Of a DNA stretch of 64,000 bases, positions 1 to 64,000 are shown one piece after another. Source of the DNA: Octopus vulgaris (taxonomy: Eukaryota). Position 1 is the stretch's first letter. Each line of letters starts with the position of its first letter. Under the pieces are notes generated by a model. That model was not told the origin of the DNA, did not search any database, and saw only the letters and a list, made by a program, of their open reading frames with translations. Location: contig OX597834.1 of the NCBI GenBank assembly GCA_951406725.2, positions 10,540,001 to 10,604,000 on the forward strand, given 5' to 3'. The translations under genes and the position numbers were made by a program.

Positions 1-62
1 ATTACATTCAGACAATCTGCTAGACTCTTAATATAATGGAACGATATATTTAGCATAAAGTA

Positions 63-163
63 TATTTTTCCACCGTAAAGTGGCAGTCCTGATTAGGAAT
101 AATGTTACTGCCATAGCAGTAACATTCGTCCTGATCAGGACTGCCACATTTCGGAGGCAAATA
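63..163. repeat. ~100-bp imperfect palindrome/hairpin, possible MITE remnant
   Basis: GTGGCAGTCCTGAT..AATGTTACTGC-cata-GCAGTAACATT..ATCAGGACTGCCAC (core 80-147), with weaker pairing extending outward. Confidence 0.8.
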
Positions 164-1172
164 AACATTACTCTAAAGTACTGTTGTTGCATGTTTCTCG
201 TTCAGAGATTTAGAATTAATACTTTTTCTATATATATAGCTTTACCTACATAAAATGGCATGTCGCAGAGTTGCTGGTAAGAGAATGACAGATGGGGAAA
301 GGGGGTCGTCTCTGGAATAACGAAGGATAGGGGTTGCCAACGACTTATTTTGATTGTCAAATAAAGGGGAATTTAATGAAAACCCCAAAGGGAAGAGTAA
401 TATAAACTTTGGGGATTGGGAATTAGACTTGAAGGATACGGAATGTAGCAATTTATAAATCTGTATTTAGTATATTTAATTAAGAAAAATTTAATCAATA
501 TATAGAATAAGGATAGAAATTAAATTTATAACTTAATAATGGGATACTATAAATAAGAACTAATAAGACTATTCTTAAGCTAATTGAAAATATCATTAGA
601 AAATTCCATAATGAATGCTTGACTGAATTGAAATATCATATGTGTAGGAGTACATTGTATATATTAAAACAGTAACAAGAACTAGTTGCTTCACTGCAGG
701 AGGATAAGTATAAGAGATCGTAAAATATGATATCTAATGTAAGGGGTAATTGAATTAAAAGGTATACTAAATGTATAAGGGAGTACGTACGGAGGTAATA
801 TCTAAAATAATTTTGGCATGTAAACATTTAATGAATATTGCATTATCAAAAAATATATTTAAATATGGTTTCCCTTTTCCAGTAAATTATATAAAAAATA
901 GCTTATGAAAATGATTTATGAATTAAAAACACTAGGAATGTATATAAAAGGATATATAAAAATGTATAATGATGTCAAATATGAACATAAAACTTATAAA
1001 AGAAAATATGTAATTATGAATATAAAACATGAAATATAATATATTATACGGTGTGCTTTATGAAAAGAGATTCTAAACTTTTTTAAGCTATCTAAGCTAA
1101 ACAAATGTGTAGGAGGGAATATAGTTACATAAAAATGTAATAATATAAAAGATAAAAGATATTTTCCTAACA

Positions 1173-1585
<413 letters not shown>

Positions 1586-1782
1586 TACTAATATAGGATG
1601 AAGTTTTTTTCCCTGCAGAAAAAAATTCCATCAAGAAATGTGGCAGCATATTAAAATACCTTTACGGTTAAAATTATAAAATTATAAGTCGTATATATAT
1701 TTCTTTACAGAATGATATAAAAGGTGTTCCTTAGAGAACTATTCCGCACTAACAAGGTGCCTCAAGTACCCAATTTAACTGG

Positions 1783-1849
<67 letters not shown>

Positions 1850-1852
1850 AAA

Positions 1853-1886
<34 letters not shown>

Positions 1887-1940
1887 ATCTATCTATCTAT
1901 CTATCTATCTAGCTCTCTCTGTATTTATCTATCTATCTAT
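1783..1940. repeat. (ATCT)n microsatellite
   Basis: Seen directly. Confidence 0.95.
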
Positions 1941-2657
1941 CTGTATATATGCATATATATATGTATATATGTATATCTCTGTATCTCTCTCTCTATATGT
2001 GTGTTTGTGTGTGTGTATATATATATGTATTATATGTATGCGTGTATATACATTTATGCATACACGCATATACAGAGATATTTATATAAAAACAAGTAGA
2101 TGCATATACATACATACACATATATCATAAAAGAAATTCCCCAAACATCAACATCAACAACACATATGATCGATTTCATTGTCACATATTTCTTGAAGTA
2201 TTTCAAAATTACATCACACACACGTACTTCACCTAATGCAGAACAGAACCGCTAATATTCCAGAAATAATCGGCCATATTTTGTTTCGCTATAAATGATT
2301 ATTTCACTATCACGGTCTGTTAAACACAAAACAAAGAAAAAAAATTTCTTCCGATATTTGCTTTCAAAACACAGATTTTAAAGAATTTATTTGCTATCTA
2401 CTTCTATCGAATCGCATTTTTTCTTTGTACAAATAGAATTGTAACTTAGCTGTCTACGAGTTGACCTCGTCGCAAGGTAGAATTCAGGATGCTATTTGTC
2501 TCATTTTTGATATCAAATATTTTCACAAATTAGTGTTTCATTCCTGGAAAATGGTTGAACGTTATGTAATTGCCATAACGTAACAGATAAATGCATGGCC
2601 CTATGAATAATGCATAAAAATAGATGCTTACAAGAAGCTAAATTCCACATATATACA

Positions 2658-2732
<75 letters not shown>

Positions 2733-3019
2733 GTATATATATATTCATTTTACTAGGTGATGTATATTGTAGCTTGGATATATTTTCGATATTAATGGCG
2801 TTCTGAATTCAGGTGAGGCCACTTAGCATAGATTCGCTCAGCGTCAGAAAAACTGGAAACAATTTGAACATTTAGCATTTTCTCCAGAGTTATAGGTATG
2901 TTGTAAATGGTTGATCCTTAAAGGAATAAATTTACACCTAAATACTTGAACAACTAAAATATTCTTAGTCCATCTCAACTTTCTCATTACATCAAACTCT
3001 CTCTCTCTCTCTTTGTATA

Positions 3020-3077
<58 letters not shown>

Positions 3078-3694
3078 AATATATATCACACATACACACA
3101 TACACATACATATAATGCACCAAAGCGTGTGTTCGGTATAATGTGGATTTCATTACGAGAAATTTTAGATCTCTTCAAATTGTGATCGTGTGACCAGTAT
3201 GGAATCACTACACATTAAAGCAATATAAGGAAAAATAATACATATTAACTATAATTTATGCCTAAAAATGAAGAAAAAACAATAAACTGATTTGCTTCCG
3301 CTTCTTTAGTAGTGTTATTTGACTCACGTTTCTGGTGTAAAGTCATACGTTTATATGCATAGTTATCCGTATATAACGTGTATGTATATATATATATATA
3401 TATATATATAGATAGATAGATAGCGAGAGAGAGAGAGAGAGATTGATAAACAGATAGACAGATTAATATATCTATACATATATATATGTGATGTGCGTAT
3501 GTGTATGTATATACGTGCATTTATGTATATATATGTATATATATATATATACATAGGTATATTTATGTATGTATATATTTGTAAAGAAATATTTAATGTA
3601 TATATAAATACACACACACATATATATATATAAATGCATACTTATATGTATATGTGTATATATATATATATATCATATATATGGATCTATATGT

Positions 3695-3735
<41 letters not shown>

Positions 3736-3758
3736 TAGATGCATTTGAAGGTAGATAC

Positions 3759-3820
<62 letters not shown>

Positions 3821-4163
3821 GGGGAGAGATCAATTGAGTGTGAAAGAGCGAAATATAAATGAAAGTATTTTCAGGAGAATTAAAAGAGAGAATATAATGG
3901 AAGTTATAAAATATACCACAAAGAAATTTTCGATGAAATGCAAAACGCATGTGTATACCCATAACTATGGTTACACATGTGGTTGCGTGCGCATGTTTTA
4001 TTGGACGTGCTTTCATACACACACTCACAAAATTAGATTCATAGGCGCACACATATACGCTCTCATATGCACAGTTAAACATATATATGCGTAATAAATA
4101 TGAAGATATATATATATATGTAAATATGTAAAGAATAAAAGAAAATTAACGTGCAGCAATAAT

Positions 4164-4199
<36 letters not shown>

Positions 4200-4247
4200 C
4201 ATCTGTGTGTATGTCTTTGCGTGTTTGTGTGTATTAATGCATATGCA

Positions 4248-4285
<38 letters not shown>

Positions 4286-4422
4286 TAAGAACGTGTATGA
4301 TTGCATTTGCGCAATTGTGACTTTGTGAGTACGTATTTGGTTATATAATATTGCAGTGATGTATATACACACGCATGCTTACGGTTGTATAAATGTACAC
4401 ATGCATGTTCACACATATATAT

Positions 4423-4469
<47 letters not shown>

Positions 4470-4473
4470 TATA

Positions 4474-4509
<36 letters not shown>

Positions 4510-5790
4510 ATATATATATATAATATATATACGCATTTATATGTCTATTTGCTTATGAATATGTATATGTGTGTATATACCTCTCTCTCCTTCTGTATAT
4601 ATATGTATATATATTTATATATACGTATATATATATACACCTACACACACACATATATATATGTACATATATATACGCATACATACATATAAATGCATAT
4701 GCATGCTTATATGTACACACACATATATATACATTCCTACATACATATATACATAAATATATACGTACGTGCGCACAAATAGACCTTCAAATATATCCAC
4801 TACACACATCTACGCGAGCGTTCGTGCATGTGAGTATTGATACGTGATAGAGTGTTCGTGTATGTATGTCTGTGATTCTCAATGTAGGTCACAATTTTAT
4901 CTGCGCTTTCGAAGGTATACGAGAAACTTCAAAGGAGTGAAACAATAATGTGTTCGCAGGGGGATTTCCGAATCCAGCATGATTATATATTAACATCGCT
5001 TCAATAAGTTTATAACGCTAGAACTTCAAGTTATATTGAAATATATTTTAAGATCAACATCTTTGAATGTTACCGCATGCATTTTATACTGATGTTTTTA
5101 TTCTTCTATATTCGCAAAATTTTCACGCATACTCATATATGGAAAGGGAACTTTCATACAAATACATACACATTTCCAATAGAGCTTCATACAATGACAT
5201 ACAGCTCTGACAAAGACGCATGTACATAAAGAAAGAGAGAATCATGAAAATTCACTCATGAAAGCATAATGCATGCTTTTGCAGTTATACTCTTGTGTAA
5301 TATACACTAATAATAATATGTAATACTAATAAAATTAATAATAATAATGAGGCCATTTTTATTGCCTCAAAGGCGACAAATGGAGATTATTGATAATGAT
5401 AAAAAAAAAGTAATAATAATAGTGGCTCTTTTATTGTCCACAAGGGCAACAATGAAGTAACGTTACACGTAAATATTGCAAATAGCATAGGGTTTTAGAT
5501 ACAAGGAAACTGGCATGAGATATTAGTATGCAATATAATGAAAGGACCCTAATAATGAGATACTGCACCCTGATATTTCTACTTCTGAATCGAACAAAAT
5601 GCAGAATAACCCAATTGCCAAGTGCTCGTATTTCCAACCTGCTCAGTTGTAAGGCGTTCATGGACCCATTCGCTACAGCCATACTATTCGCTACTGCTGA
5701 ACTTGCATCGATTTATCAAAATAGCTACACTTTCCTCGTACTTCACACCTTTCTCACCTAGTAATATTTATATGTGTGGCTAAGAGTTAA

Positions 5791-6010
5791 CCCTTTCATT
5801 ACCGTATTTATTTTGAGATGCCCTATGATTCTTTCAATTATTTTAAATATAACAAATAATTTAGAAAAATATCTTAGTTATCATTAAGCTAGTGTTAGGA
5901 AGATAAATTGTGACTAAGGTGTGATGGAAAATTTTAATTCAAAACTTATGAAACAAGACATTTTCACTACAGAGCCAGAAGCAGTTTCAGCTTGGTTGGT
6001 AACGAAAGGG
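5791..6010. mobile_element. piggyBac-type MITE (220 bp)
   Basis: TTAA on both sides (5787-5790, 6011-6014); TIRs CCCTTTCATTACC / GGTAACGAAAGGG match at 12 of 13 positions. Confidence 0.85.
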
Positions 6011-6090
6011 TTAAACTTCAGAAAACTGCTTTATTGGTAGACGTCAAGTTACCCTTATTCTTTGCATATTTACATATATTTCCATATTGA

Positions 6091-6390
6091 TTACATCGGC
6101 ACAGAGACTTGGGAGACACTTGCTGCCGACCGCTCATCCTGGCGCAGCGCAATCACCACAGGAGCAAAGACAGCCGAGGAGAGATGGATTCAGTCAGCAC
6201 AACAGAATCGCCAGATGCGGAAAGCCAGAGCTACCTGCACCAATAGCACAGCCCCTACCCACTTCTGCCCCACCTGTGGGAGGGGCTTTCTTGCCCGGAA
6301 TGGCCTCACCAGCCACCTCCGGTCTCATAGCAGCAATTCCACCAAATGATGTCAATGGTCATCTTCGAACCCGAAGGACGAACATTATTA
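6091..6390 (+). mobile_element. 5'-truncated RTE-clade LINE (ORF C-terminus plus 3' UTR)
   Basis: WETLAADRSSWRSAI...CPTCGRGFLARNGLTSHLRSH matches the typical RTE C-terminal W..LA.DR..WR motif and zinc finger; short (ATT)n tail; possible TSD ATTACATC at 6090-6097 and 6390-6397. Confidence 0.85.
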
Positions 6391-7453
6391 TTACATCTAT
6401 ATATGTTACTTTTTCTAACACACACACACACATATACGAAACATGTATAAGCATTTATGTATATTAAATATTTGCATATGTTCCACCATTATAGCCCATA
6501 ACTAGATATTAGTTTCCACACATAATGCAGACCTATGCTGAATACTGGGTCATGTAATTTTACCCGTTATCATTACACAATCCTACAATCATTTTAATTA
6601 TTTAAACCATTAACATTATTTTTGGTATAAAGCCTGTCGACAACGCCTGTCATTAATTTCTATGACGCGTTTTGTTTTTCATTTAATTTATATTTTTCGA
6701 ATTCATTGCCCTTGCTGTAAAAGCAACGCATTTTATATAGTTCTGAATTTTTTGTCATCAGATTATGTCACGATAAACTGGCTCAGTTCGAAATGATGAA
6801 ATTATGTCCAAACTAGGACGCATCTTTACTAACCTAGCAGTCCACACAGATATGTAAATATTCCTTCAAAAAATGTGAAGAAGTTTTTTCTTTCCTTGTA
6901 TAGAATACATTAGGTATATAGAAGCAAAGGTAGAAATTGAAATACAATTATAATAAAGATATGAATTTATGAATAAATAATATTTATACACGTCCATAAA
7001 CGCTTAGAAAGATTGTTAAAAAATGATTGATCATCAAGCGATAAATAACGCCATTTTACAATATTCCCTTACACTACAAGTAATCAAATGTCAATATGCC
7101 AGCAAGAATAGTTTAAAAATTATTAACATAAACACAAAAACTACACAAACATTAACACATATATAAAAATACAAGGCTATGTATGTGTGAACGTATACAT
7201 ACGCATGCCTGTGTATGTCTGTATGAATGTAGATAATCAGTACATAGATTTACATTTATAAATATATGCATATTCAAAGACAGACAGACACACACACACA
7301 CACACTTATACATGCATATGCACTCATACTTACATACCTACACATACATACATATATATATATATAAATTATATATATATATACATATCTGTTTGTGTTT
7401 GTTTATAGCTTGTGTCTGTGTTTATAGTAGAGGATAATAGGTATATAATCATA

Positions 7454-7541
<88 letters not shown>

Positions 7542-7609
7542 GTACATATATATATATAAAGTATATATTGTATATTATACACACACACACATATATATAT
7601 ATATATGTA

Positions 7610-7674
<65 letters not shown>

Positions 7675-8101
7675 AGAGAATATATACCTACTATACTATT
7701 TTATAAACACATGCGTACGCGTATCAATTCAGAATATTGTCAACTTCAATTTGCAGTCTATTTCTGAAAATATATGGCTTTGATTAATCCTTTAACATTA
7801 GAAATTTTCGAGCAAAGATTATGAATAGAATATTTAGAAGTGACTTCTCATTGTATATAAAAGTGCCTTGCCACACAGGCAGAGTCGTTATTGTTGTATG
7901 TGTATAAATATGGGCGATTATGGGGCGTTTCTGAGAGTGTATATGATCCTCTGTAAATATGTGTGCATTTGTGTATGAATTGTACTTTTATTCTGAACGA
8001 TAGCACGCAAAATGGTGTTTCAATTGTGAGCGATCTTGTATGTTTTATGTATGGCTCAGGATATTTCTATGGATATATGTATGTATGTATGTATGTATGT
8101 A

Positions 8102-8505
8102 TACTTTTTTTACTCTTTTACTTGTTTCAGTCATTTGACTGCGGCCATGCTGGAGCACCGCCTTTAATCGAGCAACTCGACACGGGACTTATTCTTTGTA
8201 AGCCCAGTACTTATTCTATCGGTCTCTTTTGCCGAACCGCTAAATTCACGGGGACATAAACACACCAGCATCAGTTGTCAAGCAATGCTAGGGGGACAAG
8301 CACAGACACACAAATACACATATATATACATATATACGACGGGCTTCTTTCAGTTTCCGTCTACCAAATCCACTCACAAGGCTTTGGTCAGCCCGAGGAT
8401 ATAGTAGAATACACTTGCTCCACCAAGGTGCCACACAGTGGGACTGAACCCGGAACCATGTGGTTGGTAAGCAAGCTACTTATCACACAGCCATTCCTGC
8501 GCCTA
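8102..8505 (-). mobile_element. tRNA-derived SINE family A, full length
   Basis: Head TAGGCGCAGGA.TGGCTGTG..GGTTCAGTCCC (A/B-box-like), central microsatellite, (AAAAGAGT)n tail; about 10 copies in the window. Confidence 0.9.
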
Positions 8506-9358
8506 TGTATTTATGTTTTTATCTATATATCTGCTTCCCTATATCTACATAACAAAAATACGGATGAAGAAAATCATATCTTTAACTGTTGAATTCACCA
8601 TACAAAGCCGGCGGTCGTTTTTCGCGTATCGATGAATTTAGATACAGAAAATATCATTCAAATTAATATATTTAGGCAACCTAAAATTAGTTAAATTCAA
8701 AGTTGACGATGAAAATACCTGCAGTACATGAACGTATACATGAAGAACGTGAAGGACAAAATTGAGACTGAGAGCTTAATTCATATCTTCCAGTAGTCTT
8801 TATTCCTTTTTATATATGAAGAGAGAGAGAGAGTGGGGAGGAGAGAGAAACAGAGGGTGTTTAGTCCAGATATAAGTATGATCAGAAGTACTGAATGCTA
8901 TGATAGAAAGATATCTTCTAATATACACAATTGCATAAAATATATTAATATTTTCACTATTTGAGATACATTAAATTGTTTGATAAGAAAATGAAGATCT
9001 TCATACTCTTTGAATGTAGAAATCATACTTAATGTATCTGGTGAAAAATAATATGGCAGAAACACAATGGTGGAAAATGTCTGCGAGTCAGCCGCTGAAT
9101 CCCGGTCGACAAAGGTAACATGTACGTGTGTTCACATTTGCTAAAGATTTCGTATCTGGAGTTCAGTAGGGTCGTGGTGTTCTTTGACGTGATACTATGT
9201 GCGATCTTACTGCTGGACATAACTTACTTCTCTTTGATGTATTAATATATGGCATATGCTTCTACACGATTGATCAGTCCATTACTGGCACGCACATGCA
9301 CATGCATGTACTTTATGTTTATATACATATAGGTAACTACAAATACACACACACATAC

Positions 9359-9410
<52 letters not shown>

Positions 9411-9481
9411 TTATATATGTATATATAAATATGTATATAGGTATGTATATATATATGTATGTATATATATGTATATATATG

Positions 9482-9522
<41 letters not shown>

Positions 9523-9799
9523 ATATATTTACATACATATATTGATATATATGTATGTATAAAATTACTGGTATATATTAATATATTTTATATGTAAAGC
9601 ATAATGTTATATATGAAGGTATATCTTGTAATTGTCAATTTAGTAATTAAATAAATAATTTGACGTAATATAATATCTAAAAGTTGATGAACCACCCATT
9701 GATCCCCTCCATTTTCTTATTTCCCTATATGTATATGTACGTATATAACAAGAATGTATAGTGGTTGTTTAGGCTTTGAGAGGTACAGATTAAAATATT

Positions 9800-10150
9800 A
9801 GAGAATTTGGATGGGGTTCCGATGGAGGGAGCATGCTGAGAGTGTTTGCTGCTATTTGTGTACATGGTTTGCGGGAGTTGGTGGTGTTGAGTCGTGCACT
9901 CCTGGTCAGCCATCAAAGATTTCGCAGGAATCCAACTATGATAAGACGTTATGTGGCTACTAAAATTCACAACAGAACTTGTATAAAATGTGGAAGGATG
10001 TGCCTCTGAGCTGGAGGCCTGAAAAGACATGTTAGGTGAGAGCATATAATGGCAACTATTTCTCCAGCCAGCCAGTCAGCACAGCTGTGCGATATGTAAT
10101 AAAATATGTAAAACTTTGGCGGAGCTTAAAAAGCCATATATGCGCATTAT
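9800..10150 (+). pseudogene. Decayed C2H2-type zinc-finger pair (old LINE C-terminus or ZF pseudogene)
   Basis: 9980-10037 reads CIKCGRMCL*AGGLKRHVR; 10086-10145 reads CAICNKICKTLAELK followed by a frameshifted SH..R. Confidence 0.45.
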
Positions 10151-10361
10151 ATGTCATCAGTATTCAACCATTTCAGTAAGTCTTTTGGCAATGGCTTCTC
10201 TTGTATGCAACTATGAGATACCTACCTACATACATACATATATATACACACACACACATATATATATATAAACATATATATGTATGTATATACATATATA
10301 TAAACATATATATGTGTGTATATATGTGTATGTGCATATGTGCATATAATTATATACTTAA

Positions 10362-10458
<97 letters not shown>

Positions 10459-10892
10459 TGTATACATCACTAAGCCGAATAGCTATGGTTTCTTATCATA
10501 AAGATACTTGAAGAGAGATAATTCCCCCAAAAAGATCTGGTATCTCGTAAGATAAAGAATACGAATTTGGAAAGATCTCAGCACGTGGTTTTCGTATCGA
10601 AATCCTGCATATGCATCGCATTCCCAAAATAAAGAAATATATTCGGTAGATGTACATAAATCTTTATTTTTCCTTAATAATCCCAGTTTCCATATTTTCT
10701 ATAATATCAGGAGAGAAATCTTACATGTAAGACGTTCCACGTAGTGAAGACGAAGTTACAACTGGAATTAGAGTCAATGTTTCCAGATCTGTAATTGCCT
10801 TGTGTCTGGTCGTGGTGAGAGTTTTGCAAGGGAGAGAATCAATTTTTGTCTTTTGGCATATAAGGGGATAAGGGAAAAAAATTATTGATCAC

Positions 10893-10902
10893 CATAGTAG
10901 TA

Positions 10903-10942
<40 letters not shown>

Positions 10943-11252
10943 CAGCAGCAGCAGTAGTAGCAATAGTAGTAGTAGTAGTAGTATTAGAAGTAGTAGTAGC
11001 ACTAGTAGTAGTAGTAGTAGTAGTAGTAGTAGAAGAAGTAGTAGTAGTATTAGTAGTAGTAGTAGTAGTAGTAGAAGTAGTAGTAGCACTAGTAGTAGTA
11101 ATTGTAGTAGTAGTAGTAGAAGTAGTAGTAGTTGTAGTAGAAGTAGAAGTAGTAGTAGCACTAGTAGTAGTAATAGTAGTAGTAGTAGAAGTAGAAGTAG
11201 TAGTACAAGTAGTAGTAGTAGCAGTAGTAGTAGTAGTAGTAGTAGTAGTAGC

Positions 11253-11286
<34 letters not shown>

Positions 11287-11515
11287 AGTGGTAGTAATGA
11301 TGCTGGTGATACTGATGGTTTTGTTGACGTTGATGGTAGTCTTGGTGCTAGCGGTGAGTTGATGGTGGTAGATGCGATGGTGATCTTGGTGTTGGTGGTG
11401 GTTTTCATGGTTGTGGAGAGATGGTAGTCTTGATGTTTTTAGCAGTGCTGGTGCTGCTGGTGGAGCCGGCCATGGTAGTGGCGGGTTTGGGTTGCTGCTG
11501 TATGTCGCTTGTAGC

Positions 11516-11566
<51 letters not shown>

Positions 11567-11607
11567 AAATGGCAGCAGCAGCAGCAGTGTAATTATTATT
11601 AATTATT

Positions 11608-11704
<97 letters not shown>

Positions 11705-11735
11705 ATGGTGGTGGTGGTGGTGGTGGTGGTGGTTG
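10893..11735. repeat. Compound (AGT)n/(GGT)n/(ATT)n trinucleotide microsatellite
   Basis: Seen directly; source of the poly-T, poly-V and poly-L ORFs. Confidence 0.95.
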
Positions 11736-12250
11736 CAGTGGTGAAGATTATGATGATGTGTTTTTGATCTGTTGTTACACCATGGAATCTGATTCTGACA
11801 AGCTACCAATGAAGGTTTCTGAGGAATTACGTCAGATGGCGTTGGCAATAAAACAGTAGCAGTCGCTTGTTTTCTCGCTGCCAGTGTGTTGAGATAGATA
11901 ACGATTTGTTAGAACAACGGGGTCAAATGATTCTCTGCCGCACTCGTTGACCAATGCTATCTACTTTTTGTTCTTGTGTTTACACGGAAGATAGAATAAT
12001 TTCCTGATTTCATAGTTCGATTTGTGTCTCTTTTCAGCTGGAAGATATTAAATCGCGTCTTGCATGAATCTGTACACTATGAATTTAGTCTCTGTGCAAT
12101 GAAGGTTCAAAGTGTTAAAGTGCTTATCAGCCTGCTTGTTAGCTAGGCAAACTTTTCCTTGGTTGTATGTAATGAATGCAAACAAAAGATGAGCTAAGAA
12201 CGATAACTCAGAGTGACCAGTGACATGGATCTCAACAACGTGGTAAACTA

Positions 12251-12480
12251 GGCGGCGAGCTGGCAGAAACGTTAGCACGCCGGGCGAAATGCTTAGCGGT
12301 ATTTCGTCTGCGTTACGTTGTGAGTTCAAATTCCGCCCAGGTCGACTTTGCCTTTCATCCTTTCGGGGTCGATAAATTAAGTACCAGTTACGCACTGGAT
12401 TCGATGTAATCGACTTAATACCTATGTCTGTCCTTGTTTGTCCGCTCTGTGTTTAGCCCCTTGTGGGTAATAAAAAAATA
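12251..12480 (+). mobile_element. SINE family B, full length
   Basis: GGCGGCGAGCTGGCAGAAACG head; GAGTTCAAATTCC B-box; GCCTTTCATCCTTTCGGGGTCGATAAA central domain (Meta-domain-like, from memory); TSD GGTAAACTAGGC at 12242 and 12481. Confidence 0.9.
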
Positions 12481-12970
12481 GGTAAACTAGGCATATATCA
12501 AATATCATATAGTGAAAGCGTATGACTTAGTGGTTAGGGTTTTACGCTCAGGATCGTAAAATTGTAGATTGGCTAACATTACTTAAATTTCAAAGCTTTA
12601 GATTTTTTAATCAGATTCTTTAATTTACGAGAGAAAGTAGTTGGTTGATCGTAATCAAAATTCAGAGTTGCATCGATACACCAAAACTGAAAGCAATCTG
12701 AGCAAAAGTAGAGGGGGCTCATTTTGTGAATGAATCTAACCAGATCCGATTTTAGCTTCGATTCCTGGACAAGCGATGCATTGCGTTCTTGATCTTGAGC
12801 ATAAAACTTCATTTTACGACGTTGTATACACATTGCTTCATATTTTAGCACAAGGCCAGTAATTTTGAGAAGAGGGACGCACGTCGATGATACGCACCCG
12901 AGTGAATAACTAGCATATTTATTTTGTAGATTGTGAGAGTATAAAAAGCAAAGTTGACCTCAGTGGCATA

Positions 12971-13490
12971 TCTATATATATAAAACTGTAGTTGTGTGAG
13001 TGTCTGTCCCCTTCGATTTAGATTCCTAACTACTCCCACATTTTGCGGTGCAGTTTAACCAAATTCGGGTATCTTATAGTCGTGATTCATATCGAGCCTG
13101 CCTGAGTATTAGCGCCGCGCGTCTACAATGTGTCTACGATTTTAAAAATAATTTAACATAATTTTTTATTCCATTTTAATGCATAATTTTTCGTGTGTCG
13201 ATGGCAGCGGAGTTGGCGTCCACGCTCAAACACCTGCACCTGTGTTTACTTCTCCCCCTTCTTCCCTCCCTCGTGAAGCTGTGGAGAAGGGAGTGTAATG
13301 AAATCAACGTCGTAATGCGTTGTCAAGGAGACCAGCGTTCTTTTAGAACAACGACTTCATGGCTTGAAGACACCAAAACAGAAATGGCTAAGAAAGCCCG
13401 AATTGGCATCTATAAGGGAAGTAACTCTCTAAAAATGCTCATATAGTTATTTCCCTTACAAACCCGAGCAACGCCGGGCGATACTGCTAG
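12971..13490 (+). mobile_element. Non-autonomous Helitron, variant 1 (with ~220-bp cargo)
   Basis: Starts TC after a host A; ends CCCGAGCAACGCCGGG hairpin + CGATACTGCTAG; no TSD. Confidence 0.85.
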
Positions 13491-13790
13491 TCTTTATATA
13501 TAAAAGTGAAGTTGTGTGTGTGTCTTCTAAGATTTAGATTCCTAACTACTCCCACATTGTGCGGTGCAGTTTATCCAAAAGCGGGTATCTTATAGTCGTG
13601 ATACATACCGAGCCCTTCTGGGTATTAGCGCGCGTCTACGATGAGTCTACGATATAAAAAAATAATTTACCATCATTTTTTCCCATTTTTAATGCACTTT
13701 TTTGCTATTATATAAGGGAAGTAACTCTCTAAAAATGCTTGTATAGTTATTTTCCTTACAAACCCGAGCAACGCTGGGCGATACTGCTAG
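13491..13790 (+). mobile_element. Non-autonomous Helitron, variant 2 (no cargo), head-to-tail with the previous copy
   Basis: TC start immediately after CTAG; same 3' hairpin and CTAG, followed by host T. Confidence 0.85.
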
Positions 13791-14511
13791 TGGACTCTAA
13801 ACGTCAAGATTCGGAAGAAATGACGCTATGCAAACGCTCGTAGATTTAGAATGAAAGTGCAATGAACAAACAGGTATTTATGGGAGAAATGTGTATATTC
13901 GTGTGCGTATTCGCATGTACGTATATTCGTATGGATGTAACTGAGCGACGGAGAGAATATGCATTACCTCATACACACATAGATATCTTCTATATGGTAA
14001 TAAGTAGTTAGTGTGAAGAACCTAGCAAACCTAGCTCTAGAGATAAAATTGAGTGGAATTAATTAGCATATGAAACCTGATGAGAATTTCTGATAACATA
14101 TTTGGTTTTGGCGCTATATATTTGATAAATTTATTTTAAAATGTTATAAGATATTTATGCTATAATATATATATATACACGTGTGTAATTAATAATATCA
14201 GGGTAATAAAGATTTTAGAAATTTTTACTACCTGTGGCCTAGCGTGTACAAAAATTAGTTAATAGGCTATATATTATTCATATAAATACGGTGTACATTT
14301 AAACATATAAGATATATCCGTCATAGGATTCCTTTCATGCTAGAAGGAACAGCTAAAGACCAAACGACTTTTAGGGATGAAAACTCCATGGGAATGAAAT
14401 ATAAAAATCATTTACCATCTATTTGCTAAAAAATGTCTGAAACCATGGTCCAGGAAATAGATAGTAAATGTTTGTATTTTTCATTGACTACGAGGTTTTA
14501 TCCCAAATAAA

Positions 14512-14564
<53 letters not shown>

Positions 14565-14614
14565 GTGTGTATGTGTGTGTGTGTATTTGTATATGTATAT
14601 ATGTATATATCTGA

Positions 14615-14942
14615 GACCCCCTTCGATCACGACACTGACCATGGGATTGCACCTAGAAAGTTACCCCATCAGGCCAGGCACAAGTCCGGGCAAGGTTGTT
14701 TACGGAAGACCAACATTCACCCATGCATACCGGCCTCCCCTCTCCACGCCACCAGTGTTATCCAAAAGATAAGGCAAGGGCCGATACAGCTTGGCACCTG
14801 TGACGTCGCAACTCGTTTCTACAGCTGAGTGAACTGGAGCAACGTGAAATAAAGTGTGTTGCTCAAGAACACTTCACCCAGCCCTGTCACAAGCTCACGA
14901 CTGTAAGCTCAACGCTCTAACCACTGAGTCGTGCGCCTTCAC
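14615..14942 (-). mobile_element. SINE family D (CORE-like domain)
   Basis: Reverse-complement homologue of 34933-35272. Confidence 0.8.
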
Positions 14943-14965
14943 TCAGTGAAAAAAAATATATATAT

Positions 14966-14994
<29 letters not shown>

Positions 14995-14998
<4 letters not shown>

Positions 14999-15215
14999 TA
15001 ATCCAAACAAGAAAGCACAAAAAAAAAAAACACAAAAACGCGAGGACGTGGAACATATATAGTATTATTGGACGCTCAGGAAAGAAGGAGGGTTTAACGT
15101 TTCGAGCGGAGCTCTTCGTCGGAAACATTGGAAAAGGAAAGATCCAGAGACGGGAAGACGGAGGAAAAAAATCGCCAACGGTACGCACGCGAATGGGAAC
15201 GCTGGTTTATGGAAT
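14995..15215 (-). mobile_element. Penelope-like element fragment in (TA)n
   Basis: Flanked by TA repeats; contains a hammerhead-like motif; same layout as 42965-43172 (GACGCTCAGGAA vs TTCCTGAGCGCC). Confidence 0.55.
15092..15126 (-). ncRNA. Minimal type-I hammerhead ribozyme-like motif (U4C variant, extra A after A9)
   Basis: GUUU-CCGACGA-A-GAGC(UCC)GCUC-GAAAC-GUU-AAAC. Confidence 0.55.
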
Positions 15216-15729
15216 ATATATGTGTTTGTGTATGTTTGATGTACCTGTGTGTAGGGGTTTGTGTCTGAATCAGCCATTTCATGCTTTGTTACATGCGCGT
15301 GAACGTGTGTATATGGCCGCTAGAAAACATACAACGCCTATAGTTTAATTGCACATACTCTTACAAACACAAATGCAGACACACAGACGACGAAGTCATA
15401 AACACACACACTCTCTCACACATCTCTACATACACAGAGATATACTCAGAATTTTCTGAAATGGGCCAATAACATTAATTTAAATAATTAATGTTGATGC
15501 TGATGTACTGATCACCGTAAATGATAAAATAAAAAATTTTAAAAGATCTTTTAATGAATTAAAATTGTCCAGCTTGGGAAGGAAAAGATTATGCCCGGCG
15601 GTGAACGTTAGAAATTCTCAAGAAATTGGATGGAAAGTAATTACTAAAAATTAAGGAAGACTGTTCCACTGAGCATGGGATTTCAGAGAAAAATCGTAAT
15701 TTAAAGTTTTTCAGGTAAGTTAACAGGCA

Positions 15730-16125
15730 TACTCTTTTTTACTCTTTTATTTGTTTCAGTCAGTTGGCTGCGGCCATGCTGGAGCACCGCCTTTAGTCGA
15801 GCAAATCGACCCCGCGACTTATTCTTTGTAAGCCCAGTACTTATTCTATCGGTCTCTTTTGCCGAACCGCTAGGTGACGGGGACGTAAGCATACCAGCAT
15901 CGGTTGTCAAGCAATGCTAGGGGTACAAACACAGACACACACACACACATATATACATATACATATATATACGACAGGCTTCTTTCAGTTTCCGTCTACC
16001 AAATCCACTCACAAGGCTTTGGTCGGCCCGGGGCTATAGCAGAAGACACTTGCCTAAGATGCCACGCAGTGGGACTGAACCCGGAACCATGTGCTTGGTT
16101 AGCAAGCTACTTACTACGCAGCCAC
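15730..16125 (-). mobile_element. SINE family A
   Basis: Homologous to 8102-8505. Confidence 0.9.
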
Positions 16126-16380
16126 GTATTTTTTTATTTGTTTGTATGCTGTTTTATATACGCAATTTGCTTATTTGGTTTATATACGCAATATTTGCTA
16201 ACTATTGGTTATGTGGACACGTTAGAACACAGGTATTTATTTCATATATATATATGAAAATATAAATAATATATTTATATATATAAGAAAAAAGAAGAGA
16301 GATTTTGCCAGCTAAGCATTCATATAATTCCGCTTTCAAAGAAATTTGAACTATAGATATAAGACACAAGTTAGAACACA

Positions 16381-16442
<62 letters not shown>

Positions 16443-16464
16443 GAGAGAGAGAGAGAGAGAGAGA

Positions 16465-16597
16465 TGTATGTATATATGTCCAGTATATATGTATGCATGA
16501 ACACACGCACACACACACACACACACATATATATACAGCATGTATATATATATGACCAGTATATATGTATATGCCTATATATGTATATATGTAGGCA

Positions 16598-16640
<43 letters not shown>

Positions 16641-16643
16641 GTA

Positions 16644-16689
<46 letters not shown>

Positions 16690-16835
16690 CATGTATGTAT
16701 ATATGTCCAGTATATATGTATATACCTATATATGTATATATGTAAGCATGAACATATATATATATATATATACAGCATGTATGTATATGCGTCCAGTATA
16801 TATGTATATACCTATATATGTATATGTATGCATGA

Positions 16836-16840
<5 letters not shown>
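16465..16840. repeat. Microsatellite-derived minisatellite, about 4 units
   Basis: Recurring CAGCATGTATGTATATATGTCCAGTATATATGTATATACC...GCATGAA with variable (TA)/(CA) spacers. Confidence 0.75.
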
Positions 16841-16866
<26 letters not shown>

Positions 16867-17306
16867 CGCACGCGCACACTCACGTGCATACACACACACA
16901 CGCAAACACACACACACACACACTCACAGACACACACACACACGCACGCACACACTCACGTGCATACACACACACACGCGTGCGCGCGCAGCCACGTACG
17001 TTGTATGTCTGCACTCCTGTGAGTATAGAAACTAGATTCAAACGTTTAAGAGGTTTCACACAAACAAACGTTTACTAAAACACGAGCAGAAAAAATGCTT
17101 TGAGAAATTTATCATAGATACAAGTAAGAAATAATTTTACATGTTTATCAAAATATCCAACCGTTTTTAATCGCTTTGAAATTATTATTTGGTCATCATG
17201 TTCTATAAACAGAAATAAATTTGAATAAATTAAATTAATCTTTCAAGATATATTGTGGATATTGACATAGTTTCTTTTCTTTCTTTCGTTCTTTCTTCCT
17301 TCCTTC

Positions 17307-17361
<55 letters not shown>

Positions 17362-17419
17362 TCGAAAATCACGTGCTCGTATTTCGCTTCTTATCACATG
17401 CATACATATATATAAATGT

Positions 17420-17890
17420 ACACACACACACACACATCCTCTCGCACACACAGAAACACACATACACACACGGACATGCACTCAGAAACACACACACACA
17501 CACACACACACTAACATACACACAAGCACACGCGCACACACTAATACACCACCACACACAAACACACGCACACACACAAACACACGCACAAACACACGCA
17601 AACACACACAAACACACACAAGCACACGTACACATGCAAACACACGCACACGCGCAAACACACGCACACACACGCAAACACACACAAACACACACAAGCA
17701 CACGCACACACACAAACACACGCACACGCGCAAACACACGCACACACACGCAAACACACACACAAGCACACGCACACAAGCACACGCACACACGCAAACA
17801 CACGCGCAAACACACACACACAAGCACACGCACACACGCAAGCACACGCAAACACACACAAATACGCGCATACACACACAAGCACACACA
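17420..17890. repeat. (CA)-rich degenerate microsatellite
   Basis: Seen directly. Confidence 0.95.
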
Positions 17891-18237
17891 TGCTTGCAGC
17901 CATCATGTGCTATAGAACATAATTATATGAGCATAAACCAACACCGCGCATTGCGATGATCGTAAAGAGAACACTTATACAACACTTGTTTGTACAGAAA
18001 GTGAAGAAACCGTTTTAAGGCACATTGCGAAGCTGATCGGAATCTACGTCAAAAAGCCCTCCATCCGCGAACTCACAGCTTATAATCTGTTAAGTAAGGC
18101 GAGCTTGCAGAATCGTCATCATTTTAGGGTCGATGAAATAAGAGGCAGTAGAGAACTAGACTCGGTGTAATCGAGTTACACGCTGCCTCGAAATTGCTGG
18201 CCTTACCTCAAATTTTGAGATCGATTTTAGTATTAAA

Positions 18238-18724
18238 CTAGCAGTATCGCCCGGCGTTGCTCGGGTTTGTAAGGGAAATAACTATATAAGCATTTTTAGA
18301 GAGTTACTTCCTTTATAGATGCCAATTCGAGCTTTCTTAGCCATTTCTGTTTTGGTGTCTTCAAGCCATGAAGTCGTTCTAAAAGAACGCTGGTCTCCTT
18401 GACAACGCTTTACGACGTTGATTTCCTTACACTCCCTTCCCCAGTGCTTCACGAGGGAGGGAAGAAGGGGGAGAAGCAAACAGGTGCAGGTGTGACCATG
18501 GACGCCAACTCCGCCGCCATCGACACACGAAAAATTATGCATTAAAATGGAATAAAAAATGACGTTAAATTATTTTTAAAATCGTAGACTCATCGTAGAC
18601 GCGCGCTAATAGCCAGACGGGCTCGATATGAATCACGAATATAAGATACCCGAATGTGGGAGTAGTTAGGAATCTAAATCGAAGGGGACAGACACTCACA
18701 CAACTACAGTTTTATATATATAGA
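18238..18724 (-). mobile_element. Non-autonomous Helitron, variant 1
   Basis: Reverse complement of 12971-13490; CTAG at 18238, GA (=TC) ending at 18724; inserted between A and T. Confidence 0.85.
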
Positions 18725-18994
18725 TAAGGCGGGGAATTGGCAGAATCGATAGCTTAATGGCATTTCGTCCGTCTCTCCGTTCCAAATTCCGTTGAAGTTG
18801 GTTTTGCAATTCATTCTCTCAGGATCGATGAAAAAATAGGTACGAGTCGAGAACTGGGGTCGATGTAATCGACTTACTTCCTGCCCTGAAATTGCTGGCG
18901 TTGTGCTAAAATTTGAAATCAATATTGGAATTAAACTTGATAGACTAAGATGCTTCTGTACAGTTGTGTTAACGCACAGTGTTGGCTGTTAAAT

Positions 18995-19163
18995 GTGGAG
19001 GCGCAATGGCCCAGTGGTTAGGACAGCGGACTCGCGGTCGGAGAATCGCGGTTTCGATTCCCAGACCGGGCGTTGTGTGTGTTTATTGACCGAAAACACC
19101 TAAAAGGTCCAGGAGGCTCCGGTAGGGGGTGATGATGGCGACCACTGTTGTACTCTTTCACCA
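18995..19163 (+). mobile_element. SINE family C, 3'-truncated
   Basis: GTGGAGGCGCAATGGCCCAGTGGTTAGG A-box and GGTTTCGATTCCC B-box; homologous to 51951-52251. Confidence 0.85.
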
Positions 19164-19183
19164 AGCGATGTTGGAGGGACACA

Positions 19184-19260
<77 letters not shown>

Positions 19261-19800
19261 GTACTGGGAGAATAAGAAACGGAACAAAGCGAACGAATCG
19301 AATCGAACCCGACGCGAGGGCGCTGTCAAACAATAGTGCAATAATTAAAACATATGCATACATACAAGCATATATGTACGTACCTACATCTACATGTATA
19401 TATACATGCACATATAAATATATATACACGTGAGTACAGGACACCACAACTAGACGTAGAACTCAACGAGAAACGAAAAACGAAAACGGAAAAACCATTT
19501 TTTTACAACAGAAAAAACAGAGTACAGGACATACTACACAAGGAAAAATCCCCTATCATCAGCTGTCAGTAGTTCGGCTCCAGCGTGTTTCGAAGGCAAG
19601 ACAGGACACGACTCGCCAAATATATATATATACGACGGGCATCTTTCAGTTTCCGTCTACCATATCCACTCACAACGCTTTGGTCGGCCGGAGGCTATAG
19701 TAGAAGACACTTGCCCAAGGTGCCACGCAGTGGGACTGAACCGGAACCATGTGGTTAGTAAGCAAGCAAGCTACGTACCACACAGCCACTCCTACGCCTA
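19162..19800 (-). mobile_element. SINE family A split by a Penelope-like insert (~19255-19620)
   Basis: SINE A middle at 19162-19190 and head at 19631-19800; the insert is homologous in reverse orientation to 35372-35520. Confidence 0.7.
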
Positions 19801-21011
19801 TATGTAGCTTTTATGTCTAAAAATGCTTATAGGTTAAGAGGTAACGTAGAGACCTCTGATCATGCAAACCTTTCTCCCAAGAATTTCAGTTGGGAGGTAT
19901 CTCGTATCTAAATTATCTCTTGTTCAGTATTATCTAATATTTCCTTAGATAACAATGTTTTTCGTGTTTTAATAGAACTACCAATATCCATATTTTCCTG
20001 AAGCAGATCCCTATTTATAGACGCAATAAAGCTAAATATAACAATGTTTTGTTTTTGATAAAACGAATTATGTTATCACTCAAAGCAGCATTTATACCCC
20101 AAAACACAGTTATGTATGATTATATATGTGCGTGTGTGTATGTCTGTGTGTGCGCGAGTGCGTTCGTGAATTTATGTATGTATATGTGTGTGTCGGAGAG
20201 AGGGTGTATGTGTGTCACCTGTTGTTCTGTCTGGCATCTGGCATCAAAGCCTCTACTTTATCATGATGCATGCTGCACCGTTGTGAGATCTTTTCAAGAA
20301 GAAACGGAAGGGAAGAAGCAGATAAACGCAGAAAACAGAAAAATAAAACGTCTATACAAGTAAACAAAAGAGAGACGTAAATATATAAAAGAAAGAATAT
20401 AAACAAAGACGCAATGAAAGAAAATAACAAGAACACAAAAGAAATAAATTAAGATGGAAAAGAAAAATAAGCGAAGAAAGAATGAAAATCGGTTGGACTT
20501 GCAGATATGAATGGTAAACCAAACAAAGATGGTAAGATTGTATAAAATGGTGAAAAGCAGGAATCATAAGAGAATGTATTCTGAAATTACATCTGTCACT
20601 ATGTATTTCAAAGTAATTTATCAAGTTAATTTCTGAGTTTGTCGTTATGGTATTCCCTTTATCATCGTAAATGCAGGGCAGATATAAAATCAATAAATTC
20701 TAATTAATATTCTGGATAAGTGGATATATGGTGACATGCATGCACATGTACACCCGTATCAAAACTATAAATGCATGATCTAGCAATCTTTCTCTTTCTA
20801 TCGTTACCTATTTCTCACTCTGTGCTTGTGTGTCTGATTGTATGTCTGTCTGTGTGTCTGTCTGTCTATCTGTCGGTCTATCTTTCTCTCTCTCTCTCAC
20901 ACACATACACACATATGCCCATCTATGCAAACGTGGACGCATGCATACATACCTAGTGAATCAGCACGCAAAAACACATTCACCTGCACACACCAATGTC
21001 CATTCAACTAT

Positions 21012-21012
<1 letters not shown>

Positions 21013-21087
<75 letters not shown>

Positions 21088-21375
21088 ATATCTATCTATC
21101 TATCTATATTTCTATCTATCTAACTGTCAGTCTGTATGTCTGTCTGTTTATCTATCTGTCTGTCTATCAATCTATCTATCTATCTATATGTCTGTCTGTC
21201 TGTCTGCCTGTCTATCTATCTATCTATGTATCTATCTATCTATCTATCTTTCTATCTATCTATCTATCTATCTATCTAACTGTCAGTCTGTCTGTCTGTT
21301 TATCTATCTGTCTGTCTGTCTGTCTGTCAATCTATCTATCTATCTATCTATCTGTCTGACTGTCTGTCTGTCTAT
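21013..21375. repeat. (ATCT)n/(GTCT)n microsatellite
   Basis: Seen directly. Confidence 0.95.
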
Positions 21376-21509
21376 GGATACATAGATAGATAAAGATATA
21401 TATTGATTGAAAAATAAATATAAAAGTGTGCTTACATCTATGACTATTCACAAACTCTCTCATATATAAATACATGTATATGTATACGCACACACACACA
21501 CACACACAT

Positions 21510-21592
<83 letters not shown>

Positions 21593-23583
21593 TAAATATC
21601 CATCCTTGTGTGTGTGTATGTTTAATTTATGTTTATGTAAATGATTGTTTCTTTAAACTAAGAACGAACCACAACACAGGATCTTCGCAGAATGAATTTG
21701 ACCCGTACATTATTCACTTTAGTCAGTGATGATAAACATACATTTTCTGAACTCATGAACTACAATTGACTCTCTGATGCAATTCAAGAACTTGGAGATA
21801 AGCCAATAGATTGCCTTAAAGTATTATGTTGACTTAGAAATACCCAGCCATATTACGTACTGCTCGAATGTATAAAAGCGAAACAGTTTCTTGGATAATA
21901 TAAAATATATTTCAGCTCAAGTAAAAATACAATGATCATCTGTCGGATGTCTTTAATTATATCATCGAGATCATATTGCAGAGTCTTCTAATTAACTAAA
22001 AAATCAAATATGTCAAAAATCGATTTTTTTTGCATTCTGGATTTTGTTAATGCGATTTTTACCGAGCCAACGCTTTCTGTTATTGAAATATGTTACATAT
22101 TTAATGATTAATCCGTCAACAAGTATTCATTTTAAATATGAATATATTAATTTATGTTAGATGATACTGTAATGAAATATCAATTTGATTTTGCAACATT
22201 TATGTATTTCCAAATAAAATTAGTGTTCGCAAAGAAACTTAAAGTCTTTCTGGCAATTTTTGGAAACGATGTGTAGATTAGCTGTTATTTTCCTGTATGA
22301 CCCACTACTTGAAGATTAAAAAAAAGAAAAGAAAAAAACAAGGAAAATACTAATTTTTGCGCGATCGAAGAGGTCCTTCATTTATTATGTTTTTTTATCT
22401 CAGTTATTAGACTGCAAATGAGGAGGGGCAATTCCTTGAATGATTTAGTCAAACAAATCGACGCTAAGACTTTTATTGTTTAGACAGCTATATCTGCCCA
22501 CTGGATCTGCCCAAGAATCGCTGTGTCACGGAGAAAACGCTTGCTGAAGGTACTGCATAGGGGGATTAAACGCACAGCACATGCTAGCTATGCAAAAGCG
22601 AAAGGAGATTTGTGTTAAAGATAATAGTAGTATAAATTACAATAACAGCCTCTGTTCGAAATTGTAATGCATTTTGGTCGACAGGTAGTTTACAGTTTTG
22701 TCTTCAAATGCCGTCTAGGAAGAATCAACATATTGGAAACATGATTTTCTCCATTACATTTTATCTCAGAAGGGATTACTTTCGATCCCTATAATATAAA
22801 GCCGAAAATATAAACGTTTGGACGATGGGTCATCTGAGGTAACCCTATGTCTGCACGATGTGTGGTGTGGCCCTTTTGCAATGTACACGGGGGAAAGGAT
22901 GCTTGGATCCTTGTTCATTAGATTTAATTTGCTCAATGTTGTTCCAGATTTATTCCTCAAAAGAAAACAAAAACAAAAAAGAAAACCAAAAAAAAATGAA
23001 GAAGGATAGAAGGCATGTTTCATATTATTGAGATAACACTGTGGTAAAATCTAAGCGAGATTAGATCACAATGGATATTTGATTCCGAGTTAATAGGTAT
23101 CCCTTAAATTAATTATTGATGCCTAGCATTTCCGGTCGTTCGCTAACAGAAGGGAGATATAATATTCCAACAGGCAAGCCTGTCGATAATAAACTATTGA
23201 ACAATGATGCGATGTTTAAAGGTTTCAAACTATTCATTAAATCGTATGATGCCTTTTCATAACAGCTCTACTACCATAGATGCCAGAATTCAATATAAGA
23301 ACAAGGATCATTGTGTAATTAATGAAAGAACGGTTACTGTGTAATTCTGAGAGCAGCTACTCAAGAAAGCACCAAGTAACCAAATAATCTCTGCACTTCT
23401 CTATGTATTTCCATAGACTTTCCGTCTGTAGTCTGAATAGAAATTATTGTCAAGAAGTACTTCATATTATTTCCTCAAACGGTAGATCAATCTACTAATC
23501 AATAATTTGATCTTCTTTTATAAAACCGTAATTGTATGTTCCCGATTTCATGATTTGTAAGCTGATAATTAATTAGCACAGTG

Positions 23584-23640
<57 letters not shown>

Positions 23641-23696
23641 TATATAATTTTCTAAATTGTTACGTTATACATACATGTATATATATGTATAAATAA

Positions 23697-23749
<53 letters not shown>

Positions 23750-23774
23750 GTTGTATGTATAACGTAACAGTTTA

Positions 23775-23790
<16 letters not shown>
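23641..23790. repeat. Inverted duplication embedded in (TA)n
   Basis: ATATAATTTTCTAAATTGTTACGTTATACATACA vs TGTATGTATAACGTAACAGTTTAGAAAATTATAT, one mismatch. Confidence 0.85.
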
Positions 23791-23838
<48 letters not shown>

Positions 23839-24547
23839 CGTGTGAGTGTATTCATGTATCCTATGTATGTATGCATGAATTATGTTATTATGTTCGTATA
23901 ATTATAAACGAAAACGTAAATGTATATTAAGGTAGAAATTGTCTGATACAAGATATAAAATCCTTCACCGGTCTCTTATGTAGGTTATCAGTTTCCCGTA
24001 CGTAATTTTCTAGAACACATGGAAAAAGACAGTAAATAAAGTGCTTTTTAACAAAACAAAAAAAAAATAATAATAATGAAAAGAAAGGAAAATGATGTGA
24101 ATGCAAATTTTATTTTTTCCAATAATCATGCCATGCAAATCACGATGGTATAATCAGTAAAATTGTTCCTTAATTCAAATTCTTGCATATTTTCTAAGTG
24201 CTTCATATGTCCAAAGGCATAGAACAAAATAATCAGTATCCAGGTTTGACACAACTCAGTACATACTCCAACGAAACTACGTCATCTTGTCAATAATATT
24301 AGTAATTAATTTAGATCACACAATGTTTAATAATCACTGTTGACTTATTATACATCTTCTGTTGCGTCAAAGACTCTTGGCTGGCACCAACTTTAGAACA
24401 TCTGCAAAACTGCTGCACTGCAACTCGTCTCTAGGTTTTTTTCTGGTTACAGAAGTAAATTTACTTCTGTCGCAGAAATTTTACCTTTCACTGTTTCGGG
24501 CCCAATACGAAATGATGAAATAATGTCCAAATTAAGACACACATTTT

Positions 24548-24975
24548 GGATCTTTTCGGTTCGAACGGCAGTTTTTTCTAGCGGTTTCATATGAAATTGT
24601 CACCCATAATTATGACCCTAGTATCGATCTATTTCATTTCAATCTGTTTTAGGGTTAGGATTAGTTAGGGTTAGGGGTGGAGGGGAAGGGCATCTTTTTT
24701 TCTTCACAAATGTAAATAAACCCAATCTGATTCTTAAACGAGGGCCATATTCATATTGCACAGAATGTTTTCACCTCAATAGACGGTAAGTGATTGGTTG
24801 AAATTGCCGAAATGCAAGAAATTAAATACCAAATATCTTACAAACTATAGAATTTTCTCAATAAAGCCAAGAGAAAAAGATGTTTTATAAACACATTCTA
24901 CCAGTATACGAAATCTTAAATTTTCTCGTTACCCAGAAATTATGTTAAAAACTGCCGTTCAAACCGAAAAGATCC
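24548..24975 (-). mobile_element. ~430-bp Merlin-like MITE
   Basis: TIR GGATCTTTTCGGTT(C/T)GAACGGCAGTTTT; 8-bp TSD CACATTTT on both sides. Confidence 0.9.
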
Positions 24976-25201
24976 CACATTTTTACTGTACCTAGTACTT
25001 GCCTTCACTGTTTGAAGTTCAAATACAGCTTTACCTTCCATGCTTTAGGGGTTGATAAAATAAGTACGAGGTGAGTACCGGTGGCAATGTATTCGACTAT
25101 AGCCGTTCCCCAAATTTATTATTCGGTGTCTGTTTTAATGTGTTTCAAACACTCTGTGTTCTGCGTTGTCTTGTTCGTGTAAGAAATGTACGGGCGCATA
25201 C

Positions 25202-25601
25202 ACTTTTACTCTTTTATTTGTTTCAGTCATTTTACTGCGGCCATGCTGGAGCACCGCCTTTAGTCGAGCAAATCGATCCCAGGACTTATTCGTTGTAAGC
25301 CTAGAACTTATTCTATCGGCCTCTTTTTCTTAAACCGCTAAGTTACGGGGACGTGAACGAACCAGCATCGGTTGTCGAGTTATGTTGGGAGGACAAACAC
25401 AGACACACAAACACACACGTATATATATATATATATATATACATATATACGACAGGCTTCTTTCGTTTTCCGTCTACCAAATCCACTCACAAGGGTTTGG
25501 TCGGCCCGAGGCTATAGTAGAAGACACTTGCCGAAAATGCCATGCAGTGGGACCGAAGCCAGGACCATGTGGTTGGTAAGCAAGCTACTTACCACACTGC
25601 C
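25202..25601 (-). mobile_element. SINE family A
   Basis: Homologous to other copies. Confidence 0.9.
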
Positions 25602-25891
25602 AAACATTAAATGTATGTAGAAATGATACGGCGTATACGAGTATTATTTATACTCACAGTATTTTTTTTTTTTTTTTACATTTTCACACACTTGCCTTTC
25701 TGTGACAACGTGCCTGACAGCAATTATATTTCATGTATGTTGAAAGTATTACGGCGTCCTGGAAGGATTTGCATTAAGGAACAATTTTCTTTCATATTCT
25801 TGCTGTTTCTTAAATCCTGTTTGCCGATCATCAAAGATCTAATCCAACTTCGCATGGAACTCGCTTGTTCACGTCTGTCATGATTGTTAAT

Positions 25892-25979
<88 letters not shown>

Positions 25980-26197
25980 CATTCAGTAGTTTTATTTTTA
26001 TAGCGTGCTTTCACTTCACTACCGAGCGCAGCTCTGTGTGCCTCGGGTATGTGCTGTGATTTGTTGTGATGCTCTGATGGTTATTGTATGGAAAGTGTTC
26101 TGCGTAGGATGTGTGCAGGGCCTAGTAGTGCAATTTTCTGTATGTTATATGTGTTTGTAAGTCCTGGTGTTTTTGTTATGTATTTGTCTGAATATTT
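25980..26197 (-). mobile_element. R4/Dong-type LINE 3' end, copy 1
   Basis: Encodes KYSDKYITKTPGLTNTYNIQKIALLGPAHILRRTLSIQ*; tail runs into (TAA)n. Confidence 0.8.
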
Positions 26198-26229
26198 TAT
26201 TATTTTATTATTATTATTATTATTATTAT

Positions 26230-26270
<41 letters not shown>

Positions 26271-26280
26271 TTATTATTAT

Positions 26281-26356
<76 letters not shown>

Positions 26357-26575
26357 CATTCAGTAGTTTTATTTTTATAGCGTGCTTTCACTTCACTACC
26401 GAGCGCAGCTCTGTGTGCCTCGGGTATGTGCTGTGATTTGTTGTGATGCTCTGATGGTTATTGTATGGAAAGTGTTCTGCGTAGGATGTGTGCAGTGCCT
26501 AGTAGTGCAATTTTCTGTATGTTATATGTGTTTGTAAGTCCTGGTGTTTTTGTTATGTATTTGTCTGAATATTTT
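26357..26575 (-). mobile_element. R4/Dong-type LINE 3' end, copy 2 (near-identical tandem)
   Basis: Almost identical to copy 1 (ends GTAHILRRTLSIQ*). Confidence 0.8.
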
Positions 26576-28410
<1,835 letters not shown>

Positions 28411-28875
28411 TCTAATGTATTTTTCCTTTTAAGTGTTCACTTACTATTTCTGATGTGTTTTTGTTTTGAGAATATATCTCCATATGTTAGCTAGTCTACT
28501 AGAGTTCATTGCTCTATCCAAATCATTATCTAAGTTATTTTTCTTCCAGATTTTATATGTATATGTTGTTGCCTTTTCGCTCTGTGGCTATAGCATTGCT
28601 GTAAAATAAGAGTGTAGGATTGAAATATATATTTCTCGCGTGCCTATTTATGCTTTTTTGATTTTATTTGCTGGGCGTGACGAACAGCGTCACGCCCTTT
28701 ATTTTGGTGGTCATTATATTCGAAGGGTACCGATCCCTTCATTTCTAGTGTTAAATGGTTTTGGACGTATAGTTTTTAGTACATTTGTGTAACAATTTTA
28801 ATGTACGTACTTCCTGTACCAGCTTAAAGAAATCTCTAACAAAACTACTTCTACTACTGCTACTGTTACTACTAT

Positions 28876-28923
<48 letters not shown>

Positions 28924-29162
28924 AACAAGTAATAATATTGATAATTATGAGTATTATCATTATCATTATTATTTTAAATTTTTGTCAAGGGCGGCTTGGG
29001 GGAGGTGGTGATGAGTCGATTACATTGACCCCAGTGCGCAACTGGTACTTCAACCTCTAAAGAGTGAAAGGTAAAGTGTCGACCTCGGTGGGATTTGACC
29101 TCAGAACATGAAGACAAACGAAACGATGCTAAACATTTTACCAGTCGTGCTAACGGTTCTTA

Positions 29163-29164
29163 TG

Positions 29165-29222
<58 letters not shown>

Positions 29223-29299
29223 TAATAATAATAATAGCAGCGGCAGCAGCAGCGGCAACAGCAGCGGCAGGTGTAGCAGTAGCATCAGCATTAGTAGAA

Positions 29300-29379
<80 letters not shown>

Positions 29380-29480
29380 AGTGTTGGTGGTGTTGGTGTT
29401 GGTGGTGGTGTTGGTGGTGGTGGTGGTAGTAGTAGTCGTAGTAGTAGTAGTATTAGTGGTGGCGGTTGTGGAGGTGGTGT

Positions 29481-29537
<57 letters not shown>

Positions 29538-29580
29538 CAGTAGCAGTAGTAGTAGAAGTAGCTGCAGCAGCAACAGTAAC
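29163..29580. repeat. Compound (AAT)/(AGT)/(GGT) microsatellite
   Basis: Seen directly. Confidence 0.95.
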
Positions 29581-30957
29581 AGGAGTAGAAGTAAAAGCTG
29601 CAATAACCAAGCTTTCAAGGTGCTTTCTGCTCCATACCAGTCAATTAAAATAGATTTTATCGTAATTTTCAAATAGATATAATTACACTTTCTCGAGACA
29701 GTGACGCTGGACGCTGATTCGAACATCTCAGTGAAGATATAAAGCACACAGATGTGTGTTTTATATCCAATCTCTCAAAGCGAATGACTGCAAATCATAG
29801 TATATATATATTTTTTTTTGGTTGCATTTTATCTCAGCATATTGCTAAATATAAGAACTGCAGAGGACCAATAGAGAATATAGTATTCATTATATTATTA
29901 CCAGGGATTTTTTTTTATGGTTTGTGTTGTCCTGGTTGTTATATTGTTGCTATTCCAGCGATTCTTTCTTTATGCATGAGATCATTCAATAGTAATCTGT
30001 ACTAATATACTAAATACCATTGACTTTCTCAGCCACCTACGTTAGTTTCATTTAAGCGTCAAGGGAATTTTGTTATTGCAAATGTTTCACACCTTTTTGT
30101 ATCATGTATGATATTGTTAACAAACGGTAAGCAGCGGAAGCATAATACAATTGCCGAGATGTTTGGAATGAATTGCAAATATTTAATTTCAACAGTTGGT
30201 GCTCGATCCAGTTGTATATGTAACAATCATCATTCCATTCTAACGCTCTGGTGGGTAGTGAAAGTAAATATTCCATATTACACAATAGCTTATTACATAA
30301 AACACATTCGGGTGATATTTTCCAACACAGAAATATTATTATAGATTCGACAAAATAGTGAATATTAACGCTAAATGAATTTAGTAATGGACAAGCGCTA
30401 GTGGAAGCTTATATGGGAATACATTAGGTTAGATAACACATGTTAAGAAACCATTAATGGATATATCATACAACTTCAAAGATACATTGAAATCAGAATT
30501 ACAGTGATACAATGACGATGGAGAATGCTTCAATAAAACGAATTTGTATTATAGTCAGATGACAGAATAAGAAGTATGTATAGGATTAAATATTATGTAG
30601 TATAGAGTTTGGTCCCTCCAACTTCTGATTTCAAACGCCACCGGAGCCAACGCTGCCTTTCATCAATCTGCGGTTCATAAAGTAAGTACAAATAATGCAG
30701 AGAGATCAATTAAACTGATTATACCTTCACATGCAATAATTGTCCTTCGACTAGTCAAGGGAAATCAAATTTCGAATTAGATAATTATATAAATAGAATT
30801 ATACATATATTTACTACCGTCGATATGTTACAACTAAATGAGATACGCGCTTTAATGAGATTTCATGACGCACTTACGTCCGTTCCTTAAATAGTTAAAT
30901 AGGATTAACTCGTATGGTACATAATGTGTCACATAATTGTCTTTATGTACGTACGTT

Positions 30958-30998
<41 letters not shown>

Positions 30999-31062
30999 AA
31001 TCTCTATCTCCCTTTCGGCTTATCTCTGTCACTTTCTTTTTTCTCTCTCTCTCGCTCTCTTT

Positions 31063-31121
<59 letters not shown>

Positions 31122-31233
31122 CATATATGCGTGAGTAAGTGTGTCTCTGAGGTGTGTTTACGAATGTACACAAACAGACTCACGCACATATATATATATA
31201 TACACTATATATACATATACACAAACACATGCA

Positions 31234-31271
<38 letters not shown>

Positions 31272-31433
31272 AAACATATACGTATACATCAATACTTATT
31301 TATTTATTTATTCAAATGTATAAATGTGTATGTATATATATTCATATACATACATATGTATACATACCACGTTTCTTTGCCTGAAAACGGGAATGAATTG
31401 ACTTAACTGAGGATTACAAATGTTCTTAATAAC

Positions 31434-31481
<48 letters not shown>

Positions 31482-32205
31482 TCACACGGAAATATATGCA
31501 TATACGTACGTTTTTGTATGTTCTGTATTAACATGCGTGCATATATAAATATAAATATATACATACAAGCATACTCGGCCACACGAATAAGGATTTGAAT
31601 GATTGTATGAATATAATTATATATACAGACAACGTGCACGAATGCACACACACACACAGACACACACACACACACACACTGACACGCAAACAGACATACA
31701 CACATACCCACTCATATGTATATTTATACAAGGCAGTTTGCTCGTCTTTACAAGATATGGTTATCTCTTCAGTTTTTAATGCCATCATACAGTAAATTCT
31801 CGGATTGCTATCCGTCGTATGATATCTCGTGGCAAACACACTCTCTTGTAGATATCACGAACATTGTGAAGCCGAAAATTTTCTGGGTTTGAGAGAAAGA
31901 CATCTTAATGAAATACTTGTCGTCTTCTTCCTTCATCTCATTGTTCTTCCTTTCGTTTTGGTTTCCCGAACACTACCTTGTCATTTCTTATTTCTTTATT
32001 GCCAACAAGGGGCTAAACATAGAGGTGGAATTTGAACTCAGGACGTAACGGCAGACGAAATACCTATTTCTATTTCTTTCCTACCCACAAGGGGCGAAAG
32101 GATAGACAAACGGATTAAGTTGATTATATCGACCCAGTACGTAACTGGTACTTCAATGGTAAACGACTAAATAAATAAATGAAGTGAATAGGAAGGGGTA
32201 TTCCG

Positions 32206-32254
<49 letters not shown>

Positions 32255-32347
32255 ATATATATGTATATACATATATGTGTGTGTATGCACGCGTGTGTGT
32301 GAGTATATAAATACATCAATGCAACATATATGCAGTCACACACTCAG

Positions 32348-32417
<70 letters not shown>

Positions 32418-32897
32418 CCGCATGTCATGTGTGTCCGCATGTCATTCTGTCCGTCTGTATGTGTTTATATGTATGTGTATGTGTGTGTGTATGTGCGTAT
32501 ACAAGTACGTAAGTATGCATGTATATATGTAAGTATGTATGTATGTATGTATGTATGTGTGTATGTATGTATGTATGTATGTATGCAAGGAAGTAGGTGA
32601 GTATTTTTTTAGCAGGGAATAAACCACGAAAGACGAATTTTCGCTAGAACTATTTGTAAAGCTATGAGACAGTAAATAAATATTTACTCACAAGAGAATT
32701 CTATCAAAACACCAACTGATAATTGTTTTTAAATGTTTGTTTAAACCATTTGTGAGCCACACTTCAATGAATATGAATTAGAATGCTTTTTGGTATTCCG
32801 TTATATATCATATATTATTGCACCAATATATACACGTATATGCGTATAAATACATAGATACATACATTTATATATATACATGCATATACGTATACAT

Positions 32898-32952
<55 letters not shown>

Positions 32953-33007
32953 TATATGCCTATACATTCATAGAAACATACATTTATATATATACATGTA
33001 TATATGT

Positions 33008-33048
<41 letters not shown>

Positions 33049-33207
33049 TATTCCTATACATACATAGATACATAAATCTACATATACATTCATATAGGTA
33101 TACATATATATATATATACGTATATATATATATACATATATACACAAACGTGTAGTATATATATATACATATATATATATATACATATATACACAAACGT
33201 GTATGTA

Positions 33208-33280
<73 letters not shown>

Positions 33281-33875
33281 CTTGTGTGTATAAGATTTAT
33301 AAAGTATATTGAAACATAGAACGTCTCTCGTTTTGTTTTCATCTTTTTTGTCTCATAGAATTTTGCCAATGAGTGTTTTCTGTTTTAACACGTTTTGCTC
33401 ACTCACTGAAGGATCGTGATGCAAATTCTAGCAATAAACTTCTAGTATAGCTAGTTTTTGTACAGTACACTAACTGATTTGTTTAACGATTTCTGCATCA
33501 GAAGAAACACTTATCGGCTAAATTCAGTCTGTCCCAGATATTTGCGTCTGACGAGATTCAATCAGGTCGGAGCATTGTGTATTGCGCTGCATTGACGTTT
33601 TAAGCAAAGCACTGTGTTTTGAGACCAAAGTCACGTTGTGAACTACATTGTATACGCATTATATATGTTATAAACAGATTATTTTAATGTCTGTTTCAAG
33701 TATGTATATTAATACACACACACACGTACATGCACATACATATACGAAAAAAAAAACAACAGACGCACACACACATACACACACATATCTATGTGTATAT
33801 ATCCATGTATATATATATATATGTGTGTGTGTATATATATTTGTGTGTGTGTGTGTGTGTAAATGTATGCACACA

Positions 33876-34290
33876 CAAGGGATGGATAAAATAATGGAAA
33901 TGCCATATTAAATCGCAGTTTTAGAATTGGACACAAAGTTGTTCCCACTTAGCCTTTAATTACATTTTTAATACGCCGAGGAATTGCCTCGTAATAGGTT
34001 TTGATTGATTGCTAGACGAATTTTGTGCCATTCCTCAAGTAAAACCTGTTTTCGATTTTTCAGTAACGATAGAGAAGAGAAACGACTCCTTATTTGCTGC
34101 TCCCAAGCATATCATAAATGTTGGATTAAAATGAGTTCCATTAAGTGGTGGGGGCTTATTAAAGTGAGTTATTTCACCTTTATGTTGTCTGTGATAATTT
34201 TAAATAGCATTAGCCGTTTGAATCTTCATGAAATATTGAACTGCCATCAGGGAACCATGTCTATACTACATGATGGCCATAACCAACCAA
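33876..34290 (-). mobile_element. Tc1/mariner remnant (TIR plus decayed transposase C-terminus)
   Basis: TIR-like CAAGGGATGGATAAAATAATGGAAA; minus-strand frames give FPDGSSIFHED...WEQQIRSR...LLEEWHKI...EAIPRRIKNVIK, typical of a Tc1 C-terminus, with frameshifts and stops. Confidence 0.7.
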
Positions 34291-34818
34291 ATTACTGAGG
34301 TGATAACTTTCATTGCGCTTATATATAGAACAACTAAAGAACTAAGAGAACTCATTGATATGATTGTCCAAATCGCCAGACAGTCACTACCATCTGACAA
34401 TGGTGAATGTCTCTTTGAGCAACCTCGAGACATAAGCTCAACCCAAATAAATCCTTGGGGTCGATTTGGTCGATTAAAGGCAGCGCTTGATCATGGAAGC
34501 AGTCAAATGACTGAAACAAATAATGAATAAAAAAAAGTAAAAGAATAGATATCTTCAAAATAAAGTGAATAAATAAATCCTGCAAAGCCAAGTGCTATAT
34601 CATAAGTACAAGTTATACATTTGCAGACGAGAACTCCTTCGAATTTGTATTATAGTTAATACAAAACGAAGTTTAAGTCAAAATCGCCGCCATTTTTTAT
34701 ATAAACAGTGTAAAGACACACACAACACGCACACATACATGTGTCTGTTTTTTATGCATGTCTGAATGTGTGTGTGAAAGCACACACATTCATAAATTTA
34801 TGTATAAATCTATCTATC

Positions 34819-34929
<111 letters not shown>

Positions 34930-34932
34930 AAA

Positions 34933-35520
<588 letters not shown>

Positions 35521-35598
35521 ATATATGCGTGTATATGTAAATGTAGGTACGTACATATATGTATGTATATATGCATATGTTTCATTTATTAATTTGTT

Positions 35599-35990
<392 letters not shown>

Positions 35991-36534
35991 ATGTGTACGT
36001 GTGATGCATTGTGCAAGCGCTTACGTTCATTTCAGTTATGTGTATGCGAGATTGGTTGATGTACTTTTAACGCAACTAAATTTGGCAAATTCTATAAGCC
36101 GGGGGATGCTGAAATCTACCACAATATATTTGCTAGATAGATTTATAGAATTGTTCATACTAATTCATGCTAGACATTAATATGTAAGTAATGAGGGGAA
36201 AATAAATCACTGTCTTGCACATAATAGAGCTTGTTGAGAAAATCTTAATATTTATTATCGGAAAATTGCTCTTTTTGTCCAAATTGTACAACGTGTCCGT
36301 TTACTTAATCAACAGTTGTTAAAAAACAGAGCATGACTGTTTAACAGCAATGCTTAGCTTGGAAACAAGAATGTCCACAGATGTACTGTAGCGTAGTGCC
36401 TGTTTCATTGGATTTGCTCTGTTGAATTCGTTTGGAAGTGGTTGGACACCCTCCTCCGACAGGAGAACTATGGCAAACTCATAGGCATGAAATATTCACG
36501 CGCTCAGATTATATTTAAGCAAACACATAGATAA

Positions 36535-36868
36535 GTTTCTTTATTGGCCACACAGGGCTGCACACAGATGAGACAAGAGCTTTTCTTTTGGGGGAGGAAA
36601 AAAAAAAGGTGGCGTACGTTTTCGATCAAAAGGGATCGTAAAAGGGAAAAAAGAACAAAAAAAAAGAAAAAAAGAAACAAAAGAAAACAAAGGAAAAGAA
36701 AATAAACGAAAAAAGGGAAAAGGAACAAAAGAAAGGAAAAAGGAAAAAAGGGGAAGAGGAAAAAAACGATCAATAGGGATCGTGTATCACAGTGTCATGA
36801 TGTATGGTGTAAAGGGGAAAGCAAGTAAGGTTTATCCGTGGGAAGAAAAGCCTACGAAAAAGACCACG
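36535..36868 (-). mobile_element. LINE 3' UTR fragment (Tx1/L1-like tail)
   Basis: Minus strand ends GTGTGCAGCCCTGTGTGGCCAATAAAGAAAC; second copy at 37214-37383; tail resembles that of SINE B. Confidence 0.55.
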
Positions 36869-36897
36869 TACATACATACATACATACATACATACAT

Positions 36898-36937
<40 letters not shown>

Positions 36938-37213
36938 ACATATATACTCACAACAAGCACATATACGTACATACAAACTTGAGAAATTAGGCTTATCACA
37001 ACCACAATGGAGAAAGTTGATTTACAGAACGAACAAAGATTCAATCCCATCACTGGAAGTTTAAATCCTTGTCAACCTTTCCAGAAGTTTACCATTTCAG
37101 TAGATATGCGCATGTGTAGACATGCAAGTATGTACATGAGAATACACAGATACATACATATCTGCTCTTGCAATAACTCCAGAAACTGCACACATTCAAA
37201 CATACACATAATA

Positions 37214-37383
37214 TGTTTCTTTATTAGCCACACAGGGCTGCACACAGACGGGACAGATTACAAAGTAGAGCTTTCCTTTTTCTTGGAGAAAAAAAATGTG
37301 GGGTAGGTTTTCGATCAAAAGGGATCGTAAGAGGGAAAGAAGAAAAAAAAAAGAAAAAGAAGGAAAGAGAAAAAAGAAAAAAA
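37214..37383 (-). mobile_element. LINE 3' UTR fragment, second copy
   Basis: Homologous to 36535-36660. Confidence 0.55.
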
Positions 37384-37694
37384 CATACACGTAATTATAC
37401 CCAGTTGATGTTATTAAAATTCCAATGAATGAGCCTTGGTTCCAGGTAAGAAACCATCTCTTTCTCTATTGGCAAGAAATCTTTAAATCAAACAGAATAA
37501 TTTCACGAGATACTGCATAGTTTCTGGTTTGCAGATTCTATAAGAAATGAATGTAGCATCAATTAAACAAAGGCAGTTCTATCAAAGACATCACACAGTG
37601 AAAAGCAACCGAGAAGAATGCAGGTGAAAACCAGTATATGTATCGAGTATGTGATCTCTCTCTCTCTCACTCGCTCTCCGGATGTGTATGTGTG

Positions 37695-38238
<544 letters not shown>

Positions 38239-38261
38239 GATATATATATATATATATATAT

Positions 38262-38546
38262 TTCGTTTTGAGATTTGGTTTGCAAGATTCTTTATATGAG
38301 TTCGTGTTTTGAAGCATATTCTGTTGTGTCTGGGGAGAGTCATTCTCTTTTAGTGCCTTATTATTTAACACACTCACCGGTAAAATTTCCACTTATCCCT
38401 TATTTTTGTTTTCTAAAATTTGCGTCTTGCAACATTTTCAATAGTCTTGAATCTTGAAAAGACTATAAGAAATAAGTGGAAATTTTACTGGTGAGTGTGT
38501 TAAATAATAAGGCACTATAAGAGAATCACTCTCCTCAGACACAAGA

Positions 38547-38547
<1 letters not shown>
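38262..38547. mobile_element. Penelope-like fragment with a 72-bp inverted duplication
   Basis: 38325-38396 is the reverse complement of 38472-38543; TA-flanked; related to 45478-45690 (TTTGCAAGATTC...). Confidence 0.6.
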
Positions 38548-38569
<22 letters not shown>

Positions 38570-38582
<13 letters not shown>

Positions 38583-38964
38583 CTGAAGTTGTCTATGTGT
38601 GTGTGTGGCAGGTTTGGTAGCCTTCAACTAACACTATCTCCTAGGAGACCCTGTGGCGCAACGTGACCAAAATTGAGAGTACGATAGAAGAAAGCTTGCT
38701 CTTCCTCCGGTAGAAGAAAATATTCTAATCGGACCATGTTAAGACCAAAATTTATTTACATCAAAATGGTGCTTTTTTTTCTATGAAAATCCCTATTTTT
38801 TACGATTTTTTGTCTGTTGTGCCACCATTTTTCGGTGTATTTCAAACAGAGAAATGTTCACTTAAAGAGAATAACAAGCTACATAATGCAACAATTTTAC
38901 TTTTCAAAAATTCCAATTCTAAGGGGTCGAAACAAACCCGAGCAACGCCGAGCGATACAGCTAG
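38570..38964 (+). mobile_element. Non-autonomous Helitron, variant 3 (same termini, different interior)
   Basis: 5' TATATATAAAGCTGAAGTTGT.. (exact start hidden in (TA)n); 3' AAACCCGAGCAACGCCGAGCGATACAGCTAG. Confidence 0.7.
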
Positions 38965-39179
38965 AATATATATATATATATATATATTTAAAATATAAAT
39001 ATATGAAAGAATGGAGCTGAACGACAAATTAACAAAATTCCTTTATTTTCGACATATGTTTCGAAGGCTGTATATTCCTAATTGCGAAAGAATAAGGAGT
39101 ACATTTTTCTGATGTGAATTTGCTACCCAGGTATCGGTTAATTCGAATTATCCTTAATAAGATAATTCATTCAACTACT

Positions 39180-39246
<67 letters not shown>

Positions 39247-39687
39247 GTATGCAAATCTCTCCTGTGCTAGTTCTAGAACTTTCTGTACAGTGTATATAAA
39301 TAAATACGTTGTCTGATTTTATTATTTTATTATTCATTATTCAAAATTATTATGTGAAACAAAAAGATTTCATAGAATGTTCTGCTATTTACTGTTTTCA
39401 TTTCGTTCTGTTACGTCGATAGTTTTTCTGTCATATGTTAATTACGTCTGATTTCTCTGATCTCCGTAGGTATCAAGAGAAAAAATCTTAACAAAATCCA
39501 TTTATACATAAATGACAACATCTCCATTATTATTTTTTATTATTATTTTTTTTTTTGTTCAGTTGAAGAACTGAGTCGGTTTCATGGCAAATGTTCTGTT
39601 TGAGTTGTTTTGTGTCTAGAAACTGACTTGGTTATATTAGCTGAATTATATTTACATATGTACATCAATATATTCACGCACGTACAT

Positions 39688-39767
<80 letters not shown>

Positions 39768-40394
39768 CACATATATACATATATATACGTATACATACAT
39801 AAATATATATATATATATATATACACATATATATACATATATACATATATATATATACATATATACATATATATATACATATACATATATACATATATAT
39901 ATACATATATATATATACACATATATACATATACATATATATATATATACATACATGCATATATATGTGCATATATATATATATATATGTATGAGTGTAT
40001 GTGTGTGTTTGTGTGTGCGTATGTGAGAATGCAGATGTTTGTAAATTTGAATATATATACATTTATGCACATAAATTTATATTAGTACGCGCGTGTTTAT
40101 GGGGTGCGTGAAGGCTTCTGTTTATATATCTCACGTTCTATGCACCACCCCACAACCACACACACACATGCACACCCACATACATTCGAAATGCAATAAA
40201 TTTGTATCATGACTTAAAGTATTGACTCATAGATTACGTTTCACACGTATCTCCACCCTTGAGAAATATCATGGCGACAATAAATTTATACAATACAAAC
40301 CCAACACTAATATCTCGGAATCCTCACCTACAACAAGCATAATCAACAAAAATATAATTTATATTCATCAGAATAAAACAGACTTGATGGATAG

Positions 40395-40509
40395 ATCTAT
40401 CTATCTATCTATCTACCTACCTACCTACCTACCTACCTATCTATCTATCTTTCCATCCATCAATCCATCTATCAATCTACCTACATACTATTCTATCTAT
40501 CCATCTATG

Positions 40510-40552
<43 letters not shown>

Positions 40553-40635
40553 ATGTCTACATATGTATCTATCTAACGATCTATCTATTTGTCTATCTAT
40601 CTAACAAACTATATATCTACCTATCATCTATCTAA

Positions 40636-40676
<41 letters not shown>

Positions 40677-40677
40677 G

Positions 40678-40724
<47 letters not shown>

Positions 40725-40770
40725 ATCTATCTATCTAACGATCTATCTATCTATCTATCTATCTATCAAG

Positions 40771-40858
<88 letters not shown>

Positions 40859-40925
40859 GCATATCTATCTATCTATTTATCTATCTGCTTTCTTTCTCTC
40901 TCTCTCTATCTATCTGTCTATCTAT
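40395..40925. repeat. (ATCT)n/(ACCT)n microsatellite
   Basis: Seen directly. Confidence 0.95.
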
Positions 40926-41476
40926 CTGTTTCTCTGTATATCTCTTTGTATATATATATATGCATATCTAAGAACACACACACAATTACACACACACGCA
41001 CGTATACGCACACGTATGTGCCACACTGAACAGTTAATAAACATATTCTCAGAACTGAAACGTCATATATCTACCTATGAATAAACGGCGATAATTAAAT
41101 TGTCAGAAAGCAAAGATAGAGTGCGCTACTGTGTAGTTTCACATTCAGTTAATCTCAACTCACTCTCCACGCCATACACAATCACACACAAACATACATG
41201 GATATACTCTCAGAGAATATTTGATTCACTTACTTGCCGTTTCATTAATCTACTAGATAAGAAATTTCCGTACTTAAGAATCGCTCTAATGATCTTTGGC
41301 TCTTAAGGTTAACTCTTGGTGAAGGAATAGGCTGTGGCTCCTTCTTGATCTTCATCGTAACTTCACCTGAATTGTCAATACGTAAACTGTAGGATTTGTT
41401 TTGTACGAATTACGGTCTCTAAAATCGCTTACTTCAAGACACAACTTGTATGACGACAGTACGTTATATTTGTAAA

Positions 41477-41893
41477 TACTCTCTTACTCATTACTCTTTT
41501 ACTTGTTTCAGTCAGTTGACTGCGGCCATGCTGGAGCACCGCCTTTAATCGAGCAAATCGAACCCAGGACTTATTCTTTTGCAAGCCCAGTACTTATTCT
41601 ATCGGTCTCTTTTGCCGAACCGCTAGGTAACGGGGACATGAACACACCAGCATCGGTTGTCAAGCAATGCTAGGGGGACAAATACAGACACACAAACACA
41701 CACACGCATATATATATATACATATATACGACGAGCTTCTTTCAGTTTCCGTCTACCAAATTCACTCACAAGGCTTTGGTCGGCCCGAGGCTATAGTAGA
41801 AGACACTTGCCCAAGGTGCCACGCAGTGGGACTGAACCCGGAACCATGTGGTTGGTAAACAAGCTACTTACCACACAGCCACTCCTGCGCCTA
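41477..41893 (-). mobile_element. SINE family A, full length
   Basis: Homologous to other copies. Confidence 0.9.
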
Positions 41894-41906
41894 TATAAAT
41901 ATAACG

Positions 41907-41956
41907 TTCCCATGCCGGGAATCGAACCCGGGCCGCCTGGGTGAAAGCCAGGAATA
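41907..41956 (-). pseudogene. 5'-truncated tRNA-Glu(TTC) pseudogene
   Basis: ATTCCTGGCTTTCACCCAGGCGGCCCGGGTTCGATTCCCGGCATGGGAA gives the anticodon arm, T-arm and 3' acceptor of tRNA-Glu; D-arm and 5' acceptor are missing. Confidence 0.85.
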
Positions 41957-41988
41957 CTGGTACGAATTTTACACAAAGGATTATATTA

Positions 41989-42318
41989 GGGTGGTTGTAT
42001 ACTGTCAACTTAACGTGACAGTCCCGTATGGGAATTATCCCACCGCTGTTTAGCCCTAGGAAGCATCGATCGCTTCCTGTCGGCTTTGACACATTTCCTG
42101 TGTCCTTACGTTTGTGAAGGGGAGGCAAGCACCCGCACCACCCAAGATTCACACCTGAGGACACGCATGTTTCTGGGTCTTAACCCGTCAAGTCCTCAGG
42201 TGTGAATCTTGGCTGTGTCAAAGCCGACAGGAAGCATTCGATGCTTCCTAGGGCTAAACGGCGGTGGTGTAATTCCCATACGGGACTGTCACTTTAAGTT
42301 GACAGTATACAACCACTC
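41989..42318. mobile_element. 330-bp MITE with ~115-bp TIRs and an internal hairpin
   Basis: GGGTGGTTGTATACTGTCAACTT...GACACA / TGTGTC...AAGTTGACAGTATACAACCACTC, flanked by TA; internal CCAAGATTCACACCTGAGGAC/GTCCTCAGGTGTGAATCTTGG. Confidence 0.9.
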
Positions 42319-42799
42319 TATCGCTCCACCACCGCTCACGTCTCTTTCAGACATTTAGAAATTTAATATTTCTGATTATATTAGTGTATTATTGTATTTT
42401 GGGACGGTCAATTTTTTTGCCAAATGAATACACGCACTGTGTATTTGTTCCTCATTCGTTTATTACTGCACTTTTTTTTTCTATTTTAACTCATGTCCAT
42501 TATGCGGAAATCTTTCGTCACATATCTGGATGTGTAGCATCCAATATTAGGATGATAAAAGTTAATGTAACTTTTCTTTAGGTTTCATTGTCTTTGAGAA
42601 ATGAGAAATGTGTTTAACAGATTTGATTAATTGCCAGCATAGAGTAACGGGTGATAGTACATGGCCTATGATTTATATTAACGTCTATCTTTCGTGCTAT
42701 CGTATGTGGGTGAATATTCTGAATCTTGAAGCCTTGTGTAATTATTTTATTATTTAACATGTTTTAGATATTTCATTGCAGGTGTTAGTTGAAGAAATT

Positions 42800-43169
42800 G
42801 CTCCGAGGACTTATTCCGTGTAAGCCTAGTATCTATTCTAACGGCCTCTTTTGCCGAACCGCTAAGTTACCGGGATATAGACACACTAAAATTAGTTGTC
42901 AAGCGATGGAATGAGGATAAACACACACACACAAAGACATACACGCATATATATATATACATATATATGATAGAACGCCATGATAGACCGTTAGCTCGTA
43001 CACGCATTTTTTCTCTCTTTGTTTCTTTACTGTGTATCTTTCTGTCGAAGAGCGTAGGCTCGAAACGTAAAAGACTTGTTCAATTTCTATTCCTGAGCGC
43101 CATACTAATACATTTGTTTGTTTGTACTCCACCTGCCTTCGTCTTTTGCTTATTTTCGTAAACCTTCCC

Positions 43170-43218
<49 letters not shown>

Positions 43219-43246
43219 GACGGTCTTCTTTCATTTTTCAGTCTAC
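42800..43246 (-). mobile_element. Degenerate SINE A split by a Penelope-like insert (42965-43172)
   Basis: SINE A pieces lie on both sides of a TA-flanked insert. Confidence 0.7.
43037..43074 (+). ncRNA. Minimal type-I hammerhead-like motif (A6U variant, extra A)
   Basis: UCUUU-CUGUCGA-A-GAGC(GUAG)GCUC-GAAAC-GUA-AAAGA. Confidence 0.55.
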
Positions 43247-43528
43247 CTCCCTGTATTTCGCATCTTGTGGGTAATAAAGAATAAATATCGTTAGCACACC
43301 AAGAAAAATACTCAGCATTATTCCACCGCCTTTATTTCAAAAATGTCAAAGAAGTTGAATTTATCCTCTGTCATTCAATAATACCATATTGAAGAAATAT
43401 ATAAGCCTAACATGAAATGAGAAATGTTTGCCAAAAGTTAAATCATTATAGAAAAGTGACCTAGAATTGGTGATATATGGAGCGATGTTAGTATATTAGA
43501 GAGGAAATTGCTGATATATTTATTAATT

Positions 43529-43960
43529 GGATCTTTTCGGTTTGAACGGCAGTTTTTAACATAATTTCTAGGTAACTAAAAAATGTTAAACGTCGTATAC
43601 TGGTAGAATGTGCTTATAAAACACCTTTTTTCTCTTGGCTTTATTGAGAAAATGCTATAGTCTGTAAGATATTTGTTGTTTTTTTTTTCAATTTCTGCAA
43701 TTTCAACCAATCAACTACGTCCATTGAGGTAAACAACATTCTGTGCCGTATGAATATGTCCCTCGCTTAAGAAACAGATTAGGTTTATTTACATTTCTGA
43801 AGAAAAACAGATACCCTTCCCCCACCCCTAACTCTAACCCTAACTAACACTAACCCTAAAATAGATTGAAATTCAATAGATCGATACTAGGGTCATAATT
43901 ATGGGTGACAATTTCATATGACACCGCTAGAAAAAACTGCCGTTCAAACCGAAAAGGTCC
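43529..43960 (+). mobile_element. Merlin-like MITE, no TSD visible
   Basis: Same TIRs and body as 24548-24975. Confidence 0.9.
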
Positions 43961-44245
43961 GAGAAAATTTTTCTATTGGCAATTTGAAGTATTCTTCACC
44001 CATGGAACACTACTGGAGAGATATTTCCCTGTTCTTGAAACTATGTGAAAACCATGGGTACGTTAGTGGTGTTTCTGTTTTTGTAACGGTTGGTAAAATG
44101 TTTGATAGTCATTTGATAAAAGATTTATTCTGCCTTTGTTCCGCTGTGTCAACGTGCGACCCCTGCTTGTGGAGACAGTACATACAGAACAATTAGTTTA
44201 ACACGTAAAAGCAAATACATATGCAAGATCTTCATAAAATATACC

Positions 44246-44671
44246 GGATCTTTTCGGTTTGAACGGCAGTTTTTTTCTGACGGTGTCATATGAAATGCCA
44301 CCCATAATTATGACCCTAGAATCGATCTATTGCATTTCAATCTGTTTTAGGGTTAGGGTTAGTAAGGATTAGAGGTGGTGGAAGGGTATCTTTTTTTCTT
44401 CACAAATGTAAATAAACCCAATCTGTTTCTTAAACGAGCGACATATTCATACGGCACAGAATGCATTTTAACTCAATAGACGTCACTGATTGGTTGAAAT
44501 TGCAGAAATTGAAGAAAAACAACAACAAATATCTTACAAACTATAGAATCTTCTCAATAAAGCCAAGACAAAAAGATGTTTTATAAACACATTCTACCAG
44601 TATACGAAGTTTAAAATTTTTTAGTTACCTAGAAATTATGTTAAAAACTGCCGTTCAAACCGAAAAGATCC
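44246..44671 (-). mobile_element. Merlin-like MITE, no TSD visible
   Basis: Same family, inverted relative to its neighbours. Confidence 0.9.
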
Positions 44672-44948
44672 TTAGGTATACATTGCAATTATCCATTTGT
44701 ATAGACAAACAGTATATCTCGGTTGATTGGGAGGCTGCTTGATAGGAATTGCTGATATTCCTCCGCTCTGTAAAACCTATGTATCTGTTGCGATATATAT
44801 CTTTGTTTTGCAATTCTAGCAAGCCATTTATTTAATCTATGTTTGGAAACAAACCAACTACTGAAGAAGTAGACCACTGCTGATTGGAATCACCACAATA
44901 TACCGAATAGGTTCATGATTTCACCCATTATTTAAACATTCAGTTTAG

Positions 44949-45378
44949 GGATCTTTTCGGTTTGAACGGCAGTTTTTAACGTAAATTCTAGTTCACTAAA
45001 AAATGCTAAACTTCGTATACTGGTAGAATGTGTTTATAAAACATTTTTTCTCTTGGCTTTATTGAGACAATTCTATAGTTTGTAAGATATTTGTTTGTTT
45101 TTTCTTCAATTTCTGCAGTTTCAACCAATCACTGACGTCCATTGAGGTAAACAACATACTATGAGGTATGAATATGTCGCTCGTTTAAGAAACAGATTGG
45201 GTTTATTTAAATTTGTGAAGAAAAAAAGGTACCCTCCCCCCACCCCTAACCTCAAAACTAACTAACCCTAACCTTAAAATTGATTGAAATGCAATAGATC
45301 GATACTAGGGTCATAATTATGAGTGACAATTTCATATGACACCGCTAGAAAAAACTGCCGTTCAAACCGGAAAGATCC
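44949..45378 (+). mobile_element. Merlin-like MITE
   Basis: 8-bp TSD CAGTTTAG at 44941-44948 and 45379-45386. Confidence 0.92.
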
Positions 45379-45645
45379 CAGTTTAGTTCAGAAAATATGA
45401 GAGTCTATTGTAAAAGCAATGGATTCCGATTTTGAATTGTAAATATAAGTAAAATATTATCAAAAAAATTATATATTTGTTTTGCAAGATTCTTAATGTG
45501 AAATCGTGTGTTAAAACATATACTGTTGTATTTAGGAATGGTCATTTTACCAGTTTAGTCAATAAAAACACACGCACTATATATTTGGTGTGAATTTCCT
45601 TCAGTTTTATTTGATTTTTTTTACATTAAACTTAATCTTATTTCG

Positions 45646-45687
45646 ACCAGAGTTCTTTCGCCACAATCCTGTAACCTCGTCAGTGGT
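45646..45687 (-). ncRNA. Type-I hammerhead ribozyme motif with canonical core, within Penelope-like fragment 45478-45690
   Basis: ACCA-CUGACGA-G-GUUAC(AGGAUU)GUGGC-GAAA-G(AA)CUC-UGGU. Confidence 0.65.
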
Positions 45688-45724
45688 TATCAGTAGTTAG
45701 TAATCAAAAAATATAACAAACAAC

Positions 45725-48700
45725 GGATATTTTCCTTTTGAACGGCACTTTTCAACACAATTAGTAGTTAACTAAACACTTTTAAACTTCGTATACTGGT
45801 AAAATGTGTCAAAATAAAACATTTTTTGGATCTTTTCCTTTTGAACGGCACTTTTCAGCACAATTTCTAGTTAACTAAACACTTTTAAACTTCGTATACT
45901 GGTAGAATGTGTCAAAATAAAACATTTTTTTTTATCTTTTCCTTTTGAACGGCACATGTCAACACAATTTCTATTAACTAAACACTTTAAAACTTCGTAT
46001 ACTGGTAGAATGTGTCAAAATATAACATTTTTTTCTCTTGGCTTTCTTGAGAAAATTGTAATTTGTTTGTTTAACGTAGTTTAATTTTTCGAATTTGTGC
46101 AACAACTAATTCATTCGGTCGTGCAAATTGTTTGCACGGGAACCTTGCCCTGTTTGGCGGTTTTCCCCGTTTTTGTGGATCTGTTTTTCGGCTTTTTTTA
46201 GCCATTTCTGTCTTGGGCATGGCGTCTTCAAGACATGAAGTCGTCGTTGGAAAGAACGGTGGTCTCCTTGACAACGTTTACGACGTTGATTTCCTTACAC
46301 ACCCTTCACCACAGCTTCACGTTGGAGGGAAGAAGGGGGAGAAGCTACACAGGTGCAGGTGTAAGCATGGACGCCAACTACGCCAGCAACACCACCACGA
46401 CCACCACGACCACGACCACCGCCGCTGCCACTACCACCTACGCCGTCGCTATTTCCACTGCCACCGCCGCCACTAACACTACCACCACTACCATACTATT
46501 ACCTCTGCTCTCTCCTTTTGGCTACTAAATCTATTACCATATTTCAAAAGTACCATCGCCATACAATATTGCCCTCAAAAGTTTGTGTTCGGATAATAAT
46601 TTTTATGTAAAAGTTGTGCAACAACTAAAACATTCAGTCGTGCAAATTGCTTGCACGGGAAACCTGCCCTGTGTGGCGTGTTTCCCGAGTTTGTGTCTCT
46701 GGTTTCGGCTTTTTTAGCCATTTCTGTTTTGACGATGGCGACTTGAAGCCTTGAAGTCGTCGTTGAAAAGAAGGCTGGTCTCCTTAACAACGCTATAGGA
46801 CGTTGATTTCCTTACACTGCCTTCCCCACAGCTTCACGAAGGAGGGAGGAAGGGGAGGGAAGCAGCACAGGTGCAGGTGTTAGCATCGACGACAACACAC
46901 GAAAAGATTGGAAGAACCCAGACGACCGCTTCACAAGTCAACGACTACTACGGACACACACGCACACACGCACACATACGCACGCACGCACACACACACA
47001 CACAGACATGCACACACACACACACGCACACACGCACACACGCACATGCACACATACACGCACACACACACATACTCACACACACACGCACACACGAACG
47101 CACACACTCGCACACACACACGCACACACGCACACACGCACACACACATGCACACACACACACACACACGCACACACACGCACACTCATAAAAAGTCATA
47201 GAGCATCATTTAATGAAAAAAATTCAATGAATAAAAGTTATGGAACATCGCATCTAGAGACTACTAGCCATTTCCTTGAAGGTGCATGGCTCAGTGGATA
47301 GTGCGTTGAGCCTAACATCCTGGGACCTTTTCCTTTTGAACGGCACTTTTCAGCACAAGTTATAGTTAACTAAACACTTTTAAACTTTGTATACTGGTAG
47401 AATGTGTTTATAAAACATCATTTTTCTTGGCTTTATTAAGAAAATTATATAGGTTGTAACATATTTCCACTTTAAAATCGAGCGTTTCGGCAATTTTAAC
47501 CAATCAAATACGTCCATTTGGGGTGAAAACATTCCGTTCTGTATGAATATATCCCTCGTTTAAGAAACAGATTGGGTTTGTTTACATTTGCGAAGAAAAA
47601 AATATACCCTTCCCCCACTCCTAACCCTAACCCCACCCCACCCCTAACTCTAACTCTAACTAAACCTAACCCTAAAATAGATTTAAATGCAATAGATCGA
47701 TACTAGGGTTATAATTATGTGTGACATTTTCATTTGACACTGCTAGAAAAAAAATCCATTTTCCGTAGCGGTGTCGTATGAAATTGTCACCCATAATTAT
47801 AACCCTAGTATCGATCTATTGCATTTCAATCTGTTTTAGGGATAGGTTTAGAGTTATGGTTATGGTTAGGGTTAGGAGTGGGGGAAGGGTCTCTTTATTT
47901 CTTCGCAAATGTAAACAAACCCAATCTGTTTCTTACACGAGGGATATATTCATACAGCACGGTATGTTTTCACCCCAAATGGACGTATTTGATTGGTTAA
48001 AATTGCCGAAATGCTCGATTTTAAAGTGGAAATATGTTACAACCTATAGAATTTTCTCAATAAAGCCAAGAAAAAATGATGTTTTATAAACACATTCTAC
48101 CAGTATACGAAGTTTAAAAGTGTTTAGTTAACTATAACTTGTGTTGACATGTGCCGTTCAAAGGAAAAGGTCCCAGGATGGAAAAGGTCCCACTGAGCCA
48201 TGCACCTTCAAAGAAATGCTTAGAAGTCTCGAGCTGTGATGTTCCATAACTTCTATTCATTGAATTTTTGTCATTAAATGGTGCTCTATAACTTTTTATG
48301 AGTGTGCGTGTGTGTGCGTGTGTGCTTGTATGTGTGTGTGTGTGCGTGTGTGCGTGTGTGTGCGCGCGTGTGCGTGTGTGCGTGTGCGTGTGTGTGTGCG
48401 TGTGCGAGCGTATATGAGTGTGTGTGTGCGTGCGTGTGGTTGTGTGCGTGTGTATGTGTGTGTGTGTGTGTGTGCGTAGTAGTATTTGACTGTGAAGCTG
48501 TCGTCTGGATTCTTCCAATTTTTTCGTGTGTCGGTGGCGGTGGAGTTGGCGTCGATGCTCGCACCTGCACCTGTGTTGCTTCCCTCCCCTTCCTCCCTCC
48601 TTCGTGAAGCTGTGGTGAAGGCAGTGTAAGGAAATCAACGTCGTAAAGCGTTGTCAAGGAGACCAACGTTCTTTTCAACGACGACGTCATGGCTTGAAGA

Positions 48701-49592
48701 CACCATGCCCAAAACAGAAATGGCTAAAAAAGCCCGAAAGCAAATTCTACAAAATCGGGAAAAACCGCCACACAGGGAAGGTTTCCCGTGCAAAGAATTT
48801 GCACAACCGAATGTTTTAGTTGTTGCACAACTTTTACATAAAAAATGTTATCCAAACACAAACTTTTGAAGGCAATATTGTATGGCGATGGTACTTGTGA
48901 AATATGGTAATGGATTTAGTAGCGAAAAGGAGAGAGCAGAGGTAATAGTATGGTGGTGGTGGTATATGAAATAGCGACGGCGTAGGTGGTAGTGGCAGTG
49001 GTGGTGGTGGTGGTAGTGGTGGTTGTGGTGGTTATGATGGTGGCGGCGTTGGCGACCATACTCACACCTGCACCTGTGTAGCTCCTCCCCCTTTCCCCCC
49101 TCCCTCGTGAAGCTGTGGGGAAGGCAGTGTAAGGAAATCAACGTCGTAAGCGTTGTCAAGGAGACCACCGTTCTTTCCAACGACGACTTCTTGGCTTCGA
49201 GTCGCCCAAACAGAAAATGGCTAAAAAAGCCGAAAAACAAATTTATAAAAACGGGAAAACTGCCACAAGGGGAAGAGTTCCCGTGTAAACAATTTGCACA
49301 ACCGAATGAATTAGTTGTTGCACAAATTCGAAAAACTAAACTACGTTGAACAAACGAATTACAATTTTCTCAAGAAAGCCAAGGGGAAAAAATGTTGTAT
49401 TTTGACACCTTCTACCATAATACGAAGTTTTAAAGTGTTTAGTTAACTAGAAATTGTGGTGAAAAGTGCCGTTCAAAAGGAAAAGATCCAAAAAATGTTT
49501 TATTTTGACACATTCTACCAGTATACAAAGTTTTAAAGTGTTTAGTTAACTAGAAATTGTGCTGAAAGCTACCGTTCAAAAGGAAAAGATTC
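45725..49592. mobile_element. ~3.87-kb palindromic (foldback) Merlin-like non-autonomous transposon
   Basis: Termini GGATATTTTCCTTTTGAACGG / CCGTTCAAAAGGAAAAGATTC; TSD CAAACAAC at 45717-45724 and 49593-49600; arms mirror about ~47758; ~103-bp subterminal repeats (3 left, 2 right). Confidence 0.9.
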
Positions 49593-51106
49593 CAAACAAC
49601 TCCTAAATATTATGAACGAAATTCGGAAAATTTTTAGTTCAAGATAAAATTAATAATGGGCAAATATGACACACCCAGTGTAGCACACGCTTAATTAAAA
49701 ACGTGTCTTTGGCTGCACCATAAACAAATACTAATAAACTGTTTACTCACGCACGTAAAATGCAAATATGTATGTTGTGAGATGAATAACAATAGATCTG
49801 TGTCTATAACGCTATAGTTTGCCTAACTCATTTCGCATTATCTTATATACACTTCAAGCTACATCCTTCGAGAATTTTATACTACGTCCAAGTCGATAAA
49901 CGCATTTTAATCACTTTGAATGCTAGAAAAACAGAGAGTTGCTTCTTCAACACATTACAACTCTACTGGGAAACGCTAAATACTATAAAGCAATATGAAG
50001 TAATAATTCTAAATTGGCCACTAGTTATTGAACACATGTCGTTTATATTATACGAAAGAACGTTTAGCCTATTAGAAGAAAATCAATCTTTAGTTTACTT
50101 TAATTCACCTACCTCATTTCTACACTACATAGTATTCAGTATTCCTGTGGCTTTTTTTGGTTATTTATTTTATTTTCCGATTCTGTCACCACTGACATTA
50201 CTGTCTGTCAATAGTAATAAAGCTATGAGTTTGTTGTATTTGTTGGTGTTGTACGAACAATTTAATCATTAAGCGAGGGTTATCGCTTCAATTCAATAAA
50301 TCAACTGAGTCTTCCTACTTCATTTCACATCATTGTGTAAATTTCTAATTCTGATTAAAATATTTTTGTTTCTTTTCACCCTTGATTTACTTAAGTATAA
50401 CTTTGTTGATTTGATTATTTTCCCATTTCAAATGGCATTTAACTATTTAAAAATGCTGTCCATACATCTAAAATATATATAATCAAACCAAATGTTGTTG
50501 TTTTGACTATCTATTAAATGACTTCATTTATATTCATTATATGAGTCAAAAGTTTTTTGGTTTTTTTTATGTTTGAAATAAAATTCAAATACTGCAATTC
50601 AGTTTCCATAAGATAAAACCAAACACTGGAAAAATAAAAATAGCAAAATAAAAACATTTATATATAATTAAAAAAAAAAAACTAACAAACATGACCTTTG
50701 ATTTCAAAACAACAAAATGCAAAACAACAGACAAACAATGGTTCCAGTATACGTTATGTATTCATAAACATTATAAAGTAAATAAATATATAAATAGGCA
50801 ATACAAAATAGATGAATCTGGTTAAACTGTGATAAAATTGATAATCAATTCAGTGTTAATAACTTTAACGATTTTTTTTCTTCGGTTATTCCAATTTATT
50901 TCAGTTGATGGTTATCTCTATATTGGCTTCGTGTTTATTATTATTATTATTAGTACGAAGGCGATGGAGCAACAAATTTATTAGATTGTTGGACAATTTA
51001 CAAAATGGTATTTAGTAACTACCCTTTAACTGCCGAGATCAAATCTTTCCCAGGTCAAACTTTTCGTTCATTTTTTCAAGGGCGTGTAAAATATATGTAC
51101 CCCAAT

Positions 51107-51514
51107 CAGAAGTAGTTGTGTGGTAAGTAGCTTGCTTACCAACCACATGGTTCCGGGTTTATTCCCACTGCGTGGCACCTTGGCGACTGTCTTCTACTAT
51201 AGCCTCGGGCCGACCAAAGCCTCGTGAGTGGATTTGGTAGACGGAAACTGGAAGAAGCCCGTCGTATATATGTATGTATATGTATGTGTGTATATGTTTG
51301 TGTGTCTGTGTTTGTCCCCCTAGCATTGCTTGACAACCGATGGTGGTGTGTTTACGTCCCCGTAACTTAGCGGTTCAGCAAAAGAGTGTGATAGAATAAG
51401 TACTGGGCTTATAAAGAATAAGTCCCGGGGTCGATTTGCTCGACTAAAGGCGGTGCTCCAGCATGGCCGCAGTCAAATGACTGAAACAAGGAATAGAGTA
51501 AAGAGTAAAGAGTA
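51107..51514 (+). mobile_element. SINE family A
   Basis: Homologous to other copies; (AAAGAGT)n tail. Confidence 0.9.
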
Positions 51515-51950
51515 ATTAAATAATACAGTGAGTTTTAACGTGGATGACCATTTTTCAATTTTCCCGTATTATAAATTATTTGTGTGGTGATTTGATAGAA
51601 TGGTTATGGTATTTAGTCCCAAGTCTTTACATTAGGGGTTCAAATCCTGTCAAAGTTAGTTTTCCTCTCATTTCTCCAACAGTCAAATAATAGCGTCAGT
51701 TTTTTGAAGTATATACCCCATTCCCCGCTAAAAGAAGAATGTTGGGGAATTTTGCTTACGTTAGTAACGGATTTTGTAAATAGGACGGTGAAGCGACATT
51801 TTGCTTGCTGTGTTAGACTAATGCCTTGTAGTAATTAGTCACTGCATCTTACAGTTTAAGTTCACATCCCGCTGTTTGCAACTTCAGCCTTCTACCCTCA
51901 ATGGTCAATAAAATATATTGTAACATAATGGAGTCATTATAATTAATATC

Positions 51951-52251
51951 GTGGAGGCGCAATGGCCCAGTGGTTAGGGCAGCGGACTCACGGTCGGAGG
52001 ATCGCGGTTTCGAATTCCAGACCGGACGTTGTTTGCGTTTATTGAGCGAAAACACCTGAAAGCTCCACGAGGCTCCGGCAGGGGGTGGTGGCCACCCATG
52101 TTGTACTCTTTCGCTACAACTTTCTCTCACTCTCTCTTCCTGTTTCTTGAGTAACGCTGCGATGGACTGGCGTTCCGTCCAGCTGGGGGGAACACATACG
52201 CCACAGAAACCAGGGAACCGGGCCCATGCGCCTGGCTAGGCTTGAAAAGGG
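51951..52251 (+). mobile_element. SINE family C, full length
   Basis: tRNA-like A/B boxes; homologues at 18995, 53608 and 59779. Confidence 0.85.
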
Positions 52252-52794
52252 CAATGTTTATCGTTTTTATAATTAATATCTACATGTTCTTGAATTTTCA
52301 TTCATGAGTCAGTATTAGAAATCCTTATAAATAATATTTGGGCATTTATTTAACAACTTTATTAAAGTGTTAGTCTTAATAGCTTAGAGTAGTTGCATCT
52401 ATTTACATTTTGCTTTCGAACGGTGCGGCGATAAACTTTACTGCTCATACTTCCGGGTACATTAAATAAATTATCAGTCTGGTATTCGAGTCGACTTAAT
52501 CAACTGACATCTCCATCTAAATTTCATGCGTTGTTTTGCTTTTGAGAATAGCTATAATTAATATTTGAGCGATGATTTGATGAATTCTCTGAGTGTCCGT
52601 TTAAATATATTCTGGAAGTGAGCTGCAGAGATAAACTTTTGTATTGTTCTTGGGTCCACGAAATAAAATATCAGTCAAGCGTTATGTTCGATTTCATGAA
52701 AAGAACAAAATAAATAAACAAAACCTTCCCTGAATTCCGACTATAATATTATTTTCTACTCTAGGCATAAGGCCCAAAAAAAAAATAACAAAGT

Positions 52795-52855
52795 TGCATC
52801 GGCAGGAATCGAACCCGGGTCGCCCGCGTGACAGGCGAGCATTCAACCACTGGAC
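52795..52855 (-). pseudogene. tRNA-Gly(GCC)-derived pseudogene with a GTC anticodon
   Basis: CAGTGGTTGAATGCTCGCCT-GTC-ACGCGGGCGACCCGGGTTCGATTCCTGCCGATGCA; 5' acceptor strand missing; T-run downstream. Confidence 0.8.
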
Positions 52856-53607
52856 TGCTTATAATATTTAAGCTGTGGATAAGCTGAAAGAATCTTTACA
52901 GCACCGGGCGAAATGCTTAGTGGCATTCCATCCTTCTTTTCTTTTTGAGTTCAAACGCAGCAGAAGTCGACTTTAGCTTTTATCCTTTCGGGGTCGATAT
53001 AATAAGTACCAGTTGTGCACTGAGATCGATATAATCGATTTACACCCTTCCCGAAATTGTTGGTGTTGTGTCAAAATTTGAAACCAATATTAGACGGAGT
53101 GCTGGGCGAACAGTTTCAGGCATCCAGCCGATGAGTGTGATGAATAGCAATAGATTTGTTTCTATAACGCTACAGTTTGCCTCACTCATTTCGTAGTAAA
53201 ATGGATTAATAACATTTCTTCTGGCTCTTTGCATTCTGAATTAAAATTTCTTCGAGTTCAACTTGGCCCTTTTAGCCTTTCGGAATCGATAAGATAAATT
53301 ACCAATCAAGTACTGGGGACGAAATAATCGAGTAATATCCATCCTCGAAAACTGTTCATCTTGTGGCAAAATTAGGTAATCGGTTTGAGCGATGCAGTGG
53401 CACATCCGTTAGAGTGCCGGACTAAATAACTTGTGATAATAGCTCAAATCTACATCGGTGTTCAAATACTACGGAATTGACCTACGGGGTTGATAAAATA
53501 AATGTGCGATCATGTATTTCAATCGATTCAATCAAATAACCTGCACACTGTATCATTTTGGGTTCGTTCATATTTTTAGTAAATGCCTACTATAAATACT
53601 TGTGTGT

Positions 53608-53905
53608 AGGCACATGGCTTAGTGGTTAGGGCACCGGACTCGCGGTCGAGAGGTCGCGGATTCGAATTTCAAATCGGGCGATGTGTGTGTTTATGAGCGA
53701 AACACCTAAGCTCCACGCGGCTCCGGCAGAAGGTAATGGCGAACTTATGCTGACTCTTTCGCCACAACTTTCTCTCACTCTTTCCTCCTGCATCTTGCAG
53801 CTCACCTGCGACGGACCGGCGTCCCATCCAGGTGGGGAACCGATACGCCAAGGAAACCGGGAAAACCGGCCCTAATGAGCCAGGCGTGAATCGAGAAGGA
53901 ACAAA
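53608..53905 (+). mobile_element. SINE family C variant
   Basis: Shares GAGCGAAACACCTAAGCTCCACG..GGCTCCGGCAG and CAACTTTCTCTCACTC. Confidence 0.8.
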
Positions 53906-54606
53906 CATAAACACTTGTGCGGTGGAAGCGGCAAAATGGCGGGATCATAAGCACATCGAACAAATTACTCAGCAAGAATTCTTCCTGTTGTTTATGTTCT
54001 GATTTCTTATAATTTCGAGGTCAACTTTGCTTTCACATCTTTCCCGTGTCAACAAAATAAAGTACCAGTCACTTACTCTGTCTATATAATAGACTCGCCC
54101 CTTCTCCTCAAAACTGCTGACATCTTGCCAAAAGTTGAAGCTCATTGTTAGAAAAGTGGATCCACAAATTACTTATGCCCCAATATTAAGCATCACTATA
54201 AATATTATTACAGCATTTATTTAACAAATTAATTAATTAAAGTGTTGGAGGATGACACGTAAAATGAGGTAAAGAGACTTGGAAAATGAAGACTTTCGAG
54301 TCATACATATTTAAATATCATGTAAAACTTAACGGAAAACAGGATACGTGAATCAAGTGGCGTTGCCTGATGGGGCAGGTGGCAACACTTTCATATTTCA
54401 TTGCGTTCCTTTCATCATATACGTTTTCTAATTTTTTTTCTGGGTGTTATGTGTCCCCAACGTGTTGTAAGTCCTCTTCTGTGTAGCCCTTTATGGGTCA
54501 TAAAGGAAGATTTAATAAAGCGTTGGATTTAATGTCTTAGAGTAGAGACTTGCCTCAAGCTACATTCTGTTTTCAAACAATGCGGTGATAAACGTTGACG
54601 CTTATA

Positions 54607-54839
54607 AGGGCAGCGAGCTGGCAGAAACGTTAGCACGCCGGGCGAAATGCTTAGCCGTATTTCGTTTGCCGTTACGTTCTGAGTTCAAATTCCGCCGAGG
54701 TCGACTTTGCCTTTCATCTTTTCGGGGTCGATAAATTAAGTAACATTTACGCCACTGGGGTCGATGTAATCGACTTAATCCGTTTATCTGTCCTTATTTG
54801 TCCCCTCTGTGTTTGACCCCTTGTGGGTAATAAAAAGCA
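54607..54839 (+). mobile_element. SINE family B, full length
   Basis: 20-bp TSD GATAAACGTTGACGCTTATA at 54587-54606 and 54840-54859. Confidence 0.92.
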
Positions 54840-55915
54840 GATAAACGTTGACGCTTATACTATGCTTCCGGGAACATATATTAAATTCACAGACTTGTAT
54901 TCGAGTCGTTTTTAATCAAATGACCTCTCCCTCCCTCTACGTTCTGAGTTCAAATCTCATCAAAATCTGCTTTGACTCATCGTTCCGGACTTCTTGATAT
55001 AAAGCATCTACTTGATCTAAAGTATGTACTGCAATTGATTTTATCTACTTACCCTACCCTTTAAGTTTTTGGCTTTGTTCCAATATTCAGGGGGAGCAAA
55101 ATTGATAGCAAGAATATGGCTGTTGTTGTTGTTGTTATCATGATACTTTCTTCTACTGATTCTGATGTTTTTATGCCGATTGATGTTAGTGACGGCTGTT
55201 AATGTCGTTGAACGATGATGATGGTCGAGTTTGCTGTTTGTGATGATGTGATGGTATCGCTACCATCTTTTGTAGTTGTTATTTATGGATATTTACGTCA
55301 TTGATTGTAATCAAACAAACTTAAATTATCTTTAGCGTAAGTGAAATGAAATAGTTCAAATTAATCTTGCCAACGGAAGCGCATCGTCCCAAAAGCAATC
55401 ATGAAGTGTATATTGCCAATATATTTTTCTTTATTAGTTTTTTTCTTTTTGTATTAATTATAGTTATTATTTATAAACTTATTTGTGCTTGCTCTGATAT
55501 ATTATCTTGGACCTTATCTGGCACCAAACATGAAATTTTTATAAGTTTCGCTTTTGAAAATTCCAATAAATTTTGCGATTTAAGTATTAAAATCTAAAAT
55601 AAATTAAAACTCGATATTTTGACTTCAAGTTTTTTGAGGTCAGTCTTGTAATATATCAGTCTGTAGTAACACTTATGGTTAAATGGTAATTTTCATGACT
55701 CACACTTATATATTTTGTGCTTAAATATCAAATATAGCTTATATAAACGAACTCTAATAATAGTCCATGCGCCCGCGCGTATATATACATACGTGCACAA
55801 GCACTCATAAGAGCCCTGCTCCCATGAACGTAACCATATATGGATATAAATGAGAAGAAAGTACTGAATATAGCTGTATTTAATTAATTTTATATGCTTA
55901 AATTCAGGCAACACT

Positions 55916-56338
55916 CTCTTTTACTCTTTACTCTTTTACTTGTTTCAGTCATTTGACTGCGGCCATGCTGGAGCACCGCCTTTAATCGAGCAACTCGACC
56001 CCGGGACTTATTCTTTTTGTAAGCCCAGTACTTATTCTATCGGTCTCTTTTTGCCGAACCGCTAAGTGACGGGGACATAAACACACCAGCATCGGTTGTC
56101 AAGCAATGCTAGGGGGACAAACACAGACACACAAACACACACACGCATATATATATATATATATATACATATATACGACAGGCTTCTTTCAGTTTCCGTC
56201 TACCAAATCCACTCACAAGTCTTTGGTCGGCCCGAGGCTATAGTAGAAGACACTTGCCCAAGGTGCCACGCAGTGGGACTGAACCCGGAACCATGTGGTT
56301 GGTAAACAAGCTACTTACCACACAGCAACTCCTGCGCC
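55916..56338 (-). mobile_element. SINE family A, full length, flanked by a ~136-bp direct repeat
   Basis: Homologous to other copies; flanks 55780-55915 and 56339-56475 are near-duplicates. Confidence 0.9.
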
Positions 56339-57102
56339 TATATATACATACGTGCACAAACACTCATGGAAGCCCTGCTCCTATGAACGTAAACTTACAG
56401 AGATATAAATGAGAAGAAAGTACTGAATATAGCAGTAGTTAATTAATTTTAATGTGCTTAAATTCAGGCAACACTGTTAAGATATTGTTACGAACGAAGA
56501 ATTTTATTCAGTTGATAATTTCTCGTTCGTACCGCTCGAATACGAACACCGCTCTCTGGGTTTGCAAGCGAAGACGACAAAATAATCGTTTGTGGTCACG
56601 TGACTGTTTCAAGCGTATAGGCGGTATGATTTTGGGTTGTTTTTTACTGTTTGGGTGAACTATATTTAACAGAGTTATTTGTTGCCGGGAGTCAATGTGA
56701 ACAAGTGGTGACGCTGGTTCGAATCTGCTGGAAGACGATGTGTGATGTTGTCGTGCTGCTAGCAGATTTGAACGGTCTTGTGTAGTAATCGGTGCCAGTT
56801 TAATCAATGTGAGGCAGTGGAATGTCAGATGGTACCGGGTGGGTAATTCGCGTGGAACAGTCGAAACAATATTTGGTGTCGAGCGTGAATTTACTTTCGG
56901 CGATTAGTAGTGGACGGTTCGAACTTGGCAAAGCAAAGAATACGGAACGCTACGGTGAATTCGGAAATAATAACAGTGCAGTCGAAAAAGAAATAAAAGA
57001 AAATAAATCATGAGACAGGTGAATAAAAGAAGAGCTCACCAAAAGATGATTATACATTTCGGACGTAAATGAAAGAACTCTCTAAAAACCTCTAAAGAAC
57101 TG

Positions 57103-57507
57103 GGATCTTTTCGGTTTGAACGGCAGTTTTTAACATAATTTCTAGGTAACTAAAAAATTTTAAACTTCGTGTACTGGTTGAATGTGTTTATAAAACATAT
57201 TTTTCTCTTGGCTTTATTCAGAAAATTGTATAGTTTGTAAGATATTTGTTGTTTTTTTTCTTCAATTTCTGCAATTTCAACCAATCAATGACGTCCATTG
57301 AGGTAAAATGCATTCTGTGCCGTATGAATATGTCGCTCGTTTAAGAAACAAATTTGGTTTATTTACATGTGTGAAGAAAAAAAGATACCCTTCCCCCTAC
57401 CCTAAAATAGATTGAAATGCACTAGATCGATACTAGGGTCATAATCATGAGTGACAATTTCATATGACACCGCTAGAAAAAAACTGCCGTTCAAACCGAA
57501 AAGATCT
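57103..57507 (+). mobile_element. Merlin-like MITE with a 32-bp flanking duplication
   Basis: Same TIRs; GAAAGAACTCTCTAAAAACCTC(T/C)AAAGAACTG on both sides. Confidence 0.9.
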
Positions 57508-57869
57508 GAAAGAACTCTCTAAAAACCTCCAAAGAACTGTCTGTTTATTCCATGTTTATTTGCCTCTTAATTATTATTATTATTATTATTTTTGGTTATA
57601 CTCAATGGTTTTGTTTATTTTCATCTCTTTTGACTTCTTTAACTACTGCTTCTTCCGCCTTAAGCAAGTTGGTTTGCTGAGCCCGCCTACGATCTTTTGA
57701 GCTATTGGACACAGACTGTTGGTGGTATCGTATGAAGCATAACAATTTCCTTTTATGAACACAATGGATAATATTATAAAGAGCAACGTCCTGTCAACGA
57801 TTAGCCAGAGATGAATTTTAAAATGAGAATAACTGAAATAAACTGCCTGTTTTCATAAACGAGAATACT

Positions 57870-58110
57870 AAAAATGAACCCGACCGCCCTCAAATATTAA
57901 GTAAAAAAATCCGGAAAATTAATCCCAAATCCCTGTTCTGTAGCGGATTGATCTCCAAATCTAATCAGTTCGTGCCAGTGACGAGACTAAACATCCATGC
58001 AAGTTTCATCCGAATCCATCCAGCAGTTCTTGAGATATCTTGTCCACGGACAAACAAACAAATACGACTAAAAACAATACCCATGCATTGACTAAGGCGG
58101 AGGTAATAAT
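57870..58110. mobile_element. Probable Helentron/HINE-like non-autonomous element end
   Basis: AAGTTTCATCCGAATCCATCCAGCAGTTCTTGAGATATC..(ACAA)n..GGCGGAGGTAAT layout, recognised from memory of DINE-1/HINE-type elements. Confidence 0.45.
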
Positions 58111-58905
58111 GATTTCAAACTTTAGCAGAAGGACAGCAATCAAATACATAACAAGGCCTAAAATTTGTGGGAGGGGACTAGTCGATCAGGTCGATCCCAG
58201 TGCTCAAAAGGTAATTGTTTTACCGGCCCCGAAGGATGAAATAGAAAGCTGACCTTCGCGGAATTTAAAATCAGAACGTAAAGATCGGTGAAATGCCGCT
58301 AAGCATTTTGACCAACATACTAAGGATTCCGTCAGCTGAAATTCTTCTTCTTACTATTATTAATAATAATCCTTTCTACTGTAGGCACAAGGTCTAAAAG
58401 TTTGGGGGACGGAGTTAGTCGATTGCACTGACGGCAGTGTATCACTGGTACTTATTTAATCGACCCCGAAATGCAAAGTCAACCTCGGCGGAATTCGAAC
58501 TCAGAACACAGTGACAGACGAATTACCTATTTCTTTACTACCCACAGGGGGCTAAACACAGAGAGGTGACAAACGAGAAGAGACAAACGGACAAAGTCGA
58601 TTACATCGACCTCAGTGCGTAACTGGTACTTATTCGTCTCTGAGAATAATAATAATGATAATAATAATAGATATTATTAATATTAATAATAATGGTTTCA
58701 AATTTTTGCACGAGGCCAGCAAATTCTGGGACGGTGTTGAGTCGATTAAATCAACCCCAGTACCCAGCTGGTACTTATTTTATCGACCCCGAAAGGCTGA
58801 GAGGCAAAGCCGACCTCGACAAAATTTGAACTCAGAACGTTACGACGGGTGAAATACTGCTAAGCATTTCGTCCAGTGCGCCAACGATTCTGCCAGCTCG
58901 CCGCC
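58110..58905 (-). mobile_element. Cluster of three degenerate SINE family B copies
   Basis: Repeated TGGTACTTATTT.ATCGACCCCGAAAG..GACCTCG..GAACTCAGAAC; head CTGCCAGCTCGCCGCC at ~58890. Confidence 0.75.
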
Positions 58906-59778
58906 TCTGCTAATTAATAATAATAATACTAATAACAAAAAACAATAATAATAATAATAATGATAGTAATAATAATAACTGCCCTAGGTGTATGGAAAAC
59001 ACTCGGCGAGAAACGAAAGAAAATTTGAAGAAAGAAGGAAATAATAATAATAATAATATTAATAATATTAAAATAATGATGATGAAGATGTTGGTGGGGA
59101 AATTCTATCCAATTTTTGTGTTCTGGGTTGTACCATATCTCTCTCAACATCTCCCTATATCTTAGACAAGCAACACTTGCTTTAATGCGCGCACTGATAA
59201 GAAAAAGGTTCGCCAACCATGTATTTTCAATGATATCCGATTCCTTCGACCTTCCACGACAAGGCTTTGTGTTTACTTTGGCTGTTACAAAGCACCAATG
59301 AGGATGCGAATAACTGTCGCTCTTGTGAGTCTATGAGTACGAAAATAAGATTATGTTGAATACTATAAATGGTTTCCGCAGTAGGAAAACCTCTTTTTGT
59401 CTCTCCCTTCAAAGCACGATTTATTTGAAGCATGAGCAAATGAACATAATTTGGTGTAATTTTAAAATGGACCATAATTTTCAAAGGCATCGCTACATTT
59501 TTAAAGCTGGGGGTAAACAACAGAAAAATGTCTTTAAAATTTTTGTTTACACTCATTGCGTTTGTACATCCAATATGGCGACTGCGTCTAATCATGACAC
59601 GTGACAAATCGCTCTAATGACTAAAACAACGCAAATTCCATGCAAAGAAACTGATGTAAAAGTGAACTATTAATGAACTCTAATTATTATGAATGTACAT
59701 CCCTTATGTGGGAACACGCACATAAACACACATCTCCGATAAGCAAACACCCTTACATATAGACATATATAGCTATAG

Positions 59779-60025
59779 TCGAGGAGCAATGGCTCATTGG
59801 TTAGGGCAGTGGACTCAGAATGGGCGTTATGAGTCTTTATTGAGCGAAAACACCTAGAGCTCCACGACTCTCAGACAGGGTCGCTGGCGAACCATGCTGT
59901 ACTCTTTCACCACAACTTTCTCTTACACTTTATTCTTGTTTCTGTTGTACCTGTATTTCAAATGTACCTGTATGTCACACTCTGTGTCACGCTGAATCTC
60001 CCCATCGACTACGTTAACGGTACAC
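59779..60025 (+). mobile_element. SINE family C, degenerate
   Basis: TGGCTCATTGGTTAGGGCAG..TTGAGCGAAAACACCTAGAGCTCCACG. Confidence 0.7.
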
Positions 60026-60300
60026 GTCGGCTCAGTGACAACGTTTGACACAATTATGGATGCACTAAATGCGACAAGCTGCCAGAATCTTTAACATATC
60101 GAACGAAATACTTCGCAGTATTTCATCCGTCTTTACATTCTGCCCTCACATTGCGCCGACATCAATTTTCATCCTCTCGGAGTTGATAACGTAAGTACTA
60201 GTCATGTACTGTGGTCAATATAAACGACGTCTCCTTTCCCACAAAAATTACTGGCTCTACGCCAAAATGTCAAAGCAATGTTTTTGTAGTAAAGTGTCTT

Positions 60301-60652
60301 TTGGGCAAGTGTCTTCTACTATAGGCTTAGGCCGACCAAATACTTGTGAGTGGATTTGGTAGACGGAAACTGAAAGAAGCCCGTCGTAAATATGTGTGTG
60401 TATATTTATATATATATATATATGCGTGTGTGTGTGTGTATGTGTGTGTGTTTGTGTGTCTGTGTTTGTCCCCCCAACATCGCTTGACAACCGATGCTGG
60501 TGTGTTTACGTCTCCGTAACTTAGCGGTTCGGCAAAAGAGACCGATCGAATAAGTTCTAGGCTTTAAAAAAATAAGTCCCGGGGTCGATTTGCTCGACTG
60601 AAAGGTGGTGCTCCAGCATGGCCACAGTCAAATGACTGAAACAAGTAAAAGA
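60301..60652 (+). mobile_element. SINE family A, 5'-truncated
   Basis: Homologous to other copies. Confidence 0.85.
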
Positions 60653-61019
60653 AACCAGGGAAGTACCGCACTCCATGCGATCGTTTTCCCCCTTCCCCTC
60701 AAAAACCTCTGGCTCTGTGCCAATAAATGGAAGCCATTGTTTCATTCTGGGTTTATTGACTATATTTCATATGTATTTTTCGCCTTTATATTCCTGGATA
60801 AAACCCCTTTCATAGAAGACCTCTGTTAGAGCAGAACCTTGTCTTATATTGTAAAAACGGAAGGCATTCAATATGTACAAAATCAGATTTTAAATTGTCC
60901 TTTTTTTATTGGCCCATATAGTTTTATATATTTTCAATTCTGCTTGTAGAAATGCTATTAAAAGCAATCAATAATATTATTCGCCATTATTATTAAAGTA
61001 CAGTTACTATTCACTATTA

Positions 61020-61230
61020 TGAGTGATGGTGACAATGATAATGGTTACGATGGTTACGGGGTTGTGGTGGTGGTGGTTGGTTGTGGTGATGATGGTGCAG
61101 GCAGCGACGACACTTATGGTATGAATGATGGCGATAGTTTTTCATGCAGTTGTTGTTGTTGTAACTGTTGTTGCTGCTACTGATGATGATGATGATGATG
61201 ATGATGTTGGCAATGGAAATAAAGCTGATA

Positions 61231-61267
<37 letters not shown>

Positions 61268-61668
61268 GAGTGTTCATGCTGAGACTGATGGAGTCGTTGC
61301 GGGTGGTGGTAGTCAGTTGGCGGGGTGGTTGTTCTTGTTGGTGGTGAAGTTTATTATGACTATCGAGGTTGATGATTAGGGATGGGAAAGGTGACGGTGA
61401 TGATGAAGATGACGATGATGATGACGATGATGATGATGATGGTGGTGGTGGTGGTGGTGATGCTGACAACGACGACTACGAGAACGATGATTATGATGAT
61501 AACGATGATGATGATGATGGTTGTGATGATGATTGTGATCATGATGATGATGATGATGGTGATCCTGACGACGACTATGAGAACGATGATGATGATGATG
61601 ATGATGATGTCGATGATGGCGGTGATGGTGATGATGGTGATCCTGACGACGACGATGACTACGAGAGC

Positions 61669-61766
<98 letters not shown>

Positions 61767-62050
61767 AGAAGAAGAAGACGACGACCATATTAATGATCAT
61801 TGTAGTGACGCTGCTGCTGCTGCTGCTACTGCTGCTGCTGATGATGATGTGGATGATGAAGACGATGATGACGACGGCGTCAGTCGTGATCATTGTAATG
61901 ATGACAATGATGTTGATGGTAATTTTGATCATGCCGATCATGATGACAGCGATAATCTCGATAATGATGATGATGTTGATGCTGCTGCTAGTGGTGGTGG
62001 TAATGATGATGATGGTGGTGGTGGTGGTGGCGGTGGACGTCGCGATGAGA
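61020..62050. repeat. Degenerate (GAT)/(GAC)/(GGT) trinucleotide microsatellite
   Basis: Seen directly; produces poly-D, poly-M and poly-I ORFs in several frames. Confidence 0.9.
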
Positions 62051-62784
62051 GACACAGTGGCATTTAAATTTTATTTGTATGTATTTGTGAAGAATGTCAA
62101 GCAGGAGGTGAAGGAGTAGTAGTGAGAGTAGTAGATTAGCAGTAAGGGTTATCCAAAAAAAAAAAAATAAATAAAACGAAAAACACGCAAATAAATAAAT
62201 ATGGACCGTTGTTGAATTTAGTTCATTGCTTTTAGACACATATGAAGAAATTAATAGTTATTGCGAATGAGGGAAAACAAGAAGCATTCAAATGTATATA
62301 AAGAAAATATATTTCTGGAGCCGCATTCTGACACCTTTTAAGGCGCAGATTTGATTAGTATTTCTTTTTAAAAAATCTTTTGTACTAAATAACGTAAGCT
62401 TTTAACTGTTGTTAATGGCAAAATAGTGTTTTTGAGACAATCATATGGGAACGGCCGCTTTATTTACTGCTCGTATTTCATTTGCAGAAGCCTAAAAGAA
62501 ATATTTCTCCCTGAAGTATCGCTTCTTTTATACTTTTCAATCTATTAAATAACGAAGCCATATTTGTATACACACTCACACACATGGGCACGCACACGTC
62601 TGTCTGTATATACATACGCACACACACACATGCATACCTACATGAATTCATACATAAGTACACACATATATATATAGGCACATATGTATGTACACACATG
62701 CATATATACATGAATATATATATATATATAAATACATACGCACATATATATAGACACACATATAGATATATACATGCACACACA

Positions 62785-62838
<54 letters not shown>

Positions 62839-62924
62839 TACATGCACACACATACACAGACGCTTATATATGTGTGTAAATATATACATGCATACATACA
62901 AATATACATATATATGAATAGGTA

Positions 62925-63006
<82 letters not shown>

Positions 63007-63094
63007 CATAGATAGATAGAGAGAGAAAGAGAGAGAGATGTACGCTGCTACATTTAAAGATGTGTGTTTATGTGTTGGTGTGACTAACTGTGAC

Positions 63095-63134
<40 letters not shown>

Positions 63135-63472
63135 TACATACATATATATATATATATACACCCGTTTTATCCGCCTCTCTTTGTCAATCTCTGTCTTTCT
63201 CGCCATGTCTGTCTCTCTAGCTGCTAGTTATTTTCGAAACAATCTCTGATAATATTGTCCAAAACTTTCCAAACTTATAATTGTGTATGTTTCTCTATAT
63301 AATTTTATTACTTTCTCAAGATAATTATCAACAATATCTTTTGTCGATTGGGGATTGGTTTATTCGGAAATGAAGTTTTAGACCGAACGAACGAGTGAAA
63401 AGGAAATAAGAATTTGATAAGGCGGGAGAGAATGAGAGAGCCAAAGATAGGAGACAGAAAGTTTGGTAGATA

Positions 63473-63559
<87 letters not shown>

Positions 63560-64000
63560 AACGTGAGTGTAACAGTAAATAACAGTAGTACAACTTTAAT
63601 CTGAACTTCTAACTTATAATTCATCACATTTTCGTCAGGGATTTGATATTTATTAAGTAAAATTTATACAAATTTTTAAAGGGCTTTCAGAATCTGAATG
63701 ACTCCTATTAAAGAAAATGCCTTTTTGAGTCTCCTGAAGGAAATACCTATACACACATATGCATATATGAAAACGAATATATACATGCATACGCACACAC
63801 AAACATATGACCTTGTTACGATGTTCATAAGTTCTATAGGCGTGAATTTTGACCAGGATTAAGCATAATAACTTATTATAAAATGAGGGTAAGTCTTCTC
63901 ACGTTATGTTTCTAGTACTGACGTGTCTAATACTCCTGATAAAAAGAATTTCATCGTGAGAGTAGGAAAGGACAACATAACAGAGTATTCCCTGATTGAT

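Follow-up and report, generated by a model that had tools for sequence, protein, structure and literature searches.

Near-palindromic or modular foldback elements, 1.6 to several kb long, include Tc4 and Tc6 of C. elegans, FB of Drosophila and TU of sea urchins; their superfamilies and TSDs differ from those of the octopus element described here. Closer in layout are some zebrafish and fly elements. As tabulated in a survey of Merlin elements, the Repbase entry Merlin-N5_DR (Danio rerio) is non-autonomous, with TIRs of 1,000 bp and mirrored 113-bp repeats (531-1114 and 3193-3775), Merlin-1_DR combines TIRs of the same length with mirrored repeats of 99 bp and dinucleotide tracts, and Merlin-2_DR is listed alongside these two (PMC8101967). 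Judging from its mirrored repeats at 22-55 and 4251-4284, Merlin-N5_DR would be about 4.3 kb long.

We analyzed a stretch of 64,000 nucleotides of the Octopus vulgaris genome (the window), of which positions 45725-49592 are a real gene-less, mirror-image DNA element. It resembles Merlin-N5_DR and Merlin-1_DR in its kilobase-scale inverted arms and mirrored tandem repeats, but, unlike in Merlin-N5_DR, its arms reach up to an 8-nt loop and its repeat is the TIR-bearing end itself; its arms also carry Helitron-like, SINE and MITE pieces, a comparison in which the Danio elements are represented by their tabulated Repbase features. Tetris of Drosophila virilis, according to its description, resembles the octopus element in its modular TIRs, which reach 1,735 bp, internal tandem repeats that stem from the terminal domain, an 8-9-bp TSD, the absence of a conserved ORF, ends common with a partner MITE (DAIBAM) and many rearranged forms, and differs from it in a middle domain of variable size and a tentative filing under Mutator (PMC4079207). 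Galileo 2RT of Drosophila mojavensis is described as a non-autonomous element whose TIRs have reached 1,260 bp through tandem repeats and inverted internal copying; unlike the octopus element, Galileo is a P-superfamily member, has a 7-bp TSD and recruits its own DNA (PMC3573991).

The layout is thus already catalogued in zebrafish and flies, and the octopus element is distinctive in its near-total symmetry and its three-family cargo. The novelty implied by the original prediction is unsupported, since Merlin-N5_DR, Merlin-1_DR and Tetris already have this layout. Our literature search found no paper on an octopus foldback element, a palindromic non-autonomous Merlin MITE or four motifs from the window, and the supplement of an O. 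vulgaris study (PMC13282606) does not mention foldback or palindromic elements; a consensus may already exist in Dfam, Repbase or the Zenodo library of that study.

Structure of the palindromic element

The element is an imperfect palindrome of 3,868 bp with 42% GC, composed of a left arm of 2,026 bp and a right arm of 1,834 bp (Table 1). The global alignment of positions 45725-47755 with the reverse complement of 47760-49592 comprises 2,060 columns, with 1,651 matches, 153 mismatches (1,804 aligned positions) and 256 gap columns, and a blastn alignment of the element with its reverse strand extends over 3,915 columns (84.5%, gaps included). Both comparisons bear out the predicted mirror arms around a short centre. 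The centre lies where a ~15-bp spacer (47751-47765) had been proposed, but the unpaired part is confined to the 8-nt loop and a 2-nt bulge within that spacer.

At E 0.05, Pfam has no match to any of the element's 19 ORFs. Among the ORFs of the window, none of the 136 scanned matches a transposase family and none reaches the curated Pfam cut-off; the scan covered 136 of 251 complexity-filtered ORFs, low-complexity ORFs having been removed beforehand. The Rfam search of the window yielded a single tRNA-like match (41907-41980) and none inside the element, and ARAGORN yielded no match in the window. The element thus has, as foldback elements do, long inverted arms of modular build with tandem repeats towards their ends, a non-coding middle and a TSD. 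The prediction of a composite foldback element that lacks genes, is flanked by an 8-bp TSD and has Merlin-like ends is supported.

Among 24 public sequencing runs listed, none of which is on record as RNA, 20 hold part of the region 48490-50400, and four of them (X1, X3, X7 and X10) were aligned over this region at 85% likeness. Contig 8 of X1, a run that may be the source sample, extends 50 letters into the element across its right junction, and two more X1 contigs match the right arm exactly over 101 and 95 letters. In X3 and X7, which are labelled as two other organisms, flank contigs start with the last 29 letters of the element (the bar for bridging being 31), and the flank contig of X10 starts at 49618, outside the junction. 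Among the matches listed for these four runs in 48490-50400, no empty site is found, and neither is a whole further copy of the element or a TSD of such a copy.

Of the contigs listed for this region none spans the whole stretch, which would be compatible with the inversion being an assembly artefact, either a fold-back read or two collapsed haplotypes. Nevertheless, we consider such an artefact highly improbable: the arms differ by all the mismatches and gap columns given above, whereas the flanks differ between runs by just 3-5 letters in ~850; the TSD is direct and exact; and X1 contains right-arm sequence without a single difference and bridges the right junction.

The predicted perfect 8-bp TSD is confirmed, as CAAACAAC stands exactly at both ends and occurs only twice on the plus strand of the 64-kb window, both times at the ends of the element. 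Since the TSD flanks both ends, these arrived together. The tandem ~103-bp TIR-bearing repeats were also correctly foreseen, and number three on the left and two on the right; each unit equals the first 103 bp of the left end of a MITE, including its 29-bp TIR. The proposed GG..CC termini hold for the left end, which is GG. The right end reads ...AAAAGATTC, which begins with GA given an 8-bp TSD and with GG given a 7-bp TSD, so that the GG..CC pattern is imperfect unless the TSD is 7 bp long. Either the second terminal G has changed or the TSD has 7 bp. Both terminal TIRs carry changes.

The window holds five free MITE copies of 405-432 bp, two with a perfect 8-bp TSD, one with a 32-bp duplication and two with neither. 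Their ends are GG in nine of ten cases, and all three clean TSDs of the element and the free MITEs are exactly 8 bp long. At TIR positions 11-12, all seven TIR units of the element have CC and all ten free MITE ends have GG. As this variant is common to all units of the element and occurs in none of the free ends, the ends and the core share one ancestor. The inner MITEs differ by 17-19% from the five free copies, which are 6-12% apart from one another; together with the shared variant, this assigns the ends and the core to one sibling subfamily, so that the core is not a late insertion of the common MITE. The inner MITE as an ordinary local copy was rejected because of this divergence. Of the internal 430-bp MITE lacking its second TIR that had been predicted, the missing right TIR stands, while the copy belongs to the sibling subfamily and not to the free MITE.

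The left SINE head fragment stops where the inner MITE starts, and no TSD of the inner MITE's own was found in the SINE head. A SINE head had been expected in each arm; the left arm has 46 bp of it and the right arm retains just 21 bp, beside 12 extra bp that repeat the start of the TIR and read as a probable template-switch scar. The symmetry axis lies where the MITE's right TIR has its inner edge, and the centre looks like two fused MITE tails, in agreement with the tail-to-tail inverted fusion proposed earlier.

Each arm carries two copies of a module, as predicted, although they are ~290 bp long instead of ~200 bp, with ~200 bp matching a Helitron, and the (CAC)n tract sits between the two copies and not after them. 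About 200 bp of the module match a free repeat present at 12971-13491 and 18237-18726 (82-87%). HLE1 Helitrons start with TC after A and end with a hairpin and CTRR before T (PMC11417382); the free repeat at 12971-13491 has an A|TC start, a hairpin with a CCCG stem and a CTAG|T end. In the left outer module, the ~200 bp that resemble the free Helitron (46187-46383) have a different hairpin followed by TTAG where the free Helitron has its hairpin and CTAG. The modules as whole Helitrons were rejected, since they end with a hairpin and TTAG and no 5' end aligned convincingly. Because of this ending, the module piece may derive from a sister Helitron family, and capture may have proceeded in either direction. 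The free Helitron in the window is non-autonomous.

Table 1. Features of the palindromic element and its target site, in window coordinates.
Feature	Position	Strand	Remarks
TSD, left copy, 8 bp, CAAACAAC	45717-45724	+	chance of an 8-bp end match ~2e-5
Left terminal array, 3 tandem 103-bp units	45725-46034	+	period 103, 3.0 copies, 93% matches
Left MITE-like continuation to ~46070, then short linker	46035-46091	+	sequence match
Left outer module	46092-46383	-	84-85% to 13207-13402 and 18333-18515
Left (CAC)n-like tract	46384-46488	+	
Left spacer	46489-46610	+	no match elsewhere in window
Left inner module, second Helitron-like piece	46611-46915	-	
Left (CA)n tract	46954-47185	+	
Left AT-rich segment	47186-47276	+	no match below E 0.05 elsewhere in window
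Left SINE head fragment, 46 bp	47277-47322	+	38/46 identical to 34934-34979, E 8e-9
Left inner MITE, sibling subfamily	47323-47757	+	right TIR missing or collapsed to GAAAAAAAATCC
Unpaired 8-nt loop at symmetry axis, AAAATCCA	47751-47758	.	
Right inner MITE	47759-48174	-	right TIR missing
Extra 12-bp copy of TIR start	48180-48191	-	replaces 3' part of SINE fragment
Right SINE head fragment, 21 bp	48190-48210	-	20/21 identical to SINE at 34934
Right (GT)n tract	48302-48477	+	
Right inner module	48520-48833	+	86.5-87.2% to free Helitrons over 48520-48738
Right spacer and (GGT)n-like tract	48834-49035	+	
Right outer module	49036-49328	+	most private changes, 17
Right linker and MITE-like continuation	49329-49386	-	sequence match
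Right terminal array, 2 tandem 103-bp TIR units	49387-49592	-	terminal TIR is GAATCT, not GGATCT
TSD, right copy, CAAACAAC	49593-49600	+	contig 8 of run X1 spans the junction

Divergence of the arms and origin of the palindrome

Summed contig depth relative to the flank, which is not a copy number, was 12,000-52,000x in the TIR units, 490-2,600x at the inner module end, 81-311x in the spacer bin 48874-48937 (the mirror of part of the left spacer; four of four runs), 9-64x beside the masked GGT tract and 2.6-14.4x in the outer-module end bins 49194-49321 (again four of four runs). The join between module and spacer is bridged by contigs at 39x in X10 and at 7x in X3. As arm segments are deeper than the flank, relatives likely exist. 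The depth hints that sequence of the arms, the join of module and spacer included, occurs in further places; the deep bins may also come from an independent Helitron-like family instead of foldback arms. A variant at 49297 is present in three of the four runs and in none of the four modules of the element. In one X3 contig, a module end is joined straight to 24 TIR letters, fewer than the 30 below which such a side calls for caution, and this contig is a possible shorter relative.

Overall, the arms are ~8% apart. With microsatellites excluded, mismatches amount to 26 of 446 positions (5.8%) in the inner parts of the arms versus 102 of 1,098 (9.3%) in the outer parts (p = 0.025). Twenty-four sites in the modules are informative: 15 of them follow the mirror pairing, five of these 15 lying just outside the shared module, and nine contradict it. 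Seven conflicting sites are left after two homopolymer sites are dropped, while a rough simulation predicts ~1.1 by chance. These seven sites suggest exchange between non-mirror repeats, although some may be CpG changes or alignment errors. A CATGTC variant is common to the third left unit and the right inner MITE only. A/G changes between the arms have no strand bias (12 A>G, 12 G>A, 18 T>C and 15 C>T).

The closer inner arms, the conflicting module sites and the CATGTC variant all favor a history in which a shorter or lopsided element inserted with its TSD and the palindrome then grew in place through inverted overwriting of one half; in Galileo, internal sequence is described as being recruited to lengthen the TIRs (PMC3573991). 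In such a history, the 3.9-kb form would have made no jump. We regard this history as rather unlikely, since arm-specific segments are deeper in the runs than two arms explain, the same exchange could have taken place in a donor copy before the jump, and part of the seven sites may have the other causes given above. The original prediction that the element moved as one unit holds in that its two ends arrived together, but the lower divergence of the inner arms also fits later inward copying. That it stayed mobilisable is unsupported: both terminal TIRs are changed and the arms have diverged.

On balance, we lean towards a foldback element that was inserted here by cut-and-paste, through a transposase provided from elsewhere and probably of the Merlin/IS1016 kind, and that is now likely inactive; a jump as a ready-made palindrome appears fairly probable. 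The parts and the TSD are observed, and their assembly would have proceeded in five steps. A MITE of the sibling subfamily would have inserted into a SINE head; a further left end of this subfamily would have lain ~1.2 kb away, and the DNA separating both left ends would have held microsatellites and two Helitron-like pieces. Repair of a break at the inner MITE's right TIR would then have copied the left half in reverse, producing two left ends; this step is modelled on the TIR extension proposed for Galileo (PMC3573991). Next, the terminal 103-bp unit would have multiplied, which would add transposase binding sites, and the whole unit would have jumped to its present place, leaving the TSD. 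Finally, the arms would have drifted apart to the present ~8%, with patchy exchange between repeats.

With the octopus substitution rate of 0.0036 per million years (PMC13282606), the arms would be ~8-14 million years old, a figure valid only if they began identical and underwent no later conversion. If the above scheme is correct, the element illustrates how a small MITE may become a kilobase-scale foldback via the capture of neighboring repeats and the copying of an arm.

Probable superfamily and mobilising transposase

The marks of Merlin elements are ends with GG, a TSD of 8-9 bp and a DDE_Tnp_IS1595 transposase; internal tandem repeats are frequent in them, and their TIRs were 24-462 bp long in the original description, as cited in the Merlin survey (PMC8101967). 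The 8-bp TSDs of the element and of two of the five free MITEs agree with the Merlin length of 8 or 9 bp. The core TIR is ~29 bp long; the whole arms, 1.8-2.0 kb, exceed both the 24-462 bp range and the 1,000 bp of the longer Merlin TIRs. Since the TSD fits and, given an 8-bp TSD, GG is found at one end only, we name the element Merlin-like and not a member of Merlin. Potential sources of a transposase are recorded: 191 Merlin transposase sequences are listed for O. bimaculoides (PMC8101967), and 18 families with 2.19 Mb of DNA are filed as Merlin in O. vulgaris (PMC13282606). Two Merlin families with recent activity, comprising 11 insertions of 2.6 kb on average, are also listed in that O. 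vulgaris study. A scan with the TIR pattern had no hits in viral contigs and none in genome contigs. The only metagenome contig match was a lone 23-nt match to the TIR with nothing else element-like, and was taken as chance.

hAT elements have 8-bp TSDs too, but their ends mostly start with CA or TA, unlike the ends here; the TSD of Mutator-like elements is most often 9 bp long. Mutator-like TSDs range from 8 to 10 bp (PMC4079207), and the TSD of the element is compatible with this range. A mobiliser of the Mutator-like or hAT type instead of Merlin, with the structure as described above, would be in line with the opinion that most foldback elements are Mutator-like, Tetris with its 8-10-bp TSDs being filed there (PMC4079207). 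Two observations point the same way: four 11-14-nt motifs of the MITE family are found in none of the 11 files that supplement the Merlin survey (PMC8101967), and the depth of the TIR bins suggests an amount of DNA above the Merlin total of 2.19 Mb in O. vulgaris. Still, we find a Mutator-like or hAT mobiliser doubtful, as the combination of exactly 8 bp in all three clean TSDs with GG ends is the Merlin signature, and Merlin elements with kilobase-scale TIRs do exist. A Merlin transposase is the probable mobiliser, and the ends of the element offer a way to trace the transposase on which a very abundant MITE family depends.

Hairpin potential and possible consequences

Long inverted repeats of this type are described as causing inversions in Drosophila (PMC4079207). 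In maize, Mu killer and Ac killer are inverted duplications of transposon ends with the potential to form kilobase-scale hairpins; they contain transposase sequence, are transcribed and silence in trans, features beyond those observed in the octopus element (PMC3440606; bioRxiv 2020.01.07.897926). By analogy with the Drosophila inversions and the maize silencing, a foldback family could be relevant to rearrangements of the octopus genome and to RNA editing in this animal.

The original prediction of a double-stranded RNA source would make the element a silencing hairpin like Mu killer: read-through transcription would produce a 1.8-kb duplex, to be processed into small RNAs or edited by ADAR, and the hairpin would target the MITE, Helitron and SINE families together. 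Both this role and the joint targeting appear very unlikely. The pieces in the arms differ by 13-19% from the free Helitron, SINE and MITE copies, which weakens targeting, the element carries no transposase sequence, and no host exon was recognized among the 136 ORFs scanned, so that no source of transcription is recognized. Similarly improbable is a dispersed family of wholly palindromic composite Merlin elements with cargo from three families whose copies, once transcribed, would work in a cephalopod as mobile hairpins for silencing or as substrates of ADAR; if true, it would represent a self-spreading Mu-killer-like locus in an animal. In favor of a silencing hairpin, Mu killer is itself described as an inverted duplication that carries one TIR twice (PMC3440606), and the fold predicted for the octopus element is extensive: as RNA, its central 1,101 nt would form a single long hairpin with an energy of -778 kcal/mol, closed by the 8-nt loop, and 14 perfect runs of at least 30 bp are spread along the arms.

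Free Helitron copies

The non-autonomous Helitron of approximately 520 bp, present in the window at two sites, starts with TC following an A and ends with a hairpin and CTAG preceding a T. At one of the sites a shorter second copy lies head-to-tail.

The right arm and a related contig

The right arm, unlike the left, has a second, 12-bp copy of the start of the TIR in place of the SINE fragment's 3' part (within 48163-48191); this resembles the product of a forward-and-back template switch. A contig from X3, one of the public sequencing runs, leads from the end of the arm module through 24 letters of the TIR to the module's start, at about 7x the flank depth (a relative depth, not a copy number). 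This contig may represent a relative of the foldback arm that is shorter and tandemly arranged.

Features with their coordinates in the window
Feature	Coordinates	Basis
Joints of X3 contig	48821-49466 and 49489-48490	run X3 sequence
Helitron copies	12971-13791 and 18237-18726	

MITE relatives

Four relatives, the MITEs 43529-43960, 44246-44671 and 44949-45378 and the foldback element, lie within 6 kb, and local hopping may be the source of this cluster. The first two MITEs are oriented tail-to-tail, 285 bp apart; no TSD was found around either of them or around the pair. The free MITE 57103-57507 is flanked by a direct duplication of 32 bp (one mismatch) rather than 8 bp, and its right end is CT instead of CC.

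Matches elsewhere

An Rfam tRNA-like match (41907-41980, minus strand; 40.8 bits) adjoins a dispersed repeat; ARAGORN called no tRNA there. Two short ORFs with weak matches under the Pfam cut-offs, 28075-28428 (minus strand; zf-RVT, E 0.00097) and 6041-6346 (plus strand; C2H2, E 0.004), are probably LINE remnants.
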